From assembly GCA_965228735.1 (NCBI GenBank), contig OZ245838.1, forward strand, positions 4,992,001 to 5,056,000: a DNA stretch of 64,000 nucleotides. Direction: 5' to 3'. Numbering within the stretch: the stretch's first letter is position 1; each line of letters begins with the position of its first letter. This DNA comes from Planctomycetota bacterium (lineage in GTDB: Bacteria; Planctomycetota; UBA1135; UBA2386). The position numbers were made by a program, and so were the translations under genes. A model generated the notes under the pieces. It ran no database searches, had not been told where the DNA came from, and saw only the letters and a list, made by a program, of their open reading frames with translations. Shown here in pieces: positions 1 through 64,000 of this stretch.

Positions 1-229
1 CGGATGGCCGTTCCTGTGGCGCGAAAACAGCCGCTGCAGCATCCCGGACGCCGACTTCGCGTGGTCGGGCGATCCGGCGCAATTCCTGTCGGTATTGGAG
101 CTTCCGGCGATGCCATCCGGGGCTCCGGAGTAGCTGCCGGCACGGGGCCCGATTCTCGAATAGTCTGGTCCGGCGGCCGTATCCGCCGCCCGGTCCCCAA
201 TGCTCTCCTTCTTCTTCAGAGGCATCGCG

Positions 230-625
230 ATGGAACTCTTGATCATCATCGGTGGCATCGCCCTCGTCTGGACGGTGCTGTCGCTCATCGAGTCGCGGCG
301 CAAGCGCCAGTCCGAGAACACGCAGCTGCTGCAGGAGGCGCTCAAGAACCCGGCGCTCGATCGGGCGACGCTCGAGACCCTGACGTATCAGCTCACGGGC
401 AAGAAGCCGCTGCGCAGCCTCAACAAGGGCAGCAAGTTCCTCGGGTTCCTGCTCGGGATCGGCTGGCTCGGCCTGTTCACGGGCATCGGCCTCCTCGTCG
501 GCGGCGAGCTCGAGAACGAACGCGAGCTCACGACTGCGGGTTGGATCGTCGGCCTCAGCGGCTTCGGCCTCGTGACGTATCCGTTCGCGCTGCGCGAGCT
601 CGATGCTCGCCGCGCGTCGCAGTAG
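230..625 (+). CDS. Small membrane protein (3 predicted TM helices), paralog of the downstream gene
   Basis: ORF 200..625; ATG 230 preceded by AGAGG; hydrophobic N-terminus, LLQEALKNPALD helix, two C-terminal hydrophobic segments. Confidence 0.75.
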   Translation: MELLIIIGGIALVWTVLSLIESRRKRQSENTQLLQEALKNPALDRATLETLTYQLTGKKPLRSLNKGSKFLGFLLGIGWLGLFTGIGLLVGGELENERELTTAGWIVGLSGFGLVTYPFALRELDARRASQ

Positions 626-680
626 CGCCGACGCGCCCGACCGACGAGCCCAGCCGTAAAGCCACAATCGGATTCGATCC

Positions 681-1136
681 ATGAACGACGAAGCCATCCT
701 CGCCATCGTCCTGACCGGCTGCGGTGCCGGCGCCCTGATCACCATCGTCAGCATCTGGGGATCCCGCCACAACGCCGAGCGGATGAAGCGGCTCGACGTG
801 ATGCAGAAGGCGCTCGAGCAGCCGGATCTCGATCATGAATCGCGGCGTCACCTGCTCGCCCAACTCGCGGCGGATCAGCAGGAGCAGAAGATCACGAGCG
901 GCGAGCGCCTCGCCCAGCTGCGGCGCTTCGCGCGCCTGGTCCTCGTCGGCGGTGGCTGGTGTCTCTTCATGTTCTGCGGCGCGATGCTGGCGATGATGGA
1001 GATGTTCAACGTCATGCGCTGGATGCCGTACGAACCGCTCGTGACGTTCCTGATCATCGGCTTCGTCGCGATGACGCTGCCGGTCGCCACGCGCGAGCTC
1101 ATGGCGCGCAGCGATCCCGAGACCGCGCAGCGCTGA
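681..1136 (+). CDS. Small membrane protein, paralog of the upstream gene
   Basis: Same layout: TM, VMQKALEQPDLD, TM, TM, ending LPVATRELMAR versus YPFALRELDAR. Confidence 0.75.
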   Translation: MNDEAILAIVLTGCGAGALITIVSIWGSRHNAERMKRLDVMQKALEQPDLDHESRRHLLAQLAADQQEQKITSGERLAQLRRFARLVLVGGGWCLFMFCGAMLAMMEMFNVMRWMPYEPLVTFLIIGFVAMTLPVATRELMARSDPETAQR

Positions 1137-1177
1137 TTCACGGCACTCGGGCGACACGCTGCGCGCGCCGTGCTTCA

Positions 1178-1753
1178 ATGCACCGCGTGACCCTGCCGCC
1201 GATCGCCGACCTGCTGCGCCGCGTCGAGGACGTGTTCGCGCTGTGGCGCGTCAAGGACCGCGCGATCGAGGTCGCCTACAACCGCCGGTTGCGCACGTGC
1301 GCGGGGCGCGCGTTCGTCGAATCGGGGCGCATCGAGCTCAACCCCAACGTGCTCGAACCCGTGCCGCACGAGGTCGACGCCGTGCTCGTGCACGAAGCGG
1401 CGCACGTCGCGGCGTGGCGGCTCTTCGGCGCGGCCGCCGAGGCGCACGGCCGCCATTGGCGCGCGCTCATGCGGCTCGCTGGCGCGCCGACCGAGATCAC
1501 CCACGACCTGCCGCTGCCGAAGCCGCGCAGCAAGCAGCGGCGCCGGACCTATCTCTACGCCCGCTTCTGCGCCGAGTGCGGCGACCGCCAGATCCTGATG
1601 AACGTGCGCTACGGCCGCTGCCACGGCTGCGGCGAACGGGACGCCTACCTCGTGCTGCGCGCGCCGCGGTCGGCCGCCGGGCGCGCCGCGCTGCAACGTT
1701 TGTCCCTGGCGGATGCGCGCGCGCGCTGCAGCGACATAATGGGCGGCGTCTGA
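1178..1753 (+). CDS. SprT-like zinc metalloprotease domain protein
   Basis: YNRRLRTCAGRA...IELN, LVHEAAH (HExxH), HGRHWRALM, C-terminal CxxC...CxxC. Confidence 0.85.
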   Translation: MHRVTLPPIADLLRRVEDVFALWRVKDRAIEVAYNRRLRTCAGRAFVESGRIELNPNVLEPVPHEVDAVLVHEAAHVAAWRLFGAAAEAHGRHWRALMRLAGAPTEITHDLPLPKPRSKQRRRTYLYARFCAECGDRQILMNVRYGRCHGCGERDAYLVLRAPRSAAGRAALQRLSLADARARCSDIMGGV

Positions 1754-1811
1754 TCCCGCCGATTTCGGGCTGCGCGTCGCGGCCCGCCTCGCCAGCCCTT
1801 CTCCGCCGTTC

Positions 1812-2708
1812 ATGAGCAGCGACCGCGACATCGACAGCAACGACATCTTCGAGCAGCTCGTGCGGCTGCGGCGCGCCGGCATCCCGGCGGCGCTCGCGAC
1901 GATCGTCGGCACCCGCGGCTCGACGCCGGGGCGCACGTCGATGCGGCTGCTCGTGCAGGCCGACGGCACGTTCGTCGGCACGGTCGGCGGCGGCTGCCTC
2001 GAGGCCGAGGTCTACGACACGGCGATGCAGGTGATCGAGGACGAGCAGCCGCGGTCGCTGCAGTTCCGACTGACCGAGCAGGATTCTCCCGACAGCGGCC
2101 TGATGTGCGGCGGCGAGGTGACGATCTTCGTGGAACCGATCACGACTCCGAGTCTCTGGATCTTCGGCGGCGGGCACGTGAGCAAGGCGCTCTGCCAGGT
2201 CGCCGCGCTCGCCGGCTTCCGCGTCACGATCGCCGACGATCGCCCCGCGTTCGCGACGACCGAACGCTTCCCCGAGGCGCACGCGGCCGTGAGCAAGCCG
2301 TATCCCGAGGCGGTCGCGGAGCTCCCGATCCGGCAGAACACCTATGCGATCGTCGTGACGCGCGGCCACCACGACGACGGCGTCGTGATCGAGGCGCTGG
2401 GTCGCCGGCACGCCGAGGGCGACGAGCTGCGGTTCTGCGGCATGATCGGCAGCAAGACCAAGCAGGCGTTGCTGTGGAAGCAGCTGCGGGAGAGCGGCGT
2501 GTCGGACGCGTTCCTCGATACCGTGCGCACGCCGATGGGGGCCTACCTCGGCGGCAAGACGCACGAGGAGATCGCGGTGTCGGTCGTGGCCGAGCTGATC
2601 TCGGTGCGGCGGACCGGCGAGGATCTCGAGGCGACCTGGGAACGCAAGCCGCGCAAGATCCGCGGCGGCGCCGAGGGCGTGCGCGAGCTGCCTGCGGCCG
2701 AAGCCTGA
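1812..2708 (+). CDS. XdhC/CoxI family molybdoenzyme accessory protein
   Basis: GSTPGR, GTVGGGCLEAEV, GLMCGG, IFGGGHVS, VTRGHHDD, GMIGSK, EEIAVSVVAELI motifs. Confidence 0.92.
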   Translation: MSSDRDIDSNDIFEQLVRLRRAGIPAALATIVGTRGSTPGRTSMRLLVQADGTFVGTVGGGCLEAEVYDTAMQVIEDEQPRSLQFRLTEQDSPDSGLMCGGEVTIFVEPITTPSLWIFGGGHVSKALCQVAALAGFRVTIADDRPAFATTERFPEAHAAVSKPYPEAVAELPIRQNTYAIVVTRGHHDDGVVIEALGRRHAEGDELRFCGMIGSKTKQALLWKQLRESGVSDAFLDTVRTPMGAYLGGKTHEEIAVSVVAELISVRRTGEDLEATWERKPRKIRGGAEGVRELPAAEA

Positions 2709-2729
2709 GGCGGCTCCGGCCCGCGCCGT

Positions 2730-2788
2730 CGAATCGGGTGCTGGCGAATCGGGGCTGTCGAATCGGGGCTGGGCGAATCGGGTGCTGG
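2730..2788. repeat. Intergenic tandem repeat, 4 copies of about 15 nt (CGAATCGGGKGCTGG-like)
   Basis: Copies start at 2730, 2745, 2759 and 2774. Confidence 0.85.
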
Positions 2789-2993
2789 CGCCCGTTTCCG
2801 GGCGATTCGACCGGCTGTGGTCGGCGTCCGGCCGGTAGCCCCGAGGATCGACCGAACCTCCAGCGCTCTCCGTCGTTGTCACCACGGGGGGCTGTCGGCA
2901 TGATGTTTCGCCCGGTCCCTCCCGCCGGCCCGTTCGAACCGGCCGGAGTCCGAGACTCCGCCGACCCCTCGCAGACCCAATTCGCTGAACTCG

Positions 2994-4028
2994 ATGAAGT
3001 CGTACTGCCTAGCTGCCCTCCTGCTCACTGTTCCGGCCCTGGCCCAGGGCGATCGCGTGTTCACGGTCGACGGCAAGTCGATCGATGACGTCGCCGTCAC
3101 CAGCTGGGACGTGCGGCAACTGAAGTACAAGAAGGGCGGTCGCGAGCAGACGCTCTCGGGCGATCAGGTCGTGCGCGTCGAGCTCGAGGATTTCCGCGAC
3201 GTGTTCCGGCTCGGGCTCAGCGATTCCGACCTGATGCTGACGAAGACGCGCGAGCAGCTCGCGGAGAAGAACAACTTGATGGCGCAGATCGGCTTCGTCC
3301 GCGCGTCGTCGATGTTCTTCGACGAAGGGCGCCCGCAGGAGGCGTCGGCCGCGCTCGACGAGCTCGCGAAGTCGATCGACGACGCCGGCACGCTGCCGGA
3401 GATCTACCGCCAGAAGTTCGAGTACTACATGGGTCTCGACCAGCGCGGCGCCTCGAGCGCCGGCACCGTCGCGAAGAAGTACATCACGGAGGCGCAGGGC
3501 AACGCGTGGCCGCAGGGCTACGTCGTCGAGGCCGAGTTCTTCCAGGCGCTCGCGGAGCGCGCCGCCGGCGGCGATCCGAAGGCGTTCCAGGCCAACCTCG
3601 AGGGGATCGTGCAGCGCGCCGCCGCGGTGCCGATGGTGCAGAACCGCGCGAACGTGCAGCTCGCCAACAGCCTGCTGCAGACCAACGACAATGCCAAGGC
3701 GCGGGCGATCTACGAGCGCATCGCCAAGCAGGACGGCGTCGACGACGCCTCGCTCGGCGGCGCCTACCTCGGGCTCGGTCTGCTGACGACGGCCGAGGCC
3801 ACCGACCAGGAGCAGCACAAGCGCGCGCTGCTGTGGTTCCTGCGCGTTCACCTCGAGACGGAGAAGGCGTGGCCGCACATCAAGGCCGAGGCCCTCTACA
3901 ACGCGGTGCAGGCGGCCGGCAAGTGGCGCGGCCCGCGCTACCAGTACATCCAGGCGCGCTGCCGCGGTGCGCTCAAGGCCGAGTTCCCCGACTCCAACTG
4001 GACCGAACGCGCCCTGCAGGGGCGCTGA
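2994..4028 (+). CDS. Exported TPR-like helical protein
   Basis: Signal peptide MKSYCLAALLLTVPALAQ; TPR-like helices (ARAIYERI, AYLGLG, ALLWFLRV, EALYNA). Confidence 0.75.
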   Translation: MKSYCLAALLLTVPALAQGDRVFTVDGKSIDDVAVTSWDVRQLKYKKGGREQTLSGDQVVRVELEDFRDVFRLGLSDSDLMLTKTREQLAEKNNLMAQIGFVRASSMFFDEGRPQEASAALDELAKSIDDAGTLPEIYRQKFEYYMGLDQRGASSAGTVAKKYITEAQGNAWPQGYVVEAEFFQALAERAAGGDPKAFQANLEGIVQRAAAVPMVQNRANVQLANSLLQTNDNAKARAIYERIAKQDGVDDASLGGAYLGLGLLTTAEATDQEQHKRALLWFLRVHLETEKAWPHIKAEALYNAVQAAGKWRGPRYQYIQARCRGALKAEFPDSNWTERALQGR

Positions 4029-4049
4029 TGCGCGCGAGCGAGCCCATCC

Positions 4050-4787
4050 GTGGGTGAGGGTCGCGAACCGAACGCGTCGGGGGGCGCGGGGGACCCGGCG
4101 ACGCCGTTCCCGACGGCGCCCCAGGGTCGGCTGAGCAACGCACTGTTCTGGGTGCTGTGGTTCATGGTCCGGTTGGCGCTTCGGCTCTATTGTCGCTTCC
4201 GCGTCGAAGGAGAGCTGCCGCAGGGCGCGTACGTGGTCGCGGCCAACCACGCGTCGTTCTTCGACCCGATCGTGCTCGGGGCGGCCGTGCCGCGGCGCGT
4301 CGTGTTCCTGATGACCGAGGTGGTCTACCGGTCGCGCACGATGGGCTGGTTCTATCGCTGGAACCGCGCGATCCCGCTGTCGACGCGCTTCCCCAACCGC
4401 GAATCGATGCGGGTGGCGCGCCAGGCACTGAAGCGGGGGCGCGCCGTCGGCATCTACCCCGAGGGCGGCATCAGTCGCGACGGCAAGCCGCTGCTCGGCA
4501 GTCCGGGTGCCGTCTCGCTCGTGCTCAACGAAGGCGTGCCGATCATCCCGGTCGGTCTCGTGGGCACGCACGGGTTGTTGCCGCCCGGGGCCGTCTTCCC
4601 ACGGCCGTGCCGGGTTACGGTGCGCTTCGGCAAACCGATCACGCCGGCCGAGCTCGCGGCCGTGCCGGGCGGGCGGCGCGAACGGTTGCAGGGCGCGACC
4701 AAGCTCATCATGGCGCGCATCGCCGAACTGACCGGGCACGAGCCGCGCGAGGCCGAGCTCGAACGCGCGTTCACCGAGTCGGCGTAG
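4050..4787 (+). CDS. Lysophospholipid acyltransferase family (PlsC-like)
   Basis: NHASFFD (HxxxxD) and IYPEGG motifs; VPIIPVGL; VRFGKPI. Confidence 0.9.
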   Translation: MGEGREPNASGGAGDPATPFPTAPQGRLSNALFWVLWFMVRLALRLYCRFRVEGELPQGAYVVAANHASFFDPIVLGAAVPRRVVFLMTEVVYRSRTMGWFYRWNRAIPLSTRFPNRESMRVARQALKRGRAVGIYPEGGISRDGKPLLGSPGAVSLVLNEGVPIIPVGLVGTHGLLPPGAVFPRPCRVTVRFGKPITPAELAAVPGGRRERLQGATKLIMARIAELTGHEPREAELERAFTESA

Positions 4788-4914
4788 GAGCCGATCAGGC
4801 GCTGCGGCTGGCACGTCGCCGCTGGGATGTCGCGTTCGGCACGTCGCGGTTGGGGTGGGCGAACGGGAAAGTCGGACGAACGTCGCGTTTTGACGGGCGT
4901 CGCGCCACGTAGGC

Positions 4915-5493
4915 GTGAACCCGACGACCGAGACCCCGCGGCTCAGTGAGCTGTCGGACGATGTCGTGTGCCGACTTGCGCACCGACACGCCCGGCGGTT
5001 CTTGCGGCGCTTCGACGACCCGACGACGCGGGCGGAGCTCGACGACCTCGTGCAGGAGAGCGCGGTCGCGGCGTGGCGGTGGGCGGATGCGATGCGCTAC
5101 CCCGAGCGCTTCGCTGCGGCGGTGCGGACGATCGCGCGCCGGCATCGGCAGCGGGCGATCGCCGCGCGCCGCAAGCGCCACGACCAGGAGTCGGCGGCCG
5201 CGGAGCTCGGTGGGCCGTCGGGGCGAAAGCCGCTCTGGATCGCCGGGCAAACGGTGCCGCACGGTTGGGCGATGCAGCGGCTCGGGCGCGCGCTGCGGCG
5301 GCTGCAGCCGACGGACCGGTGCGTGCTGCTCGCGTTCCAGGAGGGGTTCTGCATCAAGGAGATCGCGACGCGCTACGGCATGTCGGTGCCCAACGTGAAG
5401 GTGCGGGCGCACCGGGCGCGCCGGCGCGTGCGGCAGGAGATCGAGGCGGCGGCGCAGGATGCCGCGGCCGGCGATGGGTTCGAGTTGTGGTGA
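4915..5493 (+). CDS. ECF-type sigma-70 factor (divergent)
   Basis: DDLVQES region 2; region 4 ALRRLQPTDRCVLL...EIATRYGMSVPNVKVRAHRARRR. Confidence 0.75.
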   Translation: MNPTTETPRLSELSDDVVCRLAHRHARRFLRRFDDPTTRAELDDLVQESAVAAWRWADAMRYPERFAAAVRTIARRHRQRAIAARRKRHDQESAAAELGGPSGRKPLWIAGQTVPHGWAMQRLGRALRRLQPTDRCVLLAFQEGFCIKEIATRYGMSVPNVKVRAHRARRRVRQEIEAAAQDAAAGDGFELW

Positions 5494-5522
5494 ATCAGGC
5501 GCAAGCCGAGGAGGAACGACGG

Positions 5523-6632
5523 ATGGCAGATCGAAGGATGGCAGGGCAAAGGATGGCAGAGCAGTTGGTGTGGGTCGTCGGGTTGGTCGCCGTGCTGATG
5601 GTGCCGGGGCTTCCGGGCGGTCGGCTGCCGGCGCAATCGGAGGCGACTGCGAGGCCCGCGGCGAAGGTGGTGCCGAACGAGTCGGCCGATCCGGCGGCGG
5701 CGGCGCCGAAGGCGGCCGAGGTCAGCTCGGCCCGACCGAGCCCGGCGGGGCGCGACGCGCTCCGCAGGTGTCGGACACTGCGCGACGCCGCGCTCGCGCA
5801 GCGCGGCAAGGCGCGGTTCGCGGCGTTGGCCGAGGCGGCGTCGAACTACGACCGCGTCGCGGCCGGGTTCGCGGCGGAGCCAGCGGTCGCCGGCGTCGCG
5901 GCGTTCGGCGCGGCCGAGCTGTGGCGGCGGCACGGCAGCCCGGCGTTCGCCGAACGGGGCTATCTGCTCGCGGCGGCCCGCCTGCCCGCGCGGTTCGGGG
6001 CGCGCGGTCTCGTCGCGGCCGGAGACATGCAGCGTCGCCTCGGGCGTTCGGCGGACGCGCTCGCGACGTACGCGCGGGCGATCACGAAGGCGCCCGCGAG
6101 CAGTCACGCGCAGGCGGCCCGGCTCGCGCGCGTGCGGCTCCTGCGAGATGCGGGCCGGATGGACGCGGCGCTGCGCGCAGCGCAACTCGCGCTCGAGTGC
6201 GCCCGGCCGGGGTCGCAGGAAGTCGCCGCGTGCAACCTGCTCGCGTTGCTGCAGATTCAACGCGGTGACCTCGACGCCGCGGAGCGCGCGCTCGATTGCG
6301 CGCGTGACTCGCTCGAGGACATCGACCCGGTCGATCGCGCGCTGCTCGAGCGGCGCCGGCGGGCCGTGCAGGCGATGTCGGGCTGGCGCGCGCTGCAGCG
6401 CGCGCGCGATCGGGCGAACGGCACCGTCGGTGACGCGGTGCGGTTCGACGCCGATCGGCGATGTGGCACTTCGGAGGGGATCGACCCCGCGCCGGAGTCT
6501 CGACCCCAGCCGCAATCTCAGCCGCAATCTCGGCCGCAACGCGAGTCTCAACCCCAGCCACAGCCCCAGCCCCAGCCGAAGGCGAAGACACCCCCGGGCG
6601 GGAAGGCGAACGAGCTGGCGGATGGCCGTTGA
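5523..6632 (+). CDS. Exported TPR-repeat protein with a Q/P low-complexity tail (possible partner of the ECF)
   Basis: GAGGAGG RBS before ATG 5523; hydrophobic signal; TPR-like helices; PQPQSQ tail. Confidence 0.65.
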   Translation: MADRRMAGQRMAEQLVWVVGLVAVLMVPGLPGGRLPAQSEATARPAAKVVPNESADPAAAAPKAAEVSSARPSPAGRDALRRCRTLRDAALAQRGKARFAALAEAASNYDRVAAGFAAEPAVAGVAAFGAAELWRRHGSPAFAERGYLLAAARLPARFGARGLVAAGDMQRRLGRSADALATYARAITKAPASSHAQAARLARVRLLRDAGRMDAALRAAQLALECARPGSQEVAACNLLALLQIQRGDLDAAERALDCARDSLEDIDPVDRALLERRRRAVQAMSGWRALQRARDRANGTVGDAVRFDADRRCGTSEGIDPAPESRPQPQSQPQSRPQRESQPQPQPQPQPKAKTPPGGKANELADGR

Positions 6633-6662
6633 CTGCGGCGGGGCGCGGTCGAGAATCGGGGC

Positions 6663-7205
6663 ATGATCCGTCGGACCATCGTGCAGGCCACGCTCCTTGC
6701 CGTGCTGCTGCCGTCCTTCAGCGGTGGTTGCGCGGTCGCTCACGGGATCGACACGCTCGCGAGCGCGTGCCCGCCGGCAGAGTTCGGGCGGCCGCTCTAC
6801 GTGCGGGCGTTCGCCGGCACGGGTGCCTGGATCGGCGGCATCGCGGGCGGCATCGCGTCGGTCGTGATCCTGCCGATCACCTACCCGATCAGTCTGCTCG
6901 CCGATGACGGGCTCGGCGAGAACGGCCAGGCCGAGTTCTTGTTCGCGCCGGCGCTCGGCGGCGCCTCGGTCGGGCACGCGTTGCTCGGTGGAGCCGCGGA
7001 CGTGGTCGACTACACGTTCCGGCGCGCGTGGGTCGGCGAGAACGAGGTGATCACGAGCTACGAGTTCGTACCCGCGGCGGGTCCGGGCCTGCCGCCGGGC
7101 GGTCCGGGCCTGCCGCCGGGCGGTCCGGGCCTGCCGCCGGGCGGTCCGGGCCTGCCGCCGGGCGGTCCCGGTTCGCCGCCTGCCGAGCCCGACTCCTCAC
7201 GCTGA
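6663..7205 (+). CDS. Putative lipoprotein with a C-terminal (GPGLPPG)n tail
   Basis: Signal ending SGGC; Gly-rich hydrophobic segments; GC-rich coding pattern. Confidence 0.7.
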   Translation: MIRRTIVQATLLAVLLPSFSGGCAVAHGIDTLASACPPAEFGRPLYVRAFAGTGAWIGGIAGGIASVVILPITYPISLLADDGLGENGQAEFLFAPALGGASVGHALLGGAADVVDYTFRRAWVGENEVITSYEFVPAAGPGLPPGGPGLPPGGPGLPPGGPGLPPGGPGSPPAEPDSSR

Positions 7206-8419
7206 GCTGCGGAGGGCGGCCTGGTCGCAGCGACTGCGGTGCCTCGCTCCGTACCGGCGGGTTCGTTTGCCGCATCGATTCCTGGCAGGCGGATGCTGAA
7301 CGTCGCGCCGATCGCGGAGTCGCTGGTCCCATCAGTGAGCGGATCGACGAGCGCGAGTTCGCCGCCGTGCTGTCGAATGATGCCGTGAGACGTGGACAGC
7401 CCGAGGCCCGTGCCCTTCGCCTTGGTCGTGTAGAACGGCTCGAACAGCCGATCGCGCGTCGGGCCGGGGATGCCGGGACCCGAGTCCGCGACCCGGATCT
7501 CGATCCAGCGCGTGGCGTCCGCTGCAGGGCCGGGTGGTCGACCCTCACCGACCCGATCGGGCGGCGGCGGCGCCAGGCGCTTGCCGGTGATGTGGATCGC
7601 GCCCTGTGAGTCCATCGCGTCCTTGGCGTTGGCCACGAGGTTCATGAACACCTGCTCGAGCTGCGAGCGGTTGGCGCGGACCGCCGGGAGAGACTCGTCC
7701 AGGTCCAGTTCGAGATGGACGTGGTTGCCGGCGAGGCGGCGGAGCAACGGTTGGAGTTCGCGCAGGAACGCGCCGACGTCGAGCGGCACGCTGCGTCCGC
7801 TCTGGTGCCGCGCGAACGTGAGGAGCTGGCGCGTGAGTTCACGGCCACGTTCGGCGGCGCCCTCGATGTTGTCGAGACTCGCGAGCGTCTTGTTCGAGAC
7901 GTCCTCGTGCAGGCGACAGCACTGCGCTTCACCGCGAATCACGGTGAGCACGTTGTTGAAGTCGTGGGCCAGGCCGCCCGCGAGGTGGCCCATGCTCTCC
8001 ATCTTCTGGGCCTGCCGCAGTTGCGCTTCGAGCAGCTTCGTCGCCGTGATGTCGGCGATCGTGCCGATGACGCCGGCCACGGCGCCGATCTCGTCGAGCC
8101 GGGCTTCGCCGGTACATCGCACCCACCGGTCGTCCGCCGTGCGCACGCGGCAGTCGACCGCGAAGTGCTGGTCCGTGCCGGTCAGCGTCGCCTCGACGTG
8201 CCGCTGCAGCACGGTCATGTCGACTTCGTCGATGCGGTGCAGGAAGCCGGCGAACCGCGTCGGTCCTGGCGCGTCCGGCAGCCCGAGAAGCGGGCCTGCG
8301 TCACCGGACCAGGTCAGCTCGTCGGATGCTGCAGACCATTCCCACACGGCGAGTTGCGCCGCCCGGGCCGCGACCCGCAGCCGTTCCGTTGCGGAGACTT
8401 CGCTCCTCTCTCGAGCCAT
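7058..8419 (-). CDS. PAS-domain sensor histidine kinase
   Basis: PAS_3-like N-terminus; QAQKMESMGHLAGGLAHDFNN H-box; NLVANAKDAM, DSGPGI, FEPFYTTK, GTGLGL; GGAGG before ATG 8419. Confidence 0.92.
   Translation of the reverse strand: MARERSEVSATERLRVAARAAQLAVWEWSAASDELTWSGDAGPLLGLPDAPGPTRFAGFLHRIDEVDMTVLQRHVEATLTGTDQHFAVDCRVRTADDRWVRCTGEARLDEIGAVAGVIGTIADITATKLLEAQLRQAQKMESMGHLAGGLAHDFNNVLTVIRGEAQCCRLHEDVSNKTLASLDNIEGAAERGRELTRQLLTFARHQSGRSVPLDVGAFLRELQPLLRRLAGNHVHLELDLDESLPAVRANRSQLEQVFMNLVANAKDAMDSQGAIHITGKRLAPPPPDRVGEGRPPGPAADATRWIEIRVADSGPGIPGPTRDRLFEPFYTTKAKGTGLGLSTSHGIIRQHGGELALVDPLTDGTSDSAIGATFSIRLPGIDAANEPAGTERGTAVAATRPPSAAQREESGSAGGEPGPPGGRPGPPGGRPGPPGGRPGPPGGRPGPAAGTNS
7080..7180. 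repeat. 21-nt tandem repeat GGTCCGGGCCTGCCGCCGGGC x4 plus a degenerate fifth copy
   Basis: Exact copies at 7080, 7101, 7122 and 7143. Confidence 0.95.
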
Positions 8420-8680
8420 GGACACCCTCCTGGGTTGGGTGGAACTTGCTCAATGCGGCCCCCTTGCACGGGGGCCGACTCCTCAGCACTTCACCGTAGC
8501 TGGCATGTGGCGTGCCGCAACCGGGCCGCGGGCGGGTTGTCGCCGCTCAGGCTCGGCCGGTCGCCCATCGGGTGCGGCTACGGTTTGGCTGATCCCAGGA
8601 TTTCTAAACTCTAGCTAGCGTTTGGCAAAGCGAGATGGGCGCGCGGACCGGCAATCCGCCGCGCGCGGAAACGGCCGCGA

Positions 8681-10756
8681 TCAACGCCCGTTCTTCGAAC
8701 TCGTCGCCGCGGCGGCGTCCCGGTCGTTGCGATAGCGCTCGAACCAGCCGCGCACGTAGAGGATCCGCCGCAGCCGGTTGCTCATGTGCCGGCCGGCTGC
8801 GCCATGGTACTCGTCGGGCACCCGGACCATCACGGAGTCGACCTTCCGCAGCCGCAGCGCCTGGTAGTACTCCTCGGTCTGCGCCATCGGCGTGCGCAGA
8901 TCGAGTTCGCCCGTGATCAGCATCGTCGGCGTCGTCACGTTGCCGACGAGCCGCAGCGGCGAGCGCTGCCAGTGCTCCTCGATGCTCTCCCACGGCAGCT
9001 TCTCGAAGTTGGTGTACCAGTACGGCCCGTCGGTCGTGCCGACGAAGCTGATCCAGTTGGTCACGGGGAACATCGACACCGCGGCGCGGAAGCGATCCGT
9101 CATGCCGACGATCCAGCACGTCAGCACGCCGCCGCCGCTGCCGCCGTAGACGAACAGCTCGTCCTCGTCGATGTAGCCCTGACCGATCACGTGATCGACG
9201 CACGCCATCAGGTCGTCGTAGTCGCGGCCGGGGTAGGCGTTGTCGATCTGGTTGCCGAACGCCTTGCCGTAGCCGAGCGAGCCGCGCGGGTTGGTGTAGA
9301 CGACGACGTAGCCGTTGGCTGCGTGGTTCTGGCGTTCGAAGCTGAAGTCGACGCCGTACATGCCGTGCGGGCCGCCGTGGATCTGCAGGATCAGCGGGTA
9401 CTTCTTCGTCGGGTCGAAGTGCGGCGGCTTGACGATCCAGCCCTGCACCTTCAGCCCGTCGCTCGATTCGGTCCAGAAGCCTTCGACCGAGCCGAGCTTC
9501 ACGTCGGCGAGCACGTCGCTGTGCACGTCGGTCAGGCGTCGCATCACGCCGTCGAACAACGTGATGTCGGCTGGCTGCTGCGGGCCGGTCATCGTGCCGA
9601 GCACCGCGCCGCGCGCGTCGACGTCGCTGAGGCGGAACTGCAGGCCGCCGCGCGTGACCGGCGTGACCGTGCCGGCGGGATCGACGCGATACACGTGTGA
9701 CATCCCGCGATCGCGCACCGTGTAGAGCAGCGTCGAGCCGTCCTTGCTCCACATCAGGCTGCCGGGCCGCCGGTCCTGCTCCTTGTTGAGCTCGCGCTTG
9801 TCACTGCCGTCGCGCCGCATGAGCCAGATCGACGCGACGTTGTAGGTGTCCGTCGTCTTGTCGTGACCCGTGTAGGCGATCCACTCGCCGTCGGGCGAGA
9901 CGACCGGGCCGCCGTCCGGGCCCTCGCGATCGGTCAGCTGGCGCACGTCGCCCGACTCGACGTCGAGCGCGTAGACTTCCGACTCCTGTACCTGCCAGTC
10001 CGCGTCCTCGACGCGCAGACCCGAGAACAGGATCTCCTGGCCGTCCGGCGTCCACTCGGGTGAGCCGTGGTCGTAGTCCCCGTTCGTGAGCTGCTTCGGC
10101 GTGCCGCCGGTCGCGCTCACGAGGAAGATGTGGCGGTGACCGCTCGGCCGGTAGCCGCTGCGGTCGCGCCGGTAGCTGAGGCGCGTGATGACGGTCGGTT
10201 CGGGCGCCCACTTCGCGCCCTTGGGGCGCTTCGGCAGCTTGATCGGGAAACCCTTCTTCTCGGGCACCTGCATCGTGAACGCGAGCTGCTTGCCGTCGGG
10301 TGACCACCGCACGCTGCCCGGGCTCTCGCTGACGTGCGTGATCTGCGTCACGGAGCGATCGTCGAGGTGCAGCACGTGGATCTGGCTGCCCTTCGGCTCG
10401 CCGCTCCGCGTGAACGCGATGCGCGTGCCGTCGGGCGACCAGCGCGGTGAACTGCCCGTGGTCAGGAAGCGTTGCCGGCCGCCGTCGCGATCCATGATCC
10501 AGAGCTCGCTCTGCATGCGGTCGTTGACCTGATCGGTCCAAGAGCGCGAGTAGACGATCTGCTGGCCGTCGGGCGAGAACCGCGGGCTGCCGACGCGCTC
10601 CCAGTCGAGCATCTTGTCGAGCGTGAGCGTGCCCTCATCGGCGTGGTCCTTGGCCGGATCATCGGCGGCGCCGCCTTGCGCGAGCACCGCGGGTGATGCG
10701 ACGAGCGCGGTGGCGGCGGTCAGCAGAACGGAACGAAACGAGCGACGGCGACGCAT
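8681..10756 (-). CDS. S9 family serine peptidase (acylaminoacyl/dipeptidyl peptidase-like) with a PD40 beta-propeller
   Basis: WSPDG repeats; IHGGPH; GGSGGG nucleophile; DLRTP Asp; EYHG His; N-terminal signal peptide. Confidence 0.93.
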   Translation of the reverse strand: MRRRRSFRSVLLTAATALVASPAVLAQGGAADDPAKDHADEGTLTLDKMLDWERVGSPRFSPDGQQIVYSRSWTDQVNDRMQSELWIMDRDGGRQRFLTTGSSPRWSPDGTRIAFTRSGEPKGSQIHVLHLDDRSVTQITHVSESPGSVRWSPDGKQLAFTMQVPEKKGFPIKLPKRPKGAKWAPEPTVITRLSYRRDRSGYRPSGHRHIFLVSATGGTPKQLTNGDYDHGSPEWTPDGQEILFSGLRVEDADWQVQESEVYALDVESGDVRQLTDREGPDGGPVVSPDGEWIAYTGHDKTTDTYNVASIWLMRRDGSDKRELNKEQDRRPGSLMWSKDGSTLLYTVRDRGMSHVYRVDPAGTVTPVTRGGLQFRLSDVDARGAVLGTMTGPQQPADITLFDGVMRRLTDVHSDVLADVKLGSVEGFWTESSDGLKVQGWIVKPPHFDPTKKYPLILQIHGGPHGMYGVDFSFERQNHAANGYVVVYTNPRGSLGYGKAFGNQIDNAYPGRDYDDLMACVDHVIGQGYIDEDELFVYGGSGGGVLTCWIVGMTDRFRAAVSMFPVTNWISFVGTTDGPYWYTNFEKLPWESIEEHWQRSPLRLVGNVTTPTMLITGELDLRTPMAQTEEYYQALRLRKVDSVMVRVPDEYHGAAGRHMSNRLRRILYVRGWFERYRNDRDAAAATSSKNGR

Positions 10757-11045
10757 GGCGGACTCCTGGGGCGGCGGATTGCCGGGCCACTCGTTGTACG
10801 GAATCGAGGATTCGAGGGAACGGCCGGGCGCGGTTCTGCGTCCGGTGTTACTCCCCGGACACGTACCGGGGCGCAGAACGGGGGCACGCGCACCGGGGGG
10901 CTTCCCCGCCGGTTCACCGGGCGTTCACCCGTGCCACCGGCTCTTGCGGTATCGCCGACGCAGCCGGCCGGGCATCGAATCGGGCCGTTGCTCGTCGGAG
11001 GCCTTCCGCCGCTGCCGCTTTTGCACCAAACTGTCGCCGAGTCGC

Positions 11046-11645
11046 ATGACCATTTCCGTGCTCGCACAACCGACGCTGGTTCTCAACCGGTCCTGGGTCG
11101 CCATCGACACCACGACCGTGCTGGGGGCGATGCGTCTGCTCTTCAAGGGCACCGCGGTCGCGGTGCAGCCGGAGAGCTACGAGACGCACGAGTTCGAGTC
11201 GTGGGCCGACCTCGCTGTCGCGCCGCACGAGCCGCACATCCGCACGCCGCGGCTGCGCATCCGCGTGCCCGAGATCATCGCGCTGACCGGCTACGACAAG
11301 GTGCCGCGGCGCGCGGTGCCGTTCACGCGACGCAACCTGTTCGACCGCGATCGGCGTGCGTGTCAATACTGCGGGCGGCGGCCGGGCACGGCCGAACTCA
11401 CGATCGATCACGTGCTGCCGCGTTCGCGCGGGGGGCTGTCGACCTGGACCAACTGCGTGCTCGCGTGTGTCGCGTGCAATCGTCGCAAGGCGGATCGCAC
11501 GCCGGCCGAGGCCAACATGCGTCTGCTCGCCGAGCCGCGCGCGCCGCGCTGGCGCCCGACGCTCGACGTGCCGCTGGGTCGCGTGCGGCAGTCGTGGCAG
11601 AAGTTCGTCAGCGATCGTTACTGGAACGTCGCGCTCGAGCCGTAG
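11046..11645 (+). CDS. HNH endonuclease (McrA/COG1403-like)
   Basis: LVLNRSW N-terminus; FTRRNLFDRDRRACQYCG...TIDHVLPRSRGG...WTNCVLACVACNRRK. Confidence 0.92.
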   Translation: MTISVLAQPTLVLNRSWVAIDTTTVLGAMRLLFKGTAVAVQPESYETHEFESWADLAVAPHEPHIRTPRLRIRVPEIIALTGYDKVPRRAVPFTRRNLFDRDRRACQYCGRRPGTAELTIDHVLPRSRGGLSTWTNCVLACVACNRRKADRTPAEANMRLLAEPRAPRWRPTLDVPLGRVRQSWQKFVSDRYWNVALEP

Positions 11646-11669
11646 GGCCGCTGACGGCGAACGCGCGGG

Positions 11670-12467
11670 ATGGCGACGATCGATCCAGAACGCCTGCAGC
11701 GGCTGCGGTACGTGACCGTGGCCGACCCCGCGCGCATAGCTGGGATGACGGCGCCCGACTTCGTGCTCGCGGGGCCGCAGCGCACGGGTTCGACCTGGCT
11801 CTTCAACGTGCTCGCCGAGCACCCCGAGCTGCAGCTCTCCGACCCGAAGGAGATCTACTACTGGAACACCGTCGACAAGCCCGACCACTTCCAGCACGTC
11901 ACGACGGAGCTGGCCTGGTATCTCGTGCATTTCGCGACCGCGGGTGGGCGGACCTGCGGTGAAGCCACCGCGAGCTACGCCGCGATGCCCGACGAGCTCA
12001 TCGAGAACGTGACGACCCTGTTGCCCGATCTGCGCGTCGTGATCACCGTCCGCCATCCGATCGAGCGGCTGTGGTCCCACGCCAAGCACGAGTTCGCGCT
12101 CGATGGCCGCGGCGGCATCGGCACCGCGACGGAGGACGAGCTCATCGAGTTCGGCAACAGTCCGTATCACCGGCGCTGCGGCATGTACTCGACGATGATC
12201 GAGCAGTGGTCGCGCCACCTGCGGCCCGGGCATCTGCACGTCGGCCTGTTCGACGACATCGCGCGGCGGCCGCTCGAGTTTGCCCGCGACGTCGCGCGCT
12301 TCCTCGGAGTGAGCGACGACCCGCGTCACATCGAACGCCGCATCGACCACAACCCCAACCCGACGCCGCCCGACGCGAGCTTCCCCGAACGCTTCCGCCC
12401 GGAACTCGAAGCGCTGTATCGCGACGAGATCGAGTGGCTGCGCTCGCGGTTCGACGTGCCGTGGTAG
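11670..12467 (+). CDS. Sulfotransferase family protein
   Basis: PDFVLAGPQRTGSTWL (5'-PSB), KEIYYW, RHPIERLWS (3'-PB). Confidence 0.9.
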   Translation: MATIDPERLQRLRYVTVADPARIAGMTAPDFVLAGPQRTGSTWLFNVLAEHPELQLSDPKEIYYWNTVDKPDHFQHVTTELAWYLVHFATAGGRTCGEATASYAAMPDELIENVTTLLPDLRVVITVRHPIERLWSHAKHEFALDGRGGIGTATEDELIEFGNSPYHRRCGMYSTMIEQWSRHLRPGHLHVGLFDDIARRPLEFARDVARFLGVSDDPRHIERRIDHNPNPTPPDASFPERFRPELEALYRDEIEWLRSRFDVPW

Positions 12468-12480
12468 CGCGGGCCGCGCG

Positions 12481-12933
12481 CTAAAGGCCGAGGTCGTCGA
12501 GCAGATCACGATCGAGCGTGCCGTGCGCCGCGAGCGCGTCGGCGACGCGGCAGAGCGATTCCCAGACCGCAGCGTCCTGCAGCAGCTGCACGACTTCGCG
12601 GGTCCATTCGTGCAAGGTGATCTGTCGTTCTGCCGCGGGTGCGAGCTCACCGAGCGCCGCCTCGATCTCACCTGCGTCGTCGGCCCACGCGGAGGGCCCG
12701 TCGAACGGCCCGTCCTCACCGCGCCACATCGCCTCGCCGATCGGTCCCGCGAGCGCGGCCAACGCCGAACGTCGCGTCCGTTCGCGGACCGCGAACCCGC
12801 GCCATTCGACGGTCGTGCGGCCCATGTGCCCCTCGACCTCGGCCTCGATCGTCGATTCGAGCACGCGCCCGCCGAGCAGATGCGCGACGAGCACGTGCCC
12901 GGCTTCGTGATAGGCGCTGGTGTCGTCGATCAT
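12481..12933 (-). CDS. Small HExxH metallopeptidase-like protein (M41/M50-like)
   Basis: SAYHEAGHVLVAHLLG, ALAGPIGE, VADALAAHGTL. Confidence 0.75.
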   Translation of the reverse strand: MIDDTSAYHEAGHVLVAHLLGGRVLESTIEAEVEGHMGRTTVEWRGFAVRERTRRSALAALAGPIGEAMWRGEDGPFDGPSAWADDAGEIEAALGELAPAAERQITLHEWTREVVQLLQDAAVWESLCRVADALAAHGTLDRDLLDDLGL

Positions 12934-13029
12934 GCGACTGCTCGCACGAGCATCGCCGTCGGGCCGGCGCACCGCAACGGCATCGAGATGACCGTCGGGA
13001 TTCGCTGACCCCGTGGTAGCCTGGGACGC

Positions 13030-13290
13030 GTGAGTGAGTCCAGCAAGCGCGTCCGGATCGAGTATCCGGCCGGCCCGGCGAGTCAGCCCGTGCTCTACCC
13101 GTTGAGTCACGAGCACGACGTCCGCATCAACATCCGTCGCGCGGAGATCGCCGAGGACGGCGGCTTCCTCGAGGTCGAGATGGCCGGCGGCGAGGCCGCG
13201 ATCGCGGCGGTCTGTGCGGCGCTGCGCGCCGAGGGCTGCACCGTTGTCGAGGACGGCGTGGACGAGGCGCCGTCGACCGCCGACGAGTGA
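13030..13290 (+). CDS. NIL domain protein
   Basis: SQPVLYPLSHEHDVRINIRRAEI...GFLEVEMAG pattern. Confidence 0.75.
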   Translation: MSESSKRVRIEYPAGPASQPVLYPLSHEHDVRINIRRAEIAEDGGFLEVEMAGGEAAIAAVCAALRAEGCTVVEDGVDEAPSTADE

Positions 13291-14783
13291 TCGCGGTTCA
13301 GGCCAGTGGCGCCGGCGCCAGTACCGGCACCCGCCGCGCGCGGCAAGCTCTCTGGTTGATCGTCTGGCTGCTCCTGGCCGGCTGGCTCGCGTACTCGCAT
13401 CGGTTCGCGGCGGCGGATGATGTCTACATCGTTCATCGCTACGTCCTCAACCTGCTCGAGGGGCACGGCTGGGTCTACAACGTCGGCGAACCCGTGCAGG
13501 GCTCGACGTCGCCGGCCAACACGCTCGCGCTGCTCGTCGCCGCTCTGTTGTGCGGGCGCGACTACGACGCCGCGCACGCGCTCGTCTATGCGATTGCGAT
13601 CGGATGCGCGTGCTGGTTCGTGCAGGAGGCGTTGCGCCGACTCGATGGCGCGGTCACCGCGTTGGTCTGTGCGCTGTTCGTCCTGAGTTCGCCCGTGCTC
13701 GTGTCGACGATCGGACTCGAGTCGTGCCTGCTCGTTCTCGCGATGTGCGCCGGTTTCTGGGCGCTCGTCACCGAACGGCCCATGCTCGCGGCCGCTGCGG
13801 TCGGGTGCCTGACGCTCGTGCGACCCGAAGGCGTGCTGTTCGGCCTCGTGCTGCTCGCCGACGTCGCGCGGAAGCGGAACGAACGACCGCTCGCCTCGCT
13901 GCCGTGGGGCCGCATGGTCGCGGTTGCTGCGGCGCCGATGCTCGTGTGGTGCGCGTTCTCGATCTGGCAGTTCGGTTCGCCGCTGCCGTCCACGCTCGAG
14001 GGCAAGCAGGCGCAGGCGGCGTCGGGTTGGTGGGGCACGGGCGATCTCTACTGGCGGGGTCTGCGCCGGTCGTTCGCCGCGCTCGACGCGGGCGGCTGGC
14101 TCGTCTCGTGGCTGGGTGACGACAAGCCCGTCTACCGCGGTCTGCTCGGCGGAGCTGTCGTGCTGTGGCTCGGCCTGCTCGTGCGACCGCACCGTGCGCT
14201 CGTGTTCGTCGGGTTCGCCGTGCTGCACACGGCCGCGTACGCGGCATTGAACGTGCCGTACTACCATTGGTACGGAGCGCCGGTGCATCTCGCGTTCGCG
14301 ATCGCGCTCGGGATCTGGCTCGGCCGCCTGCACGGGGTCTGCTCGCGTCGTGGCAACGCCCGCCTGGCGGCCGTGGTCACTGCCACCGCGACCGTCCTCC
14401 TGCTGCTGCTGTTCGGCGCGCGGCCTTGGGGTCGCGCGCCCCACTACCCGCACTACGAACGCGCCGCCGAGTTCGTCGCCGCGCGCGCTCCCGACGACGC
14501 GTCGGTCGGCACGGTCGAGATCGGGGTCCTCGGCCTCGCGCTCTGGCCGCGGCCGATCGTCGACGCCGCCGGCCTCGTGCACCCCGACGGCCCGGCCAAC
14601 CTGCGCGTGGGTCGCCTCGGGTGGTGGATCGAGGACGAGGCCGCTGACTGGATCATCGCGCACGATCCGCTGTGGTCGGGCTTCGAGGCCGAGCCGCTCG
14701 AACGCGCCGTTGCCGCCGGGCGCTACGTCCGGGTCGACGATGGCGCGATCGCGCGGATCCGGGTGTATCGCCGCTCGCCGTAG
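13287..14783 (+). CDS. Polytopic membrane protein, GT-C (family 39-like) glycosyltransferase-like
   Basis: DDVYIVHRYVLNLLEGHGWVYN..EPVQGSTSP, LVRPEG, many TMs, EIGVLG...IVDAAGLV. Confidence 0.75.
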   Translation: MIAVQASGAGASTGTRRARQALWLIVWLLLAGWLAYSHRFAAADDVYIVHRYVLNLLEGHGWVYNVGEPVQGSTSPANTLALLVAALLCGRDYDAAHALVYAIAIGCACWFVQEALRRLDGAVTALVCALFVLSSPVLVSTIGLESCLLVLAMCAGFWALVTERPMLAAAAVGCLTLVRPEGVLFGLVLLADVARKRNERPLASLPWGRMVAVAAAPMLVWCAFSIWQFGSPLPSTLEGKQAQAASGWWGTGDLYWRGLRRSFAALDAGGWLVSWLGDDKPVYRGLLGGAVVLWLGLLVRPHRALVFVGFAVLHTAAYAALNVPYYHWYGAPVHLAFAIALGIWLGRLHGVCSRRGNARLAAVVTATATVLLLLLFGARPWGRAPHYPHYERAAEFVAARAPDDASVGTVEIGVLGLALWPRPIVDAAGLVHPDGPANLRVGRLGWWIEDEAADWIIAHDPLWSGFEAEPLERAVAAGRYVRVDDGAIARIRVYRRSP

Positions 14784-14941
14784 CGGCCCGCGGCCGGGTG
14801 CTGGGTCGTACGATCGAAGGCCCGCGATTGTACTGCAGCGTCGTGATCTGCAGCGTCGTGACCTTCGGCGGCAGCCAGCCCGGGTGGCCGACCCGTTGGT
14901 CGCGAGCGGGAGCGCCGCGCGCGTTACCCGCGCAACGGCAG

Positions 14942-15415
14942 CTACGGCGCCGCCCAGACGGCCAGCTCGTTGCCCGACGGATCCGTGAAGTGAAAGCGCC
15001 GACCGCCCGGGAACGAAAACGGCGGCGTCGTGATCGCGCCACCCGCGGCTTCGACCGCGGCGACGCTCGCCGCGAGATCGTCGGAGTAGAGCACCACGAG
15101 CACGCCCCCGCGCGTGACGTTCGTGTCCAGCCGCATACCGCCGACCTCGCCTTCGCCCGACGCGCGCTGGATGCCCGCGTAGTCGGGGCCGTAGTCGGTG
15201 AACTGCCAGTCGAACGCCGCAGTGTAGAACCGCTTTGCCGCGGCCATGTCGGTGACGGTGAACTCGATGTAGTCGATCGTGTGGTGGACTTGGTGGCGAT
15301 GCATGGTCGCAATGGAGGTCGAGGATTCGCGGTTGCCGTCGATTGCGCAGCTCGCCAGTGCGGCGACGAGAGCGCTGGCGCAGAGGCGCGAGAGGCCGCG
15401 GCGTGGGCAGGTCAT
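14942..15415 (-). CDS. VOC/glyoxalase family protein, possibly with a lipoprotein signal
   Basis: IDYIEF..DMAAAKRFY..FDWQFTDYGPDY; FPGGRRFHFTDPSGNELAVW; start 15415 (LASC lipobox-like), alternative start 15304. Confidence 0.88.
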   Translation of the reverse strand: MTCPRRGLSRLCASALVAALASCAIDGNRESSTSIATMHRHQVHHTIDYIEFTVTDMAAAKRFYTAAFDWQFTDYGPDYAGIQRASGEGEVGGMRLDTNVTRGGVLVVLYSDDLAASVAAVEAAGGAITTPPFSFPGGRRFHFTDPSGNELAVWAAP

Positions 15416-15436
15416 GACTCGAAGCCTAGCCGAGGC

Positions 15437-15460
15437 CTCCTGCCACCGTGGTGTCAGCAG
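15437..15460 (-). promoter_or_regulatory. 24-bp palindromic site, copy 1 (candidate HTH-WYL activator site)
   Basis: Minus strand CTGCTGACACCACGGTGGCAGGAG, 22/24 identical to 30057..30080; 21 nt from ATG 15415. Confidence 0.7.
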
Positions 15461-15650
15461 GGTTGGCAGCGCCGGGCGGCGCGGCGCCAGCGCTTTCGCC
15501 TTTCGCTTTCGTTCGAGCAGCTCGTCCGAGCCCCCCATGCCGATCGAGAAGACTTGCTCGATCGAGGGGTTCGCGCCGAGAATAGCCCCGGAATCCGCGA
15601 GTCGATCGTCGGAACGCTCCGTCCCGCGCAAGCCGCTACTCCCGAAGTCG

Positions 15651-16013
15651 ATGGCACCCCGATCCACCACAGCCGAACGCATGGCGAAGCTGTCCTTCGC
15701 CGCCGTCTACCCACACTACGTCAACAAGGTCGTCAAGAAGGGCCGCACGGAGGAAGAGCTGCGCGAGGTCATCACGTGGCTCACGGGCTTCAGCGACGCC
15801 CGAATCGACAAGTTCATCGCCGCGGACGCGACGTTCGAGCAGTTCTTCGACAAGGCCAAGATCAACCCGAACGCGAACAAGATCACGGGCGTGATCTGCG
15901 GCTACCGCGTCGAAGAGATCGAAGACCCGCTGGAGCAGAAGGGCCGCTACCTCGACAAGCTGGTCGACGAACTCGCCAAGGGCAAGGCGATGGCGAAGAT
16001 CCTGCGGTCGTAG
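15651..16013 (+). CDS. DUF2200 family protein
   Basis: SFAAVYPHYVNKVVKKGRT...ITWLTG...ITGVICGYRVEEIEDPL..RYLDKLVDELAKGK. Confidence 0.88.
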   Translation: MAPRSTTAERMAKLSFAAVYPHYVNKVVKKGRTEEELREVITWLTGFSDARIDKFIAADATFEQFFDKAKINPNANKITGVICGYRVEEIEDPLEQKGRYLDKLVDELAKGKAMAKILRS

Positions 16014-16039
16014 CCTGCAGTTGGCTTCCGCGACCCGGC

Positions 16040-17365
16040 CTATTCACTGGATCGGAATCGGTCGCGCACGACCGTCTCCAGGTCGCGTGTGGGAGAGAAA
16101 AACATGCGGCCTTTGCGCGTCTCGCCTTCGAGCAGGCCGAGCTCGACGAGTCCGAGGATGTCCGTTCGTGCAGTCTGGTAGGCGACGCCGTGCGCGTTCT
16201 GCTGAGACCGGAAGGTGTAGATCGTGGCCGGGTCTCGGATCGCGTTTCTGATCAGCTCGACCTGCCTGTGGTTGAGGTCGCTTCCGGGGCGCAGGAGAGC
16301 ACCCAGTTCCTGTAGTTCTCTCGTTTTCTGCGTCATGTAGTTCTCGAGGCTCGTGAGCGCCCGCTGCATGACGGCCAGTTGATGCATCAAGAAGTAGGTC
16401 ATGTCTTCGCCGTCCGTTTCCGAATAGAGGTACGACCTTGCATACTGCGATGGCCCTCTTCGTAGGATCGTCGAGATCGAGACGTACTCCCAAAGCCAGT
16501 AGCCTTGGCGGAGCATCGACCAGTAGAAGAGCGTCCGTGCAGTTCGCCCGTTGCCATCCGTGAACGGGTGCAGGTAGCCGATCCAGAAGTGCAGCGTCAC
16601 CGCCCGGACGACCGGGTGCACGAACGCGGCTCCGTCGGCTGTGTCGTTCGCGAACGCGCACAGTGCCTCCAGGCCCCGCTCGACTTCGGAAGCCGGAGGA
16701 GGCTGGTGCAGGATCTCGCCCGTTGACACCTGGACGACGTTGACGTCGTCGTCATCCGTCCGAATCCTCTCGTCGGGGTCGAGCACCTGGTGAATCTCGA
16801 GGATCATTGCGGGTGTCAGGCGCTTCTTCGCCATCCTGCCGACCGCCTGCATGGCGTGATAGTTGCGCAGGATCATCCGCTCGCTCGGGTCGGTTGGCTT
16901 CCTGCCCGTCCGGATCATCTCCTTGGCGATCGTGCGGGTCGTGCTCGCGCCTTCGAGTTGCGACGACGTGATCGCTTCTTCGGCCAGGCTCGAGAGGATG
17001 TAACGGCTCTTCGTAGCCTTGCCGCGGAGTTGTGGTTCGAACGTCTTGACGTGTCCGCTGCGTCGGTCGATCTCGTGCAGTTTCTGCGCGACGACGCCGT
17101 GTGGCATGAACCAGAACGGGTCGCCGCGCTTGGATCGGAATGGCAAGTCCTGGCGCGCTGCTCGCCTTGCCATCTTCATCCCGAGCCACCACTCGCGATG
17201 AGTGAGGTTTGCTGGCGGCGTGATGTGGCGCACCTTGTCCCAGTGGAGGTACTTCGATTCGTGCGTCGGTCCCTGTCTCAGGATGAGATCGAGCTTCTCC
17301 GGCGCCGTCTCCGGCAGCATGGCGGTCAGTTCGGCGAGCTGTGGGGCAGTTCGGGGGATCCGCAT
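16040..17365 (-). CDS. Fic family protein with a C-terminal winged HTH
   Basis: HPFTDGNGRTAR Fic motif; EEAITSSQLEGA; C-terminal HGVAYQTARTDILGLVELGLL. Confidence 0.93.
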   Translation of the reverse strand: MRIPRTAPQLAELTAMLPETAPEKLDLILRQGPTHESKYLHWDKVRHITPPANLTHREWWLGMKMARRAARQDLPFRSKRGDPFWFMPHGVVAQKLHEIDRRSGHVKTFEPQLRGKATKSRYILSSLAEEAITSSQLEGASTTRTIAKEMIRTGRKPTDPSERMILRNYHAMQAVGRMAKKRLTPAMILEIHQVLDPDERIRTDDDDVNVVQVSTGEILHQPPPASEVERGLEALCAFANDTADGAAFVHPVVRAVTLHFWIGYLHPFTDGNGRTARTLFYWSMLRQGYWLWEYVSISTILRRGPSQYARSYLYSETDGEDMTYFLMHQLAVMQRALTSLENYMTQKTRELQELGALLRPGSDLNHRQVELIRNAIRDPATIYTFRSQQNAHGVAYQTARTDILGLVELGLLEGETRKGRMFFSPTRDLETVVRDRFRSSE

Positions 17366-17376
17366 GGCGTGTCGAG

Positions 17377-17408
17377 AACCTACTAATCATGTGTCAGATT
17401 AGTAGGTT
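17377..17408. promoter_or_regulatory. Perfect 12-8-12 inverted repeat upstream of the Fic gene (operator candidate)
   Basis: AACCTACTAATC-ATGTGTCA-GATTAGTAGGTT; degenerate second copy at 17428..17459. Confidence 0.6.
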
Positions 17409-17503
17409 GGGCGCTCCCGTGCTCGCGAACTTACTAATTCAAGATCACTTTAGCACGTCTTCGACAAGCCATGATCAAGCATAAATAACTGCATATCCGT
17501 AGT

Positions 17504-18142
17504 TTATGGGAATGTTTGGGCGAGACGTGAAGATCGGCCCACCGATGAACCCAGGTCACTGAGCTCCATGAACGCAAGACAGAGCCGGCGGAAGCCGTCC
17601 CCAGGACCGGGCTCGGGCGAGTTCTGCTCGAAGCAATGGTAGTCGTCACCCTGCACGCCCTCGAGCAGCCAGCTCGAACCATCGAAGTCGAGACTGATCT
17701 CGTGTTCGAGCTCCCAGAACCCGATGCGTTCGGCGCCCTGCTCGATGCTGCGCCATTCCGCGTCGGTCAGACTGCGCGCCACTCGCTCGACCACGACACC
17801 CGGCTCGTACCCGCCCGCGCCCGAGAGCACGATCGCCTCGAGGACGATCCCGTCCGCGCGCGATTCGATCCGGACCATGACCGGTCGGTCGAACGAAGGG
17901 AGCAAGGTGAAACGAAACGCCTTGTTCGCTCGCGTCGCGACCGCGGTCATCGCGGGTTCTGCCATCGCGCGGAGGTGCGCATCGAACAGAACGTCGAAGT
18001 AACACGGCTTGATCGGGAAGTACGAGCCGGTGGGAGGGGCAAGGCTCGGTGCGTTCGTGGTCGTGCAGGCGCCGAACATTGTCAACAGGGCGGCGAGCGC
18101 CGGGAGCTTCGCGCGTACCGATCGATGGGAAGTGCGGAGCAT
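17504..18142 (-). CDS. Hypothetical lipoprotein
   Basis: ATG overlaps the upstream stop (ATGA); LLTMFGAC lipobox-like. Confidence 0.65.
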   Translation of the reverse strand: MLRTSHRSVRAKLPALAALLTMFGACTTTNAPSLAPPTGSYFPIKPCYFDVLFDAHLRAMAEPAMTAVATRANKAFRFTLLPSFDRPVMVRIESRADGIVLEAIVLSGAGGYEPGVVVERVARSLTDAEWRSIEQGAERIGFWELEHEISLDFDGSSWLLEGVQGDDYHCFEQNSPEPGPGDGFRRLCLAFMELSDLGSSVGRSSRLAQTFP

Positions 18143-19818
18143 CAGCGCAGAGACGGGTACCACATCAGTTCGACGCCAGGCCACAGTCGCTGCAGCGCGT
18201 CGAGGTCCTTCGTCTCGTCGTCGTAGCGCACGTCGACCCACGCGAGCTGCAGCACGTCGAGCGGCTGCTCGGCCAGCGCGCGCAGGGCGGCGACGTCGAT
18301 CGGTTCCGCGGTGTTGAGGACGAGATGGCGCAGCCGCGGCAGAGTTTGCAGGTGGCGAACGCCAGCCGACGTCACGGCGATCGGCCCGCCGGTCTCGCCG
18401 TCGCCGATTGGCACCGGGTCGCGATCCGGGTAGCTGCCGACGTCGAGTTCTTCGAGCTGCTTCAGGTTCGCGAACTCACCCAAGGCGTCGTCGTCGATCC
18501 ATGACTGGCCGCGCAGCCGCAGGACCGTGAGGCCCTCGTGCCGAGCGATCGATGCGACGCACGCCGGCGTCAGAGCCGGGCAGTCCGACAGGTCGAGTTG
18601 CTCGAGCGTCGGCCGTTCGCCGAGCTCACGAACGTCATTGTCGTCGATGCGCCAGCAGTAGCGCAGATCGAGTCGTTGGAGCTGCGTCAGATGCGCCGGG
18701 ATGCGGTCGACCTCGGGGCACTCGGTGAGCGTCAGGCGCTGCAGCGAGGCAGGCAACGCGTCGAGTCCGGCGGCGGTCACCTGATGGCATCGCGGCACGT
18801 TGAGCTCCTCGAGTTGCTCCGCGCGCGCGAGGTGCCGCAGCCCCCGATCGCTGATCGCGCGCCGACTGCCGACCGACAGCTCGCGCAGCAGCGGCAGCCT
18901 GGCGATCACCTCGAGCACAGCGTCGGTGACGGCGTCCGTGCTGGCGTTGGGCCATGCGCCCTCGACGGTCCCGCGTCGTTCGCCCGCGAGATACCACGGC
19001 GCCGACAGGTCGAGCACCTGCAGCGTCGCGTGCTGCGCGAGCGCGAGATAGCCGGCCTCGGTCAGCCGATACGTGCCGCGCAGCCGCAGCTCGTCCAGCC
19101 GCATGCGGTCGAGCAGGCTGGCGAGCGCGCGATCGTCGACGTCGCCGCGGGCCTCGAGGCAGAGTCGCCGAACGCCGCCGAGCTGCGCGATCGCGTCGAT
19201 GTGGTCGCGAGAGAGCACGTCCACGCGACGCACCGACAGCTCCCCGAGGTTGGGCAGTTGCCGCAACGCCTCGATCACCTCGACCGCGAACTCGTCGAGC
19301 GCGACGAAGTGTACGGCGCGCAGTCGGGGCAGGTGCTCGAACACCTCCGTGACGGCGCTCGGCATCGGATACGGACGGAACCACATGCCGCCGTCGTCCA
19401 TGACCCCACTGATGGTCAGCGTCTCGATTCGCGGCAGCTCGCGGAGCAGCGCGTAGTCGTCCCGTCGCAGGCGACGGCACTCGACGTTCGTCGCGTCGCG
19501 CGGCAGCTCGCGGATCTCGGCGGCCGAGTGCACCACGGACGCGCCCGGCGTGGCGGGCGGTCCCTGCGTCGACTGCCACGACGGCCGCGTGACCGGTTGC
19601 GCGGTTCTTCGGTCCGTGCTGACCGCGACGCCGTAGACGGCAGCGATCGCGAGCAGCATCGAGATCGCGGCGAACAACCGTGGAGATCGCGTCTGCGCCG
19701 ACCGCATGGTGTCGCTGCGGCGCGTCTCACCCGGCTGCATGCCGGCCGACCCGCGCAGGACTTCCTCCAGCGTGATCTCGAGGTGCCGGTCGTAGACCTC
19801 GTCTTCGATCGTCTTCAT
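18142..19818 (-). CDS. Membrane-anchored leucine-rich-repeat protein (putative anti-sigma factor)
   Basis: ATGA overlap with the ECF stop; one TM; repeats such as LQRLDLRYCWRIDD, LEQLDLSDCPALT, LEELNVPRCHQVT. Confidence 0.85.
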   Translation of the reverse strand: MKTIEDEVYDRHLEITLEEVLRGSAGMQPGETRRSDTMRSAQTRSPRLFAAISMLLAIAAVYGVAVSTDRRTAQPVTRPSWQSTQGPPATPGASVVHSAAEIRELPRDATNVECRRLRRDDYALLRELPRIETLTISGVMDDGGMWFRPYPMPSAVTEVFEHLPRLRAVHFVALDEFAVEVIEALRQLPNLGELSVRRVDVLSRDHIDAIAQLGGVRRLCLEARGDVDDRALASLLDRMRLDELRLRGTYRLTEAGYLALAQHATLQVLDLSAPWYLAGERRGTVEGAWPNASTDAVTDAVLEVIARLPLLRELSVGSRRAISDRGLRHLARAEQLEELNVPRCHQVTAAGLDALPASLQRLTLTECPEVDRIPAHLTQLQRLDLRYCWRIDDNDVRELGERPTLEQLDLSDCPALTPACVASIARHEGLTVLRLRGQSWIDDDALGEFANLKQLEELDVGSYPDRDPVPIGDGETGGPIAVTSAGVRHLQTLPRLRHLVLNTAEPIDVAALRALAEQPLDVLQLAWVDVRYDDETKDLDALQRLWPGVELMWYPSLR

Positions 19819-20357
19819 GCGTCTTCTCCTGGGTGGCGACGAACGCCGACCCGCTGCTCGATGCACGCTCGCAGCGCGGTTCGGGCCCGCCGCAGCAACG
19901 TCTTGATCCCGTTCCGCCGCAGCCCGAGAACGGCCGCGGCCTCGTCGTGTGACAGGCGATCCCGATACACCGCATCGACCGCCCGCCGGGCCCGGTCCCC
20001 GAGCTGTTCGGTGCAGCGACGAACCGCATCGAGCCACGCGTCGTTCGCCGGCAGCCGTTCGAAGTGCGACTCGACGGCATCGAGCCAGGCCGGATCCGCG
20101 ACGGCAACGCGCCGCCGCCCACGCCGTGCTTCTTCGAGCAGCAGGAATCGAGCCGACCGCCGGAGCCAGGTTCGTGCCTGTGCCGTCGTCGCGAACGTGA
20201 CCTGCTTGCGAACGGCCAACAACAGGGTCTCCTGCGTCAGATCCGCGGCGAGCTCTTCATCGGCACCAGCGACCCGCAGAAAGCGCCGCATCTCGCCCGC
20301 ATGGGCAGCGAGGCCGGCGGCCTCGATCGGCGGATGGGGGGAGCGGGTGGCGGACAT
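19815..20357 (-). CDS. ECF-type sigma-70 factor
   Basis: AADLTQETLL, RTWLRRSAR; region 4 LSHDEAAAVLGLRRNGIKTLLRRARTALRACIE. Confidence 0.85.
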   Translation of the reverse strand: MSATRSPHPPIEAAGLAAHAGEMRRFLRVAGADEELAADLTQETLLLAVRKQVTFATTAQARTWLRRSARFLLLEEARRGRRRVAVADPAWLDAVESHFERLPANDAWLDAVRRCTEQLGDRARRAVDAVYRDRLSHDEAAAVLGLRRNGIKTLLRRARTALRACIEQRVGVRRHPGEDA

Positions 20358-20474
20358 GTCGGTTCGGTGGCGACCGGTATTGGGATGACCGAAACCGGCG
20401 GCGAGGGGTTCAACGAAATCCGGGTTCGTTCCGCCCGTAACGCCGGTGATCGCCACGGCTATGACCGAGGTCGG

Positions 20475-21992
20475 ATGCGAGAGTCACATTGCAGCGATGC
20501 CAGAAGGTGGGAACCGGCGACCGCTTCGAGCTGGTCGCTGTTCGTCACGGTCGGGATCGTTGCTGCTGGTGCTGCGGCCTTGCATGAGCGGTCGCCGGCA
20601 TTCGCTATTGCCGCCGCGGCCGCCGTTGCCGTTGCCAACGCTGCCGGCGCGATTCTGTTGCGGCGGCGTAGGCCGGCCGAACTCGGATCACTGCGCGTCC
20701 TGCGTTTGCTGGTCTACGTCTGGCTCGGGGCGGTCGGTGTTGCCTCGCTCGCTGTCGCGTCGGGTTGGCTTGCTGCGGACAAGTACGACGAGCGGGTAGT
20801 CGTCCTGACGGTCGCCGGCACTCTCCACGCGGGCGTGCTGCTCGGCGCGACCTTGTGGCCCGGCATCGTTCGCGCCTGTTTCGGTCGGCTGCGGCCCGTC
20901 GACGTCGCGCTGAGCACTTGCGCCATCGCGCTGATCGGTCTCGAGCTGGCGCTGGTTCTCTGGGGTCGACTGTGGCCGTCACCGTTGGTCTGGGACGAGG
21001 CCTCGGCCGTCGCGCGGTTGGAGGCCGAACGGCTGCCGCCGGGCACGCGACTGTTCGGCTTTCCCGTGAACAGTCGCGGGTATCACGATGAGGAGTTCTT
21101 CGTTCGAAGGCCGGGCGACCTGGTTGCATGCGTGGTGGCGGATTCGTTCGGGGTCGGCGTCGTGCCGTACGACCACAACTTCGTCACGGTCGCCGAACGT
21201 CGACTCGCGGACGCAGTGGGGCCGAGCTTCGATCGTGTCGCGCTGCACAACTTCGGCGTCGCGTCGATCGGAGTGCAGCAGTACGTCCATCTGGTCGACC
21301 ACGAAGTGCTCGACCTGGACCCGGATCTCGTCGTCGTCGCCCTCTTCATCGGCAACGACGTTCTCCACGGCGGCCTCCGGAACGAGCCGCGCAAGTATTC
21401 GACGTTTCAGCGCTGGGCAATCTGGCGAGTCTGGACGCGGCTGCTGCAGCGGCAGCGCGTCATGCGGGAGGAGCCGGCGCTCGCCGAGATCGGTAGAAAG
21501 AAGATCACGAACCCGCCGTTCCTCGCGGACCCCGAGCTCGAGCAGCCGCACATGTCCGAGGCGCGGTTCCTCACGCTCGAGCGCGAACGTTTCGACGTCG
21601 TTCGGGTCGATCGCCCGGACGTCGCCGCGAAGTACGACCGGCTCTTCGTTGCGCTCGACTACTTGCGTGATCGCCTGCCGGATCGACTCCTCGTCCTGCT
21701 GATTCCCGACGAGTTCCAGATCAACGATGCCCTCTATCGTGACATCGTCGCCGCGGACCCGAGTGCTTCGCAGTGCGATCGCCAGGCGCCGAATCGCCGC
21801 ATCGCCGACTACTGCGCGCAGTTGGGTGTGCCGGTCCTGGATCTGTTGCCGGCGCTACGCGAGCACGTTCGCGCGGGTGGGGCGCGTCCGTATCACCTGC
21901 GCGATACGCACTGGAACGCGATCGGCAATCGGGTCGCCGGGGACGCTCTGGCTGCCTGGATCGCTGCCTGGGTGCGGTCGCGGTCGAAGTAG
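20475..21992 (+). CDS. Membrane-anchored SGNH/GDSL hydrolase-like (AlgX-like) protein
   Basis: N-terminal TMs; NSRGYHD, ADSFGVG, FIGND, DTHWN motifs; start uncertain. Confidence 0.75.
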   Translation: MRESHCSDARRWEPATASSWSLFVTVGIVAAGAAALHERSPAFAIAAAAAVAVANAAGAILLRRRRPAELGSLRVLRLLVYVWLGAVGVASLAVASGWLAADKYDERVVVLTVAGTLHAGVLLGATLWPGIVRACFGRLRPVDVALSTCAIALIGLELALVLWGRLWPSPLVWDEASAVARLEAERLPPGTRLFGFPVNSRGYHDEEFFVRRPGDLVACVVADSFGVGVVPYDHNFVTVAERRLADAVGPSFDRVALHNFGVASIGVQQYVHLVDHEVLDLDPDLVVVALFIGNDVLHGGLRNEPRKYSTFQRWAIWRVWTRLLQRQRVMREEPALAEIGRKKITNPPFLADPELEQPHMSEARFLTLERERFDVVRVDRPDVAAKYDRLFVALDYLRDRLPDRLLVLLIPDEFQINDALYRDIVAADPSASQCDRQAPNRRIADYCAQLGVPVLDLLPALREHVRAGGARPYHLRDTHWNAIGNRVAGDALAAWIAAWVRSRSK

Positions 21993-22008
21993 TGTTCGAA
22001 CCTGCACG

Positions 22009-22086
22009 TGGTACGCCCGGAGGGACTCGAACCCCCGACATCCTCCTTGTAAGGGAGGCGCTCTGAACCAACTGAGCTACGGGCGT
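22009..22086 (-). tRNA. tRNA-Val (TAC)
   Basis: Minus strand ACGCCCG..GCTCAGTTGGTTCAGAGC..CCTCC-CT TAC AA-GGAGG..GGTTCGAGTCC..CGGGCGT-ACCA. Confidence 0.97.
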
Positions 22087-22148
22087 GCGCGCGGCAGAGC
22101 GTAGCCACGCGCGCGCCGATCAACTAGCTCGGATCGATTCGAGATCGG

Positions 22149-22430
22149 TCAGTCCGTGCGCTTGGGCACGAGCTGGGTCGACGAATCGCCCCACCAGGGC
22201 CAGACGCCGAACGCGGCCTGGAACGGGAAGGTGACGCAGTCGAACGCGAAGCCGCCGACGATGACCGGGAGGCCGACGATCGCGCGGAAGCCGTAGGACT
22301 CGGCGGCGTCGTCCGGCTTGTCGTAGATCGACGGCTGGTTGTAGGCCCAGCGCACGCCGTTGACGGTGCCGCACGCCGGCAGGGTGAAGAGCGCGAGCAG
22401 GAGCAGCGCGGGGTAGATTCGGGTTTTCAT
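22149..22430 (-). CDS. Small lipoprotein (YceK/YidQ-like)
   Basis: LPAC lipobox followed by GT; FDCVTFPF segment. Confidence 0.75.
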   Translation of the reverse strand: MKTRIYPALLLLALFTLPACGTVNGVRWAYNQPSIYDKPDDAAESYGFRAIVGLPVIVGGFAFDCVTFPFQAAFGVWPWWGDSSTQLVPKRTD

Positions 22431-22620
22431 CGGTAGGCTCGTTGCCGTCGGTTTTGGCGGCTTCTCGGGTCCTTCGGCGCCGATGTTTCGGGGGCTTGAT
22501 CCGGTCCGTCCAGGCGCCGTGACATGGGCGCTTGGGGACCGGGGGCCGAGGGCCGCGATCTCGAATCGATACGAAAGCTCGACGGTCGATCCAGCCCGGT
22601 CCAGCCGGCGACTGGGCCGA

Positions 22621-23460
22621 CTAACCGAAGCGGCCTTCGATGTAGTCCGACGTCTCCTTCTGCTGCGGCGCCACGAACATCTGTTCGGTCGCGGTGTGCT
22701 CGACGACCTTGCCGAGCAGCATGAACACGCACTCGTCGCTGGCGCGGCGGGCCTGGGCCATGTTGTGCGTGACGATCAGGATCGAGTACTTGCCGCGCAG
22801 CTCCCAGATGAGCTCTTCGACGGCGGCGGTCGCCTCGGGGTCGAGCGCCGAGCACGGCTCGTCCATGAGCAGCAGGGTGGGCTTGGTCGGCAGCAGGCGC
22901 GCGATGCAGAGCTTCTGCTGCTCTTCGAGCGACAGGCTCGTGGCCTTGGTCGACAGCCGGTCCTTGACGCGGTCCCAGAGCAGCACCTGGCGCAGCGCCT
23001 GCTCGACGAGCGCGTCCTCGTCGGCGCGCGTGCACTTCGCGGTGCGGTGCAGGCGGTGACCGAAGAGCACGTTGTCGCGCACGGACAGCGGCAGCGGGTT
23101 GGGGCGCTGGAACACCATGCCGATGTGGCGACGCACCTGGATGGGTGAACTGTGCGGGCCGTAGATGTCCTCGCCGTGCACCCGGATCGTGCCGGTCGTG
23201 CGCACGTAGCCGAGGCGTTCGTTGATCCGGTTGACGCTGCGGAGCAGGGTGGACTTGCCGCAGCCCGACGGGCCGATCATCGACGTGACGATGCCGGGGC
23301 GAATGTCGAGGTTGACGTCGTGCAGCGCCTGGAAGTCGCCGTACCAGAGGTTCATGTCCCGGACCTCGATCGCGGCGTGCTCCTGACGGGTCGCGCTCGC
23401 GTTGGCCTTGCCGGTGGCAATCGCCGGCTCGGTGGCGGGTTGGAATTCGGGATCAGCCAA
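22621..23460 (-). CDS. pstB: Phosphate ABC transporter ATP-binding protein
   Basis: GPSGCGKST, VFQRPNP, LMDEPCSALDP, VTHNMAQA, DYIEGRFG. Confidence 0.95.
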   Translation of the reverse strand: MADPEFQPATEPAIATGKANASATRQEHAAIEVRDMNLWYGDFQALHDVNLDIRPGIVTSMIGPSGCGKSTLLRSVNRINERLGYVRTTGTIRVHGEDIYGPHSSPIQVRRHIGMVFQRPNPLPLSVRDNVLFGHRLHRTAKCTRADEDALVEQALRQVLLWDRVKDRLSTKATSLSLEEQQKLCIARLLPTKPTLLLMDEPCSALDPEATAAVEELIWELRGKYSILIVTHNMAQARRASDECVFMLLGKVVEHTATEQMFVAPQQKETSDYIEGRFG

Positions 23461-24250
23461 AACGGCCCTCCAGGTAGTCCTTGGTGCGCTGGTCCTGGTC
23501 GCGCCCTTGGAACAACGCTTCGGTGTCGTCGACCTCGACGCATTCCCCCTTGAGGAAGAACGCGGTCCGGTTGGCGAGGCGGCGAGCCTGCTGCACGAGG
23601 TTGGTGACGAGCACGATGGTCATCTCCTGGCGCAGCTGCTTGAGGACCTCCTCGATGCGCATCGTCGTGACCGGGTCGACCGCGATCGAGAACTCGTCGA
23701 GCAACAGCAGCTCCGGGTCCTGCGACAGCGCGCGCGCGATCGTCAGGCGTTGCTGCTGGCCGCCGCTGAGCAGCGAACCGAGGCTCTTGAGGCGGTCCTT
23801 CACCTCGTCCCAGAGTGCTGCGCGGGTGAGGCAACGTTCGACGATGGTGTTGAGCTCGGCCTTCTTGCGCACGCCTCGCAGGCGGGGCGCCAGAGCGACG
23901 TTGTCGTAGATCGACAGCGGCAGGCCGACCGGCAGCGGGAAGACCACGCCGATCATCCGCCGCAGGGCGTAGAGGTTGCGAACGGTCGAGATGTCACGCC
24001 CGGCGAACGTGATGCGGCCGCCGACGCGCATGCCGTGCTCGAACTCGTCCATGCGGTTGAGCGCGCGCAGGAACGACGTCTTGCCGGAGTTGGCCGGGCC
24101 GATGATCCCGAAGATCTCGTTGCGGCGGACCTCGAAGTCGACGCCCGCGAGCGCCGTCTTGTTGCCGTAGTGGATCGAGAGGTCCTCGACGCGCAGCAGC
24201 GTGTCGTGGTCCGCTGCCGGCCGGTCGGGTGCGTTGGCAGTGGCTACCAC
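23453..24250 (-). CDS. pstB: Phosphate ABC transporter ATP-binding protein (second copy)
   Basis: GPANSGKTS, LSGGQQQRL, LLDE, DYLEGRFG; GTG 24250 overlaps the end of pstA. Confidence 0.92.
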   Translation of the reverse strand: MVATANAPDRPAADHDTLLRVEDLSIHYGNKTALAGVDFEVRRNEIFGIIGPANSGKTSFLRALNRMDEFEHGMRVGGRITFAGRDISTVRNLYALRRMIGVVFPLPVGLPLSIYDNVALAPRLRGVRKKAELNTIVERCLTRAALWDEVKDRLKSLGSLLSGGQQQRLTIARALSQDPELLLLDEFSIAVDPVTTMRIEEVLKQLRQEMTIVLVTNLVQQARRLANRTAFFLKGECVEVDDTEALFQGRDQDQRTKDYLEGRFG

Positions 24251-25152
24251 TTCTTCTTCCCCCGGAGCTTCATGCGGAAGTAGATCGCCACCGCGTTCAT
24301 CGACAGGACCACGAGGATCAGCGTGAGCGCGACGGTGAACGGGATGTGATCCGGCACACCCTTGACGTGCATGGACACGCTGTAGAGGTGGTAGGACAGC
24401 GCCATCGACTTGTCGAAGAGGCTGCTCGGATAGAACTGCCGGAAGAACACCGCGCCCGTGAACATGATCGGCGCGGTCTCGCCGACGGCGCGGCAGACCA
24501 CGAGGATCAGGCCGGTGAGGATGCCGGAGCCCGAGTTGGGCAGCACGATCTTCCAGATCGTCTGCCAGCGGGTCGCGCCCATGTTCCAGCACGCGTCGCG
24601 GAACGCGTGCGGGACGGCCTGCAGTGACTCGCGCGTCGACACGATCACCACCGGCAGGGTCATGACCGCGAGCGTGCAGCCGGCCGCGAGCACCGATTTG
24701 CCGAACTGCATGAAGTAGACGAACGCGCCGATGCCGAACAGCGCGTGCACGATCGACGGCACGCCCGCGAGGTTGACGATCGCGATGTTGATCGTGCGGG
24801 TCAGCCAGTTGTCGCGCGCGTACTCGCTGAGGTAGATCGCGGCGGCGACGCCGAGCGGCAGCGAGAACGCCAACGCCACGGCCGTCATCCAGACCGTGCC
24901 GACGAGCGCCGTCGAGATGCCGCCCGCGGCGCCGTTGTCGGTTGGCTTGGTCGTGAGGAACTCCCAGGTCAGCCCGGGCGCGCCCTCGACGACCAGCACC
25001 GCGAGGATGCCGGCGGCCGGGATCAGCAGCAGCAGTGTGACGGCGAGGAAACCGAGCCGCACGAGCCGCTGGACGCTGAGCGCCTTCGTCTCGTTGGCGG
25101 AGGCGGCGAACACCCGTTCGGTGGTCGCGCCGGAGGCGTCGATGCTGGTCAT
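24244..25152 (-). CDS. pstA: Phosphate ABC transporter permease
   Basis: AIYLSEYA, NLAGVPSIVHALFG, GATRWQTI, RAVGETAP. Confidence 0.95.
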   Translation of the reverse strand: MTSIDASGATTERVFAASANETKALSVQRLVRLGFLAVTLLLLIPAAGILAVLVVEGAPGLTWEFLTTKPTDNGAAGGISTALVGTVWMTAVALAFSLPLGVAAAIYLSEYARDNWLTRTINIAIVNLAGVPSIVHALFGIGAFVYFMQFGKSVLAAGCTLAVMTLPVVIVSTRESLQAVPHAFRDACWNMGATRWQTIWKIVLPNSGSGILTGLILVVCRAVGETAPIMFTGAVFFRQFYPSSLFDKSMALSYHLYSVSMHVKGVPDHIPFTVALTLILVVLSMNAVAIYFRMKLRGKKKW

Positions 25153-26147
25153 TTGGCGCTCCTCCGCCCGCGGACGATGCGATCGGCGATCAGGTTGACG
25201 CTGAACGTGATCAGGAACAGCAGCAGGCCGAGAACGAACAGGACCTGGTAGTGGTCGCTGCCGACGGCGGCCTCGCCGAGTTCGGCGGCGATCGTCGCGG
25301 TCAGCGTCGCGGCCGAGTCGAAGACGTCGTCGGGAATCATCAGGCGGTGGCCGGAGGCCATGAGCACGGCGATCGTCTCGCCGAACGCGCGGCCGACACC
25401 GAGCAGCACGGCGGCCGACAGGCCCGGGCGAGCGTGCGGCAGGACCACCTTGCGGATGACCTGCCAGCGCGTGGCGCCGAGCGACTCGGCGGCTTCGCGG
25501 TGGCTCTCGGGGACCGCTTTGAGCGCGTCCTCCGCGATCGTCGCGATGATCGGCGCCGCCATCAGGCCGAGGATGATGCCCGCGTTGAGCACGTTCAGGC
25601 CGATCTGCACGTCGAAGACGTCCTCGATGATCGGCTTCATCACGTAGAGGCCGATCACGCCCCAGACGACCGACGGGATCGCGGCGAGGATCTCGATGCC
25701 GATCTTGAGCCACTCGCGCTGGCGGCCGCGCGCGAACTCGCCGACGTAGACCGCGGCGGCGAACGCCAGCGGCACGCCGATGATCATGGCGACGGCCGTG
25801 ATCCAGACCGTGCCCATGATCAGCGGGGCGGCGCCGTATTCCGGAGGTTCGACCGTCGGCTCCCAGCGCCCGCCGAACAGCAGGTCGCCGAGGTCCATCC
25901 GGTTCACCATGAACTCCAGGCCCTCCGTGGTGATGAACAGGAAGATCGCGCCGATGAACAGGATCGCGGAGATGCCGCCCAGCAGCACCAGGACGCGCGC
26001 CGCCATGTCGGTGATCCAGGCGCGGTCGCGGCGGTCGAGCGCATCCGCCCAGGCCGCGTCCGCGCTGCTTTGGTCGGCACTGCGCAACAACTCCGGGGTC
26101 GGAGCCTGCGTGGCCTTGGGCTTCTTGTGCATGAGTGGTGCCGTCAC
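25149..26147 (-). CDS. pstC: Phosphate ABC transporter permease
   Basis: EILAAIPSVVWG, EDALKAVP, GRAFGETIAVLM, TLTATIA; start 26147 (GTG) or 26132 (ATG). Confidence 0.95.
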   Translation of the reverse strand: MTAPLMHKKPKATQAPTPELLRSADQSSADAAWADALDRRDRAWITDMAARVLVLLGGISAILFIGAIFLFITTEGLEFMVNRMDLGDLLFGGRWEPTVEPPEYGAAPLIMGTVWITAVAMIIGVPLAFAAAVYVGEFARGRQREWLKIGIEILAAIPSVVWGVIGLYVMKPIIEDVFDVQIGLNVLNAGIILGLMAAPIIATIAEDALKAVPESHREAAESLGATRWQVIRKVVLPHARPGLSAAVLLGVGRAFGETIAVLMASGHRLMIPDDVFDSAATLTATIAAELGEAAVGSDHYQVLFVLGLLLFLITFSVNLIADRIVRGRRSAK

Positions 26148-26149
26148 GG

Positions 26150-27214
26150 TCAGCTGGCCTGGTCTCCGCGCAGGCGCTCCATGAGTTCGCGCAGTTGCGG
26201 GGTGAGCTGGCGGTAGACGAGCTCGGGGCTGGCCGAGGTCTCGATGTCCCAGGCGAGCGCCGTCGTGTGGAACGGCAGGCGCGGCAGGTGTTCGAACGCG
26301 GCTGGCGTCAGGCAGACCACGACGTCGTAGTCGTCGAGCTGCGGCGTGCGTGCCTGCAGGTCCGTGGGCCACGCCGCGCTGAGGTCGAGACCGACGGTCT
26401 CGGCGAAGCGCACGAACGCGGGCGCCACCTCCTCGGCGGGCGACCAGCCGGCGCTCTCGTACTGACCGCTGTTGGGGAACGCCTTCTGCGCGAAGTGTTC
26501 GGCCAGCTGACTCGCGCCGTCGTTGCTCTCGTCGAGGAAGAGCATGCGGAAGGTCTTCTCGCCCTTGGACTGACCCGAAACGACGAAGACCGTCTCTTCG
26601 CAGACGTTCTTGGCCTGGTGGATGACGCGCTCGAGTCGATTGAGCGTGGCCATCAGGCTGAACAGGTCCTTGACCGGGCGGCTTCCGGCCTCGCCCTCGC
26701 GCGCGAGGTCGTCGAACACGCGATCGAAGTAGGGCGCGAACTGGCGCGCCGTCGACAGCACCTTCTTGGCGAGGTTGACGTCGCGTTCGTGGAAGCTGCG
26801 CAGACCGTCGGCGAGCAGACCGCGCGCCTGCTCGCTCATCGTGTTGATGTCGCGCGCGACGGTCTCCGGCGGGCGGTCGGACAGCTGGGCGGCGGTGCGC
26901 GAGATCGTCGCCGCGTAGTCGCCGATGCGCTCGAGCACGATCGCGAGTCGCAGGACCGAGGACACGAGACGCAGGTGGCCGGCGCTCGGCAGATGGCGCG
27001 CGACGAACGCGTGGCAGAGCCGGTCCAGCTCGCGGGTCTGGCGGTTGATCGTGAAGTCGCCGAGGACCGTCTCGGCCGCGAGCTGGCGATCGAGATTCAG
27101 GACCGAGCTGCAGGCGTCGTCGATCGTCGACAGCAGTTGATGGCCGATCTGCTCGACCAGGGTGCGGATCCAGTCGAGATCGCGCTGGAGTCGTTCTTCG
27201 TAGTGGGAGGACAA
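26150..27214 (-). CDS. phoU: PhoU fused to a C-terminal ArsC/LMW-PTP-like domain
   Basis: Two PhoU repeats (LERIGDYA; LERVIHQAKNVCEE); C-terminal MLFLDESNDGASQLAE..ESAGW.P; TTG start with GGAG RBS. Confidence 0.9.
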   Translation of the reverse strand: MSSHYEERLQRDLDWIRTLVEQIGHQLLSTIDDACSSVLNLDRQLAAETVLGDFTINRQTRELDRLCHAFVARHLPSAGHLRLVSSVLRLAIVLERIGDYAATISRTAAQLSDRPPETVARDINTMSEQARGLLADGLRSFHERDVNLAKKVLSTARQFAPYFDRVFDDLAREGEAGSRPVKDLFSLMATLNRLERVIHQAKNVCEETVFVVSGQSKGEKTFRMLFLDESNDGASQLAEHFAQKAFPNSGQYESAGWSPAEEVAPAFVRFAETVGLDLSAAWPTDLQARTPQLDDYDVVVCLTPAAFEHLPRLPFHTTALAWDIETSASPELVYRQLTPQLRELMERLRGDQAS

Positions 27215-27368
27215 CGGCCGGGCTCCATGAGGGGCGATGAGGGCGAGCCGGAATGAGAGTCGATGGCTGCTGCGAAAGCCAGCCAGGCGGGCCGGATGGC
27301 GGGATCTGAGCGGCCCGCCATGCGGCGGGGCGTTTCGGCGCGGCCCCGCGAGCGCGCGCAGGCGCGGG

Positions 27369-28232
27369 CTACTTCTTGAGCGGCACGTAGCCCTTGTCAC
27401 GCAGCACGGCCTGGCCGTCCGTGCCCTTGATCCAGCCGAGGTAGTCGCCGATCGTGCCGGTGGGCTCGCCGTTCGTGTACATGAACAGCGGGCGCGCGAT
27501 CGGGTAGGTCCCGGCCTGCACCGTTTCGATGGTCGGGGCGATCGGGTCCGCACCCGCGCTCGGCGCGATCGGCACGATGCGCACGTCGTCGGTCTTGTAC
27601 GCGAGGCCGCTGTAGCCGATCGCGCTCTTCGAAGCGGCGCAGAACTCGACGACGTCCTTGCTGCCGTTGAGGTTGTTGCAACGCTGCTTGAAGCGCCCCT
27701 TCTTGCCGAGCACCTTCTCGCGGAAGCACTCGTAGGTGCCGCTGTTGTTCTGGCGGCTGCCGAGCTGGATCACGTTGGTGGCGTCGCTGCCCATGTCCAG
27801 GCCGAGGTCCTTCCACGACTCGATCGCGCCGCCCTCACCGAACAGCGCCTTGAGCTGGTCCATCGTCAGCGACTCGAGCGGGTTGTCCTTGTGGACGAAC
27901 ACCGCGATGCCGTCGAAGCCGATCGTGTGCTGCACGGGCTCGACGCCGTTCTTCTGCGCGTTCGCGATCTCCTTGTCCTTGAGCGGGCGGCTGCAGTTGG
28001 CGATCTCGCAGTCGTTGGCGATCAGCGCCGCGACGCCGACACCCGAGCCACCACCCGAGACCGAGATCGGCACTTCGGGGTGGATCGTGCCGTACTTCTC
28101 GGCGAGCGCGCCGGCAACTTCGAGCAGCGTGTCCGAACCGATGTTCTCGATCTCGGCAGCGGCGTTGCTCTCACCGCAGGAAGGCAAAAAGGCGGTCGAG
28201 GCGACCAGGGCGTAGGCGAACAGGTTCTTCAT
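27369..28232 (-). CDS. pstS: Phosphate-binding lipoprotein
   Basis: LPSC lipobox; GSDT, GGGSGVG, SRQNNSGTY, YPIARPL. Confidence 0.95.
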   Translation of the reverse strand: MKNLFAYALVASTAFLPSCGESNAAAEIENIGSDTLLEVAGALAEKYGTIHPEVPISVSGGGSGVGVAALIANDCEIANCSRPLKDKEIANAQKNGVEPVQHTIGFDGIAVFVHKDNPLESLTMDQLKALFGEGGAIESWKDLGLDMGSDATNVIQLGSRQNNSGTYECFREKVLGKKGRFKQRCNNLNGSKDVVEFCAASKSAIGYSGLAYKTDDVRIVPIAPSAGADPIAPTIETVQAGTYPIARPLFMYTNGEPTGTIGDYLGWIKGTDGQAVLRDKGYVPLKK

Positions 28233-28295
28233 GGCAGTTCTCTGGGGGCCGGATTGGCGGCCCGGTTCTTCACGCGAGAAGAGGACAGCCGGCTC

Positions 28296-28334
28296 GTGAA
28301 GGTGATGCGTGGCTTCCGTTAAGGGAATGTAAAG
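28296..28334 (-). promoter_or_regulatory. Pho-box-like 11-bp-period direct repeats upstream of pstS
   Basis: Minus strand CTTTAC (28334), CTTAAC (28323), weak unit (28312), CTTCAC (28301). Confidence 0.65.
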
Positions 28335-28509
28335 AGCGCGGGTTTCGCCGGGCGGCGGGGGGTTGGCCGAATGCCGGCGAGTGGCGGCCGAACGCCGCCG
28401 GAATGGCCGATCGAGGCCATCCGGAGAGCCAGCCCAGGGCCGCGAAGTCGGTCTACGGTATTGCCGAAGTGCACTCTGGCGACCTCGGGTTCGCGGCGAT
28501 GTCCGCCAT

Positions 28510-28564
28510 CTTCACGGAACCGCAACGGTGCCTTAACCGAATCTGCATACCGGCTTCATAAAGA
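28510..28564 (+). promoter_or_regulatory. Pho-box-like 11-bp-period direct repeats upstream of the porin
   Basis: CTTCAC 28510, CGCAAC 28521, CTTAAC 28532, CTGCAT 28543, CTTCAT 28554. Confidence 0.65.
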
Positions 28565-28613
28565 CCACGCTCGGCTGACTCTAACCACCCTGTGTCAACG
28601 GTCTGCGAAGTTG

Positions 28614-29945
28614 ATGTCAAGATCCCGAGCGTGCGCCCTCTCTCTCCTCTCCACCTGTGGAGCCGTGCTGGCTCAGCAGGACCCGACCCCTGCCCCCGAC
28701 CAGCCGGGAGCGCCGACCGAGGCGCAGCTGGACGCCGCGGTCGAGCGGTACATGCAGAAGAACTCGATGGTGAACGCCACCTACGGCAGCAAGGGGTTCC
28801 GCCTCGAGACCGCCGACGGCAACTACCAGACCAACCTGCAGTGGCGGGCGCAGCTCCGCTTCACCGACCCGTATCGCGGCGATCCGCGGCAGGTCGATGA
28901 GTTCGAGGGCTCCGAACGCACCACGTTCGAGGCGCGCCGGGTCCGCATGAAGATCGGCGGTCACGGCTACCAGCCGTGGCTGAAGTACTACTTCGAGGTC
29001 GACCTCCAGCCGACGCGGTCGTCGTCGAGCTCGAGCGCGAACTCGAGCGCGCGCGTCATCGACTGGCGCATCGACGTCGCCAAGTGGGAGGCCTTCGGCA
29101 TCCGCGTTGGCCAATGGAAGATCGACTACAACCGCGAGCGTGTCGACTCCTCCGGTCGCCAGCAGTTCGTCGAGCGGTCGATCGTCAACCGGATCTTCAC
29201 GATCGACCGCCAGGTCGGCGCGAGCTTTCGCGGTCACCTCTTCAAGGGCACGGCCGCGGACTTCCGCTACTACCTCGGCGCGTTCACCGGCGAGGGGCGC
29301 GGCGTCGCCAACGACGATCAGCGGCTGATGTACGTCACCCGCCTGCAGTGGAACTTCCTCGGCCGGGATCTCGCGTTGCGGCAGACGGACGTCGAGCGCA
29401 CCGAGAAGCCCACGGGCAGCTTCGCGATCGGTGGCGCCACCCACACCGGTCGGGCGACGCGCTGGTCGTCCGGCGGCGGCGGCAACCTCGACGGCTTCGA
29501 CAGCGTGTCGAACGCGATGAACGGGCAGCACCGCATCTACCAGGCGGTCGCCGAGTTCGCGTTCAAGTACCAGGGGTTCTCGACGCAGAACGAGTTCCAC
29601 TGGAAGAGCATCACCGACAAGAGCATCCCGCACGGCGCGCTCGGTCGGGACAGCGACCTCTACGGTCTCTACTCGCAGGTCGGCTACTTCTTCCACGAGA
29701 TGTTCCCGAGCTTCCCCGAGCCGCTCGAGCTCGCGGCGCGCTACGCCTGGCTGCGTGAGCCGAACGAGAACGTGCGCACGGTGGATAACGAGCGCCAGGA
29801 GTTCACGATCGCCGCGAACTGGTTCTTCGCGGGTCACAACAACAAGCTCACGCTCGACTACTCGTACCTGACGATCGACGACGACGTCCTGGCGATGGAC
29901 GAGTCGGGGAGTCGCATCCGCCTGCAGTGGGACATCTCCTTCTGA
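28614..29945 (+). CDS. Phosphate-selective porin (OprO/OprP family)
   Basis: Signal peptide; FEARRVR, IRVGQWK...RE..DSS..QQFVERS; C-terminal Phe (LQWDISF); divergent from pstS. Confidence 0.88.
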   Translation: MSRSRACALSLLSTCGAVLAQQDPTPAPDQPGAPTEAQLDAAVERYMQKNSMVNATYGSKGFRLETADGNYQTNLQWRAQLRFTDPYRGDPRQVDEFEGSERTTFEARRVRMKIGGHGYQPWLKYYFEVDLQPTRSSSSSSANSSARVIDWRIDVAKWEAFGIRVGQWKIDYNRERVDSSGRQQFVERSIVNRIFTIDRQVGASFRGHLFKGTAADFRYYLGAFTGEGRGVANDDQRLMYVTRLQWNFLGRDLALRQTDVERTEKPTGSFAIGGATHTGRATRWSSGGGGNLDGFDSVSNAMNGQHRIYQAVAEFAFKYQGFSTQNEFHWKSITDKSIPHGALGRDSDLYGLYSQVGYFFHEMFPSFPEPLELAARYAWLREPNENVRTVDNERQEFTIAANWFFAGHNNKLTLDYSYLTIDDDVLAMDESGSRIRLQWDISF

Positions 29946-29980
29946 GCGAGTTTGCCCGCGAAGCGGGCAAACTCGCTCAG
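29942..29980. terminator. Perfect 18-bp hairpin with a GAA loop at the porin stop (terminator or REP-like)
   Basis: CTGAGCGAGTTTGCCCGC-GAA-GCGGGCAAACTCGCTCAG; no U-tract. Confidence 0.55.
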
Positions 29981-30056
29981 GACCTTGCCGCGCTCCTTCG
30001 GAGCGCCGCTCCGGTTCTGAGCTGGCTTCTTCTGGTCTCGAAGCGATAGGTCGGTG

Positions 30057-30080
30057 CTGCTGCCACCACGGTGGCAGCAG
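30057..30080 (+). promoter_or_regulatory. 24-bp palindromic site, copy 2 (candidate HTH-WYL activator site)
   Basis: CTGCTGCCACC-AC-GGTGGCAGCAG, 21 nt before ATG 30102. Confidence 0.72.
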
Positions 30081-30101
30081 GGGGTCGGTAACTACTTGCG
30101 C

Positions 30102-30665
30102 ATGAGCAAGCCCACTGTTGCCAGTCTTCTCCTCACCGACCTCGACCGCGAAGCGGTCCTCACTCGCCGTGTCCTGCGGGCCGCGCCGGCCGCGCACTAC
30201 GACTTCCGGCCGCACGAGAAGTCCATGACGCTCGGCCAGCTGGCCAGCCACCTCGCCGAGACGCCGTCGTGGGTCGAAGGGATGCAGCCCGACGTCCTCG
30301 ACATGGCGGAGGTCATGGCCGACTACCGCCCGTTCGTCGCGACGACGACGGCGGAGGTGATCGCGACCCACGACCGCAACTTCGCCAAGTGCCGCGCGGT
30401 CGCGGACCAGAGCGACGACTTCCTGCTCAGTGAGTGGCGGATGGTGCGCGGCGACGTGGAGCTGCTGGCCTTGCCGCGCCACCTCGCGATTCGCGACTTC
30501 GCGCTGCTGCACCAGGCCCACCATCGCGGTCAGCTGACCGTCTACCTGCGGCTGCTCGGCGTGCCCGTGCCGCAGACCTACGGGCCGACGGCGGATCTGC
30601 CCGATTGGTCGCCCGGCGTCGACACCGAGACGGGCGCCGCTGACGCCACGGCGGCGAACGCGTAA
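30102..30665 (+). CDS. DinB family protein
   Basis: FRPHEKSMTLGQLASHLAE; HQAHHRGQLTVYLRLLGVPVP..YGPTAD. Confidence 0.92.
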   Translation: MSKPTVASLLLTDLDREAVLTRRVLRAAPAAHYDFRPHEKSMTLGQLASHLAETPSWVEGMQPDVLDMAEVMADYRPFVATTTAEVIATHDRNFAKCRAVADQSDDFLLSEWRMVRGDVELLALPRHLAIRDFALLHQAHHRGQLTVYLRLLGVPVPQTYGPTADLPDWSPGVDTETGAADATAANA

Positions 30666-30674
30666 CGTCGCCCC

Positions 30675-31373
30675 ATGCGCCGCGCCGATCGCCTCTTCCA
30701 ACTCGTGCAGCTGCTGCGGTCGCGCGACGTCGTGACCGCGCGCGAGATCGCCGGTGAGCTCGAGGTGTCACTGCGCACCGTGTATCGCGACGTCGCCGAT
30801 CTCAGCGCGAGCGGTGTGCCGATCGACGGCGAGGCCGGGGTCGGCTACGCGCTCGGCCAGGGTTTCGACCTGCCGCCACTGATGTTCGATCGCGAGGAGA
30901 TCGGCGCGCTCGTGCTCGGCGCCCGCATGGTGCAGGCGTTCGGTGACGACGCGCTCGCCGACCGGGCGAAGAGCGTGCTCGAGAAGGTCGCGCTCGTCGT
31001 GCCCGAACCGCTGCGCGCCGGCTTCGACCGCGAGGACATCGGCGTTCCTGTCGGCCTCGAGGCCGAAACCAGGGCGCGACTGCAGAGCTTGCGCGAGGCG
31101 ATCGACGGTCGTCGCAAGATCCGCTGCCGCTACCGCAGCGTGCAGGACCAGGTCAGCGAGCGCACGCTGCGCCCGCTGACCCTCGCGTTCTTCGGTTCGG
31201 TGTGGCTGCTCGGCTCGTGGTGCGAACTGCGCGCCGACTTCCGCACGTTTCGGCCCGACCGATTCGAGAGTCTGGAGGTGCTCGACGAGCAGGTGCCGGA
31301 CGAGCCGGAACGGTCGCTCCAGGCCTATCTCCGGTTGGTCCACGAACGCATGAGCCGCGCCGGCGAGTGTTGA
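30675..31373 (+). CDS. YafY-like HTH-WYL transcriptional regulator
   Basis: MRRADRLFQLVQLL..EVSLRTVYRDV..GVPIDGEAGVGY; W.L..WCELRADFRTFRPDR. Confidence 0.95.
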   Translation: MRRADRLFQLVQLLRSRDVVTAREIAGELEVSLRTVYRDVADLSASGVPIDGEAGVGYALGQGFDLPPLMFDREEIGALVLGARMVQAFGDDALADRAKSVLEKVALVVPEPLRAGFDREDIGVPVGLEAETRARLQSLREAIDGRRKIRCRYRSVQDQVSERTLRPLTLAFFGSVWLLGSWCELRADFRTFRPDRFESLEVLDEQVPDEPERSLQAYLRLVHERMSRAGEC

Positions 31374-31398
31374 GCGGATCTTGCGTTACAGTTCGCGC

Positions 31399-34362
31399 GT
31401 GGATCGCCGCGCCCGGATCCTGAGCCTCGCACTCGTCGCGCTGACCGCGCTCGTGGTCGTCGTCGCGTGGGGCAGCGACGGCGAGCCTGGTCCGCCCGCG
31501 GGTTCGAACTCGACCGCCCGGTCGGGCGACGCGACGACGATGGCGGCGGCCAGTGATGCCGCCGCGTCCCGGGCCGACGCGGTCGCGGCAGAGCGCTCGG
31601 TCGTCGAGGTCGAACCGTCGCGCTACGCCCAGCTGCTGCGCGCAACGGCGACCGGCTACACCGGGCGCGTCGTCACCGCGCGCGGCGAGGTCGTGCCCGG
31701 CATCGGCGTCACGCTGCTGCGGGTGGCCGCGACGGCCGCGTTCCCGGCGAAGCTCGATCTGTTCGACGTGCAGCCGGCCGAGCCGCAAGTCGTCGCGGCC
31801 GAGGCTTCGACGGATGCCCGCGGGCGCTTCGTGCTCGACGGTGTCGCGCCGCGCGGTGTGTGCTTCCTGCGCCTCGCGTTCGAGGACCCGGACACGGCGC
31901 CGGCGCGGTTTCGTTCCGGGCAACGCACCTACGTGCCGGTCGAGCGCGCGCCGGCGCCCGGCGAGGTGGTCGATCTCGGCGACGTCATGCTCAAGGTCGG
32001 TGCGACGATCGTCGGTCGGGTCGTCGATCCGGACGGTCCAGTCGAGGGCGCGCTCGTGCGCGCGGCGCGGCTGCCGCCGCTGCCGTTCGGCGTCGTGCCG
32101 ATCGAGCGGCTGCGGCCCGACGGCGGGCTCATCGGCACGCCGGGGGATGCGACGACGTTCGTCGAGTTCCCGCCGTGGTTCGAGTCCTTCTGGAGCGCGC
32201 TGCCGATCGCGGTGACGCACAGCCGGGCGGACGGTTCGTTTGCGATCCACGGCGTCGATCCGGGCGCGGTCGTCGTCGCGGCGATCGCGCCCGGGCGCGC
32301 GAGCCGGTTGCTCGAGAAGGTGCAGACGCGCGCCGGCGAGACGACCGGGGTCGGCGAGCTGCGGTTGCCGTACGGCGCGACGACGAGCGTGTTCGTCGTC
32401 GACGCGGCGGGCGAGCCCGTTGCGGATGCGCGGGTCTTCGTCGCGCCGATGAGCATGGGGCTGCCCGTGCACGTCGCCGAACCGGCCGGCACGACCAACG
32501 GGGCCGGGCGTGTCGCGGTCGACGGTCTGCCGGTCGGGCGCGCGATCGCGGCGGCGGCCCGGCAGGGCAGCGCGGTCTGGCACTACAGCGAGCCAGCGAG
32601 TGCCGAAGGGACGTTGCGCGTCGTGCTCCCCGAGCGTCACACGCTGACGTTGCGGGTGCTCGATCTCGACGGCGCGCCGATCGCGCGGCCCGATGTCCAG
32701 CTCGTGCCGGGCGCGGCGGATCACGGTGTCGTCGAGCTGGCGCTGCTGGGCGCGCGCCGGCCGATCGACCTGTCGCGTCGACTCGGGCGTCTGCCCGACG
32801 GTCAGCTGCGCATCGCAGAACTCGATGCGGGCGAGTGGACGCTGCTCGTCGGGGCACCGGGCTATGCGACGCACAAGGCGGACCTGACGCTCACCGCGGA
32901 CACCGAGCGCACGGTCGAACTGCGCGGTGCGCGTGAACTGCGGGTGCGGACGATCGACCCGCGCGGCGAACCCGTCGCGGATGCGACGATCTACGTGCGG
33001 TCGCGCGGTGAGTCGCGCAACGTGCGACTCATCGAACTGCCGCGGCCGGTCGGGCGCACGCGCGAGGATGGTTGGCTCTCGATCTCGGACCTGCCGACGA
33101 CGACGACGCGCATCACGGCCGAGCATCCGCTGTACGGGCAGGTGCATCGCGAGGTCGACGGGACGCCGGGCGAGCTCGAGCTCTTGTTCGAGGAGGCCGC
33201 GTCGATCACGGGCGTTCTCACGGACGGCGGGCGACCGCCGGAGCCGGGCCGCTGGGTCATGGTGCTCGAACGGCGCTACGGTGACGGCGAGCTGCGGCGC
33301 GGTGCGATGCCCGACATGCCGCAACTCACGGTGCCCGACCTCGAGGGCAACTTCCGCTTCGCGGCGCTGCAGCCCGGCAAGTGGCGCGTGACGGCGCAGG
33401 ACTCCGTGGCCGACGTCTCGACCGTCGCGGGTTTCATGGAGTACAGCGCGCGGCGCAAGCAGATCTTCCCGTGGAACAAGGCGGAGGTGCTGCTGCAGGG
33501 CGGCGAACGCGCGGAGGTGCGCCTCGACGCGATCGTCGACGCGACGCCGTTCGATGGTCCGGGGGCGTTCGTGCGTGGCTCCGTCGTGCTCGACGGTGCG
33601 CCTGCGATCGGCGCGGTCGTCGTCGGCACGTCGAAGAAGCCCGAACGGCGCGTGACGAGTCGCGTCGACGGCGGCGGCTGGTTCGAGCTCGGGCGGGTGC
33701 CGGCGGGCGAACTGCGGCTCGTCGTCGTATCGCAGGAGGTCGCCGACAGTCGGTTGCGGGAGAACGTCTTCAACCACCTCTGGGCTCGCGATCTTCGGAT
33801 CACGGCGGACGAGCCGCGCGACATTCGCGTCGTGCTCGATACCGGCGTCGTGTTCGGTCACGTCACGAACGAGCACGGGCAGCCGGCTTCGGACTGTCGC
33901 ATGCGGATCTTCGACCGCGGCGGCGACGGGCGATCGAGTTCGATGCGCAGCGCGCGGTCGAAGGCCGGCGCGTTCCGTTTTGAGGCCGTGCCCGCGGGCC
34001 ATTACGAACTGCTCGCGGAGAGTGACACGGGGCGCGCCGTGCGCGGCGGCGTCGTGGTCACGAGCGGCGGGGTCGTCGGGCCGATCGATCTCGTGATGCA
34101 GCCGTTCGCGCGGCTGGCCGGGCAGGTGCTGCAGGACAACGCGCCGCCGCCGCGCGGCAGCTCACTGCGGCTGTATCCGGCAGGCGGTGGCCACACGCTG
34201 CGGCGGGGGCTCGAAAAGGACGGTTCGTTCGCGTTCGACCGGATCGTGGCCGGCGACTATCGCGGTGAACTGCGAACACCGAGTCGTGAACTCGATCTCG
34301 GCAATGTGCGCGTGCTCGCGCCGGTGACCGCCGGGGTCACGCTCCGGGCGTCGACACGGTGA
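31399..34362 (+). CDS. Membrane-anchored carboxypeptidase-regulatory-like (Cna-B-like) repeat protein
   Basis: N-terminal TM; repeated GRVVD..G.PV.GA.V / TD..GRF units. Confidence 0.8.
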   Translation: MDRRARILSLALVALTALVVVVAWGSDGEPGPPAGSNSTARSGDATTMAAASDAAASRADAVAAERSVVEVEPSRYAQLLRATATGYTGRVVTARGEVVPGIGVTLLRVAATAAFPAKLDLFDVQPAEPQVVAAEASTDARGRFVLDGVAPRGVCFLRLAFEDPDTAPARFRSGQRTYVPVERAPAPGEVVDLGDVMLKVGATIVGRVVDPDGPVEGALVRAARLPPLPFGVVPIERLRPDGGLIGTPGDATTFVEFPPWFESFWSALPIAVTHSRADGSFAIHGVDPGAVVVAAIAPGRASRLLEKVQTRAGETTGVGELRLPYGATTSVFVVDAAGEPVADARVFVAPMSMGLPVHVAEPAGTTNGAGRVAVDGLPVGRAIAAAARQGSAVWHYSEPASAEGTLRVVLPERHTLTLRVLDLDGAPIARPDVQLVPGAADHGVVELALLGARRPIDLSRRLGRLPDGQLRIAELDAGEWTLLVGAPGYATHKADLTLTADTERTVELRGARELRVRTIDPRGEPVADATIYVRSRGESRNVRLIELPRPVGRTREDGWLSISDLPTTTTRITAEHPLYGQVHREVDGTPGELELLFEEAASITGVLTDGGRPPEPGRWVMVLERRYGDGELRRGAMPDMPQLTVPDLEGNFRFAALQPGKWRVTAQDSVADVSTVAGFMEYSARRKQIFPWNKAEVLLQGGERAEVRLDAIVDATPFDGPGAFVRGSVVLDGAPAIGAVVVGTSKKPERRVTSRVDGGGWFELGRVPAGELRLVVVSQEVADSRLRENVFNHLWARDLRITADEPRDIRVVLDTGVVFGHVTNEHGQPASDCRMRIFDRGGDGRSSSMRSARSKAGAFRFEAVPAGHYELLAESDTGRAVRGGVVVTSGGVVGPIDLVMQPFARLAGQVLQDNAPPPRGSSLRLYPAGGGHTLRRGLEKDGSFAFDRIVAGDYRGELRTPSRELDLGNVRVLAPVTAGVTLRASTR

Positions 34363-34475
34363 GCCGCAGCGGGGCGAAAGTGCGAATGTCCCGCCGTGGC
34401 AAACCACGGTTTATTCACGGTGCGCGCCCTTGAGGCAAAGGGGCCGCCGGGTTCCGATTTCGCTGCCTAGAAACC

Positions 34476-35978
<1,503 letters not shown>

Positions 35979-36028
35979 CGGGGCGGTGCCGGTGCCGAAC
36001 CCGTTTCGAATCCGCCACCGCGCGCCCG

Positions 36029-39000
36029 CTACCCGTCGCCGGGCAGCAGCGGCAGCCCGCTCTCGCCGAGTGCGTCGCGGAACGCCTGCATCGCGCCCTG
36101 CTCGAACTCGGTCACGGCATCGACGATCGCCTGCATGCGCTTCGGCGCGCGGCCGACGTGCAGCAGCTCGGTCGCCTGCACCTTGCCCGGGGTGCGGTTG
36201 ACCCGCAGCTCGGCGAAGAAGCGCGACATCAGCGCGTCCGACGTATCGACGATGCCCTGGCGGTCGCGCTCGCCCCAGAGCGTCTCCTCGAGTTCGTCGA
36301 TGGCCTTCTGCGCGTCCTTGTGCGCTTCCTTCAGCGCTTCGAACGGGTCGTCCTCGCCCTTCTTCACCTCGGGTTCGAGCGCGAGGCGCCGCTTCACGAA
36401 GTCGAGGTCGCGCTTCATCCGCGCGAGCTTCTGCGTCGTCGGGCGCAGCTCGGCGCGCAGGTCCTCGACCCGCGCGAGCAACTCGTCGCGCGCCTCGCGG
36501 TCGGCCATCGGCACGTCGACGCGCGGGTCGGGGCGGACCTCGACCCTGGTCGTCTGCGACTCGCCCTGGAAGTGCACCGTGACGTCGTAGACGCCGGGCA
36601 GCACCTCGCGGCCGCCGGGCGGCAGCTTCGGCTCCTTCTGCAGCGTGCGGCCCGGTCCGGGTTTGCCGTCGCGTTCGAGCCGCCAGATGACGCGGTTGAA
36701 GCCGAGGTGGACCTTACGGGTGAACGTGCGGATCACCGTGCCCTCCGCGTCGCGGACCTCGACCTTGACCTCGTCCTTGGCCGGGCCGTCGTCGTCCTTC
36801 TTCTCCTTCTCGGCCTTCTCGGCGGCCTCGTCGGTCGCTTCCTCGGAGCTCTCGCTCTCGTCCCCCTCTTTCGAGTCCTTCTTCTTGCTGGCCTTCATCG
36901 CCGCCCGCCGCTCCTTCTCCTCGTCGGGATCGGGGTGCTTCAGCTCGTCGGCGTTGACGATCAGGTCGAGCATCGCGCCGCGCGCCTTCGTCGGGCCGCG
37001 GAACTCGCCGTTGCCTGGGAAGCGCGTGCTCGGCGACTGTTGCGTCTCGTACGCGATCGCGGGCTGCGCGTCGAACAGGTGCAGCTTCTTGCCGAGGACC
37101 TCCGGCGTCAGTCCGCGCAGCACGGTCGGGTTGTCGAGCACGAAGATCGCGCGGCCGTGCGAGCCGACGACGAGGTCGCCCGTGCGCGGCTGCGTGGTGA
37201 TCGCCATCGCCGAGCACGTCGGCACGCCGTGCGTCCACTTCTGCCACGCCTTGCCGCCGTCGACGGAGACGAAAAGCCCGAACTCGGTGCCGACCCACAG
37301 CAGGTCTTGGTGCATCGGGTCCTGCTCGATCACGAGGCAGTAGCCGTCGATGTCGTCCGTCGCGAGTGACGTCCACGTCACGCCGTAGTCCGTCGTCTGG
37401 TAGACGTACGGCGTCCAGTCGAACGTGCGGTGACCGTCGAACACCGCGTACGCCGTGCCGGCGTCGAACTTGCTGGCCTCGATGTGCGGGCACCACGTGT
37501 GCCGCGGCAGACCCGGGATCGCGTCCTCGCAGCTGCGCCAGCTGCTGCCGCCGTCCTTGCTCACGTGCACGCGCCCGTCGTCGGTGCCGACCCAGAGCAC
37601 GCCCTGCTGCTTCGGGCTGCACGCGATCGTGATGATCGAGCAGTAGTTCTCGGCGCCGGTCGCATCGAGCGACAGGCCGCCGCTCTCGTCCTGCTTCTGC
37701 CACTCGGGGTTGTTCGTCGTGAGGTCGGGCGAGATCACGTTCCAGCTGTCGCCGCGATCGCTGCTCCGGTGCACGAACTGACTGCCGTAGTAGATCGTCC
37801 CGGCGTCGAACGGATCCTGCGCGATCGCCGCGTTCCAGTTGAAGCGCAGCTTCGTGTCCGCGTCGGGTGCCGGCGGCTTGATGCGCGTCTGCGAGCCCGT
37901 GCGCAGATCCCAGCGCAGCAGGTTGCCGCCCTGGCTCATCGCGTAGCCCTGTTGGCTGTCGTCCGGGAACGGCAGCGTGGCGAAGCCGTCACCGAACGCG
38001 ACCTCCTGCCAGTGCAGATTGCGGATGCCGCCGTTCTCCCAGACCGTCGACGGACCGCGCCAGCTGCCGTTGTCCTGCAGTCCGCCGTAGACGTTGAACG
38101 GCTCCTCGTCGTCGACCGCGACGTGATAGAACTGCGCGAGCGGCAGGTTGCGGCAGAAGCGCCACGTGTTGCCGCGATCGAGGCTCGTGTAGACGCCGCC
38201 GTCGTTGCCGAGCAGGATGCGTTGCGGGTCGGTCGGATCGATCCACATCGAGTGGTGATCCGGGTGCGCGTCGCCCCAGCCGACGAGGCCGGAGAACGAC
38301 TTGCCGCCGTCCGTCGACACGTCGATCGTCGTGTGCAGGTTGTAGACCCGGTCCGGGTCGTGCGAATCGACGCGGATGTCACAGAAGTAGAACGGCCTCG
38401 GCGCGATGCTGTCGCCGCGGTTGACCGTCGAGAACGAGTGGCCGCCGTCGGTGCTGCGCAGCAGCACGCTCTTCTTCGCCTCGACGAGCGCGTAGACGAT
38501 GTGCGGCGCGCTGCGCGCGATCGCCATGCTGACGCGGCCGAGCTTGCCCTTCGGCAGGCCGTCGTCGCTGCCGAGCTTCGTCCACGTCTTGCCCCCGTCG
38601 AGCGAGCGGTGAATGCCCGAACCCTCGCCACCCGAATCGAAGAAGTGCGGCGTGCGGCGGTGCTGCCACATCGTCGCGAACATCTTGTTGGGGTTGCTCG
38701 CGTCGATGACGAAGTCGCTGCAGCCCGTCGACTCGTCGACGTAGAGCACCTTGTCCCACGTCTTGCCGCCGTCGCTCGTGCGGTAGAGGCCGCGGTCCTC
38801 GGAGTCGTTCCAGCTCGTGCCGAGCGCTGCCACGAACGCGACGTCGGGATCGTCCGGATGCAGCACGACCCGGTGGATCTTCTCGGTCTTCTCGAGCCCG
38901 AGGTGCTCCCACGTCTTGCCGCCATCGCGCGTGCGATAGACGCCGCGGCCGACGCTCGCCGAATTGCGCGGGTTGCCCTCACCCGTGCCCACCCAGACGA

Positions 39001-39328
39001 CGTCGGGCGACCGCGGATCGATCGCGATCGCGCCGATCGACGTGCAGTTCTGATCGTCGAAGACGGGCGTGAACCGCACGCCGCTGTCCGTCGACTTCCA
39101 CAGTCCGCCGCTCGCCGCGCCGGCCCAGACGATGCGCGGATCACCGGGCACGGAGGCGACGGCGCCGATGCGCCCGCTGCAGACCGCGGGCCCGATCGCG
39201 CGGGCCTTCAGGTCCTTCAGCAGGGTCAGATCGAGAACGGGCTGCGGCGCGGCCGAACTCGGTTCCTGGGCGACCGAACCGGCGATCAACAGTGCAGAAG
39301 CGACAATGGCATGGCGGGCGTGCTGCAT
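36029..39328 (-). CDS. Exported BNR/Asp-box repeat (VPS10/sortilin-like) glycosyl hydrolase-like protein
   Basis: IGPA..SGRI; many SxDGGxTW boxes; GGLQDNGSW; RFNWNA; signal peptide. Confidence 0.9.
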   Translation of the reverse strand: MQHARHAIVASALLIAGSVAQEPSSAAPQPVLDLTLLKDLKARAIGPAVCSGRIGAVASVPGDPRIVWAGAASGGLWKSTDSGVRFTPVFDDQNCTSIGAIAIDPRSPDVVWVGTGEGNPRNSASVGRGVYRTRDGGKTWEHLGLEKTEKIHRVVLHPDDPDVAFVAALGTSWNDSEDRGLYRTSDGGKTWDKVLYVDESTGCSDFVIDASNPNKMFATMWQHRRTPHFFDSGGEGSGIHRSLDGGKTWTKLGSDDGLPKGKLGRVSMAIARSAPHIVYALVEAKKSVLLRSTDGGHSFSTVNRGDSIAPRPFYFCDIRVDSHDPDRVYNLHTTIDVSTDGGKSFSGLVGWGDAHPDHHSMWIDPTDPQRILLGNDGGVYTSLDRGNTWRFCRNLPLAQFYHVAVDDEEPFNVYGGLQDNGSWRGPSTVWENGGIRNLHWQEVAFGDGFATLPFPDDSQQGYAMSQGGNLLRWDLRTGSQTRIKPPAPDADTKLRFNWNAAIAQDPFDAGTIYYGSQFVHRSSDRGDSWNVISPDLTTNNPEWQKQDESGGLSLDATGAENYCSIITIACSPKQQGVLWVGTDDGRVHVSKDGGSSWRSCEDAIPGLPRHTWCPHIEASKFDAGTAYAVFDGHRTFDWTPYVYQTTDYGVTWTSLATDDIDGYCLVIEQDPMHQDLLWVGTEFGLFVSVDGGKAWQKWTHGVPTCSAMAITTQPRTGDLVVGSHGRAIFVLDNPTVLRGLTPEVLGKKLHLFDAQPAIAYETQQSPSTRFPGNGEFRGPTKARGAMLDLIVNADELKHPDPDEEKERRAAMKASKKKDSKEGDESESSEEATDEAAEKAEKEKKDDDGPAKDEVKVEVRDAEGTVIRTFTRKVHLGFNRVIWRLERDGKPGPGRTLQKEPKLPPGGREVLPGVYDVTVHFQGESQTTRVEVRPDPRVDVPMADREARDELLARVEDLRAELRPTTQKLARMKRDLDFVKRRLALEPEVKKGEDDPFEALKEAHKDAQKAIDELEETLWGERDRQGIVDTSDALMSRFFAELRVNRTPGKVQATELLHVGRAPKRMQAIVDAVTEFEQGAMQAFRDALGESGLPLLPGDG

Positions 39329-39411
39329 GGCTCGCGGACCATACGCGGAGCCCCGGGCGCCGGTGAGGGAGTTTGGTGCCACGGATGCAACGCCCTTGCG
39401 CTGTGCGCGTC

Positions 39412-39744
39412 ATGGTGCCTCTGACCGGGTTTCGCCGCAGCGTCGTCCGCCGCGTGGCCGGCCTCGCACTGCTGCTGGCGCTCTGCGGCGGCAGCACCGG
39501 CTGCACCCTCGTCAAACCGATGGTCGGCGCCGTCACGGGCCCGATCTACGCGGTCGGCGCGACCGGCGTGCCGGTCGGATGCGGCTGCCGCGACGGCTGC
39601 GGCGTCGCGCTCTACTTCCTCGGTGCGGCGGCCGTCGGCGCGGTCGCGGGTCTGGTGACAGGTGTCATCAGTGACGTGCGGGTTCTGACTGGCCATGCGC
39701 GCGAGCCGGTCGAGAACTGGTGGAACCCGTTCGACACGAACTGA
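39412..39744 (+). CDS. Small Gly-rich putative lipoprotein
   Basis: STGC lipobox-like followed by TLVKP; hydrophobic segments; start uncertain. Confidence 0.6.
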   Translation: MVPLTGFRRSVVRRVAGLALLLALCGGSTGCTLVKPMVGAVTGPIYAVGATGVPVGCGCRDGCGVALYFLGAAAVGAVAGLVTGVISDVRVLTGHAREPVENWWNPFDTN

Positions 39745-39861
39745 GTCCGCCGTCGACTATCCGGCGACGACGAGATCGAGGCCGGCGGTCAGCGTGATAC
39801 GCGAGTCGCGCATCCTGGAATTCATGTAGCAGCGTCGACGCTCTCGACGTTGAAGCGCTGA

Positions 39862-42800
39862 ATGCCACGCCGGGATCGCAATGACACAAGCCGGCGACCG
39901 ACCCCGGGCAGCGAGCCCGCGGACGTCGAGGCGACGTTCGCGCGCTATCAGCGCACCGGCGCGCCCGATGCGCTCGGCGCCGTGTTCGACGCGACTGCGG
40001 GCGAACTGTTTCGGGTCGCGAGCCATCTCGCCCCCGACCTTCACGCTGCCGAGGACCTCGTGCAGGCGACGTTCCTCGCGGCGATCGAGCGGCGCGATCG
40101 CTATCGGCCCGAGGGTGCAGGCGTGCTCGCATGGTTGCTCGGGATCCTGGCCAACCGCGCGCGGCGGCTGCACGCGCAGCGCGTTCCGGATCCGGCGCGG
40201 GTAGATTCGCGGCGGGCGCCGGATGATCCGGCGGCGATCGCGGCAGGTCGCGAGATCGATGACCATCTGACGCGCGCCGTCGAGGGGCTGCACGAGCCGT
40301 ACCGGGTCGTGCTGCGCATGCACTTGCGGCACGGCTTGCCGGCCAACGAGATCGCGCTGCTTCTGGAGCGGCCGCCGGGAACGGTCCGCACGCAGCTCGT
40401 TCGGGGCATGGAGCTGCTTCGCCGCGCGCTGCCGGCGGGCATCGCGGTCGGAGCGGCGTTCGTTGCCACCCCACTGCGTGGCATGCAGGCGATTCGAGAG
40501 GTCGTGAGTGACGCAGCTCGAGCCGCTGTCGGGTCGACAGCAGGTGGCGTCGCCGCAGGCGCCGGAGCCCTGGCGCTCGGAGGAGTGATCATGCAGAAGG
40601 TCGTGCTGAGTGCCGTCGTGGCCGCGGCAGTTCTCCTCGGTTGGGTGTTCTGGCCCGACGATGGCAATGATGCTGGCGCGCACCCTGGCCTGATCGCCGG
40701 TCGCGCCTCCGAAGCGATCGCTGCGAACCGTCACGACCGTGCTGCTCGGTCGCCGACTGCGCCCGACGTTCGCGATCCGGTCCGCGAGAGTGCCGACTCC
40801 GTCGCGAATGCAGGTAAGGCCGCGTTGATCGGCCGTGGCCTCGCACGTGTATCCGGCCGGCTCCTCGACCGCACGGACCGCCGCCCGCTCGCCGGCGTGC
40901 CCCTCCGCCTCGTGCGGCTCAACCAACTCGGGCTCGAGAACGCGGGTCGCGCGCAGTCCGACGAACGGGTGAGGCAGCACCGCGTCAGTGATGCCGAGGG
41001 TCGGTTCGTGTTCGACGTCGCTGTCGATCCCCGCTGGTTTCAGCGGTTGACCGTGTCGGCCGCCGAGCACGCCGAGATCCGAATGACGATCGTGCCGCCG
41101 GAGCCGGGCGCCGTCGAGCTCGGTGACGTGCTCGTTCCCAGGCTCACGGACATCACAGGTCGTGTGATCGACGCGACGGGGCGAGCCGTTGGCGGGGCCC
41201 GCGTGTTCTTCGAACCTGCCGAAGAGGAGATGGACAACCAGCGGCCCGCGTACGGCTTCGTGTTCAACTGCATGTGCGACGCCCAAGGTGAGTTCAAGGC
41301 CCCGGAGCGCTACGCCGCAGCGCCATGGCGGGTCGAAGTGCGGCGCTGTGGCATGCCGACGACGAGTCGGTTCGATCTCGCCGATCCGACCACCACACTG
41401 CCGCTGCGGATCGTCGTGCCAGCCGCCGAGGACCTGCAGTTCATTGGCGGGACGGTTCGCGATGCGACGGGAGCACCGGTGGCCAACGCCGACGTGAGCC
41501 TGGTGCAGGAGGGGCTGAAGACCGTCTACACGGATCCCGACGGTCGGTTCCGCTGCGCACGGATGCGCGGCAAGGGGGCCGATGCGACCGACATGGTCGT
41601 GCGACACTCCAAGTTCGATGCCTGGCGCGGCCAGGTCGAGTGGGGCAATGAGGCGGTGGGCGTGGTTCTCGAGGGTCGCGCCCAGGGCGAGCTCGAGATC
41701 GAGGTCGTGCACGCCGCTACGGGTGAGCCCGTCGAGGAGTTCGGCGTCTACGTGCGCGGCGACCCTCTTCGTATGAAGGGAACGCAGAAGAAACGGCCGC
41801 GGCCAGGCCACCACGCGGACGGTCGGTTCCGGATCGGCGGCCTGCGCCAGGGGGCGCACCTGGTCCAGGTCGTGCCGGCTGACGACACGATGGCCGCATC
41901 GGCCGTACACGAGGTGAGCGTGACGGGTGATGCGAGGCTGCGCGTCGAACTGCATCCGAACACGCCACGCTCGATCGTTATCGTTCACGGTGCCGGCGCG
42001 CCCGTCGTCGGCTCGCGCGTCACCTGGATCGCGGCCGTTCGCGATGTGCCGCTGCGCCCCGAGACTCGAGTTACCGCCAGCCTGGACCTCTTGACCTCGT
42101 CGGTCAGCTCGAGACCGGGGCACCTCGAGACGTGGTCGGAAGCGCTGCTGCTGCAGCGTGCGGAGACCGACGAGCGTGGCACCGTGGTGTTGCGTGGCGG
42201 TCCGCATCCGCGCATGGCGTTGCACGTCGAAGGGCCCGATCACCTGCCGCTGTTCGTGGACGAGTTTGAATTCGATGCGGCAGGGCCAACGCGCGTCACG
42301 GTCCAGGCCGGCGCCAGCATCGCGGGTCGAGTCGAGCCGGCCCGGGTTGCAGAGGAGCTGCGGGCTGGAATGTGGTTGGTCGACGTCGATGACCCGATGC
42401 GGCAGATTCCGATGGCGAAGACCGCCTCGCTCGTCGAAGCGCAGCCGATCGCGGTCGACGGGACGTTCCGGTTTCCGCAAGTTCCGGCTGGTCGATGGCG
42501 ACTCCACCTGGCGTTCTCTCACTCGGGTCTTTCGCGCCTCGTGCCGTTGACGGCGGTCACGGTCGCGGCCCAGGGCGGCAGCCTCGACGTGGGGGCTGTG
42601 GACATCGAGCAGCTTCAGCCCGGCCGTTTGGGCGGTCGGATCCTCGTCGACGGCTCACCGTTGGCGAATGGTAGTCTCGAGATCCGGCCTGACGCGGGAA
42701 CGACGAAGGACGCCGTGCCGCTCAACCTGAACGGCCGTCCGACCATCCTGGGTGTTCGCGGGACCCAAGGATCGACCGATGCCCTCGGGCACTTCGAGAT

Positions 42801-43218
42801 CCCACTCGTCCGCGGCAGGTACGCGTTGCACGCGGTGATCCAGAAGGAGGACGGCTCAAGCGTGCGCCTGAAGGCACCGTGGGTCGAGATCACCCCGGGC
42901 GTCGCGCGCGACGAGGTGTTCGTGTTGCGTCACATCAGGCTGCGTGTTCGCGTCCTCGATTCGCGAGGCGAGCCCGTGGCGAAACGCCGTTGCTCGATCG
43001 AAGACTACGGCCGGCATCGAACCGACGCCGCCGGCTGGATCACACTCGACCCGGCACCGCTCGAGCCGTTCTTGCTGCGAGTCCAGCCGGCGCCGCCGCC
43101 CGGAGGCTGGCCGGACGTGTGGTCCGCGGCGCAGGCCACGCCGATCGTCTTGGGGCCCGTCGCCGTGCCCCTCGAGGATATCGCCGAAGTGACATTGCAG
43201 TTGTCCGGTCCGAAGTGA
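39862..43218 (+). CDS. ECF sigma factor fused via a TM to carboxypeptidase-regulatory-like repeats
   Basis: AEDLVQATFL, WLLGILANRAR, GTVRTQLVRG; Ala/Gly linker; TM; TD.DGRF repeats. Confidence 0.88.
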   Translation: MPRRDRNDTSRRPTPGSEPADVEATFARYQRTGAPDALGAVFDATAGELFRVASHLAPDLHAAEDLVQATFLAAIERRDRYRPEGAGVLAWLLGILANRARRLHAQRVPDPARVDSRRAPDDPAAIAAGREIDDHLTRAVEGLHEPYRVVLRMHLRHGLPANEIALLLERPPGTVRTQLVRGMELLRRALPAGIAVGAAFVATPLRGMQAIREVVSDAARAAVGSTAGGVAAGAGALALGGVIMQKVVLSAVVAAAVLLGWVFWPDDGNDAGAHPGLIAGRASEAIAANRHDRAARSPTAPDVRDPVRESADSVANAGKAALIGRGLARVSGRLLDRTDRRPLAGVPLRLVRLNQLGLENAGRAQSDERVRQHRVSDAEGRFVFDVAVDPRWFQRLTVSAAEHAEIRMTIVPPEPGAVELGDVLVPRLTDITGRVIDATGRAVGGARVFFEPAEEEMDNQRPAYGFVFNCMCDAQGEFKAPERYAAAPWRVEVRRCGMPTTSRFDLADPTTTLPLRIVVPAAEDLQFIGGTVRDATGAPVANADVSLVQEGLKTVYTDPDGRFRCARMRGKGADATDMVVRHSKFDAWRGQVEWGNEAVGVVLEGRAQGELEIEVVHAATGEPVEEFGVYVRGDPLRMKGTQKKRPRPGHHADGRFRIGGLRQGAHLVQVVPADDTMAASAVHEVSVTGDARLRVELHPNTPRSIVIVHGAGAPVVGSRVTWIAAVRDVPLRPETRVTASLDLLTSSVSSRPGHLETWSEALLLQRAETDERGTVVLRGGPHPRMALHVEGPDHLPLFVDEFEFDAAGPTRVTVQAGASIAGRVEPARVAEELRAGMWLVDVDDPMRQIPMAKTASLVEAQPIAVDGTFRFPQVPAGRWRLHLAFSHSGLSRLVPLTAVTVAAQGGSLDVGAVDIEQLQPGRLGGRILVDGSPLANGSLEIRPDAGTTKDAVPLNLNGRPTILGVRGTQGSTDALGHFEIPLVRGRYALHAVIQKEDGSSVRLKAPWVEITPGVARDEVFVLRHIRLRVRVLDSRGEPVAKRRCSIEDYGRHRTDAAGWITLDPAPLEPFLLRVQPAPPPGGWPDVWSAAQATPIVLGPVAVPLEDIAEVTLQLSGPK

Positions 43219-43272
43219 CCGATGCGAGCGCCGCCGCCACGGTCGGCCCCGGCCTTCGAACCGTCAGGCCAA

Positions 43273-43680
43273 CTAACCCGCCCAGGTGATCGTCACCTCG
43301 GACTCGATGTCCGGGTGCAGGCTCTTGTGCACGGGGCACGCGCGGGCCGCAGCTTCGAGCTTCTTCTTCTCGTCGTCGGTGAACGTGCCCTTGACCGTCA
43401 CGTTGACGGGCAGCTTGCCGATGCGGCGCGGGCTCTCGTTCATGTGCTTCTCGACCTCGACGCTCGCGCCCGAGAAGTCGATCTCGTTGCGCTTCGCGAC
43501 GATCGCCATCGTCGTCATGACGCACGTGCCGAGCGCGGTCGCGACGAGGTCGGTGGGGGAGAAGTAGCGGCCGAGGCCCATGTTGTCCTTGGGCGCGTCG
43601 GTCGAGAGCTGGTTGCCGGACGGGCCGTGCGTGGCTTCGCAGCAGAGGTCGCCTTGGTAGGTGGCGGTGATCTTGACCAT
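43273..43680 (-). CDS. OsmC family protein
   Basis: TDAPKDNMGLG..FSPTDLVATALGTC; ACPVHKSL. Confidence 0.92.
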   Translation of the reverse strand: MVKITATYQGDLCCEATHGPSGNQLSTDAPKDNMGLGRYFSPTDLVATALGTCVMTTMAIVAKRNEIDFSGASVEVEKHMNESPRRIGKLPVNVTVKGTFTDDEKKKLEAAARACPVHKSLHPDIESEVTITWAG

Positions 43681-43705
43681 GGTTGGTGGACTCGCGGTAT
43701 GAGGG

Positions 43706-44575
43706 TCAGGGTTTGGAGAGGAGTTCGTAGGCGCGCTGGATCTCGTGGAAGCGTTCGGTCGCTTCGCGCTGCGCCGCGTCGCCGAGGTGGCTGTGGCGGT
43801 CGGGGTGGAACTGCTTCACGAGTTCGCGGTGACGGCGGCGGATCTGTTCGGGTTTGGCAGTGCGCGGTAGACCGAGCGTCTCGTAGGCGAGCGCGCGTTC
43901 ATCGACGCTCGGTCTCGCGCCGGTGCCGTTCTGTCGATTGTTCGACCAGCGGGAGCCGCGCTGGCCCGGGTTCTGGAACTGCGCCTTCGCGAGATGGAAC
44001 AGCATCCGCGCGCGATACTTCGTGATGCCGAGGCCGCTCGCGACCTCCTGCAGCGCCGTGTGCTCCTCGGGCTTGAAGCGGCCGTCGGAGAACGCGACGA
44101 GGCAGCACCAGCAGAACAGCGTGTCGATCTCGGTGTCGTCGAGGCCGGTCGCGATGCGCGCCGCGAGGCCGCTGCGGTCGTTGACGGCGAACGGCTGCGC
44201 CTCCCACGCGCGGAACTCGCCCTGGTGCACCGGGTCGGCGAAGCGCGCGAGGACGAAGTGTCGCACCGCCTCGCGTTCCTTCTGGCTCATCGGGCCGTCG
44301 GCCTGCGCGACGGCGGCGAGCAGGTAGTAGATGCGGCGCGGCAGCGACGCGCGCAAGAACGTGCGGTTGGCGTCGTCGCCCCAGCGCCGGCGCGCGTGCA
44401 CCTCGCGCGTCAGCAGCCGGATCATCGGCCCGATCGAGTTCATCGCGAGGATGAAGCCGCCGATGCCGAGGATCACCGCGAGCGGCCCCGGCAGCCGACC
44501 GGTGCCCGCGATGACGATCAGCAGGGCGCCGATCGCACATCGGCCGTACCAGTATTGGGGCGAGGTGCGCAGCAT
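43706..44575 (-). CDS. DjlA-like co-chaperone (TM + TerB-like + C-terminal J domain)
   Basis: VAQADG / VAFSDG TerB-like motifs; AYETLGL...RELVKQFHPD..FHEIQRAYE. Confidence 0.88.
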   Translation of the reverse strand: MLRTSPQYWYGRCAIGALLIVIAGTGRLPGPLAVILGIGGFILAMNSIGPMIRLLTREVHARRRWGDDANRTFLRASLPRRIYYLLAAVAQADGPMSQKEREAVRHFVLARFADPVHQGEFRAWEAQPFAVNDRSGLAARIATGLDDTEIDTLFCWCCLVAFSDGRFKPEEHTALQEVASGLGITKYRARMLFHLAKAQFQNPGQRGSRWSNNRQNGTGARPSVDERALAYETLGLPRTAKPEQIRRRHRELVKQFHPDRHSHLGDAAQREATERFHEIQRAYELLSKP

Positions 44576-44626
44576 CGGGGGGCCGGGCAACGTAGCCCCC
44601 GGGCCACGTCGCCGCGACCGTCGAGG

Positions 44627-47600
44627 TCAGCGCGGCGCGATGACGACCGTGATCGCCCGTTCGTTTCCGATCCCGCGGCTCTGGGTGAGCGTCCCGACCT
44701 TCGGGTGCTGCACGCGGAACTCCCAGCTGCCGGGACCGAGGCGGCCGAGGTCGAACGTGCCGGGGCCGGTGCGTTCGACGAGCAGCATCGCGGGCAGCCA
44801 CGGACCGTCACTGATCCGGGCCGAGATCGTCGCGCCCTCGAGCGGTTGGCCGGTTCGATCGACGGCCTGCACCGTCGTCCGCGCGCCGCTCGTGAGCACG
44901 AGCGAGAACTGCACGGAACGTTCGGGGTCGAGGCGCAGCAGATCACTCGCGCCCGGCGAAAGACCCGGGGCGCGCGCCACGATGCGACCTTCGCCGCGCG
45001 GCAGGCCGCCGAACCAGGCGCGGCCGTCGGGGTCCGTCGTCGCGAGACCGAACGCCCCGAGGGGGTGACCGTCCGCATCGACGCACAGCGCCGTCGCGCC
45101 GGCGACGGGCGCGCCGGCCTCGTCCGTGATCGTCACGACGGCGCCCGCCGCCGGTTGCGACTGCAGTTCGATCGCGCGCGTCGTGCGCCCTGCCGCGACC
45201 TCGATGTTGCGCTCGCTCGCGGCGCCGTCGCGTTCGCCGTTGCCGCCGAGCATCTCGGCCGTGACGACGCCGTAGCGGCCGTCGAGCAGGCCGGAGAACA
45301 CGAACTCACCTTCGGTGTTCGTCAGCGCCATGCCGATCGGATCGTCCCGTTCGGCGGCGTCCTCGTGGATCAGCCGCACGAGCGCCATCGCGAGCGGGTC
45401 GCCCGACTCGGCATCGACCACGCGACCGCGCAGCTCGCCGCCGGGAAGTTCGATCCGGGTGCTGTGCTCCTGCTTTCCGGCCGGGAACTCGAGGTCCTGC
45501 GGGGCGCCGATCTGCGCCATCGTCATGCCGCTGCGGATCTGCACGCGGTAGGGGCCGGGCTCGACGTTGCTGAGGATCGCGCGACCCTCGAACAGGATGC
45601 CGACGCGGATCGAGCTGCCGTCGACCCGCGTCGCCTCGACGATGCCGGTCGACAGCGGCGCGTCGCCGACCGCGACGCGCACCGTCCAACGCGTGCCCGT
45701 GATCAGGTCCGCGGCGTCGAGCTCGACCTCGGAGGTCTCGCCGGCGCGCACGCGGCAGCGCTCGGACACGACGTTGCTCGTGATCTGCTCCATCATCGCG
45801 CCGATGTCGACGCCCTTGCCGGGTTGGAAGTCGTTCATCGTGCCGGCCGAGCTGAAGATGCCGGCCGGCATCGCCTGCACGATCCACGTGCCGGGGTCGA
45901 GGTTGCGCATCTCGAACTTGCCGTCCGGCGCAAGGTCCGCCGTCACGGACAGCTGCGACCGCTGCTCCTGCGCGATGACGACGTAGTCGGCTGGTCGGCC
46001 GCCGGGTCCGACGAGCAGCTGCCCGTCGATCGCACCGCCGTGGCCGAGCGCGATGTCGAGCCCGTCGCGGACCTCGCCGGCCTCGAGCTCGACGCGTTCG
46101 CTGCGCGCGCTCGCGAAGCCATCCGCACTCGCCACGAGCTGGATGCGACCCGGCGGCAGCGCTGCGAGCCGGAAGCGACCGTCGGGGTCGGTGCGCGCCT
46201 GTTCGCCCGCACCCGCGAACATCGCGAGCACGGGGTTGTCCATCATCGGCCCCTTGCGCTTGCGCACGAGCGCGCCGCGCACCGGGTTGCCGATCTCGTC
46301 GCGCACGATGCCGGTGACCGTCGCGCCGCGGTGCAGTTCGATCGTCCCGAGATCGACGTCGCCCGTGCCGGTGACCTCGAGGCTCTTGCTGCGCTTGCTG
46401 AAGCCCGTCGCCGCGATCTCGGCCGTGAGACTGCCGGGCGGCAGCCCGGTGAGCCGGAACGTGCCGTCCTCCGACGTCACGTTCTCGATGCGCACCGGCG
46501 TCTTCATCACGAGGAACGACGTCCGCACGATGCGAACCTCGAACCGATCGACCGGCGTGCCGTCCGTCGCGGTCACGACCGTGCCCGTCACGGCGCTGAG
46601 CTGCGGCAGCGTGATCTCGACGAGGTCGTCGCCCATCTCGATGCCCGATACGTGACCCGCGGCGTAGTCGTCGTGCGCGGCCACGACCGTGAACTCGTTG
46701 TCGTCGTCGAGCCCCGTGAGTCGAAACGTGCCGTCCGCGGCGGTCGTGATCCGACTACTGCTGGCGATCGCGGCGAGCATCGTCGGACCGAGCTGCGTCG
46801 TGAGGTCGCCGATCACGGGGATCTCGGCCATCGGCTGATGCGCGACGTGCGCGCCCTCGATGGGCTCGCCCCGTTCGTTGCGCACGATGCCGGTCACGAC
46901 ACCGCCTTCCCCGAGCGTGAGTTCGACCACGTTCTCTGCCGGCGCTGCGCGCAGCATGCGCGTCTCCGACGCGCCGAGATACCCGCTCGCGCTCACCTCG
47001 ATCTCGACCTGCCCGGGCACGAGACTGTCGATCGTGCAGCGACCGTCCGCATCGGTGTCCTCGTGACGCGCGTGGATCTGCGGGATCATCGAACTCTTCG
47101 CCGCGGCCGGCGTCACGAGCACGGTCACATCCTCGATCGGCTGATCCGCGGGGTCGCGCACCGTGACGTCGAGCAGCGCGGCGGCGCGCACGCTGAGTGC
47201 GACCTCGCGAGTCTCACCCGGCACGAGCGGCGCCTGGTCGATGCGGCCGTAGGTGCCGCTGCCGCGAACGGTGAGTCCGATCGGCGCGCCCGGCACGACG
47301 CCGCGGAAGACGAACCCGTTCTCGGGCGTCGGCGTCGCGCGGCGGCGGTTGCTGGCGAGCGCGCCGAAGAACAGCCGTGGATCGCGCATCACCGACATCG
47401 GGTCGGGTTCGAGCGACAGCCGCACGGTCTCGACGGCGTCCGCGCGCTCGCCGAACAGGCGGCCGCGGATGCACGCGCCGAGCGCCGGCGCGAGCACGAC
47501 GTGCGCGGGATCGTCGACCTCGGCGTGCACGATCTCGGGCGTCGGCAGCAGGTAGAAGTCGTGTTCGAGCATCAGCCGCAGGTGCGGCTCGGGCGCGTGC

Positions 47601-48043
47601 AGTTCGAAGTGCCCGCTCGAGTCGACGGGCGCGCGCGCGATCGGGTCGCCCTTCACGATGAACGCGGGCGGCGCGCCGCCGTTCCGCCGATCCATCGAGG
47701 GCATCATCATCCCGGCCGAGTCGCTCGCCGAGCCGCGGTAGGCCAGCACGTGCGCGTCGGACAGATCGGGGCGCGCCGGGTCCGCGAGCACGAGGCCCTC
47801 GACGACGTAGTCGGGGCCGTCGACCGTCGGCTCCGCCGCGACGCGATCGACGCCGCTCCCGCTCGCGTTCACGGCGCCGGCTGCCGGCGTCGCGACACCG
47901 CCAGAACCGGCGCTGACATCGTGGCTTGGGTTCTGCTGGTTCGGACCGTCGGCGGGTGCCGGAGCACCGTCCTGGAAGTACAGCCAGAGACCGATCGCCG
48001 TGGCCAGCACGACGACGAGCCCCAGCGCGAGGGAGCGTGGCAT
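44627..48043 (-). CDS. Membrane-anchored carboxypeptidase-regulatory-like repeat protein
   Basis: N-terminal TM; repeated G.VRDE.G.PV.GA.V / TD.DG.F units. Confidence 0.82.
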   Translation of the reverse strand: MPRSLALGLVVVLATAIGLWLYFQDGAPAPADGPNQQNPSHDVSAGSGGVATPAAGAVNASGSGVDRVAAEPTVDGPDYVVEGLVLADPARPDLSDAHVLAYRGSASDSAGMMMPSMDRRNGGAPPAFIVKGDPIARAPVDSSGHFELHAPEPHLRLMLEHDFYLLPTPEIVHAEVDDPAHVVLAPALGACIRGRLFGERADAVETVRLSLEPDPMSVMRDPRLFFGALASNRRRATPTPENGFVFRGVVPGAPIGLTVRGSGTYGRIDQAPLVPGETREVALSVRAAALLDVTVRDPADQPIEDVTVLVTPAAAKSSMIPQIHARHEDTDADGRCTIDSLVPGQVEIEVSASGYLGASETRMLRAAPAENVVELTLGEGGVVTGIVRNERGEPIEGAHVAHQPMAEIPVIGDLTTQLGPTMLAAIASSSRITTAADGTFRLTGLDDDNEFTVVAAHDDYAAGHVSGIEMGDDLVEITLPQLSAVTGTVVTATDGTPVDRFEVRIVRTSFLVMKTPVRIENVTSEDGTFRLTGLPPGSLTAEIAATGFSKRSKSLEVTGTGDVDLGTIELHRGATVTGIVRDEIGNPVRGALVRKRKGPMMDNPVLAMFAGAGEQARTDPDGRFRLAALPPGRIQLVASADGFASARSERVELEAGEVRDGLDIALGHGGAIDGQLLVGPGGRPADYVVIAQEQRSQLSVTADLAPDGKFEMRNLDPGTWIVQAMPAGIFSSAGTMNDFQPGKGVDIGAMMEQITSNVVSERCRVRAGETSEVELDAADLITGTRWTVRVAVGDAPLSTGIVEATRVDGSSIRVGILFEGRAILSNVEPGPYRVQIRSGMTMAQIGAPQDLEFPAGKQEHSTRIELPGGELRGRVVDAESGDPLAMALVRLIHEDAAERDDPIGMALTNTEGEFVFSGLLDGRYGVVTAEMLGGNGERDGAASERNIEVAAGRTTRAIELQSQPAAGAVVTITDEAGAPVAGATALCVDADGHPLGAFGLATTDPDGRAWFGGLPRGEGRIVARAPGLSPGASDLLRLDPERSVQFSLVLTSGARTTVQAVDRTGQPLEGATISARISDGPWLPAMLLVERTGPGTFDLGRLGPGSWEFRVQHPKVGTLTQSRGIGNERAITVVIAPR

Positions 48044-48155
48044 GCTCGGTGGTGGCCGAACCGGCGCGCGGATCGTCGTACGGAGTTGGGCGCATTTGCC
48101 GCGATCTCGACAATCGTGCAACGCCGTGGCCGGCGCGGCACAGAAGGCCTGGACC

Positions 48156-51100
48156 ATGACCCGCGAACGCGAGAACCGCCTGTTCGAACGCTTCCGTCGG
48201 CGCGACGACGCGCGGGCGCTGGGCCGATTGTTCGACCTCACGGCGCGTGAGCTCTACCGCGTCGCGAGTCACCTCGTGCGCGATCGGCAGGAGGCGGAGG
48301 ACCTCGTGCAGACGACGTTCCTCGTCGCGATCGAGAGTCGCGCGTCGTTCCACGGGGACGCCGATGTGTTGCCGTGGCTGCTCGGCATTCTGGCGAACCG
48401 CGCGCGTGACCTGCGGAAGCGGGCGAGTCGGCGGCAGGCGCGACCGCTGTCGTCGATCGTCGACGAATCCGCGTCGCAGCCCGAAGACGAGAACGCGACC
48501 GACCCGGTTGCGCGCGCCGCGGACGGCGAGCTCGCCGCCGCGACGAAGGTCGCGGTTCGTTCGATGCCCGAACCGTACCGCCACGTGCTCCTGCTCCATC
48601 TCGAGCACGGCCTGTCGGGCCAGGAGATCGGCGAAGCGCACGACCGGCAGCCCGCGACCGTGCGCAGTCAGATCCACCGCGGCCTCGAGATGCTGCGGCG
48701 CGTGTTGCCGCGCGGGTTCGGGGCGGCGGGTGCGGGCGTGTTCGTCGGGGCCGCGTTGGGGCGGACGGCGAAGGCGGAGATGAAGCGGCGCGTGCTCTCG
48801 GCAGCGCGGTCGCACGTGCCGGTCGCCGCCGGCGTGACGGGAGTGGTGCTGGCCATGAAGAAGACGATTGCGCTGATCGCGGTTGCCGCAGTGGTGGCGG
48901 TCGCGGTCGTTCTCGAACCGTGGGCCGATCGTGCGGCCGGAGTCGTCGAGTCGCCGGGTGCGGCGAACGTGCAGGCCGCGACGGTCGACGATCGTGTGGA
49001 GCCGGCGGACGACACGGGGGTAGTCGCCGCGCCGCGGGTGACGCCGAAGCGTGAGTCCGTCGCGATCGATGGTGCCGGGGCGCCGTCGACGCTCCGCGTG
49101 CGCGTGAGCTGGAGCGACAACGAACCTGCCAACGCCGTGACCGTGCGGATGCGCGCTGCCGGCCCCGACGGTCAGCGGGCCGAACGGCGGGCGGTGACCG
49201 ACGCGCTCGGAGTTGCCGAGTTCGTTGCGGTGTCGCCCGGTGAGTACGTCGTGAGCGGGGATCGCGGCGGCAGCGCCGCGGTCGAAGTGCTCGCGCAGAG
49301 CGAGGCCAATGCGGAGCTCGTGATCCCGGAAGGAGTCGACGTTCGCGGCATCGTGAAGGATGCGGATCGTGTTCCGGTTGCAGGTGCGAGCATCTGGCTG
49401 TCGCCGACGGTCGATTCCCTTTCGGACGGGATTCGCGGCCTCGCAGTGACGGCGGCCGATGGGCGGTTCGAAGTGCGCGATGTCGAACGGGCGCGGCTGA
49501 TCTCGGCCACGAAGGAAGGTGAGGGAGCGGCAGTTGCGCAGCGCGTCGGTGGGGTGGTTGGCGGCGTGGTCGAGCTCGAGTTCGAGCTCCTTGGCGCCGG
49601 ACCCGGTGTGCTCGAGGGTGTCGTGCTCGACCCCGCTGGCAACCCGTTGCCGTGGGCGCTCGTGCAGTACGGCTACGACCACCCGAGCCGCCGTTCGCCG
49701 GAGCCACGCTCCACACCGGTGAACGACACCAGGACCGACGCGGACGGGCGCTTCCGCCTCGCCGGGCTGATGGCTGGACCGCCCGGTGCGCACGTGTTCG
49801 TCATGGGCGAAGGCGCGGCGGTGTGGCTCGACCGGGTGCCGATTCCGGCCTCGCGCGGTCGCCGGTTCATCACCATTCGACTGCAGCGCGGCGCGACGTT
49901 GCGAGGAACCGCGCGACGGATGGACGGGGAACCGGTTCCGGCGACGGTCCGCGTCTACTGGGACGATATCGAACCACGTGAAGGTTACACGTACAACGGA
50001 CCGACCTGGGCACGGTCGGAGGGTGTTGCGGTGGCAGACGGCAGCTTCGAAATCCGCAACCTGCGGCCCGGTCCGGCATTGATCCGCGCGGAGCGAAAGG
50101 AGGATGAACTCGCGATCGAGCAGATGGAGTTCGTTGCTGGAGAGGTTCGGCGCTGGGACCCACGACTCGGTTCGGGCCTCACGATCTCGGGTCGCGTGGT
50201 CGACGAAGAAGGGCGCGGTCTCCCTGACTACCTGGTGTCCGCAAGTGCAGCGAAAGCTGTAACGCGGGTACTGCCGAGCAGGACGAACGCAGCGGGTGAG
50301 TTCACGATCGAGCGCGTGTTCGCGGTTGACTACTCACTGCGCGCTAACGACAGCCGAGGCGGGATGAACGCCTTTGGTGTCGAGGCGGTCGCCAGGCCGG
50401 GGAAACCGATTCGTCTGGTCGTCCCGGCGGAGAGGATCGCAAATGCCAGGATCACGGGTCGGGTGCTCGGGCCCGATGGTCAGCCCGTGTCGAGTCTGAG
50501 CGTGACGGTGTCGCGACTCGGGAGGGACGGCAGGGTCGACACGAGTTCCATGCGCGCGAAAGCCGAGGCGAGGTTTCGATCCAAGCTGCTCTGGCCGGGC
50601 ACATATCGGGTCGACGCCTACTCCAAGGAGCATGGTCATCTCGATCTTGGACTGCACGACGTTGCGCCGAGCGAGGAGATCGACGTCGGTACGGGGCAAT
50701 ACGAACGACCAGGGGAACTCATCGTACGAGTTGTCGATGCCGACGGAGTCGCGATACGCGATGGCGTCGTGATTTATCGACGAGAAGGCCGAGGCTCGAC
50801 ACGCGGGCTGGTTCTCAGTTCCGGGGAGGCCCGAATGCGGGCGCAGCCAGGACGGGTTCGCGTCTCGACTCGCGGATTCCGCCTGACAGCGGCCTCCGTT
50901 GCCGTTGATGTACCTGCCGGTGGTCGAGGCATCGCACAGTTGGTCGTGCCACACGGATTCGAACGACGCGTGCAGTATCCGGCCGTACTGCACAAGAGCA
51001 CCGAACTGATCGTCGTGCTCCGCGACCAAAGCGGCAGGACTGTCAACATCGGCGGTGGACGATGGGACAACGTGGGGGAAGCGATGACGATGACCCGTCG

Positions 51101-51224
51101 TTTCGCCCCCGGCCGCTACACCCTGACGCTCGAAGTCCCCGACGGCCGCAGCAGCTCCGTCGACTTCACCGTCGACGCCGTTCCCGATCCCGACGCGTTG
51201 ATCGTGCTGCCGTCACCGTGGTAG
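48156..51224 (+). CDS. ECF sigma factor fused via a TM to carboxypeptidase-regulatory-like repeats (paralog of 39862..43218)
   Basis: AEDLVQTTFL, WLLGILANRAR, ATVRSQIHRG; linker; TM; repeats. Confidence 0.88.
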   Translation: MTRERENRLFERFRRRDDARALGRLFDLTARELYRVASHLVRDRQEAEDLVQTTFLVAIESRASFHGDADVLPWLLGILANRARDLRKRASRRQARPLSSIVDESASQPEDENATDPVARAADGELAAATKVAVRSMPEPYRHVLLLHLEHGLSGQEIGEAHDRQPATVRSQIHRGLEMLRRVLPRGFGAAGAGVFVGAALGRTAKAEMKRRVLSAARSHVPVAAGVTGVVLAMKKTIALIAVAAVVAVAVVLEPWADRAAGVVESPGAANVQAATVDDRVEPADDTGVVAAPRVTPKRESVAIDGAGAPSTLRVRVSWSDNEPANAVTVRMRAAGPDGQRAERRAVTDALGVAEFVAVSPGEYVVSGDRGGSAAVEVLAQSEANAELVIPEGVDVRGIVKDADRVPVAGASIWLSPTVDSLSDGIRGLAVTAADGRFEVRDVERARLISATKEGEGAAVAQRVGGVVGGVVELEFELLGAGPGVLEGVVLDPAGNPLPWALVQYGYDHPSRRSPEPRSTPVNDTRTDADGRFRLAGLMAGPPGAHVFVMGEGAAVWLDRVPIPASRGRRFITIRLQRGATLRGTARRMDGEPVPATVRVYWDDIEPREGYTYNGPTWARSEGVAVADGSFEIRNLRPGPALIRAERKEDELAIEQMEFVAGEVRRWDPRLGSGLTISGRVVDEEGRGLPDYLVSASAAKAVTRVLPSRTNAAGEFTIERVFAVDYSLRANDSRGGMNAFGVEAVARPGKPIRLVVPAERIANARITGRVLGPDGQPVSSLSVTVSRLGRDGRVDTSSMRAKAEARFRSKLLWPGTYRVDAYSKEHGHLDLGLHDVAPSEEIDVGTGQYERPGELIVRVVDADGVAIRDGVVIYRREGRGSTRGLVLSSGEARMRAQPGRVRVSTRGFRLTAASVAVDVPAGGRGIAQLVVPHGFERRVQYPAVLHKSTELIVVLRDQSGRTVNIGGGRWDNVGEAMTMTRRFAPGRYTLTLEVPDGRSSSVDFTVDAVPDPDALIVLPSPW

Positions 51225-51256
51225 GGCCGCGCCGCGGGATACGCGGCCGCACGGCG

Positions 51257-52189
51257 TCAGTTCGCGACGACCATGTAGGCCTCGCTCGTGATGATGCTGC
51301 CGCTGGCCAGCGTCGCGGCCTGGGTCCACAGTCGTAGCGGCCGGACCGCGGCCGGGACCGCGATCGTCTGGTGCCCGCTGGCCGCGAGCGTCACGATGTC
51401 CAGGCGCGGCAGCGCGAGGCACGGTCCCGCCGGCCCGATGCCGACGACCGTGGACTGCGCCTGCAGCCCGAAGGCCACCGCGAGGATCGGAAACGACTGA
51501 CCGAACGCAACGGGGGAGTAGTCGAGGTCGCCGTCGAACCGCGGTCGCAGTTCGTAGTCCAACAGATGCGGCACGCAGCTGTCGAGCATCTTGGTCTCGG
51601 TCATGGTGTCGGGGGTGACCTCGAAGCGGAGACTCGCCAAGAACGTGCCCGGCACGGTGAGCGCAGCGCCGACGCGGAGTCGCACGAAGACGGGCGTCGG
51701 GCCGACGGCGAGCAGCGGCAGAGTCATCGAGGATCCGTTCTGCTCGGTGAACTCGAACGCCCCGTCGTCGTGGACGTCGACGCCGATCGCCGGGATCGCC
51801 GTGCCGTTTGGCGCCACCAGCTCGAACTCGATGCGCGGTCGAACGGCCATCGTGACGGGCAGCGTCATCGTCAACCTGTAGTCGGCCGGCGTGACCGTGG
51901 CCTGGCCACCCGCTGGCGCGACGCACGCCATGTTCACCTGGCAGCCGACCTCGCCGGAGTTGGCGTAGCCGTAGCTCACGAGCGTCGCGGTCGCGGCCGG
52001 TGCGTTCGTGGTCGAGACGCTCAGGTCGTTCCACAGCGGGAGCGGCCCGGCGGGCACCGTGAGGGTCTGGGTCTGGGTGCCGGCCGTCGCCGTGACGGTC
52101 AGCGGCGTGATCGCGGCGACGACTGCCGACTGGGCGGTGACGGCGCTGCCCGTGACGGCGAGCGCCACGAGGGCGGAGACTTGCTTCAT
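51257..52189 (-). CDS. Hypothetical exported beta-rich protein
   Basis: GAGGA RBS; signal MKQVSALVALAVTGSAVTAQ; Thr/Val rich. Confidence 0.75.
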   Translation of the reverse strand: MKQVSALVALAVTGSAVTAQSAVVAAITPLTVTATAGTQTQTLTVPAGPLPLWNDLSVSTTNAPAATATLVSYGYANSGEVGCQVNMACVAPAGGQATVTPADYRLTMTLPVTMAVRPRIEFELVAPNGTAIPAIGVDVHDDGAFEFTEQNGSSMTLPLLAVGPTPVFVRLRVGAALTVPGTFLASLRFEVTPDTMTETKMLDSCVPHLLDYELRPRFDGDLDYSPVAFGQSFPILAVAFGLQAQSTVVGIGPAGPCLALPRLDIVTLAASGHQTIAVPAAVRPLRLWTQAATLASGSIITSEAYMVVAN

Positions 52190-52289
52190 ACGTGGTTCCT
52201 CGCGGAGCACGGGAGCGACGACGTGTTCCGGCGGTTGGCATAATCCCGGCGAACCAGCGGGTAACAGGATCGCCGCGCGCCGTTAGTGA

Positions 52290-53273
52290 CTATGCCGAAC
52301 GCGTCGTCGTCGACCCGGGCCGCGGCGGCGCCGCGGCCGGCCGCCTGAACAGCCGCGCGTTGCCGACCAGGCCGACGACGATGAGCGCCATGCCCGCCGC
52401 ACTCCAGCCGTTGGGGAACGCGCCGAACACCACCGCCCCGACCACCGTCGCGAGCGCGATCTGCAGATACCCGACGGTCATCGCGCGGCCGGCGGGCGCG
52501 CGCGACAGGCCCTTCGTCAGCGCCAGTTGCCCGAGCTGCGTCACGATGCCGATCGCGACGAGCAGCCCCCATTCGAAGCCGGTCGGCCAGACCCACTGGT
52601 GGATGGCGAACGGCGCGGACATCGTCACCGTGACGACCGGGAAGAAGAAGACGACGCGCAGCGGGTGCACGTTCTGCCCGAGCTTGCGCACCGACACGTA
52701 GGCGAACGCGGAGAGGAACGAGCCGAGCAGGCCGATGCCGACGAAGCGCCAGTCGAGCGCCGCGGAGCCGCTGGGATCACCGCCAGCAACATCTTCTGGA
52801 TGGCCGCCGCCGAACAGCTGCTGCGGCTGCGCGATGAGCACGACGCCGGTGAGGCAGACGACGGTCGCGACGAGCACCGTGCCCTCGAGTCGTTCCTTGA
52901 GGAACCACGCGGCGACGAGCGCGGTGAAGAGCGGCGACGTCTGGTGGATTACCGTCGCCTCGGCGAGCGGCAGTCCGTCCACGGCGGCGTAGAAGCAGAC
53001 GAGCGCGGTGGAGCCGAAAATGCCCCGCAGGAGCAACAGCCCGGTGCGGTCGCCGAACGGCGAGATGCCCGCGCACCAGAGCATCAGCACGCTGAGCGTC
53101 AGCGTCACGACGCCGCGCGCGAACACGAGCATCATGACCGGCAGGTTCACGCCCGCCAGCTTGACGAACAGCGACATGGCCGTGAACCAGATCACGGCCT
53201 GGACCATGTCGCCCAGGCCGGATGGTTGCCGTCCGACGGACGGCGGGGTCCGGGCGTCGCTATCGGCTGGCAA
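52290..53273 (-). CDS. DMT/EamA family transporter
   Basis: About 10 TMs; LLLRG, LPLAEATVI..TSPLF..LKERL; start 53273 (TTG) or 53207. Confidence 0.9.
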   Translation of the reverse strand: MPADSDARTPPSVGRQPSGLGDMVQAVIWFTAMSLFVKLAGVNLPVMMLVFARGVVTLTLSVLMLWCAGISPFGDRTGLLLLRGIFGSTALVCFYAAVDGLPLAEATVIHQTSPLFTALVAAWFLKERLEGTVLVATVVCLTGVVLIAQPQQLFGGGHPEDVAGGDPSGSAALDWRFVGIGLLGSFLSAFAYVSVRKLGQNVHPLRVVFFFPVVTVTMSAPFAIHQWVWPTGFEWGLLVAIGIVTQLGQLALTKGLSRAPAGRAMTVGYLQIALATVVGAVVFGAFPNGWSAAGMALIVVGLVGNARLFRRPAAAPPRPGSTTTRSA

Positions 53274-53300
53274 CGGACTCCTGCCTCGGGCGCATGTCGC

Positions 53301-53885
53301 TCAGTTCTCGACTTCCTTGCAGTCGAGGTTGCTGAACGTCCACGCTCCGTTCGTGCCGACGAGCGCCTGGCTCGACACCGTGACGCCGAGATACTGCGGC
53401 AGCGTCGGCATCGTGAAGTTGAAGCGGAACTGGTTCTGGTTCGTCGCGATGCCCGAGCGGAACGACACCGGTGTCTGGCCGAGCAGGTAGGTGCCGGCGT
53501 TGCCGAACGGCGTGTAGCCGGTGTTCCAGACGAAGTCGATGAACACGAAGCAGAACGAGCCGTTCGGCGCGTTGACCTCCCACGAGTTGGACTCGCCGAA
53601 CTCGAGGTTGCCCATGTCCATGATCTTCGTGGCCGGAGCGATCTGGTCGACGCGCAGGATCGGGTTGGCGGCCGTGCCGATGTTGACGACCTCCATCACC
53701 GCTTCGTTGTTGGTCCAATTGTTGAGGTTGATGGTGTTGCTCACCATCGGGATGTTGGTGCAGTCCAGGAAGAACTGGTTCTGCGTGCCCTGCACGTCCT
53801 CGACGCCGCCGCGGAGCGTCTGGGTCTGAGCGGGGAGCACTGCTGCCGCAGCGGCGATCAGGAGAAGGGTCTTGGAGAGGTTCAT
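53301..53885 (-). CDS. Hypothetical exported protein
   Basis: Signal MNLSKTLLLIAAAAAVLPAQ; strong codon bias; Asn-rich beta content. Confidence 0.8.
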   Translation of the reverse strand: MNLSKTLLLIAAAAAVLPAQTQTLRGGVEDVQGTQNQFFLDCTNIPMVSNTINLNNWTNNEAVMEVVNIGTAANPILRVDQIAPATKIMDMGNLEFGESNSWEVNAPNGSFCFVFIDFVWNTGYTPFGNAGTYLLGQTPVSFRSGIATNQNQFRFNFTMPTLPQYLGVTVSSQALVGTNGAWTFSNLDCKEVEN

Positions 53886-54066
53886 GGTCAGGTCTCGCGT
53901 GTTCTTGGTGGATTGAGTTGGTTTCGAACACGCGAGACGGGGCAACGACCGTGCCAGGCCGCGAAAACGGGCGGCCGTGCGGAATCCGGGCGATCGCGGC
54001 CCGTCGCCGTCCGGATCGTGAACACGCCCGGGTGGCTGGCGCCACCGCGCCGGGGATTGAGGGCGC

Positions 54067-55113
54067 TCAGTCCGCCGACGCGAGCGACTGATCGAGCATG
54101 TCGCTGTAGCGCTTCTCGCCGCGGCCCTTGCCGCTGTCCTTGTGGTAGCAGTAGCCCGCGATCAGCGGCAGGATCGTCGTGGCCTCGCCGTAGACCATCT
54201 GTTCGAAGCTCGTCGAGACCTTGCCCCACGAGCTCGCCTCCTTGAGCGTCGAGCCCGACAGCGCGCCGTCGCGTTCGTCGGCGACGGTGATCTGGATCGC
54301 GTATTTGTGCATCGAGGCCTCTTCGCCAAGGATGTCCGCCGCGACGACGATGTCCTGTGCGAAGTTCTTCGGCACGCCGCCGCCGATCATGAACAGGCCC
54401 GTATCGGCGGCCGCCATCTTGATGCGCGTGAGCTCGAGGAAGTCCTTCGCGGAGTCGATGCTCAGCGTCGGCTTGCCGACGAGGCCGTTCTTGTACTGGT
54501 GCTCGACGAGGCCGAAGCCCGCGCTGCAGTCGCTGAACGCCGGGCAGAAGATCGGCACGGCCTTCTCGTAGGCGCGCAGCACGATCGACTCCTTGGTCTT
54601 GCCGTGGTCCTGCAGGTGCTTGCCCATCGCGGCGATGAACTCGCGTGAGCTGTGCGGCCGGGCTTCCAGCGAATCGGCGATCTGCTTGCACGTGTCGTCC
54701 GTGATGCGCAGCTCGTCCTCGTCGATGTAGGTGTCGTAGATGCGATCGATCGACAGATCACGCAGCGCGTTGTCGTCGATGAACGGCGTGCCCTGCCAAT
54801 GGCTGAAGCCGAGGCCCTCGAAGAAGTCCTGGTCGACGATGTTGGCGCCCGTCGACACGATCGCGTCGACCATGTCGCGCTCGAGCATCTGCAGGATGAC
54901 CTTCTTGAGTCCGGCCGACACGAGCGAGCCCGCCAGGCACAGGACCACGGCGCAGTCCTTCTCCTGCAGCATCATCTCGTAGATGCGCGCGGCACGAGCC
55001 GTGTTGCGGGCTTGGAACGCCATCTTCTCCATCGCGTCCACGAGCGGGACGGGGTTGAACGTGTCCAGGGAGAGGTGTTCGACCTTGGTCTTGAGGAGGT
55101 CCTGCTTGTTCAT
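54067..55113 (-). CDS. speY: Deoxyhypusine synthase-like protein (bacterial SpeY type, homospermidine pathway)
   Basis: AIVSTGANIVDQDFFE, DRIYDTYIDE, GGGVPKNF, DGALSGSTLKEASSWGKV. Confidence 0.8.
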   Translation of the reverse strand: MNKQDLLKTKVEHLSLDTFNPVPLVDAMEKMAFQARNTARAARIYEMMLQEKDCAVVLCLAGSLVSAGLKKVILQMLERDMVDAIVSTGANIVDQDFFEGLGFSHWQGTPFIDDNALRDLSIDRIYDTYIDEDELRITDDTCKQIADSLEARPHSSREFIAAMGKHLQDHGKTKESIVLRAYEKAVPIFCPAFSDCSAGFGLVEHQYKNGLVGKPTLSIDSAKDFLELTRIKMAAADTGLFMIGGGVPKNFAQDIVVAADILGEEASMHKYAIQITVADERDGALSGSTLKEASSWGKVSTSFEQMVYGEATTILPLIAGYCYHKDSGKGRGEKRYSDMLDQSLASAD

Positions 55114-55209
55114 TCGAATGCACTCCGGAGCCACCTTGGAAGGGCCCCGGAACGGGGCGGGTGGCGGATCGGGGCGACCATCGTAGCGGCCTCGGAGCCG
55201 CGATTCTCG

Positions 55210-56280
55210 CTACTTCAGGCCGAGCGCCTCGGCGAAGCCGCGGTGGCGTTCCTGCGCCGGACTCGACGTCATGAGCCCCTGCAGCTCGACGATGACCCCG
55301 CCGTCCCCGAACCGGGTCCGGGCGTAGGCCCCGGCAGCGCGGCCGATCGCGGTGTTGTCGCCGCCGATGAAGCAGGTGAACCCGTCGTCCTCGCCGCCGA
55401 GCTCGCGGTCGATCACGATGACCTTGATGCCGGCGTCGACGGCCTCCTTGCAGACCGCTGCCAACGCGAGCGACTCCTTGGGCGAGATCAGGATCGCGTT
55501 GAAGTTCTGGGCGATGAAGTCGCGCACGATGCCGCGTTGCACCTCGACGTCGTCGTTGGCGGAGCGGTAGTGGTACTCGATCTGCGGATACCGCTTCGCC
55601 GCCGCTTCGAGGTCGCGGCCCATCTGCTGCCGCCACGGCTCGTCGTCGGTGCATTGGCTCATGCCGATGCGGAACACGACGTCGATCCGTGGCTCGGTCG
55701 ACAGGACGCCGGCGTGTTGCTGCCGCAGGTTGGCGAGCACGAACGCGCCCGGCGACGTGATGCGGCGACCGCCGGCCGCGATCGACGCCTTGGTGTACTC
55801 GATCGTCCCGAGCGGAATCCGTTTCGGCAGGTCGATGCCGCTGCACGCGAGTAACGCGAGGTCGATCGCCTCGGCGCCGCACGTCGGATACGCGAACGTC
55901 GCGTCGATGAGGCCGTCGCGGACGAGCTGCTGACCGTGGCCGTCGCCGGGCAGGCCGTCGACGCCGATGATCGTGATGCCCTTGCGACCCTTCTGCCGGC
56001 ACGCCTGCGCCGCGCCCTTGGCCATCGGGTCGTTGTGGGCGTAGATCAGGTCGATCTCAGGCAGCCGCTCGAGCACGGCCTCCATCTCGCGCTGCGCGAC
56101 GTCGCCCTTCCAGCGGGCATCGGCCTGGTGGCGCACCACGAACGTGCCGTCCTCGTTCTGCATGACGCCGTCCGTGCCGCCGCCGGCTGCGTCGCCGTCG
56201 CTGTCGCCGCACGCCGCGCCGAGCGCAGCGACGATCAGGAGGAGCGGGTTGGCGAACGGCGAATGGTGGGGGCGGGTCAT
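55210..56280 (-). CDS. Sugar ABC substrate-binding lipoprotein, RbsB-like, circularly permuted
   Basis: GAAC lipobox; IYAHNDPMA..IIGVDG..ATF.YP precedes IGMSQ..EPWR..ISP..IDR..GGDN..ERHRGF. Confidence 0.9.
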   Translation of the reverse strand: MTRPHHSPFANPLLLIVAALGAACGDSDGDAAGGGTDGVMQNEDGTFVVRHQADARWKGDVAQREMEAVLERLPEIDLIYAHNDPMAKGAAQACRQKGRKGITIIGVDGLPGDGHGQQLVRDGLIDATFAYPTCGAEAIDLALLACSGIDLPKRIPLGTIEYTKASIAAGGRRITSPGAFVLANLRQQHAGVLSTEPRIDVVFRIGMSQCTDDEPWRQQMGRDLEAAAKRYPQIEYHYRSANDDVEVQRGIVRDFIAQNFNAILISPKESLALAAVCKEAVDAGIKVIVIDRELGGEDDGFTCFIGGDNTAIGRAAGAYARTRFGDGGVIVELQGLMTSSPAQERHRGFAEALGLK

Positions 56281-57230
56281 TGGCGACGGTCCTGCAGGAG
56301 AACGGCTGCGAGGATGATCCCTCCTTGCAGCACGAGGCGCCAGTGCGTGGGCACGCCGTTGAGCGCGAGGACCTTCTCGAGCAGGCCGAGCGTCAGGACG
56401 CCGAGCAGGGCGAGCCACACGCTGCCGCGGCCGCCGAGCAGGCTGACGCCGCCGACGACGACGGCCGCGATCGTCTGCAGCTCGAGCAGTTCACCGGCCG
56501 ACGGATTGCCCTGCACGTTGCGCGCGACGTGGCAGATGCTCGCGAGCCCCGCGCCCGCGCCGCTCAGCACGTAGGTCCAGGTCAGAACGCGCGCGGTCGG
56601 CACACCGGAGAGCCGCGCGGCCTCCGCGTTGCCGCCGGTCGCGAGCAGGTGGCGGCCGAAGACGCTGCGCTGCTGCCAAACCGCGGCCGCGATCGCGACG
56701 GCGACGAACAGCAGGCCGGCGACCGGCACCGGGCCGACGCGACCCGCGAGCACTTCCCAGGACCCGGGGCCGAAGCTGTCGGCCGGCACGAAGCGCGAGC
56801 TCGCTGCCTGCTCCGCGAGCTCCGGCAGCCAGCGCGCGAGGCCGCGCGCGATCACCATCGTCGCGAGGGTCGCGAGGAACGGCTGCACCCGCAGCCGCGT
56901 GACGAGCAGGCCGTTGGCGAATCCGGCGAGCGCGCCCACAGAGATCGCAGCCGCGCTCGCGACCGGCCACGGCAGCTCCGCGCGCAGCGACAGCCCGGCG
57001 AACGTCATCCCCGACAGCGCCAGCACCGCGCCGACGGACAGGTCGATGCCGCGCCCGAGGATCACGAGACACTGCCCGACGGCGCAGATGCCGACCGTCG
57101 CGAGCGCACCGAGCAGGTCGAGGTGCAGCTGCGGCCGGAAGAACGCGCCGTCCCCGTGGAAGACCGCGCCGATCCCGAGCACGAGGAGCAGCGCCGCAAG
57201 CGCGCGCACGGTCGGGGCAGCGGGTCGCAT
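56277..57230 (-). CDS. Sugar ABC transporter permease (RbsC family)
   Basis: GIDLSVG, PFLATL, GGNAEAARLSGV, ELQTIAAVVVGGVSLLGGRG. Confidence 0.92.
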   Translation of the reverse strand: MRPAAPTVRALAALLLVLGIGAVFHGDGAFFRPQLHLDLLGALATVGICAVGQCLVILGRGIDLSVGAVLALSGMTFAGLSLRAELPWPVASAAAISVGALAGFANGLLVTRLRVQPFLATLATMVIARGLARWLPELAEQAASSRFVPADSFGPGSWEVLAGRVGPVPVAGLLFVAVAIAAAVWQQRSVFGRHLLATGGNAEAARLSGVPTARVLTWTYVLSGAGAGLASICHVARNVQGNPSAGELLELQTIAAVVVGGVSLLGGRGSVWLALLGVLTLGLLEKVLALNGVPTHWRLVLQGGIILAAVLLQDRRQ

Positions 57231-57236
57231 CGGTGG

Positions 57237-58295
57237 TCAGTCGGTGGGCGGGGCGGAGAAGAAGCGGACGAACTCGGCCTCCACGGCAGCCGGCGCGAGC
57301 GCGCTCGGCCGCAGCTCGCGCGACACCTTGCCGTACTCCTGCTCGCTCGGCACGCCGAAGTAGAGCTCGGGGATCGGCGCCGTCGGCGGGTCGGCGAGCC
57401 ACTGACCGCCGTTGCGGTCCGGTTCGAGTTCCGCGAGGCGCGCGGCGAGCGGGCGCAGATCGCGGCGCGCCGGCGCCTGGATCGTGACGAGCTCGAACCA
57501 CGACTCCGTGCGATCGTGGTAGCGGTAGCGCGGTCCGTCGCTGCCGGTCGCGACGTGCAGCACGCGATAGGCGCCCGCGAGGGTGTTGAGCGTCATCCGA
57601 TGCCGCGGCCCGCCACCGCGGAGCACGCCGAAGCCGAGTTCGCGGTGGTGTCGACGCTCGAGCGCCCCGTCGAGCCCCGCGGTGATCTCTTCCTGCACGC
57701 GCGCCATCTCGGCTTCGTAGAGCGCGCCGTAGCCGCCCGGATGATCGAGCACGGACACGGCGTTCTCCATGAGCCACTCGTAGCGTCGCAGCGAGCGCTC
57801 GGCCGCGTCCGCGCAGCGGTCGAACACGCCGCGCACCGGCGACTCCGCGGTCGCGAGGTTGGCGACGATCCGGTCCACCGCGAAGCCGCGCCAGCTCTGC
57901 CAACTGCCGAAGTCCCCCGTCGCGGCGGCCGCCCGCAGCAGCTCCTCCCGCGCGGCCGCGACGTCGGGTTGCAGGATCGCAAGCAGCGAACCGAACCCGT
58001 CCGTGTCGTAGTGGTCGTTCACCACGAGCTCGGCCTCGCCGAGGAAGCGGGCCTGCGCCGAGGGCTCCGCCCGGACGAAACGGAAGCAGATCTCCGTGCT
58101 GAGGTCGGCCTTCCACGCCCCGGGCGTTCGGTTGCCGGGCCAGTGCGACAGATTGGGCCCGGCCGGGGTCATGCCGTCGACCGACAGATGCGGCGCGGCG
58201 ATCCCGGTCGGCCCGGCGAATCCGAGTTTCAGGCGTGCGAGGGGCGATTCTCGAGATGGCAATGGCATCGGCACCAGCGGCTTAGGACCGGGCAT
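57237..58295 (-). CDS. Conserved hypothetical protein (DUF6687-like)
   Basis: SVDG..NLSHWPGNRTP..KADLSTE..NDHYDTDG motifs; family name recalled, not searched; start may be 58268. Confidence 0.65.
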   Translation of the reverse strand: MPGPKPLVPMPLPSRESPLARLKLGFAGPTGIAAPHLSVDGMTPAGPNLSHWPGNRTPGAWKADLSTEICFRFVRAEPSAQARFLGEAELVVNDHYDTDGFGSLLAILQPDVAAAREELLRAAAATGDFGSWQSWRGFAVDRIVANLATAESPVRGVFDRCADAAERSLRRYEWLMENAVSVLDHPGGYGALYEAEMARVQEEITAGLDGALERRHHRELGFGVLRGGGPRHRMTLNTLAGAYRVLHVATGSDGPRYRYHDRTESWFELVTIQAPARRDLRPLAARLAELEPDRNGGQWLADPPTAPIPELYFGVPSEQEYGKVSRELRPSALAPAAVEAEFVRFFSAPPTD

Positions 58296-58418
58296 CCGGG
58301 CGCCCGAGTCTTGCCTCGAGAATTGTGCATCCTATTCCCCGGACAAGCGAAGCCAGTCAGTGTCGAGGTCACCAGACCTGGCTCTGGCTGGCTGAGACGA
58401 GAGAGAGCAAGAGTGGCG

Positions 58419-58459
58419 CCGGCCGCCGGGGCTCACCCCCCGGCGGCCGGTTTTTATTT
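58419..58459 (+). terminator. Intrinsic terminator
   Basis: 13-bp stem CCGGCCGCCGGGG/CCCCGGCGGCCGG followed by TTTTTATTT. Confidence 0.75.
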
Positions 58460-58489
58460 GCCCCCGCTCTCCCGGCCTGGGGAACGCGC

Positions 58490-58517
58490 TTGCATCGTCA
58501 CCGCCGCAAGCTAGATT
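58490..58517 (+). promoter_or_regulatory. Sigma70-like promoter of tRNA-Asp
   Basis: TTGCAT-N16-TAGATT, 18 nt before the tRNA. Confidence 0.45.
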
Positions 58518-58535
58518 CCTCGACCCCCAAGGCGT

Positions 58536-58612
<77 letters not shown>

Positions 58613-58615
58613 CAC

Positions 58616-58667
58616 AGAACCCCTCGGAATGGCCCTCTAGGGCATGTTCCGAGGGGTTCTTCGTTTC
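58616..58667 (+). terminator. Hairpin/terminator after tRNA-Asp
   Basis: 14-bp stem AGAACCCCTCGGAA/TTCCGAGGGGTTCT followed by TCGTTTC. Confidence 0.65.
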
Positions 58668-58851
58668 AGGGGCGAAACGGGGGAATCCGCGTCTTTCGCG
58701 AGAGCCGTGTCACCCAGGGTGTCACCGGGCCGCGAGCCGCCTCGACGAGTGCGAGGTTGCGCTCCAGATACGACGACGCCCGGCGATCGAGGAACCTTGG
58801 CGGGGGACCGATCGTCGGGCGCTGTCCGAGCAGGAGGATCACCCGCGGCGA

Positions 58852-60435
58852 ATGCCGAGGGGGTTGCTCGTGACCGGCCACGATACAGCGGCCGTTCTGG
58901 CCGGCCAAGTGTCCGGGCAGCTTCGCGGCGAAGCGCACCTGTGGTTGCCGCGGGGCGTTGGGAATCCCGGCCTGCTCCTGGCACTCGCGCTCGATCGGGA
59001 CGCCGGCTGCCCCGACAACTGCACGGCGATCGGTCGGATGTTCGGAGTCGACCGCGGCACGGTCCGCGAGTGGAGACGGAAGCTCGAGGCCGACGGTCTT
59101 GTCGTGCCGTGCAACGGCTTCATCGTGGCGACGGACCTGGGTCGGGAGCGGCTCAAGGCGGGCTGCGACCCATTGCCGCGTCCAGTTCTTCGCGCACGGC
59201 GCAAGCCGTCGCCGGCCGTTCTCCGTGCATGCAGCGTCGTCTACACGGACGCTGTCGGGTGGCAGTCCGGACGCCGCGGATGTCGTAGCGACGCGGAGCG
59301 TGCGGCGCTGGCCGGGGTCGACCGGAAGACGGTCATCGCGGCCCGGCGCGTCTTGGTCGCCGGTGGTCTGGTGCAGATCGAGGAACTCCGGCGAGGACGG
59401 GCCGACCTACGGCGGGCTCGTTTGACCCAGGACCGCCGGGCGACTCACGGCCGGCCGATGTCCGAGACCCGTGCGAAGCAACTCGCAACCCGTGCTGCGC
59501 GTGGTCGTTCGCGTGTTCGCGAAGGTGGGGGATTCACGGACAGCGAAGGTGCGGCACTCTCGGACCCACCCATGCAGTCCCCGAAGGGGACGTTACCCAT
59601 GCAGGCGCCGCCGGCGGCGCAGGATGGTGCCGCTGCGCAGCTTCGACCGGATGGTTGTGCCACCCAGCAGAGACCTGAGCGCCGAACTCCCGCCACCGCC
59701 ACGTCGGCTGTGACTCTCGGGACGGCGTCCGCGGCCGAGGTTCTTCGGCAGGTGCTGCCGGACTTGCCGGCCGCGATCCGAGACCGAGCGTCCGAGCAGC
59801 AGCCGCACCGCGATCGGGTGCGCGAGGGCCTGGCACGCGCCGACCTCGCCCGCCTGCGTCGCGTGCCGGTCGTCGCAGCGATCGACGCCGTGCTGGGGCT
59901 CGCCGACGTCGACCGAGTGCCGAACGCTGGGCCGCGCTTGGCCGGGCAGTTGGTGGTCCGCCGCCGCCGCCGCGCGGTCGCGCTCGCCGCGGCCGGTCTC
60001 GACGTCGACGACGTGCTTCAGGTCGCCGTAGACGCCGCGACGGACCCGGTCCGCTCGGTCGGCGCAGTCGTCGCGCAGCGGTGCGCCCGGCTAGCCAGCG
60101 GCGCAGTCGGGGTTTGCGATGTCGTCCGTCGATCGCGCCGCGACCTGGACCTCGATCAGCGGCTCGCGGTGCTGCGCGGTGACGCGCCCGAACGGCGGCA
60201 CGACCCCGAACCTCGTGACCACGCCCCCCACCAGCGACTTGCGATGCTGGCCGCGGCCGAGGCTGCGCGGACCGACGACTGGCGCCGGGTCGACGCGCTC
60301 GTGCGCCGGCACGACTTGTCTCTCGACGAGGTCGCCGACGCGGCCGGCGTCTTCGAACGCGAAGTGCAGGAGCACCTCGACGACCTCACTTCCGGGCAGC
60401 TTCAGCGGTTCAACGCCGGGAGGGCGACCGCGTGA
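58852..60435 (+). CDS. Multi-HTH replication-initiator-like protein
   Basis: Two similar wHTHs (GVDRGTV..LEADGLV; GVDRKTV..LVAGGLV), low-complexity linker, C-terminal HTH LSLDEVADAAGV; start uncertain. Confidence 0.6.
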   Translation: MPRGLLVTGHDTAAVLAGQVSGQLRGEAHLWLPRGVGNPGLLLALALDRDAGCPDNCTAIGRMFGVDRGTVREWRRKLEADGLVVPCNGFIVATDLGRERLKAGCDPLPRPVLRARRKPSPAVLRACSVVYTDAVGWQSGRRGCRSDAERAALAGVDRKTVIAARRVLVAGGLVQIEELRRGRADLRRARLTQDRRATHGRPMSETRAKQLATRAARGRSRVREGGGFTDSEGAALSDPPMQSPKGTLPMQAPPAAQDGAAAQLRPDGCATQQRPERRTPATATSAVTLGTASAAEVLRQVLPDLPAAIRDRASEQQPHRDRVREGLARADLARLRRVPVVAAIDAVLGLADVDRVPNAGPRLAGQLVVRRRRRAVALAAAGLDVDDVLQVAVDAATDPVRSVGAVVAQRCARLASGAVGVCDVVRRSRRDLDLDQRLAVLRGDAPERRHDPEPRDHAPHQRLAMLAAAEAARTDDWRRVDALVRRHDLSLDEVADAAGVFEREVQEHLDDLTSGQLQRFNAGRATA

Positions 60436-60701
60436 AGTCCGCGACCTACATCGGCATGCAGAGGCACCGCCGCATCGATGGCGGCGAGCACCTCCGCGGC
60501 CAGTTCGACCGCGACATCGCGATTGCGGCTGGCACGGAAGTCCTGCTGCGGCGTGATGGCTACGACTACGTGCTGCAACTCGTGGCGCCGGGGAAGCCCT
60601 GGGACCCGACCAAGCGCGAGCGCGCGGCGGTCGAACTCGCCAACGCACCGCGTGGCGCGCTTCGACGTGACCCGCGGCATGAACCCGAGGACATGCCATG
60701 A
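60432..60701 (+). CDS. Small hypothetical protein
   Basis: GTGA overlap with the upstream gene; GGGAGGG RBS. Confidence 0.55.
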   Translation: MKSATYIGMQRHRRIDGGEHLRGQFDRDIAIAAGTEVLLRRDGYDYVLQLVAPGKPWDPTKRERAAVELANAPRGALRRDPRHEPEDMP

Positions 60702-60846
60702 CACGCGCGCTTGTCTGCCAAGTCGCACGTCCTGCGGATTTCGCCCGGCAAGTCGGGCACCGGCCGCCGCGCGCGTGCGGCCAGTCTCTCCTTCCGCCGC
60801 ACAGCGCCACGTTGGCGGAACGCGGCAACCTCTGTGATCCGAAACC

Positions 60847-61674
60847 ATGACTACGAACGACACCAGCGACGGCGGCCAGACCGCCGACATTCTTGCGGCG
60901 CTGCAGCAGCGTCGCGTCGATGAAACGACCGCCGCTGCCCAGCAGCACGCGGCCGATACCAGCGTCTACTGGGGGGCCGTCCGGCACTTGGCCGGCGACG
61001 GCACCGAGGCCCCGCCCGTGGACGCTCTCGACGCCGCCCTGCGTCGACTCGGCACCGTTCCGGGCGCCCTCCGCGCCGACGCCGACGCTCTCGCCCGACT
61101 GCTCCGCCTGCGCAACGCGGGCGACATCTCCGAGGCGCGCGAGGGCGTCGATGCAGCCCGCGTTGCCCTCGATGCCGACCTGCAACAAGCAAGCGACCTG
61201 CGCGCTCAGGCCGACCGGGTCGAGCGGGAGGCGCACGCCAAGCTGGGCGCCGCCGAGAGAGCACTGGCCCGCACCGAGAAGGCCGCCGCGGACGCCACGC
61301 GGCTCACCGAGGCGCTTCGCGCGCGCGGCTGCCCGCTCAACCCGACCGATGAGCCGGCGCCGGCGCCGAAACGCCGCGACCTCCATCGGGCACGGACCCT
61401 GATCGACTGCTTCGTTGACGGGCGCGCTCGTCGGGCGGGCGAGGAGTTCGTGACGCATGTGTCGCCCCGCGATGGCGTTCTCGAACTCGTTGGCGCACAA
61501 GGCGAGCCCGCGGCCCCGCGCTGGAACGGGGGCGACCCCGTGCCCCTGAAGCGCGGCGACGACAGTGGCATTGACAGCCGCGATTGGGGCGGCGTTCTCG
61601 GCGTCGATGGATTCCGGGCGCGCCAGGAGGCTTTGGCCGCGCAGGCGGCGACCGCTGAGGGGGCTCCGAAGTGA
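60847..61674 (+). CDS. Hypothetical coiled-coil protein
   Basis: Ala/Arg/Glu helical core; small C-terminal beta domain (RARTLIDCFVDGRARRAGEEF). Confidence 0.65.
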   Translation: MTTNDTSDGGQTADILAALQQRRVDETTAAAQQHAADTSVYWGAVRHLAGDGTEAPPVDALDAALRRLGTVPGALRADADALARLLRLRNAGDISEAREGVDAARVALDADLQQASDLRAQADRVEREAHAKLGAAERALARTEKAAADATRLTEALRARGCPLNPTDEPAPAPKRRDLHRARTLIDCFVDGRARRAGEEFVTHVSPRDGVLELVGAQGEPAAPRWNGGDPVPLKRGDDSGIDSRDWGGVLGVDGFRARQEALAAQAATAEGAPK

Positions 61675-62078
61675 CCACGAACATCGACCTGGCCGCGGCA
61701 GCGCGCACTCTCTACGGCAGCGGCACGACTCCACCCCCGGCGCCTGTCGGTCCGCCTTCACCGTCGAAGAACCTAGGCTTCGATGAGGCAGCAAAGTTGG
61801 TCTACGCCGACCAGCCGGCGCCGGCCCAGGAACTGCCGACCTCCCGCGACTTGAACGGCATCAGCGTCTTCGGCAGTCGCGATGATTGGCGCGAGGAGAT
61901 CCTGGGCCGATACGGTGCGGATCTCGACATCGCCACGCGGCTCGCGGCCCGAGGGCTGCTCGCCGATTCGGCTGATCCAGCTGCTGCGCGCCGCGCGATT
62001 GGGGAGCACGGCATCACGCCACGAGAGTTCCGCCGACTGGTGGAGATCGGAGCCGCACTGCGGACGGGGTCACGATGA
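61671..62078 (+). CDS. Hypothetical protein, capsid-scaffold-like features
   Basis: GTGA overlap; AARTLYG / AAKLVY motifs, Pro-rich linker, WREE...IG helical C-terminus. Confidence 0.55.
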   Translation: MTTNIDLAAAARTLYGSGTTPPPAPVGPPSPSKNLGFDEAAKLVYADQPAPAQELPTSRDLNGISVFGSRDDWREEILGRYGADLDIATRLAARGLLADSADPAAARRAIGEHGITPREFRRLVEIGAALRTGSR

Positions 62079-62491
62079 CCGCGTTGCCCCCGGAGAATCT
62101 GGTGAAAACTGGTGCGACTGACCCCGAGCGCGATGATCGCGGTCGTTTCGTCGCAGGCCACGTTGGCCGCGGTGGCAGGCCGAAGGGCTACGACTTCCGC
62201 AAGATCGTTGCCGAGGAGTCCGCCAAGCATGGCGTGCCGGTCGAAGTTGCCGTGTGGGCGATCTACACGGCCCTACTGAAGCGAGCGCGCCGGGGCGACG
62301 TTGCTGCGGCGCGAATCCTCCTCGACCGACTCTGCCCTCGGGACGAGACGATCCACATCACCGACGATCGCCCCCGAATGACCGACCTGGAGCGCGGCGT
62401 CCGAATCGAGCAACTGCTGGCGATCGCCGCGCGACGAAAACGAGAGGCGGAGGAAGGCGACAGTTCCGGTGATGATGACAGCGCCGAATGA
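62075..62491 (+). CDS. Terminase small subunit-like protein (DUF5681-like)
   Basis: ATGA overlap; RDDRGRFVAGHVGRGGRPKG; ARRGDVAAARILLDRL. Confidence 0.65.
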   Translation: MTALPPENLVKTGATDPERDDRGRFVAGHVGRGGRPKGYDFRKIVAEESAKHGVPVEVAVWAIYTALLKRARRGDVAAARILLDRLCPRDETIHITDDRPRMTDLERGVRIEQLLAIAARRKREAEEGDSSGDDDSAE

Positions 62492-63047
62492 CCGCATCGA
62501 ACCAGGTTGGATTCGACGCGCCATGTCCGCGTGGCGCCGGCCCGACCGTCTTCCGAAGATGGACTCGCTCGGCGTCGTCTCGTTCGCAACGCACACGATC
62601 ATCGGGCGCCGACATGATGTTTGGCTCGACGTCGCGCTGGTGCATTCGCACCCTCGCGGCACTGACGCCCCCACGGTCGCCGGCTGGGTTGTCGCCGCGG
62701 TGCGGGACGAGGCCCCGATTCATGTCGTTACCGACGGCGCATGCTGCCCGGTTCTCCACCTCCGCCAACTCGGGGTGCAGATCGAGAATGTCGGCGAGGC
62801 GGACGTCTGGGCGTTGCGTCAGCGCCTTCGGGACGCGCTCGACCCACGCACCATCGACAGCATCGTGCTACCGCCGGATCCGTGCCTGCTCGACGCGCTG
62901 GCGGGCCAGGGGGACGAGGATGGACGGGGCCTGGCGACGATCCTCGCGATGGCCGACACGCCGCGACGATCGGACGTCCTCGACCGTGCGCGGTGTGATG
63001 ACCGACGCGAGTTCAATCCGCTGAGTCCGCGCGCGCTGTGGCGCTGA
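62472..63047 (+). CDS. Stand-alone terminase large subunit C-terminal nuclease-like domain, degenerate
   Basis: WIRRAMSAWRRPDRLPKMDSLGV, TIIGRRH, PTVAGWV, APIHV, LRDALDP..IVLPPDP.LL; GGAGG upstream. Confidence 0.6.
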   Translation: MMTAPNDRIEPGWIRRAMSAWRRPDRLPKMDSLGVVSFATHTIIGRRHDVWLDVALVHSHPRGTDAPTVAGWVVAAVRDEAPIHVVTDGACCPVLHLRQLGVQIENVGEADVWALRQRLRDALDPRTIDSIVLPPDPCLLDALAGQGDEDGRGLATILAMADTPRRSDVLDRARCDDRREFNPLSPRALWR

Positions 63048-63075
63048 CGCCACCGCCGGTATCGTCGCATCCATC

Positions 63076-63363
63076 GTGCGCCTCCTGCTACGACGCGCCC
63101 CGGTTGAGCCGAAGCCGCGCAGACTCGGCGATGAGGTGCGGGTGCCGCAACTTCTCGCGGCGGAACTGCAGGTCATCGCGGCACGCTGCGACGGCGAGCT
63201 ACGCGCGCTGCAAGCCGCCGCCCTGCGCGCGCACAGCGACGTTCGGCGTGAGCTTCGACGCAGGGTCGCCGACGCCGAAGCTGACGTCGCTGCGGCGCGC
63301 AGCGGCGCTCAGGAGGCAAGGCGTTGGGCAGGCGAACTGACCGCGGCCTATTGCCTGGAGTGA
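63076..63363 (+). CDS. Small helical hypothetical protein
   Basis: Co-oriented ORF, Ala/Arg/Glu-rich; start uncertain. Confidence 0.4.
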   Translation: MRLLLRRAPVEPKPRRLGDEVRVPQLLAAELQVIAARCDGELRALQAAALRAHSDVRRELRRRVADAEADVAAARSGAQEARRWAGELTAAYCLE

Positions 63364-63496
63364 CGTGCGACTTGAGGGTTTGTCGCACGCAGCTGAGGCG
63401 GGTCGCGCTACCGCGCCTGCGGAAGTGGGCGATTCCGCAAGCCGCTGGCCAGACTAGCGGCGCGACGCGGAGTTCTGTTCGGGGAGAGTCGTCGCC

Positions 63497-63934
63497 ATGG
63501 TCGCCATGAGAACCGCACTGGTCGTCGCACTCCTGCATGTTGGAGCCCTAGCGCTGGTTGCCTTGCTGCGGAGCACTGCTGACCTGAGCGTTCGCTCCGT
63601 CGCTATTCGTGGCTCGTTCTCGCGGATTGAAGTTCCTGGAGTCGCTGAGCATGCGCCAGACACTTGGCAGGCGTTGCTCGACGCTGCAACGCCATGGCAG
63701 CCTGCGGTGACGAGCACGGCACCGACTTCGAACACGTCGAAGGGCGGGACTGATAGATGCGGCGTCCGATTCGGCGCAAGCGCCCAACGCCCGAACATCG
63801 ACCTTGGCGCTACTCGACTGCGCGTGATTCCACTCGAACTACAGGGAGAACTGCGCGCGGGCGGGCGCAGGGTTCAGGCTCTAGGCGATGGCGTGCAACT
63901 CGTGTCATGGCCGCAGTTCGGCGCCATCCGTTGA
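63497..63934 (+). CDS. Hypothetical protein with an N-terminal TM
   Basis: GGGGAGAG upstream; hydrophobic N-terminus; atypical codon usage. Confidence 0.3.
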   Translation: MVAMRTALVVALLHVGALALVALLRSTADLSVRSVAIRGSFSRIEVPGVAEHAPDTWQALLDAATPWQPAVTSTAPTSNTSKGGTDRCGVRFGASAQRPNIDLGATRLRVIPLELQGELRAGGRRVQALGDGVQLVSWPQFGAIR

Positions 63935-64000
63935 ACCTGGCACCTTGGATGCTCGGCTTGCGGAAACGGGAGGATTCGCAGGCCCGGCACCGCGAGCGGC

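What the first reader, a model, noticed from the sequence alone, without database searches (positions are those of the whole stretch)
55210..56280. Naturally circularly permuted RbsB-type sugar-binding protein
Seen: after the lipobox, the segment that is normally C-terminal (QADARW..AQREME..IYAHNDPMA..IIGVDG..ATFAYP..PKRIPLGT..TK; about 56142-55790) comes first. A linker of about 35 aa follows, then the normally N-terminal part (FRIGMSQ..EPWRQQM..ISP..VIDR..GGDN..ELQG..ERHRGF; about 55680-55210). Known: type I periplasmic binding proteins have the opposite order. The two parts add up to one complete domain in an intact frame. Inference: a real permutation, perhaps from a tandem duplication trimmed at both ends.
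Basis: partly seen in the sequence, partly recalled or inferred. Interest (0 to 1): 0.7.

Follow-up and report, generated by a model that had tools for sequence, protein, structure and literature searches.

The report
Circularly permuted sugar-binding lipoprotein family
This gene encodes a sugar-capturing lipoprotein whose last 125 residues are moved to the front, a real rearrangement shared across one Planctomycetota family; it is predicted to fold normally and likely feeds an arabinose-type sugar to the neighbouring permease, and an unrelated, already solved protein is cut at the same loop.

Summary
Confirmed. ORF 56280-55210 (356 aa) matches the fructose-binding domain 2X7X in swapped order (aa 203-353 = 7-154; 51-159 = 164-273). 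It is not a misassembly: contigs from 4 studies span the gene, and 76 of 120 listed homologues share the order. AlphaFold gives one two-lobed domain (pLDDT 92); nine pocket positions equal 2X7X; a model docks it on the adjacent permease dimer (0.76, best control 0.01).

The kind is known: TpMglB-2 is a published permutant with another cut, and PDB 5ER3 has this same cut. New here: this family arose independently of the 5ER3 type (AU p 1e-36), so the loop was cut at least twice. The operon has no ATPase. Of 49 orthologues, all 9 beside the permease keep 9/9 pocket residues; all 40 without it keep 0-6, yet stay open reading frames. A fucose-isomerase-fold gene and a ribulokinase-like gene follow the intact state, pointing to D-arabinose or a similar furanose. 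Tandem duplication as the origin is plausible; the parent double was not found. The scan noted other permuted planctomycete proteins on other DNA.

The parts
55210..56280 (-). Circularly permuted class I (cluster B) sugar-binding lipoprotein, 356 aa (P0001)
56209..56280 (-). Signal peptide ending in the lipobox cysteine C24 (predicted lipid anchor)
   Evidence: sequence; C24 in at least 90% of 64 aligned homologues
55765..56142 (-). aa 47-172, the normally C-terminal part; carries pocket positions W57, N83, D108, Y131
   Evidence: 2X7X 164-273; Pfam profile 159-251
55678..55764 (-). aa 173-201, linker joining the old C- and N-termini; predicted helix 177-188; family-specific
55222..55677 (-). 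aa 202-353, the normally N-terminal part; carries W216, R217, D291, R292, R345
   Evidence: 2X7X 7-154; Pfam profile 1-147
56277..57230 (-). RbsC-like ABC permease; its stop overlaps the start of the binding-protein gene; the coupling-loop motif is kept
   Evidence: Pfam BPD_transp_2; alignment; complex model
57237..58295 (-). DUF6687 gene, first gene of the unit, lying where canonical relatives have the ATPase
58536..58612 (+). tRNA-Asp(GTC), divergent; fixed landmark of the orthologous locus
54067..55113 (-). Deoxyhypusine-synthase-family gene (NCBIfam 1,9-bis(guanidino)-5-aza-nonane synthase, above cut-off); a neighbour in only some relatives

Best explanation
The gene encodes a naturally circularly permuted class I sugar-binding lipoprotein that is predicted to fold as a normal two-lobed clamshell and likely captures a D-arabino-configured furanose sugar (most likely D-arabinose, otherwise D-fructose) for the adjacent RbsC-like permease, which would have to borrow an ATPase encoded elsewhere. 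Shown: the swapped order, the cut in the helix-to-strand loop of the C-lobe, the 33-aa linker, conservation across one family, and the absence of an ATPase gene in the locus. Predicted: fold, lipid anchor now attached to the C-lobe, docking on the permease dimer through both lobes. Inferred: ligand (D-arabinose about 0.4, D-fructose about 0.25, other about 0.35), shared ATPase, and origin by in-frame duplication followed by loss of both ends.
For: Fold: mean pLDDT 92.3, pTM 0.87; collinear match to 5ER3 at Z 26.5, rmsd 3.7, 290 residues, 19% identity, next row Z 14.6. Pocket: nine positions identical to fructose-binding 2X7X (alignment; fructose binding from the PDB title, and PMC3404733 passages), each kept in at least 114 of 130 canonical relatives; four correspond by motif to RbsB D89, R141, N190, D215, named crucial in bioRxiv 10.1101/559328 (passages). 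Partner: complex score 0.76, best of 3 controls 0.01; the mark was reached by 116 of 157 solved complexes and 2 of 215 mismatched pairs; runs agree in at least 88% of contacts, partner pLDDT at least 85; no linker residue is among the listed contacts; the pass may come from likeness to solved ABC complexes. Co-loss: 9 of 9 orthologues beside the permease keep 9/9 pocket residues, 40 of 40 without keep 0-6. Selection: dN 0.85-1.08 times that of DUF6687 in 4 intact pairs. Ligand: 4 of 9 scanned loci of close relatives hold a fucose-isomerase-fold gene, one also a ribulokinase above the NCBIfam cut-off, one DUF2961/GH172, one GH116; GH172, GH116 and a fucose isomerase are D-arabinan/D-arabinose enzymes in PMC10115798 and PMC10509167 (passages). 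Fucose_iso_C is in 8 of 9 intact against 1 of 35 eroded genomes, a ribulokinase-like gene in 7 of 9 against 3 of 35; controls show no such pattern (xylose-isomerase-like 8/9 and 31/35; DUF2961 9/9 and 29/35).
Against: No binding, expression or transport data. The genome has only two RbsA-type ATPases, each inside its own complete operon, and no family ATPase tested groups with those beside close relatives; sharing of a CUT2 ATPase was not tested. The co-occurrences rest on only 3 independent pairs on well-supported branches (sign test p 0.25), so the Fisher values (4e-7, 1e-4) overstate. G001 is intact but no isomerase or kinase was found with these queries (90% complete). This genome's isomerase is only 21-27% identical to those beside canonical relatives and lies about 0.94 Mb away; it has no NCBIfam name and no PDB match. 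Pocket identity alone favours fructose. No tandem double of the parent subfamily was found.
Confidence: 0.62

Rival explanations
1. The protein still binds sugar, but the permease-plus-binding-protein pair no longer transports: without its own ATPase it is a relic on the way to the eroded state seen in most of the family.
For: No ATPase in any family locus examined; the one ABC ATPase hit near an intact copy (G014) is a 269-aa NMT1-type transporter subunit. 40 of 49 orthologues lack the permease and have lost pocket residues. Five loci of close relatives (L041, L042, L044, L049, L055) have ATPase-permease-binding protein in a row.
Against: Pocket and permease coupling loop are kept across genera at 47-70% protein identity; intact copies evolve at the rate of DUF6687; all 9 intact genomes hold at least one RbsA-type ATPase.
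Confidence: 0.2
2. The lipoprotein's lasting role is not sugar import but a structural or partner-binding role tied to DUF6687, with sugar binding a dispensable extra.
For: Eroded copies stay open frames beside DUF6687 in 36 of 40 cases, with dN/dS 0.16-0.74 in 15 pairs; 43 of all 49 orthologues show a lipobox-like motif; the linker profile still matches many eroded copies; an eroded copy is predicted to keep the fold (pLDDT 91, best match 5ER3 at Z 19.8).
Against: Eroded copies evolve 1.4-3.4 times faster than DUF6687; 11 of 13 further DUF6687 loci gave no copy; Nei-Gojobori ratios are biased at this G+C; the model of the eroded copy was guided by an alignment that held intact members.
Confidence: 0.13
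3. The order is an assembly artefact or a recent broken chimera in one genome.
For: None found; only contigs, not raw reads, could be laid.
Against: Four studies assemble the same sequence; 76 homologues at 41-96% identity share the order; 79 of 81 permuted rows form one clade.
Confidence: 0.01

Closest known systems
PDB 5ER3, ABC transporter solute-binding protein of Rhodopirellula baltica SH 1 (released 2015)
   Same: Same segment order and same cut loop: collinear over 290 residues, Z 26.5. A relative (G226; E 7e-98 to 5ER3) starts at residue 156 and ends at 155 of the T. maritima glucose-binding protein. Same phylum.
   Different: 19% identity. Its family is closest to 2H3H/2QVC-type proteins and has its own canonical relatives at 53%; a shared origin with this family is rejected (AU p 1e-36; tested through the G226 relative, not 5ER3 itself). 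The G226 gene lies beside an ATPase. No held paper names 5ER3.
TpMglB-2 (Tp0684) of Treponema pallidum, 'Type Ic / Cluster Bc' (PMC4990184)
   Same: Natural circular permutant of a class I sugar-binding lipoprotein that still binds sugar and closes; a new lobe crossing joins the old termini (passages).
   Different: Its cut is in the N-lobe (the first three strands move to the end; the C-lobe order is unchanged); here the cut is in the C-lobe. Structural match only Z 14.6 over 211 residues. It binds glucose.
BT1754 periplasmic domain (PDB 2X7X), fructose sensor of Bacteroides thetaiotaomicron
   Same: Best sequence match in the PDB (E 3e-52); all nine pocket positions examined are identical.
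   Different: Canonical order; part of a hybrid two-component sensor, not an ABC lipoprotein.
RbsB and the CUT2 sugar ABC importers (RbsABC, YtfQ)
   Same: Peripla_BP_4 fold; RbsC-like permease next door; four key RbsB residues kept by motif.
   Different: Permuted order; below the NCBIfam cut-offs for RbsB (79 against 337 bits) and YtfQ (88 against 510); no ATPase gene in the locus.

Membership tests
Class I / cluster B binding proteins (Pfam Peripla_BP_4) | Profile match above the curated cut-off | tested here: met
   152.6 bits against 35.1, in two stretches
Class I / cluster B binding proteins (Pfam Peripla_BP_4) | Two alpha/beta lobes with the pocket between them | tested here: met
   Predicted model, pLDDT 92; fold searches return this class
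Class I / cluster B binding proteins (Pfam Peripla_BP_4) | Canonical N-to-C segment order | tested here: not met
   Halves swapped against 2X7X, RbsB and others
Class I / cluster B binding proteins (Pfam Peripla_BP_4) | Binds a sugar and closes on it | not testable with these tools
   Only residue conservation
TpMglB-2-like 'Type Ic / Cluster Bc' | Circular permutation of a class I sugar-binding protein | tested here: met
TpMglB-2-like 'Type Ic / Cluster Bc' | Cut in the N-lobe, C-lobe order unchanged, collinear with TpMglB-2 | tested here: not met
   Cut lies in the C-lobe; only 211 residues align to 6BGC
5ER3-type permutants | Same cut loop and collinear structure | tested here: met
5ER3-type permutants | Descent from the same permutation event | tested here: not met
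   AU p 1e-36 and 2e-54, using the G226 relative of 5ER3
RbsB (ribose-binding equivalog) | NCBIfam score above cut-off | tested here: not met
   79.1 against 337 bits; the swapped order lowers the score
CUT2 sugar ABC importer | RbsC-like permease partner | tested here: met
   Adjacent gene; co-loss; complex model 0.76 against best control 0.01
CUT2 sugar ABC importer | Cognate RbsA-type ATPase | tested here: inconclusive
   None in the locus; two elsewhere, each in its own operon

The most novel reading that the evidence does not exclude
One helix-to-strand loop of the C-lobe is a natural permutation hotspot of class I sugar-binding proteins, cut independently two or three times (this family, the 5ER3 family, possibly an Armatimonadia pair); and in this Planctomycetota family the permuted lipoprotein, once stripped of its ATPase and permease, has been kept by most members as a pocket-less pseudo-binding protein with a new role beside DUF6687.
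Probability: 0.35. Interest if true: 0.7.

Novelty: new variant of a known kind. Interest (0 to 1): 0.5.

Why it matters
Class I binding proteins are common biosensor scaffolds, and where to cut them is a design question. Nature has used this loop at least twice, keeping a fructose-sensor-like pocket, and this family supplies a 33-residue linker that could be tested as a ready-made module. It also gives close canonical relatives (about 60% identical to the early-branching permutants) for a paired test of what permutation, and moving the lipid anchor to the other lobe, does to affinity and transport. The graded series from intact to pocket-less orthologues at one fixed locus is a tidy case for how transporter parts decay or are reused. 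It is not a new class: permuted sugar-binding proteins are in print and this topology is already in the PDB.

Tried and rejected
Misassembly: rejected. A DNA duplicate of the gene in the genome: none. Descent from the 5ER3 family: rejected. A tandem parent: 0 of 8 (names and Pfam lists only), 1 of 120, 6 full and 1 partial among 80 loci and 16 of 150 rows are doubles; the 8 proteins placed on trees lie outside the parent subfamily, the rest were not placed. Linker as a decayed signal peptide: no significant match to 44 canonical leaders (best E 0.14). A separate origin for L041/P0256 and P0077: their linkers differ and L041 sits in a canonical clade (97/93), but one clade is not rejected (AU p 0.084 and 0.26). 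Stand-alone ATPases of G026 and G014 as the lost cognate: they pair with each other, not with the cognate group. Sigma-70 promoter scan: 0 sites against 0.3 expected. ESM Atlas: only generic Peripla_BP_4 clusters, no structure search. Sequencing runs: no RNA holder listed. OpuAC as a permutation precedent is recalled; the passages searched in PMC2861598 did not mention it, so it is not used. CIRPIN preprint: no passage on periplasmic binding proteins. The BT1754 structure paper is not held, so its contact residues were not checked. The profile search of 401 phylum genomes missed the permuted G226 protein that a Pfam search found, so distant permutants are undercounted.

Full report
Observation. 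The minus-strand ORF 56280-55210 encodes 356 aa: a signal peptide ending in C24, the part that is normally C-terminal (aa 47-172), a linker, then the part that is normally N-terminal (aa 202-353). Pfam Peripla_BP_4 matches in two stretches in swapped order. The best PDB match, the fructose-binding domain of BT1754 (2X7X), aligns as aa 203-353 = 7-154 and aa 51-159 = 164-273. Against the close canonical relative P0098 the two parts meet at its residues 181-186, so the cut is in one loop, with nothing missing and nothing doubled. The model places that loop between a helix and the next strand; that it belongs to the C-lobe follows from the known class I fold.

Not an artefact. In 4 of 4 runs from 4 studies a single contig spans the gene; these are contigs, not raw reads, and one run may be the source of this DNA. 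One strain differs at 6 places in the gene, 5 of them synonymous. Of the best 120 of 860 homologues, 76 are permuted and 44 canonical. Six of 10 permuted homologues looked up carry a Planctomycetota name, one is named only 'bacterium' and three have no name. In the genome's class, 47 of 90 other genomes of its family match at E 1e-30 (one of them only through a canonical protein), and the 12 matches among 248 genomes of other families are canonical by their coordinates.

Fold and pocket. AlphaFold2 gives one domain with mean pLDDT 92.3 and a helix in the linker. Nine positions chosen as pocket residues (W57, N83, D108, Y131, W216, R217, D291, R292, R345) are identical in 2X7X and kept in 114 to 130 of 130 canonical relatives. 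I chose them by motif from the RbsB residues named in bioRxiv 10.1101/559328 (passages) and from recall of the 2X7X site; the BT1754 structure paper was not held. A complex model of aa 38-356 with two copies of the adjacent permease scores 0.76 against a best control of 0.01; the mark was reached by 116 of 157 solved complexes and 2 of 215 mismatched pairs, runs agree in at least 88% of contacts and partner pLDDT is at least 85. Both permuted parts contribute contacts and no linker residue is listed. The pass may reflect likeness to solved ABC complexes, and the calibration holds only roughly for this job.

What is already known. TpMglB-2 is a published natural permutant that binds glucose and closes normally; its cut is in the N-lobe (PMC4990184, passages) and it aligns over only 211 residues at Z 14.6. 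PDB 5ER3 from Rhodopirellula baltica aligns collinearly over 290 residues at Z 26.5, rmsd 3.7, 19% identity. A Pfam search of 10 hand-picked phylum genomes found one protein with the swapped order (G226); it matches 5ER3 at E 7e-98 over its length and starts at residue 156 and ends at 155 of the T. maritima glucose-binding protein. So this topology is in the PDB. I found no paper on it or on this family in the held library (searches; DUF6687), which lacks most subscription journals; no supplements were read. Engineered permuted RBP constructs are mentioned in PMC10601554 (passages).

Origin. With both parts put in canonical order, 79 of 81 permuted rows form one clade nested among canonical proteins (support 97, 211 rows; 97/97 on 53 rows). 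The G226 protein lies in another subfamily with canonical relatives at 53% identity, and one clade with this family is rejected (AU p 1e-36; 2e-54 without the two outliers). The same loop was therefore cut at least twice. L041 (Armatimonadia) and P0256 share a different linker and sit within a canonical clade, a possible third event, but one origin is not rejected (p 0.084 and 0.26). For the route, the linker is 30-33 aa in the 12 permutants printed, about a C-terminal tail plus a leader; P0077 keeps the leader motif of canonical P0095 in its linker; and P0134, a single record from a sister subfamily, is a double with 99% identical copies joined by the copied leader. Doubles are common in the wider family (16 of 150), but the 8 placed on trees are outside the parent subfamily. 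Duplication and trimming is the likeliest route, not a shown one.

Locus. The order tRNA-Asp (divergent), DUF6687, permease, binding protein is conserved. Five loci of close relatives have ATPase, permease, binding protein in a row; here DUF6687 stands where the ATPase would be. This genome has two RbsA-type ATPases, each in its own complete operon. All 9 intact genomes have at least one, and no family ATPase tested groups with those beside close relatives. The permease keeps its coupling-loop motif, so a borrowed ATPase is possible but untested.

Intact and eroded copies. Among 49 orthologues, 9 lie beside the permease and all keep 9/9 pocket residues; 40 do not and keep 0-6 (38 keep 5 or fewer). 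In 36 of those 40 DUF6687 directly adjoins the gene, one has neither neighbour and three have too little upstream DNA to judge. Counts in very diverged copies depend on the alignment. A genome-wide search of 38 genomes found a permease at 54% identity or more only in the 7 intact ones included; others were 44% or less. Eroded copies are open frames with dN/dS 0.16-0.74 and dN 1.4-3.4 times that of DUF6687 (15 pairs), against 0.85-1.08 in 4 intact pairs. One eroded copy is predicted to keep the fold (pLDDT 91; 5ER3 at Z 19.8), though its alignment held intact members. Of 13 further DUF6687 loci, 11 gave no copy, one an eroded copy, and one ends at a contig edge. On a DUF6687 tree the state changes 4 times, giving only 3 independent pairs on well-supported branches, all concordant (sign test p 0.25).

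Ligand. Among 9 loci of close relatives scanned (43 of their 93 long ORFs), 4 hold a fucose-isomerase-fold gene, one also a ribulokinase above the NCBIfam cut-off, one DUF2961 and one GH116. One relative is fused to DUF2961. GH172/DUF2961, GH116, a fucose isomerase and a kinase make up D-arabinan use in PMC10115798 and PMC10509167 (passages). Fucose_iso_C is in 8 of 9 intact genomes, 1 of 35 eroded and 5 of 11 without a copy; a ribulokinase-like gene in 7 of 9, 3 of 35 and 6 of 11. Controls do not follow the state: xylose-isomerase-like 8 of 9 and 31 of 35, DUF2961 9 of 9 and 29 of 35. The isomerases of G014 and G686 are 72-75% identical to those beside canonical L045 and L046, but this genome's is only 21-27% identical to them. 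D-arabinofuranose is fructofuranose without C1 (general chemistry), which fits a pocket like that of 2X7X. D-arabinose is the best single guess, about 0.4; fructose about 0.25.

Verdict. A real, conserved circular permutation and a new variant of a known kind. What is added is the independent reuse of one cut loop, a ligand lead, an operon without ATPase, and a family-wide series of pocket-less orthologues. Earlier scan notes describe other permuted planctomycete proteins near 5ER3; a look-up by this sequence found none. I had reached 5ER3 and TpMglB-2 before reading them. Interest 0.5.

Noticed in passing
window 58562-64000 and beyond (genome 5,050,562-5,064,426): An element of about 13.8 kb appears integrated at tRNA-Asp: 73 bases from the tRNA 3' part onward recur at genome 5,064,355-5,064,426 (94.5%), G+C falls to about 0.645, and it holds a weak HTH ORF and a weak DUF5681 ORF.
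   Followed up: partly
window 57237-58295: DUF6687 is single-copy in 30 of 38 family genomes searched and usually beside tRNA-Asp; no held paper names it. Its HYDTDG motif recalls DHH phosphoesterases (recalled, untested).
   Followed up: partly
L292:1465-2643 (G226:C5): A 392-aa permuted sugar-binding lipoprotein of the 5ER3 family beside an ATPase gene; its canonical counterpart is present in this window's genome near 1.700 Mb (45% and 37% identity over the two parts).
   Followed up: yes
L041:2849-4135; P0256; P0077: Permuted proteins with the same cut but other linkers; L041 (Armatimonadia) lies in a full ATPase-permease-binding protein operon.
   Followed up: partly
L256:5837-7354 (G026) and L257:399-1850 (G014): RbsA-type ATPases with no permease or binding protein in the DNA fetched; they pair on a tree. 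The G014 gene is near a contig end.
   Followed up: partly
P0134: A 670-aa tandem double with 99% identical copies joined by the copied leader; a single record, so an assembly error is possible.
   Followed up: partly
L240:12357-13925 (genome 4,110,357-4,111,925): A stand-alone 523-aa fucose-isomerase-fold gene with no NCBIfam name and no PDB sequence match.
   Followed up: partly
window 48000-51224: A 1074-aa ORF with ECF-type sigma regions 2 and 4 fused to carboxypeptidase-regulatory-like repeats, divergent from a 1204-aa repeat protein at 44627-48241.
   Followed up: no
genome 2,435,327-2,436,949: An ORF with reverse-transcriptase-like motifs (YADD), probably a group II intron, right after the permease of a canonical sugar ABC operon (named from recall).
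   Followed up: no
L172, L174, L175, L177, L180, L182: Where the binding-protein gene is absent, a different protein of about 380 aa lies after DUF6687 in several genomes.
   Followed up: no

Follow-up and report, generated by a model that had tools for sequence, protein, structure and literature searches.

In the stretch of 64,000 nucleotides analysed here (the window), which comes from a Planctomycetota bacterium, a tRNA-Asp(GTC) gene (58536..58612, plus strand) is followed by a hairpin (arms 58601-58629 and 58647-58675) and a compact run of genes in the same orientation. These genes and their start/stop overlaps (GTGA at 60432, GTGA at 61671, and ATGA at 62075) are present as an earlier note on this DNA had described. 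The tRNA gene is the integration target of a complete element of 13.8 kb, bounded by att repeats that are identical at 63 of 64 bp: the attL core (58562-58625) lies within and after the tRNA gene, and attR lies downstream of the window (G000 5064355-5064417, equivalent to L001 15355-15417). A tyrosine integrase gene was also found past the window (L001 14026-15315, minus strand), which matched PF00589 (E 1e-12) and phrog_1 (E 2e-39) in Pfam and PHROG scans. Both lie 7-8 kb beyond the window end, on the side where the earlier note had suggested looking for an integrase and a repeat of the tRNA 3' end, and an integrase with att sites belongs to the core set of PICIs (PMC10085698). A 55-bp repeat with tandem GTGTCACC (58679..58733, plus strand), whose second copy near attR is 82% identical, likely represents integrase arm-type sites. 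Rfam analysis of the element detected the tRNA and its attR copy, and nothing else.

A cargo block begins inside the window (63497..64000, plus strand) and extends past it to about L001 11200, followed by a Phd-like gene (L001 11244-11432), a second tyrosine recombinase (L001 11522-12523, plus strand), and an excisionase-like HTH_17 gene (L001 13518-13724, plus strand). The last of these matched HTH_17 and the phrog_66 excisionase-regulator family with an E of 1e-7, and MerR at E 0.07; no AlpA or Stl homolog was matched in the element by the Pfam and PHROG scans. The palindrome GTGCGAC-N10-GTCGCAC (first copy at 63365..63388, no strand) occurs in four perfect copies in the genome, all of which are inside the element and bracket the cargo block. 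Sister islands that carry the second recombinase are devoid of these palindromes, which counts against their being the sites of that recombinase.

The same scans of 20 element ORFs revealed no capsid, portal, or ATPase families, and the lone tail row (E 0.08) fell on the TerL fragment described below. When proteins of a prophage resident in the genome were compared with the whole 13.8-kb element, the matches were the TerL C-terminal region and a short integrase match only. The earlier note had seen no portal, capsid, tail, or TerL ATPase gene here, which agrees with these results; it had also reasoned that portal, capsid, and tail genes further on would indicate an ordinary prophage, and none follow. 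No tail, holin, portal, or head-tail gene was thus detected, as expected of a PICI. The set typical of cf-PICIs (own capsid, portal, head-tail proteins, and full TerL) was not detected in the 13.8 kb, and the TerL ATPase is absent. Sid, Psu, Delta, and alpha primase are features of P4-like satellites, and none had a Pfam or PHROG match among the element ORFs.

The first gene, ORF1 (58852..60435, plus strand; likely start ATG 58852, stop 60435), encodes a multi-HTH protein. It gave weak HTH matches, a replication-initiator PHROG at E 0.015, and HTH_36 clusters (0.92), and homologs adjoin tRNAs in the genomes G018, G306, G310, and G002. ORF1 is a likely, though weakly supported, replication initiator; the multi-HTH gene reported earlier is there, but the name "Rep" given to it rests on weak HTH evidence. 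ORF2 (60432..60701, plus strand; 89 aa) is a module gene. ORF3 (60847..61674, plus strand), a protein of 275 aa with long helices, is the hallmark of a wider family of islands. Foldseek matched it to nothing in PDB or BFVD at E <= 0.001; it had no Atlas hit and a single self hit in the protein database, and none was found in a scan of viral contigs. Comparison of its low-confidence model yielded generic coiled coils only (best VIA Z 6.6), and Sid and TcaP were not among the structure matches listed. The last module gene, ORF7 (63076..63363, plus strand; 95 aa), was missing from the earlier note.

A second island, located at a tRNA-Ala gene of the same genome, contains this six-gene module with its gene order unchanged, together with a DnaB/AAA replicase and an integrase unlike that of the first island. 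Identity between the two modules is 33-48% (33% for ORF2 and 39-45% for ORF7), and a crude count gave dN/dS values of about 0.4-0.5 for five of the six genes and near 0.9 for ORF2. Clear primase/helicase genes are present in both this island and a third one at tmRNA. The module was also found in part in relatives. At the site itself, among the rows listed for 40 relatives, matches end at the tRNA or the hairpin, bar short pieces. In these rows the module is therefore absent from the site, and it does not behave as the conserved core that the earlier note had named as evidence against a mobile element. A site lacking the element between the same pair of flanks was not detected.

The resident prophage is BPP-1/epsilon15-like, with portal, scaffold, tail, TerS, and TerL genes and an epsilon15-type capsid (NF045672; 41% identical to BPP-1 Bbp17), and it is a candidate helper. 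No repressor or lysis gene was recognised in it, bar a virion endolysin-type match; it may therefore not be a working helper.

Read depth gave no sign of excision. In sequencing run X1 the element had a contig depth of 11.8, compared with 6.3 and 6.9 for its flanks, but this 1.8-fold excess is matched by an ordinary chromosomal contig of that run (10.8), and element depth was near flat in three other runs. A looped unitig fits an integrated or a circular form alike. One might suppose that the element spreads without phage particles, like a cargo tycheposon, or is a once-active satellite that is now immobile, and its large cargo block, second recombinase, and lack of a depth excess would fit. 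However, this one genome has two islands in which the packaging module is intact, and the module corresponds to the co-resident phage type, which makes such an explanation improbable.

ORF4 (61671..62078, plus strand; 135 aa) contains two N-terminal motifs which resemble the C-terminal motif of BPP-1-type scaffolds. The motif is short; the pair ranks 6 of 5545 predicted proteins, and the prophage's own scaffold motif scores no better than p 1e-3. A search of the genome collection gave no match to ORF4. Homology to the scaffold core was ruled out (hhalign probability 0.4%, no HMM hit). The earlier description of a scaffold-like protein therefore holds for the short terminal motif but not for the core. 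In the tmRNA island, a true scaffold homolog (E 5e-30) occupies the position of ORF4 and has the same two N-terminal motifs. These similarities are suggestive only, and we consider ORF4 a candidate scaffold mimic.

The next gene (62075..62491, plus strand) encodes a TerS-like protein of 138 aa, with a DUF5681-like N-terminal domain (weak, E 1e-4) and a C-terminal helix common to TerS proteins of BPP-1-type phages, which is 58% identical to that of the prophage TerS over 33 aa. The TerS assignment of the earlier note is thus upheld. When an HMM of 24 TerS tails from other phages of the same TerL family was searched against 5545 predicted proteins, the prophage TerS ranked first (E 6e-8) and the element TerS second (E 4e-7); the tail of the TerS in the tRNA-Ala island scored weakly. 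No curated TerS profile hit was obtained for the element protein. Its phage-type tail, weak DUF5681 domain, and position before the TerL domain identify it as the small terminase of the PICI core set. In the tmRNA island, the TerS homolog directly precedes a full TerL, and both the TerS tail and the TerL are different. The common tail points to a candidate helix by which TerS docks to TerL in BPP-1-type phages, and with tails exchanged among islands, helper specificity should be predictable from sequence.

Downstream of TerS is a stand-alone TerL C-terminal domain of 192 aa (62469..63047, plus strand; 32% identical to BPP-1 Bbp25), which lacks three surface segments and also conserved acidic residues of its parent family that would be expected in an active TerL nuclease. 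Asp D330 is invariant in 30/30 full TerL proteins and replaced in 5/5 proteins of the stand-alone type; the G334-D337 loop and N424/R426 are lost; D383 is replaced in the aligned column, with an Asp one or two residues off in four members; and in the D486 column Asp is retained. The domain is thus predicted to be nuclease-dead. Its predicted fold superimposes on TerL nucleases over 158 residues with a Z of 14.7 and an rmsd of 3.5. The five complete proteins share 41-84% identity and form one clade (100/99), and among 339 genomes in the order, a single one carries the domain. Searching the PDB by sequence with the prophage's TerL gave nothing relevant. Recent capture from the resident prophage was rejected: DNA similarity is low (best 99 bp at 72%, in the tRNA-Ala copy) and the prophage TerL does not group with the clade of the five proteins.

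The domain could be what stably remains of a terS-terL junction once captured, without a packaging role and kept for an internal DNA signal or translational coupling. Its place directly after the borrowed TerS tail, which matches phage gene order, would agree with this, as would its conservation, for which the correlation with full TerL is only weak (Spearman 0.17), and its absence from the G002 element, where ORF3, ORF4, and TerS are present; the domain is thus dispensable. On the other hand, the frame is open in five divergent members with three common deletions, which spare the core fold in the predicted structure, and third codon positions vary more than first and second ones (0.55 vs 0.40/0.38), as in neighbouring genes. 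We therefore consider a relic unlikely. The truncation noted earlier is real in that the ATPase is missing, but the fragment is not simple debris: it is a conserved domain, predicted to be dead, rather than a one-off truncation. No description of a domesticated nuclease-dead TerL domain was found in the literature.

Truncated terL genes after terS are common in prophage remnants, and the element could be read as one. Such decay is most improbable here: the att ends are near-exact, the integrase is intact, the module has no pseudogenes and is carried by two backbones, 0/90 phage-type loci with the same TerL family contain ORF3, ORF4, or the TerS N-terminal domain, and a search of 50,697 phage records gave no match to the element TerS.

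The reading that we prefer is that the island is probably a PICI-like satellite of BPP-1/epsilon15-like podoviruses in Planctomycetota. Upon helper induction or infection, it would be excised and replicated via ORF1. Its TerS would then probably use the DUF5681-like domain to bind a packaging site on the island itself, and the borrowed C-terminal helix to recruit the full TerL of the helper. ORF4, perhaps with ORF3, might compete with the helper scaffold for coat protein, for which CpmB offers a precedent (PMC5644958), so that procapsids would be changed or diverted; we regard this step as evenly balanced. With slightly less confidence, the dead TerL domain could be a non-cutting competitor at a contact of its parent domain, either the portal, which a C-terminal segment of TerL contacts (PMC5727402), or the helper TerL ATPase, and would bias packaging against the phage, as PLE Gpi provides a precedent (bioRxiv 2024.04.22.590561). 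Alternatively, the domain might be a decoy for host terminase-sensing defences of the Avs type, shielding the helper infection that the island needs. According to the available portion of PMC13601566, the nuclease domain of TerL, when folded, is bound by SeAvs3 and elicits a response from some Avs2 proteins; however, the same portion indicates that Avs3 reads active-site residues, those lost here, and that the nuclease domain matters little for EcAvs2 and Upx, so that a decoy seems improbable.

More tentatively still, these islands may represent a satellite family of Planctomycetota whose helper-specific packaging kits are built from pieces of helper proteins: a TerS with exchangeable tails that dock to TerL, a protein with two coat-binding motifs of the scaffold, and a domesticated, nuclease-dead TerL domain gating the motor, and in other islands ORF3 with lambda-type TerS, head protease, and tape-measure proteins for long-tailed helpers. 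The earlier proposal of a new satellite family is supported as to the satellite, but the architecture fits PICI-like satellites rather than a new class. PICI-like satellites would thereby be extended to Planctomycetota, for which a limited literature search found no paper.

The element resembles pac-type PICIs and SaPIs in its att repeats and integrase, its candidate excisionase/regulator and replication genes, a TerS of its own (expected to recruit the helper TerL), and its PICI-range size, and in the absence of tail, portal, and lysis genes. It differs from them in its Planctomycetota host and BPP-1/epsilon15-like candidate helper, its DUF5681-like TerS with exchangeable tails, and its dead TerL domain; it also has no primase and no AlpA/Stl match, and its integrase is at the end far from the tRNA. 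As in cf-PICIs, terminase parts are encoded by the satellite, but those elements encode full TerL, capsid, portal, and head-tail proteins. PICI-like tycheposons and VEIMEs are likewise marine and integrative, with a tyrosine recombinase and TerS; in the available portions of these reports (bioRxiv 2020.12.28.424599, PMC9618062) there is no mention of a scaffold mimic or a TerL fragment, and the PICI-like tycheposons are without cargo, whereas our element carries cargo. Similar to ORF4, SaPI CpmB and Rcm (PMC5644958, PMC12409344) are small satellite proteins with a short helper-scaffold motif, but ORF4 has two copies, located N-terminally, and the likeness is one of motif without a claim of homology. 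The packaging interference known from satellites works by binding either TerS (Ppi, Rpp) or TerL (Gpi). PLE Gpi/GpsAB (bioRxiv 2024.04.22.590561) and SaPI Ppi are comparable as satellite-encoded proteins by which the terminase is blocked or biased, whereas the candidate inhibitor of this element is itself derived from the TerL nuclease domain of the helper family. If true, such a stripped copy would be a new route of interference and a natural probe of motor contacts, and as the parent TerL family has cultured phages (BPP-1 Bbp25), the parts could be tested without the host.

The element at tRNA-Asp is a real, complete, PICI-like element of 13.8 kb on the single 7.19-Mb contig (C1) of the genome under study (G000), where the window spans 4992001-5056000, and it runs past the window into the neighboring stretch L001. 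The 3' part of the tRNA is repeated once, 13.8 kb downstream (attR, 63/64 identity), and a tyrosine integrase gene adjoins this copy, which agrees with the earlier note's proposal of a satellite integrated here. The interior carries an HTH gene resembling excisionases, another tyrosine recombinase gene, a Phd-like gene, and several cargo genes. Capsid, portal, tail, and TerL ATPase genes, none of which the earlier note had seen, did not turn up when 20 ORFs were scanned with profiles, nor when the resident prophage's proteins were run against the element. Comparison with relatives bore out the proposal in part: the listed matches in 40 relatives end at the tRNA or its hairpin, short pieces excepted, but no empty site with both flanks was found. 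The tRNA is occupied by other islands in three relatives (G007, G017, and G306), and two others (G001 and G020) have no att copy within about 17 kb of it.

No toxin partner was seen for the Phd/YefM-like gene (L001 11244-11432), which sits upstream of the second recombinase; gene and recombinase are also kept as a pair in G002, a genome of the same genus. Four perfect GTGCGAC-N10-GTCGCAC palindromes (window 63365-63388; L001 7359, 10602, and 12528), the only copies in the 7.19-Mb genome, are intergenic and bracket the cargo; two of them separate convergent genes, and another closely follows the second recombinase. They are absent from the sister islands and may be cassette recombination sites or operators. 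A second, imperfect family (TGCGGA...TCCGCA-like) occurs near the cargo start (window 63414 and 63955; L001 7306).

The stretch or part of it was present in 14 sequencing runs from seven studies, one labelled coral metagenome; the source sample of G000 may be among them. The four runs examined cover the element nearly without differences, two of them in one 13.8-kb contig, and read depth gave no excision signal against chromosomal contigs of the same runs.

A candidate helper is the BPP-1/epsilon15-like prophage at tmRNA (G000 1861755-1905923, L027-L029; 44 kb, most genes on one strand). Its capsid protein is epsilon15-type (NF045672; 41% to BPP-1 Bbp17), and it also encodes portal, scaffold, and tail proteins, a TerS, a TerL of 523 aa, an integrase, and a replication initiator. 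In the part of its genes scanned, neither a repressor nor a lysis cassette was recognised; a 765-aa virion-region protein matches endolysin PHROGs.

The TerS-like protein of the module (window 62075-62491, +) was correctly recognised as such: its residues 101-133 share 58% identity with the C-terminal end of the TerS from the prophage, whereas the N-domains gave no match. Of 46 ORFs collected directly upstream of TerL of the prophage's family in other loci, 10 did not look TerS-like and were removed by eye, a choice that favours the motif; the other 36 were condensed to 24 tails. Among 5545 predicted proteins, the resulting HMM ranked the prophage TerS first (E 6e-8) and the element TerS second (E 4e-7; next 2e-3). 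Scores of E <= 8e-5 were likewise reached by the TerS of G002 and by five database homologs, and the TerS of a sister island at tRNA-Ala scored only weakly. The TerS of a further island at tmRNA, and others, end in a short strand motif in place of the helical tail. In relatives, one island has two tandem TerS genes with different tails (G337, C70, L186 5643-6484), and one TerS has both tail types in a row (G306, C12, L188 about 9920-10338). We infer that the tail docks on TerL, given its co-occurrence with a single TerL family and what is generally known of TerS proteins. The element is probably a satellite that redirects packaging through TerS; the roles of ORF4 and the TerL fragment discussed below are less certain.

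The TerL fragment (window 62469-63047, +) aligns with the prophage TerL over its residues 303-457 at 37% identity. Its model (pLDDT 90) has TerL nuclease domains as its top 14 structural matches (best Z 14.7, rmsd 3.5 over 158 residues), although the alignment behind the model includes TerL domains and the match is not independent evidence. As the earlier note said, the ATPase part is missing. The fragment is not a lone truncation: five complete proteins of this kind were found (the element's, the tRNA-Ala copy, which is the second such domain in G000, and the proteins P0002, P0052, and P0053). They are 41-84% identical, start near the interdomain linker, have three deletions in common, and group in a single clade when set against 20 full TerL domains (100/99, with a bootstrap that had not fully settled). 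In all five, another residue stands where 30/30 full TerL have an invariant Asp. The GG-D loop after it and N424/R426 are gone, the D383 column shows a replacement, and the C-terminal arm persists. The lost acidic residues are probably the catalytic ones, given their conservation in full TerL and the nuclease fold. P0002 and P0052 are on contigs equal in size to those of TerS homologs P0027 and P0025, and presumably share them. The fragment's profile picked up 90 metagenome and viral loci, of which 88 also have the ATPase and two break off at a contig edge; ORF3, ORF4, and the TerS N-domain were found in none. Because TerL's C-terminal segment is thought to touch the portal and keep the ATPase inactive (PMC5727402), the predicted dead domain would most likely act as a non-cutting competitor in packaging. 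Rival readings take it for a relic or for an anti-Avs decoy (PMC13601566).

The synteny check found a partial set in the related genome G002, and the six-gene order recurs in G000 itself at tRNA-Ala. The tRNA-Ala island (G000 71007-78599, L026 11007-18599; 7.5 kb, 47-bp att) has another integrase and a DnaB/AAA replicase, and carries ORF2, ORF3, ORF4, TerS, TerL fragment, and ORF7 in the order of the tRNA-Asp element (33-48% identity). Between the two copies, a crude Nei-Gojobori count put dN/dS at about 0.4-0.5 in five genes, with ORF2 at 0.9, values that are rough because of high GC and saturation. G002 carries integrase, excisionase, second recombinase, Phd, ORF3, ORF4, and TerS, with only a 66-aa ORF at the position expected for the TerL fragment. 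The tmRNA island (G000 1905923-1922105; L029 5923-20000, L030 1-2105; 16 kb, in tandem with the prophage) encodes a primase, an ORF3 homolog, a true scaffold homolog, its TerS, and a full TerL of another family, with no capsid or portal seen. An ORF3 profile built from three of the six genomes it matched found those 6 among 339 genomes of the order, all within the host family, and G000 alone among 401 in a phylum sample. ORF4 matched in 3/91 family genomes (one weakly) and TerS in 19/91.

The scaffold-like protein of the earlier note holds only for terminal motifs. Scaffolds upstream of the capsid gene in phages with this TerL family share a short C-terminal motif (30 ORFs, 3 motif-less ones dropped, 15 distinct 9-mers); the prophage scaffold's own is weak (p 1e-3). 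ORF4 (window 61671-62078, +) carries two of these motifs close to its N-terminus (p 7e-5 and 9e-4; as a pair, rank 6 among 5545 N-termini), but shows no match to the scaffold core. At this position in the tmRNA island, the scaffold (a true homolog, E 5e-30) ranked first, with two N-terminal copies and the C-terminal one missing. In carrying scaffold-type motifs, ORF4 resembles CpmB, a rival of scaffold for coat protein (PMC5644958; PMC12409344), which is no more than suggestive of a similar competitor. The prediction for ORF3 (window 60847-61674, +) consists of long helices (pTM 0.36), and structure comparison gave no specific match.

Other islands were observed in G000. One at tRNA-Leu (1280354-1297800, L153 2354-19800; 17 kb, 55-bp att) has a lambda-type TerS, a weak ORF3 homolog, head protease/scaffold, and tape-measure genes, with no capsid gene seen, and is possibly a satellite of long-tailed phages; in G310, ORF3 is followed by a similar tape-measure gene. 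At tRNA-Met, an array of several islands (4702569-4809847; att copies at 4747088, 4784800, 4807013, and 4809828) contains, judged by eye, integrases, primases, DUF5681-like TerS, and large RHS-like genes. No function was given for DUF5681 where it was named among the literature matches listed.

In the literature searched, which lacks most subscription papers, no paper was found on phage satellites in Planctomycetota or on an inactive terminase domain in a satellite, and the matches listed did not mention a truncated terminase large subunit. Rpp, like Ppi, is a satellite packaging-interference protein. Ppi is covered in the satellite literature consulted (bioRxiv 2020.12.28.424599; PMC9618062; bioRxiv 2024.04.22.590561). 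Measured against the five core parts of PICIs (PMC10085698), the element has the integrase and TerS. For the other three it has candidates: the excisionase-like HTH gene as a possible regulator, ORF1 with weak HTH and initiator matches as a possible replicase, and the motif-bearing ORF4 as a possible capsid-morphogenesis part. Formal PICI membership is likely but not complete. It differs from cf-PICIs in that no capsid, portal, or TerL ATPase gene was detected. It likely works like a pac-type PICI.
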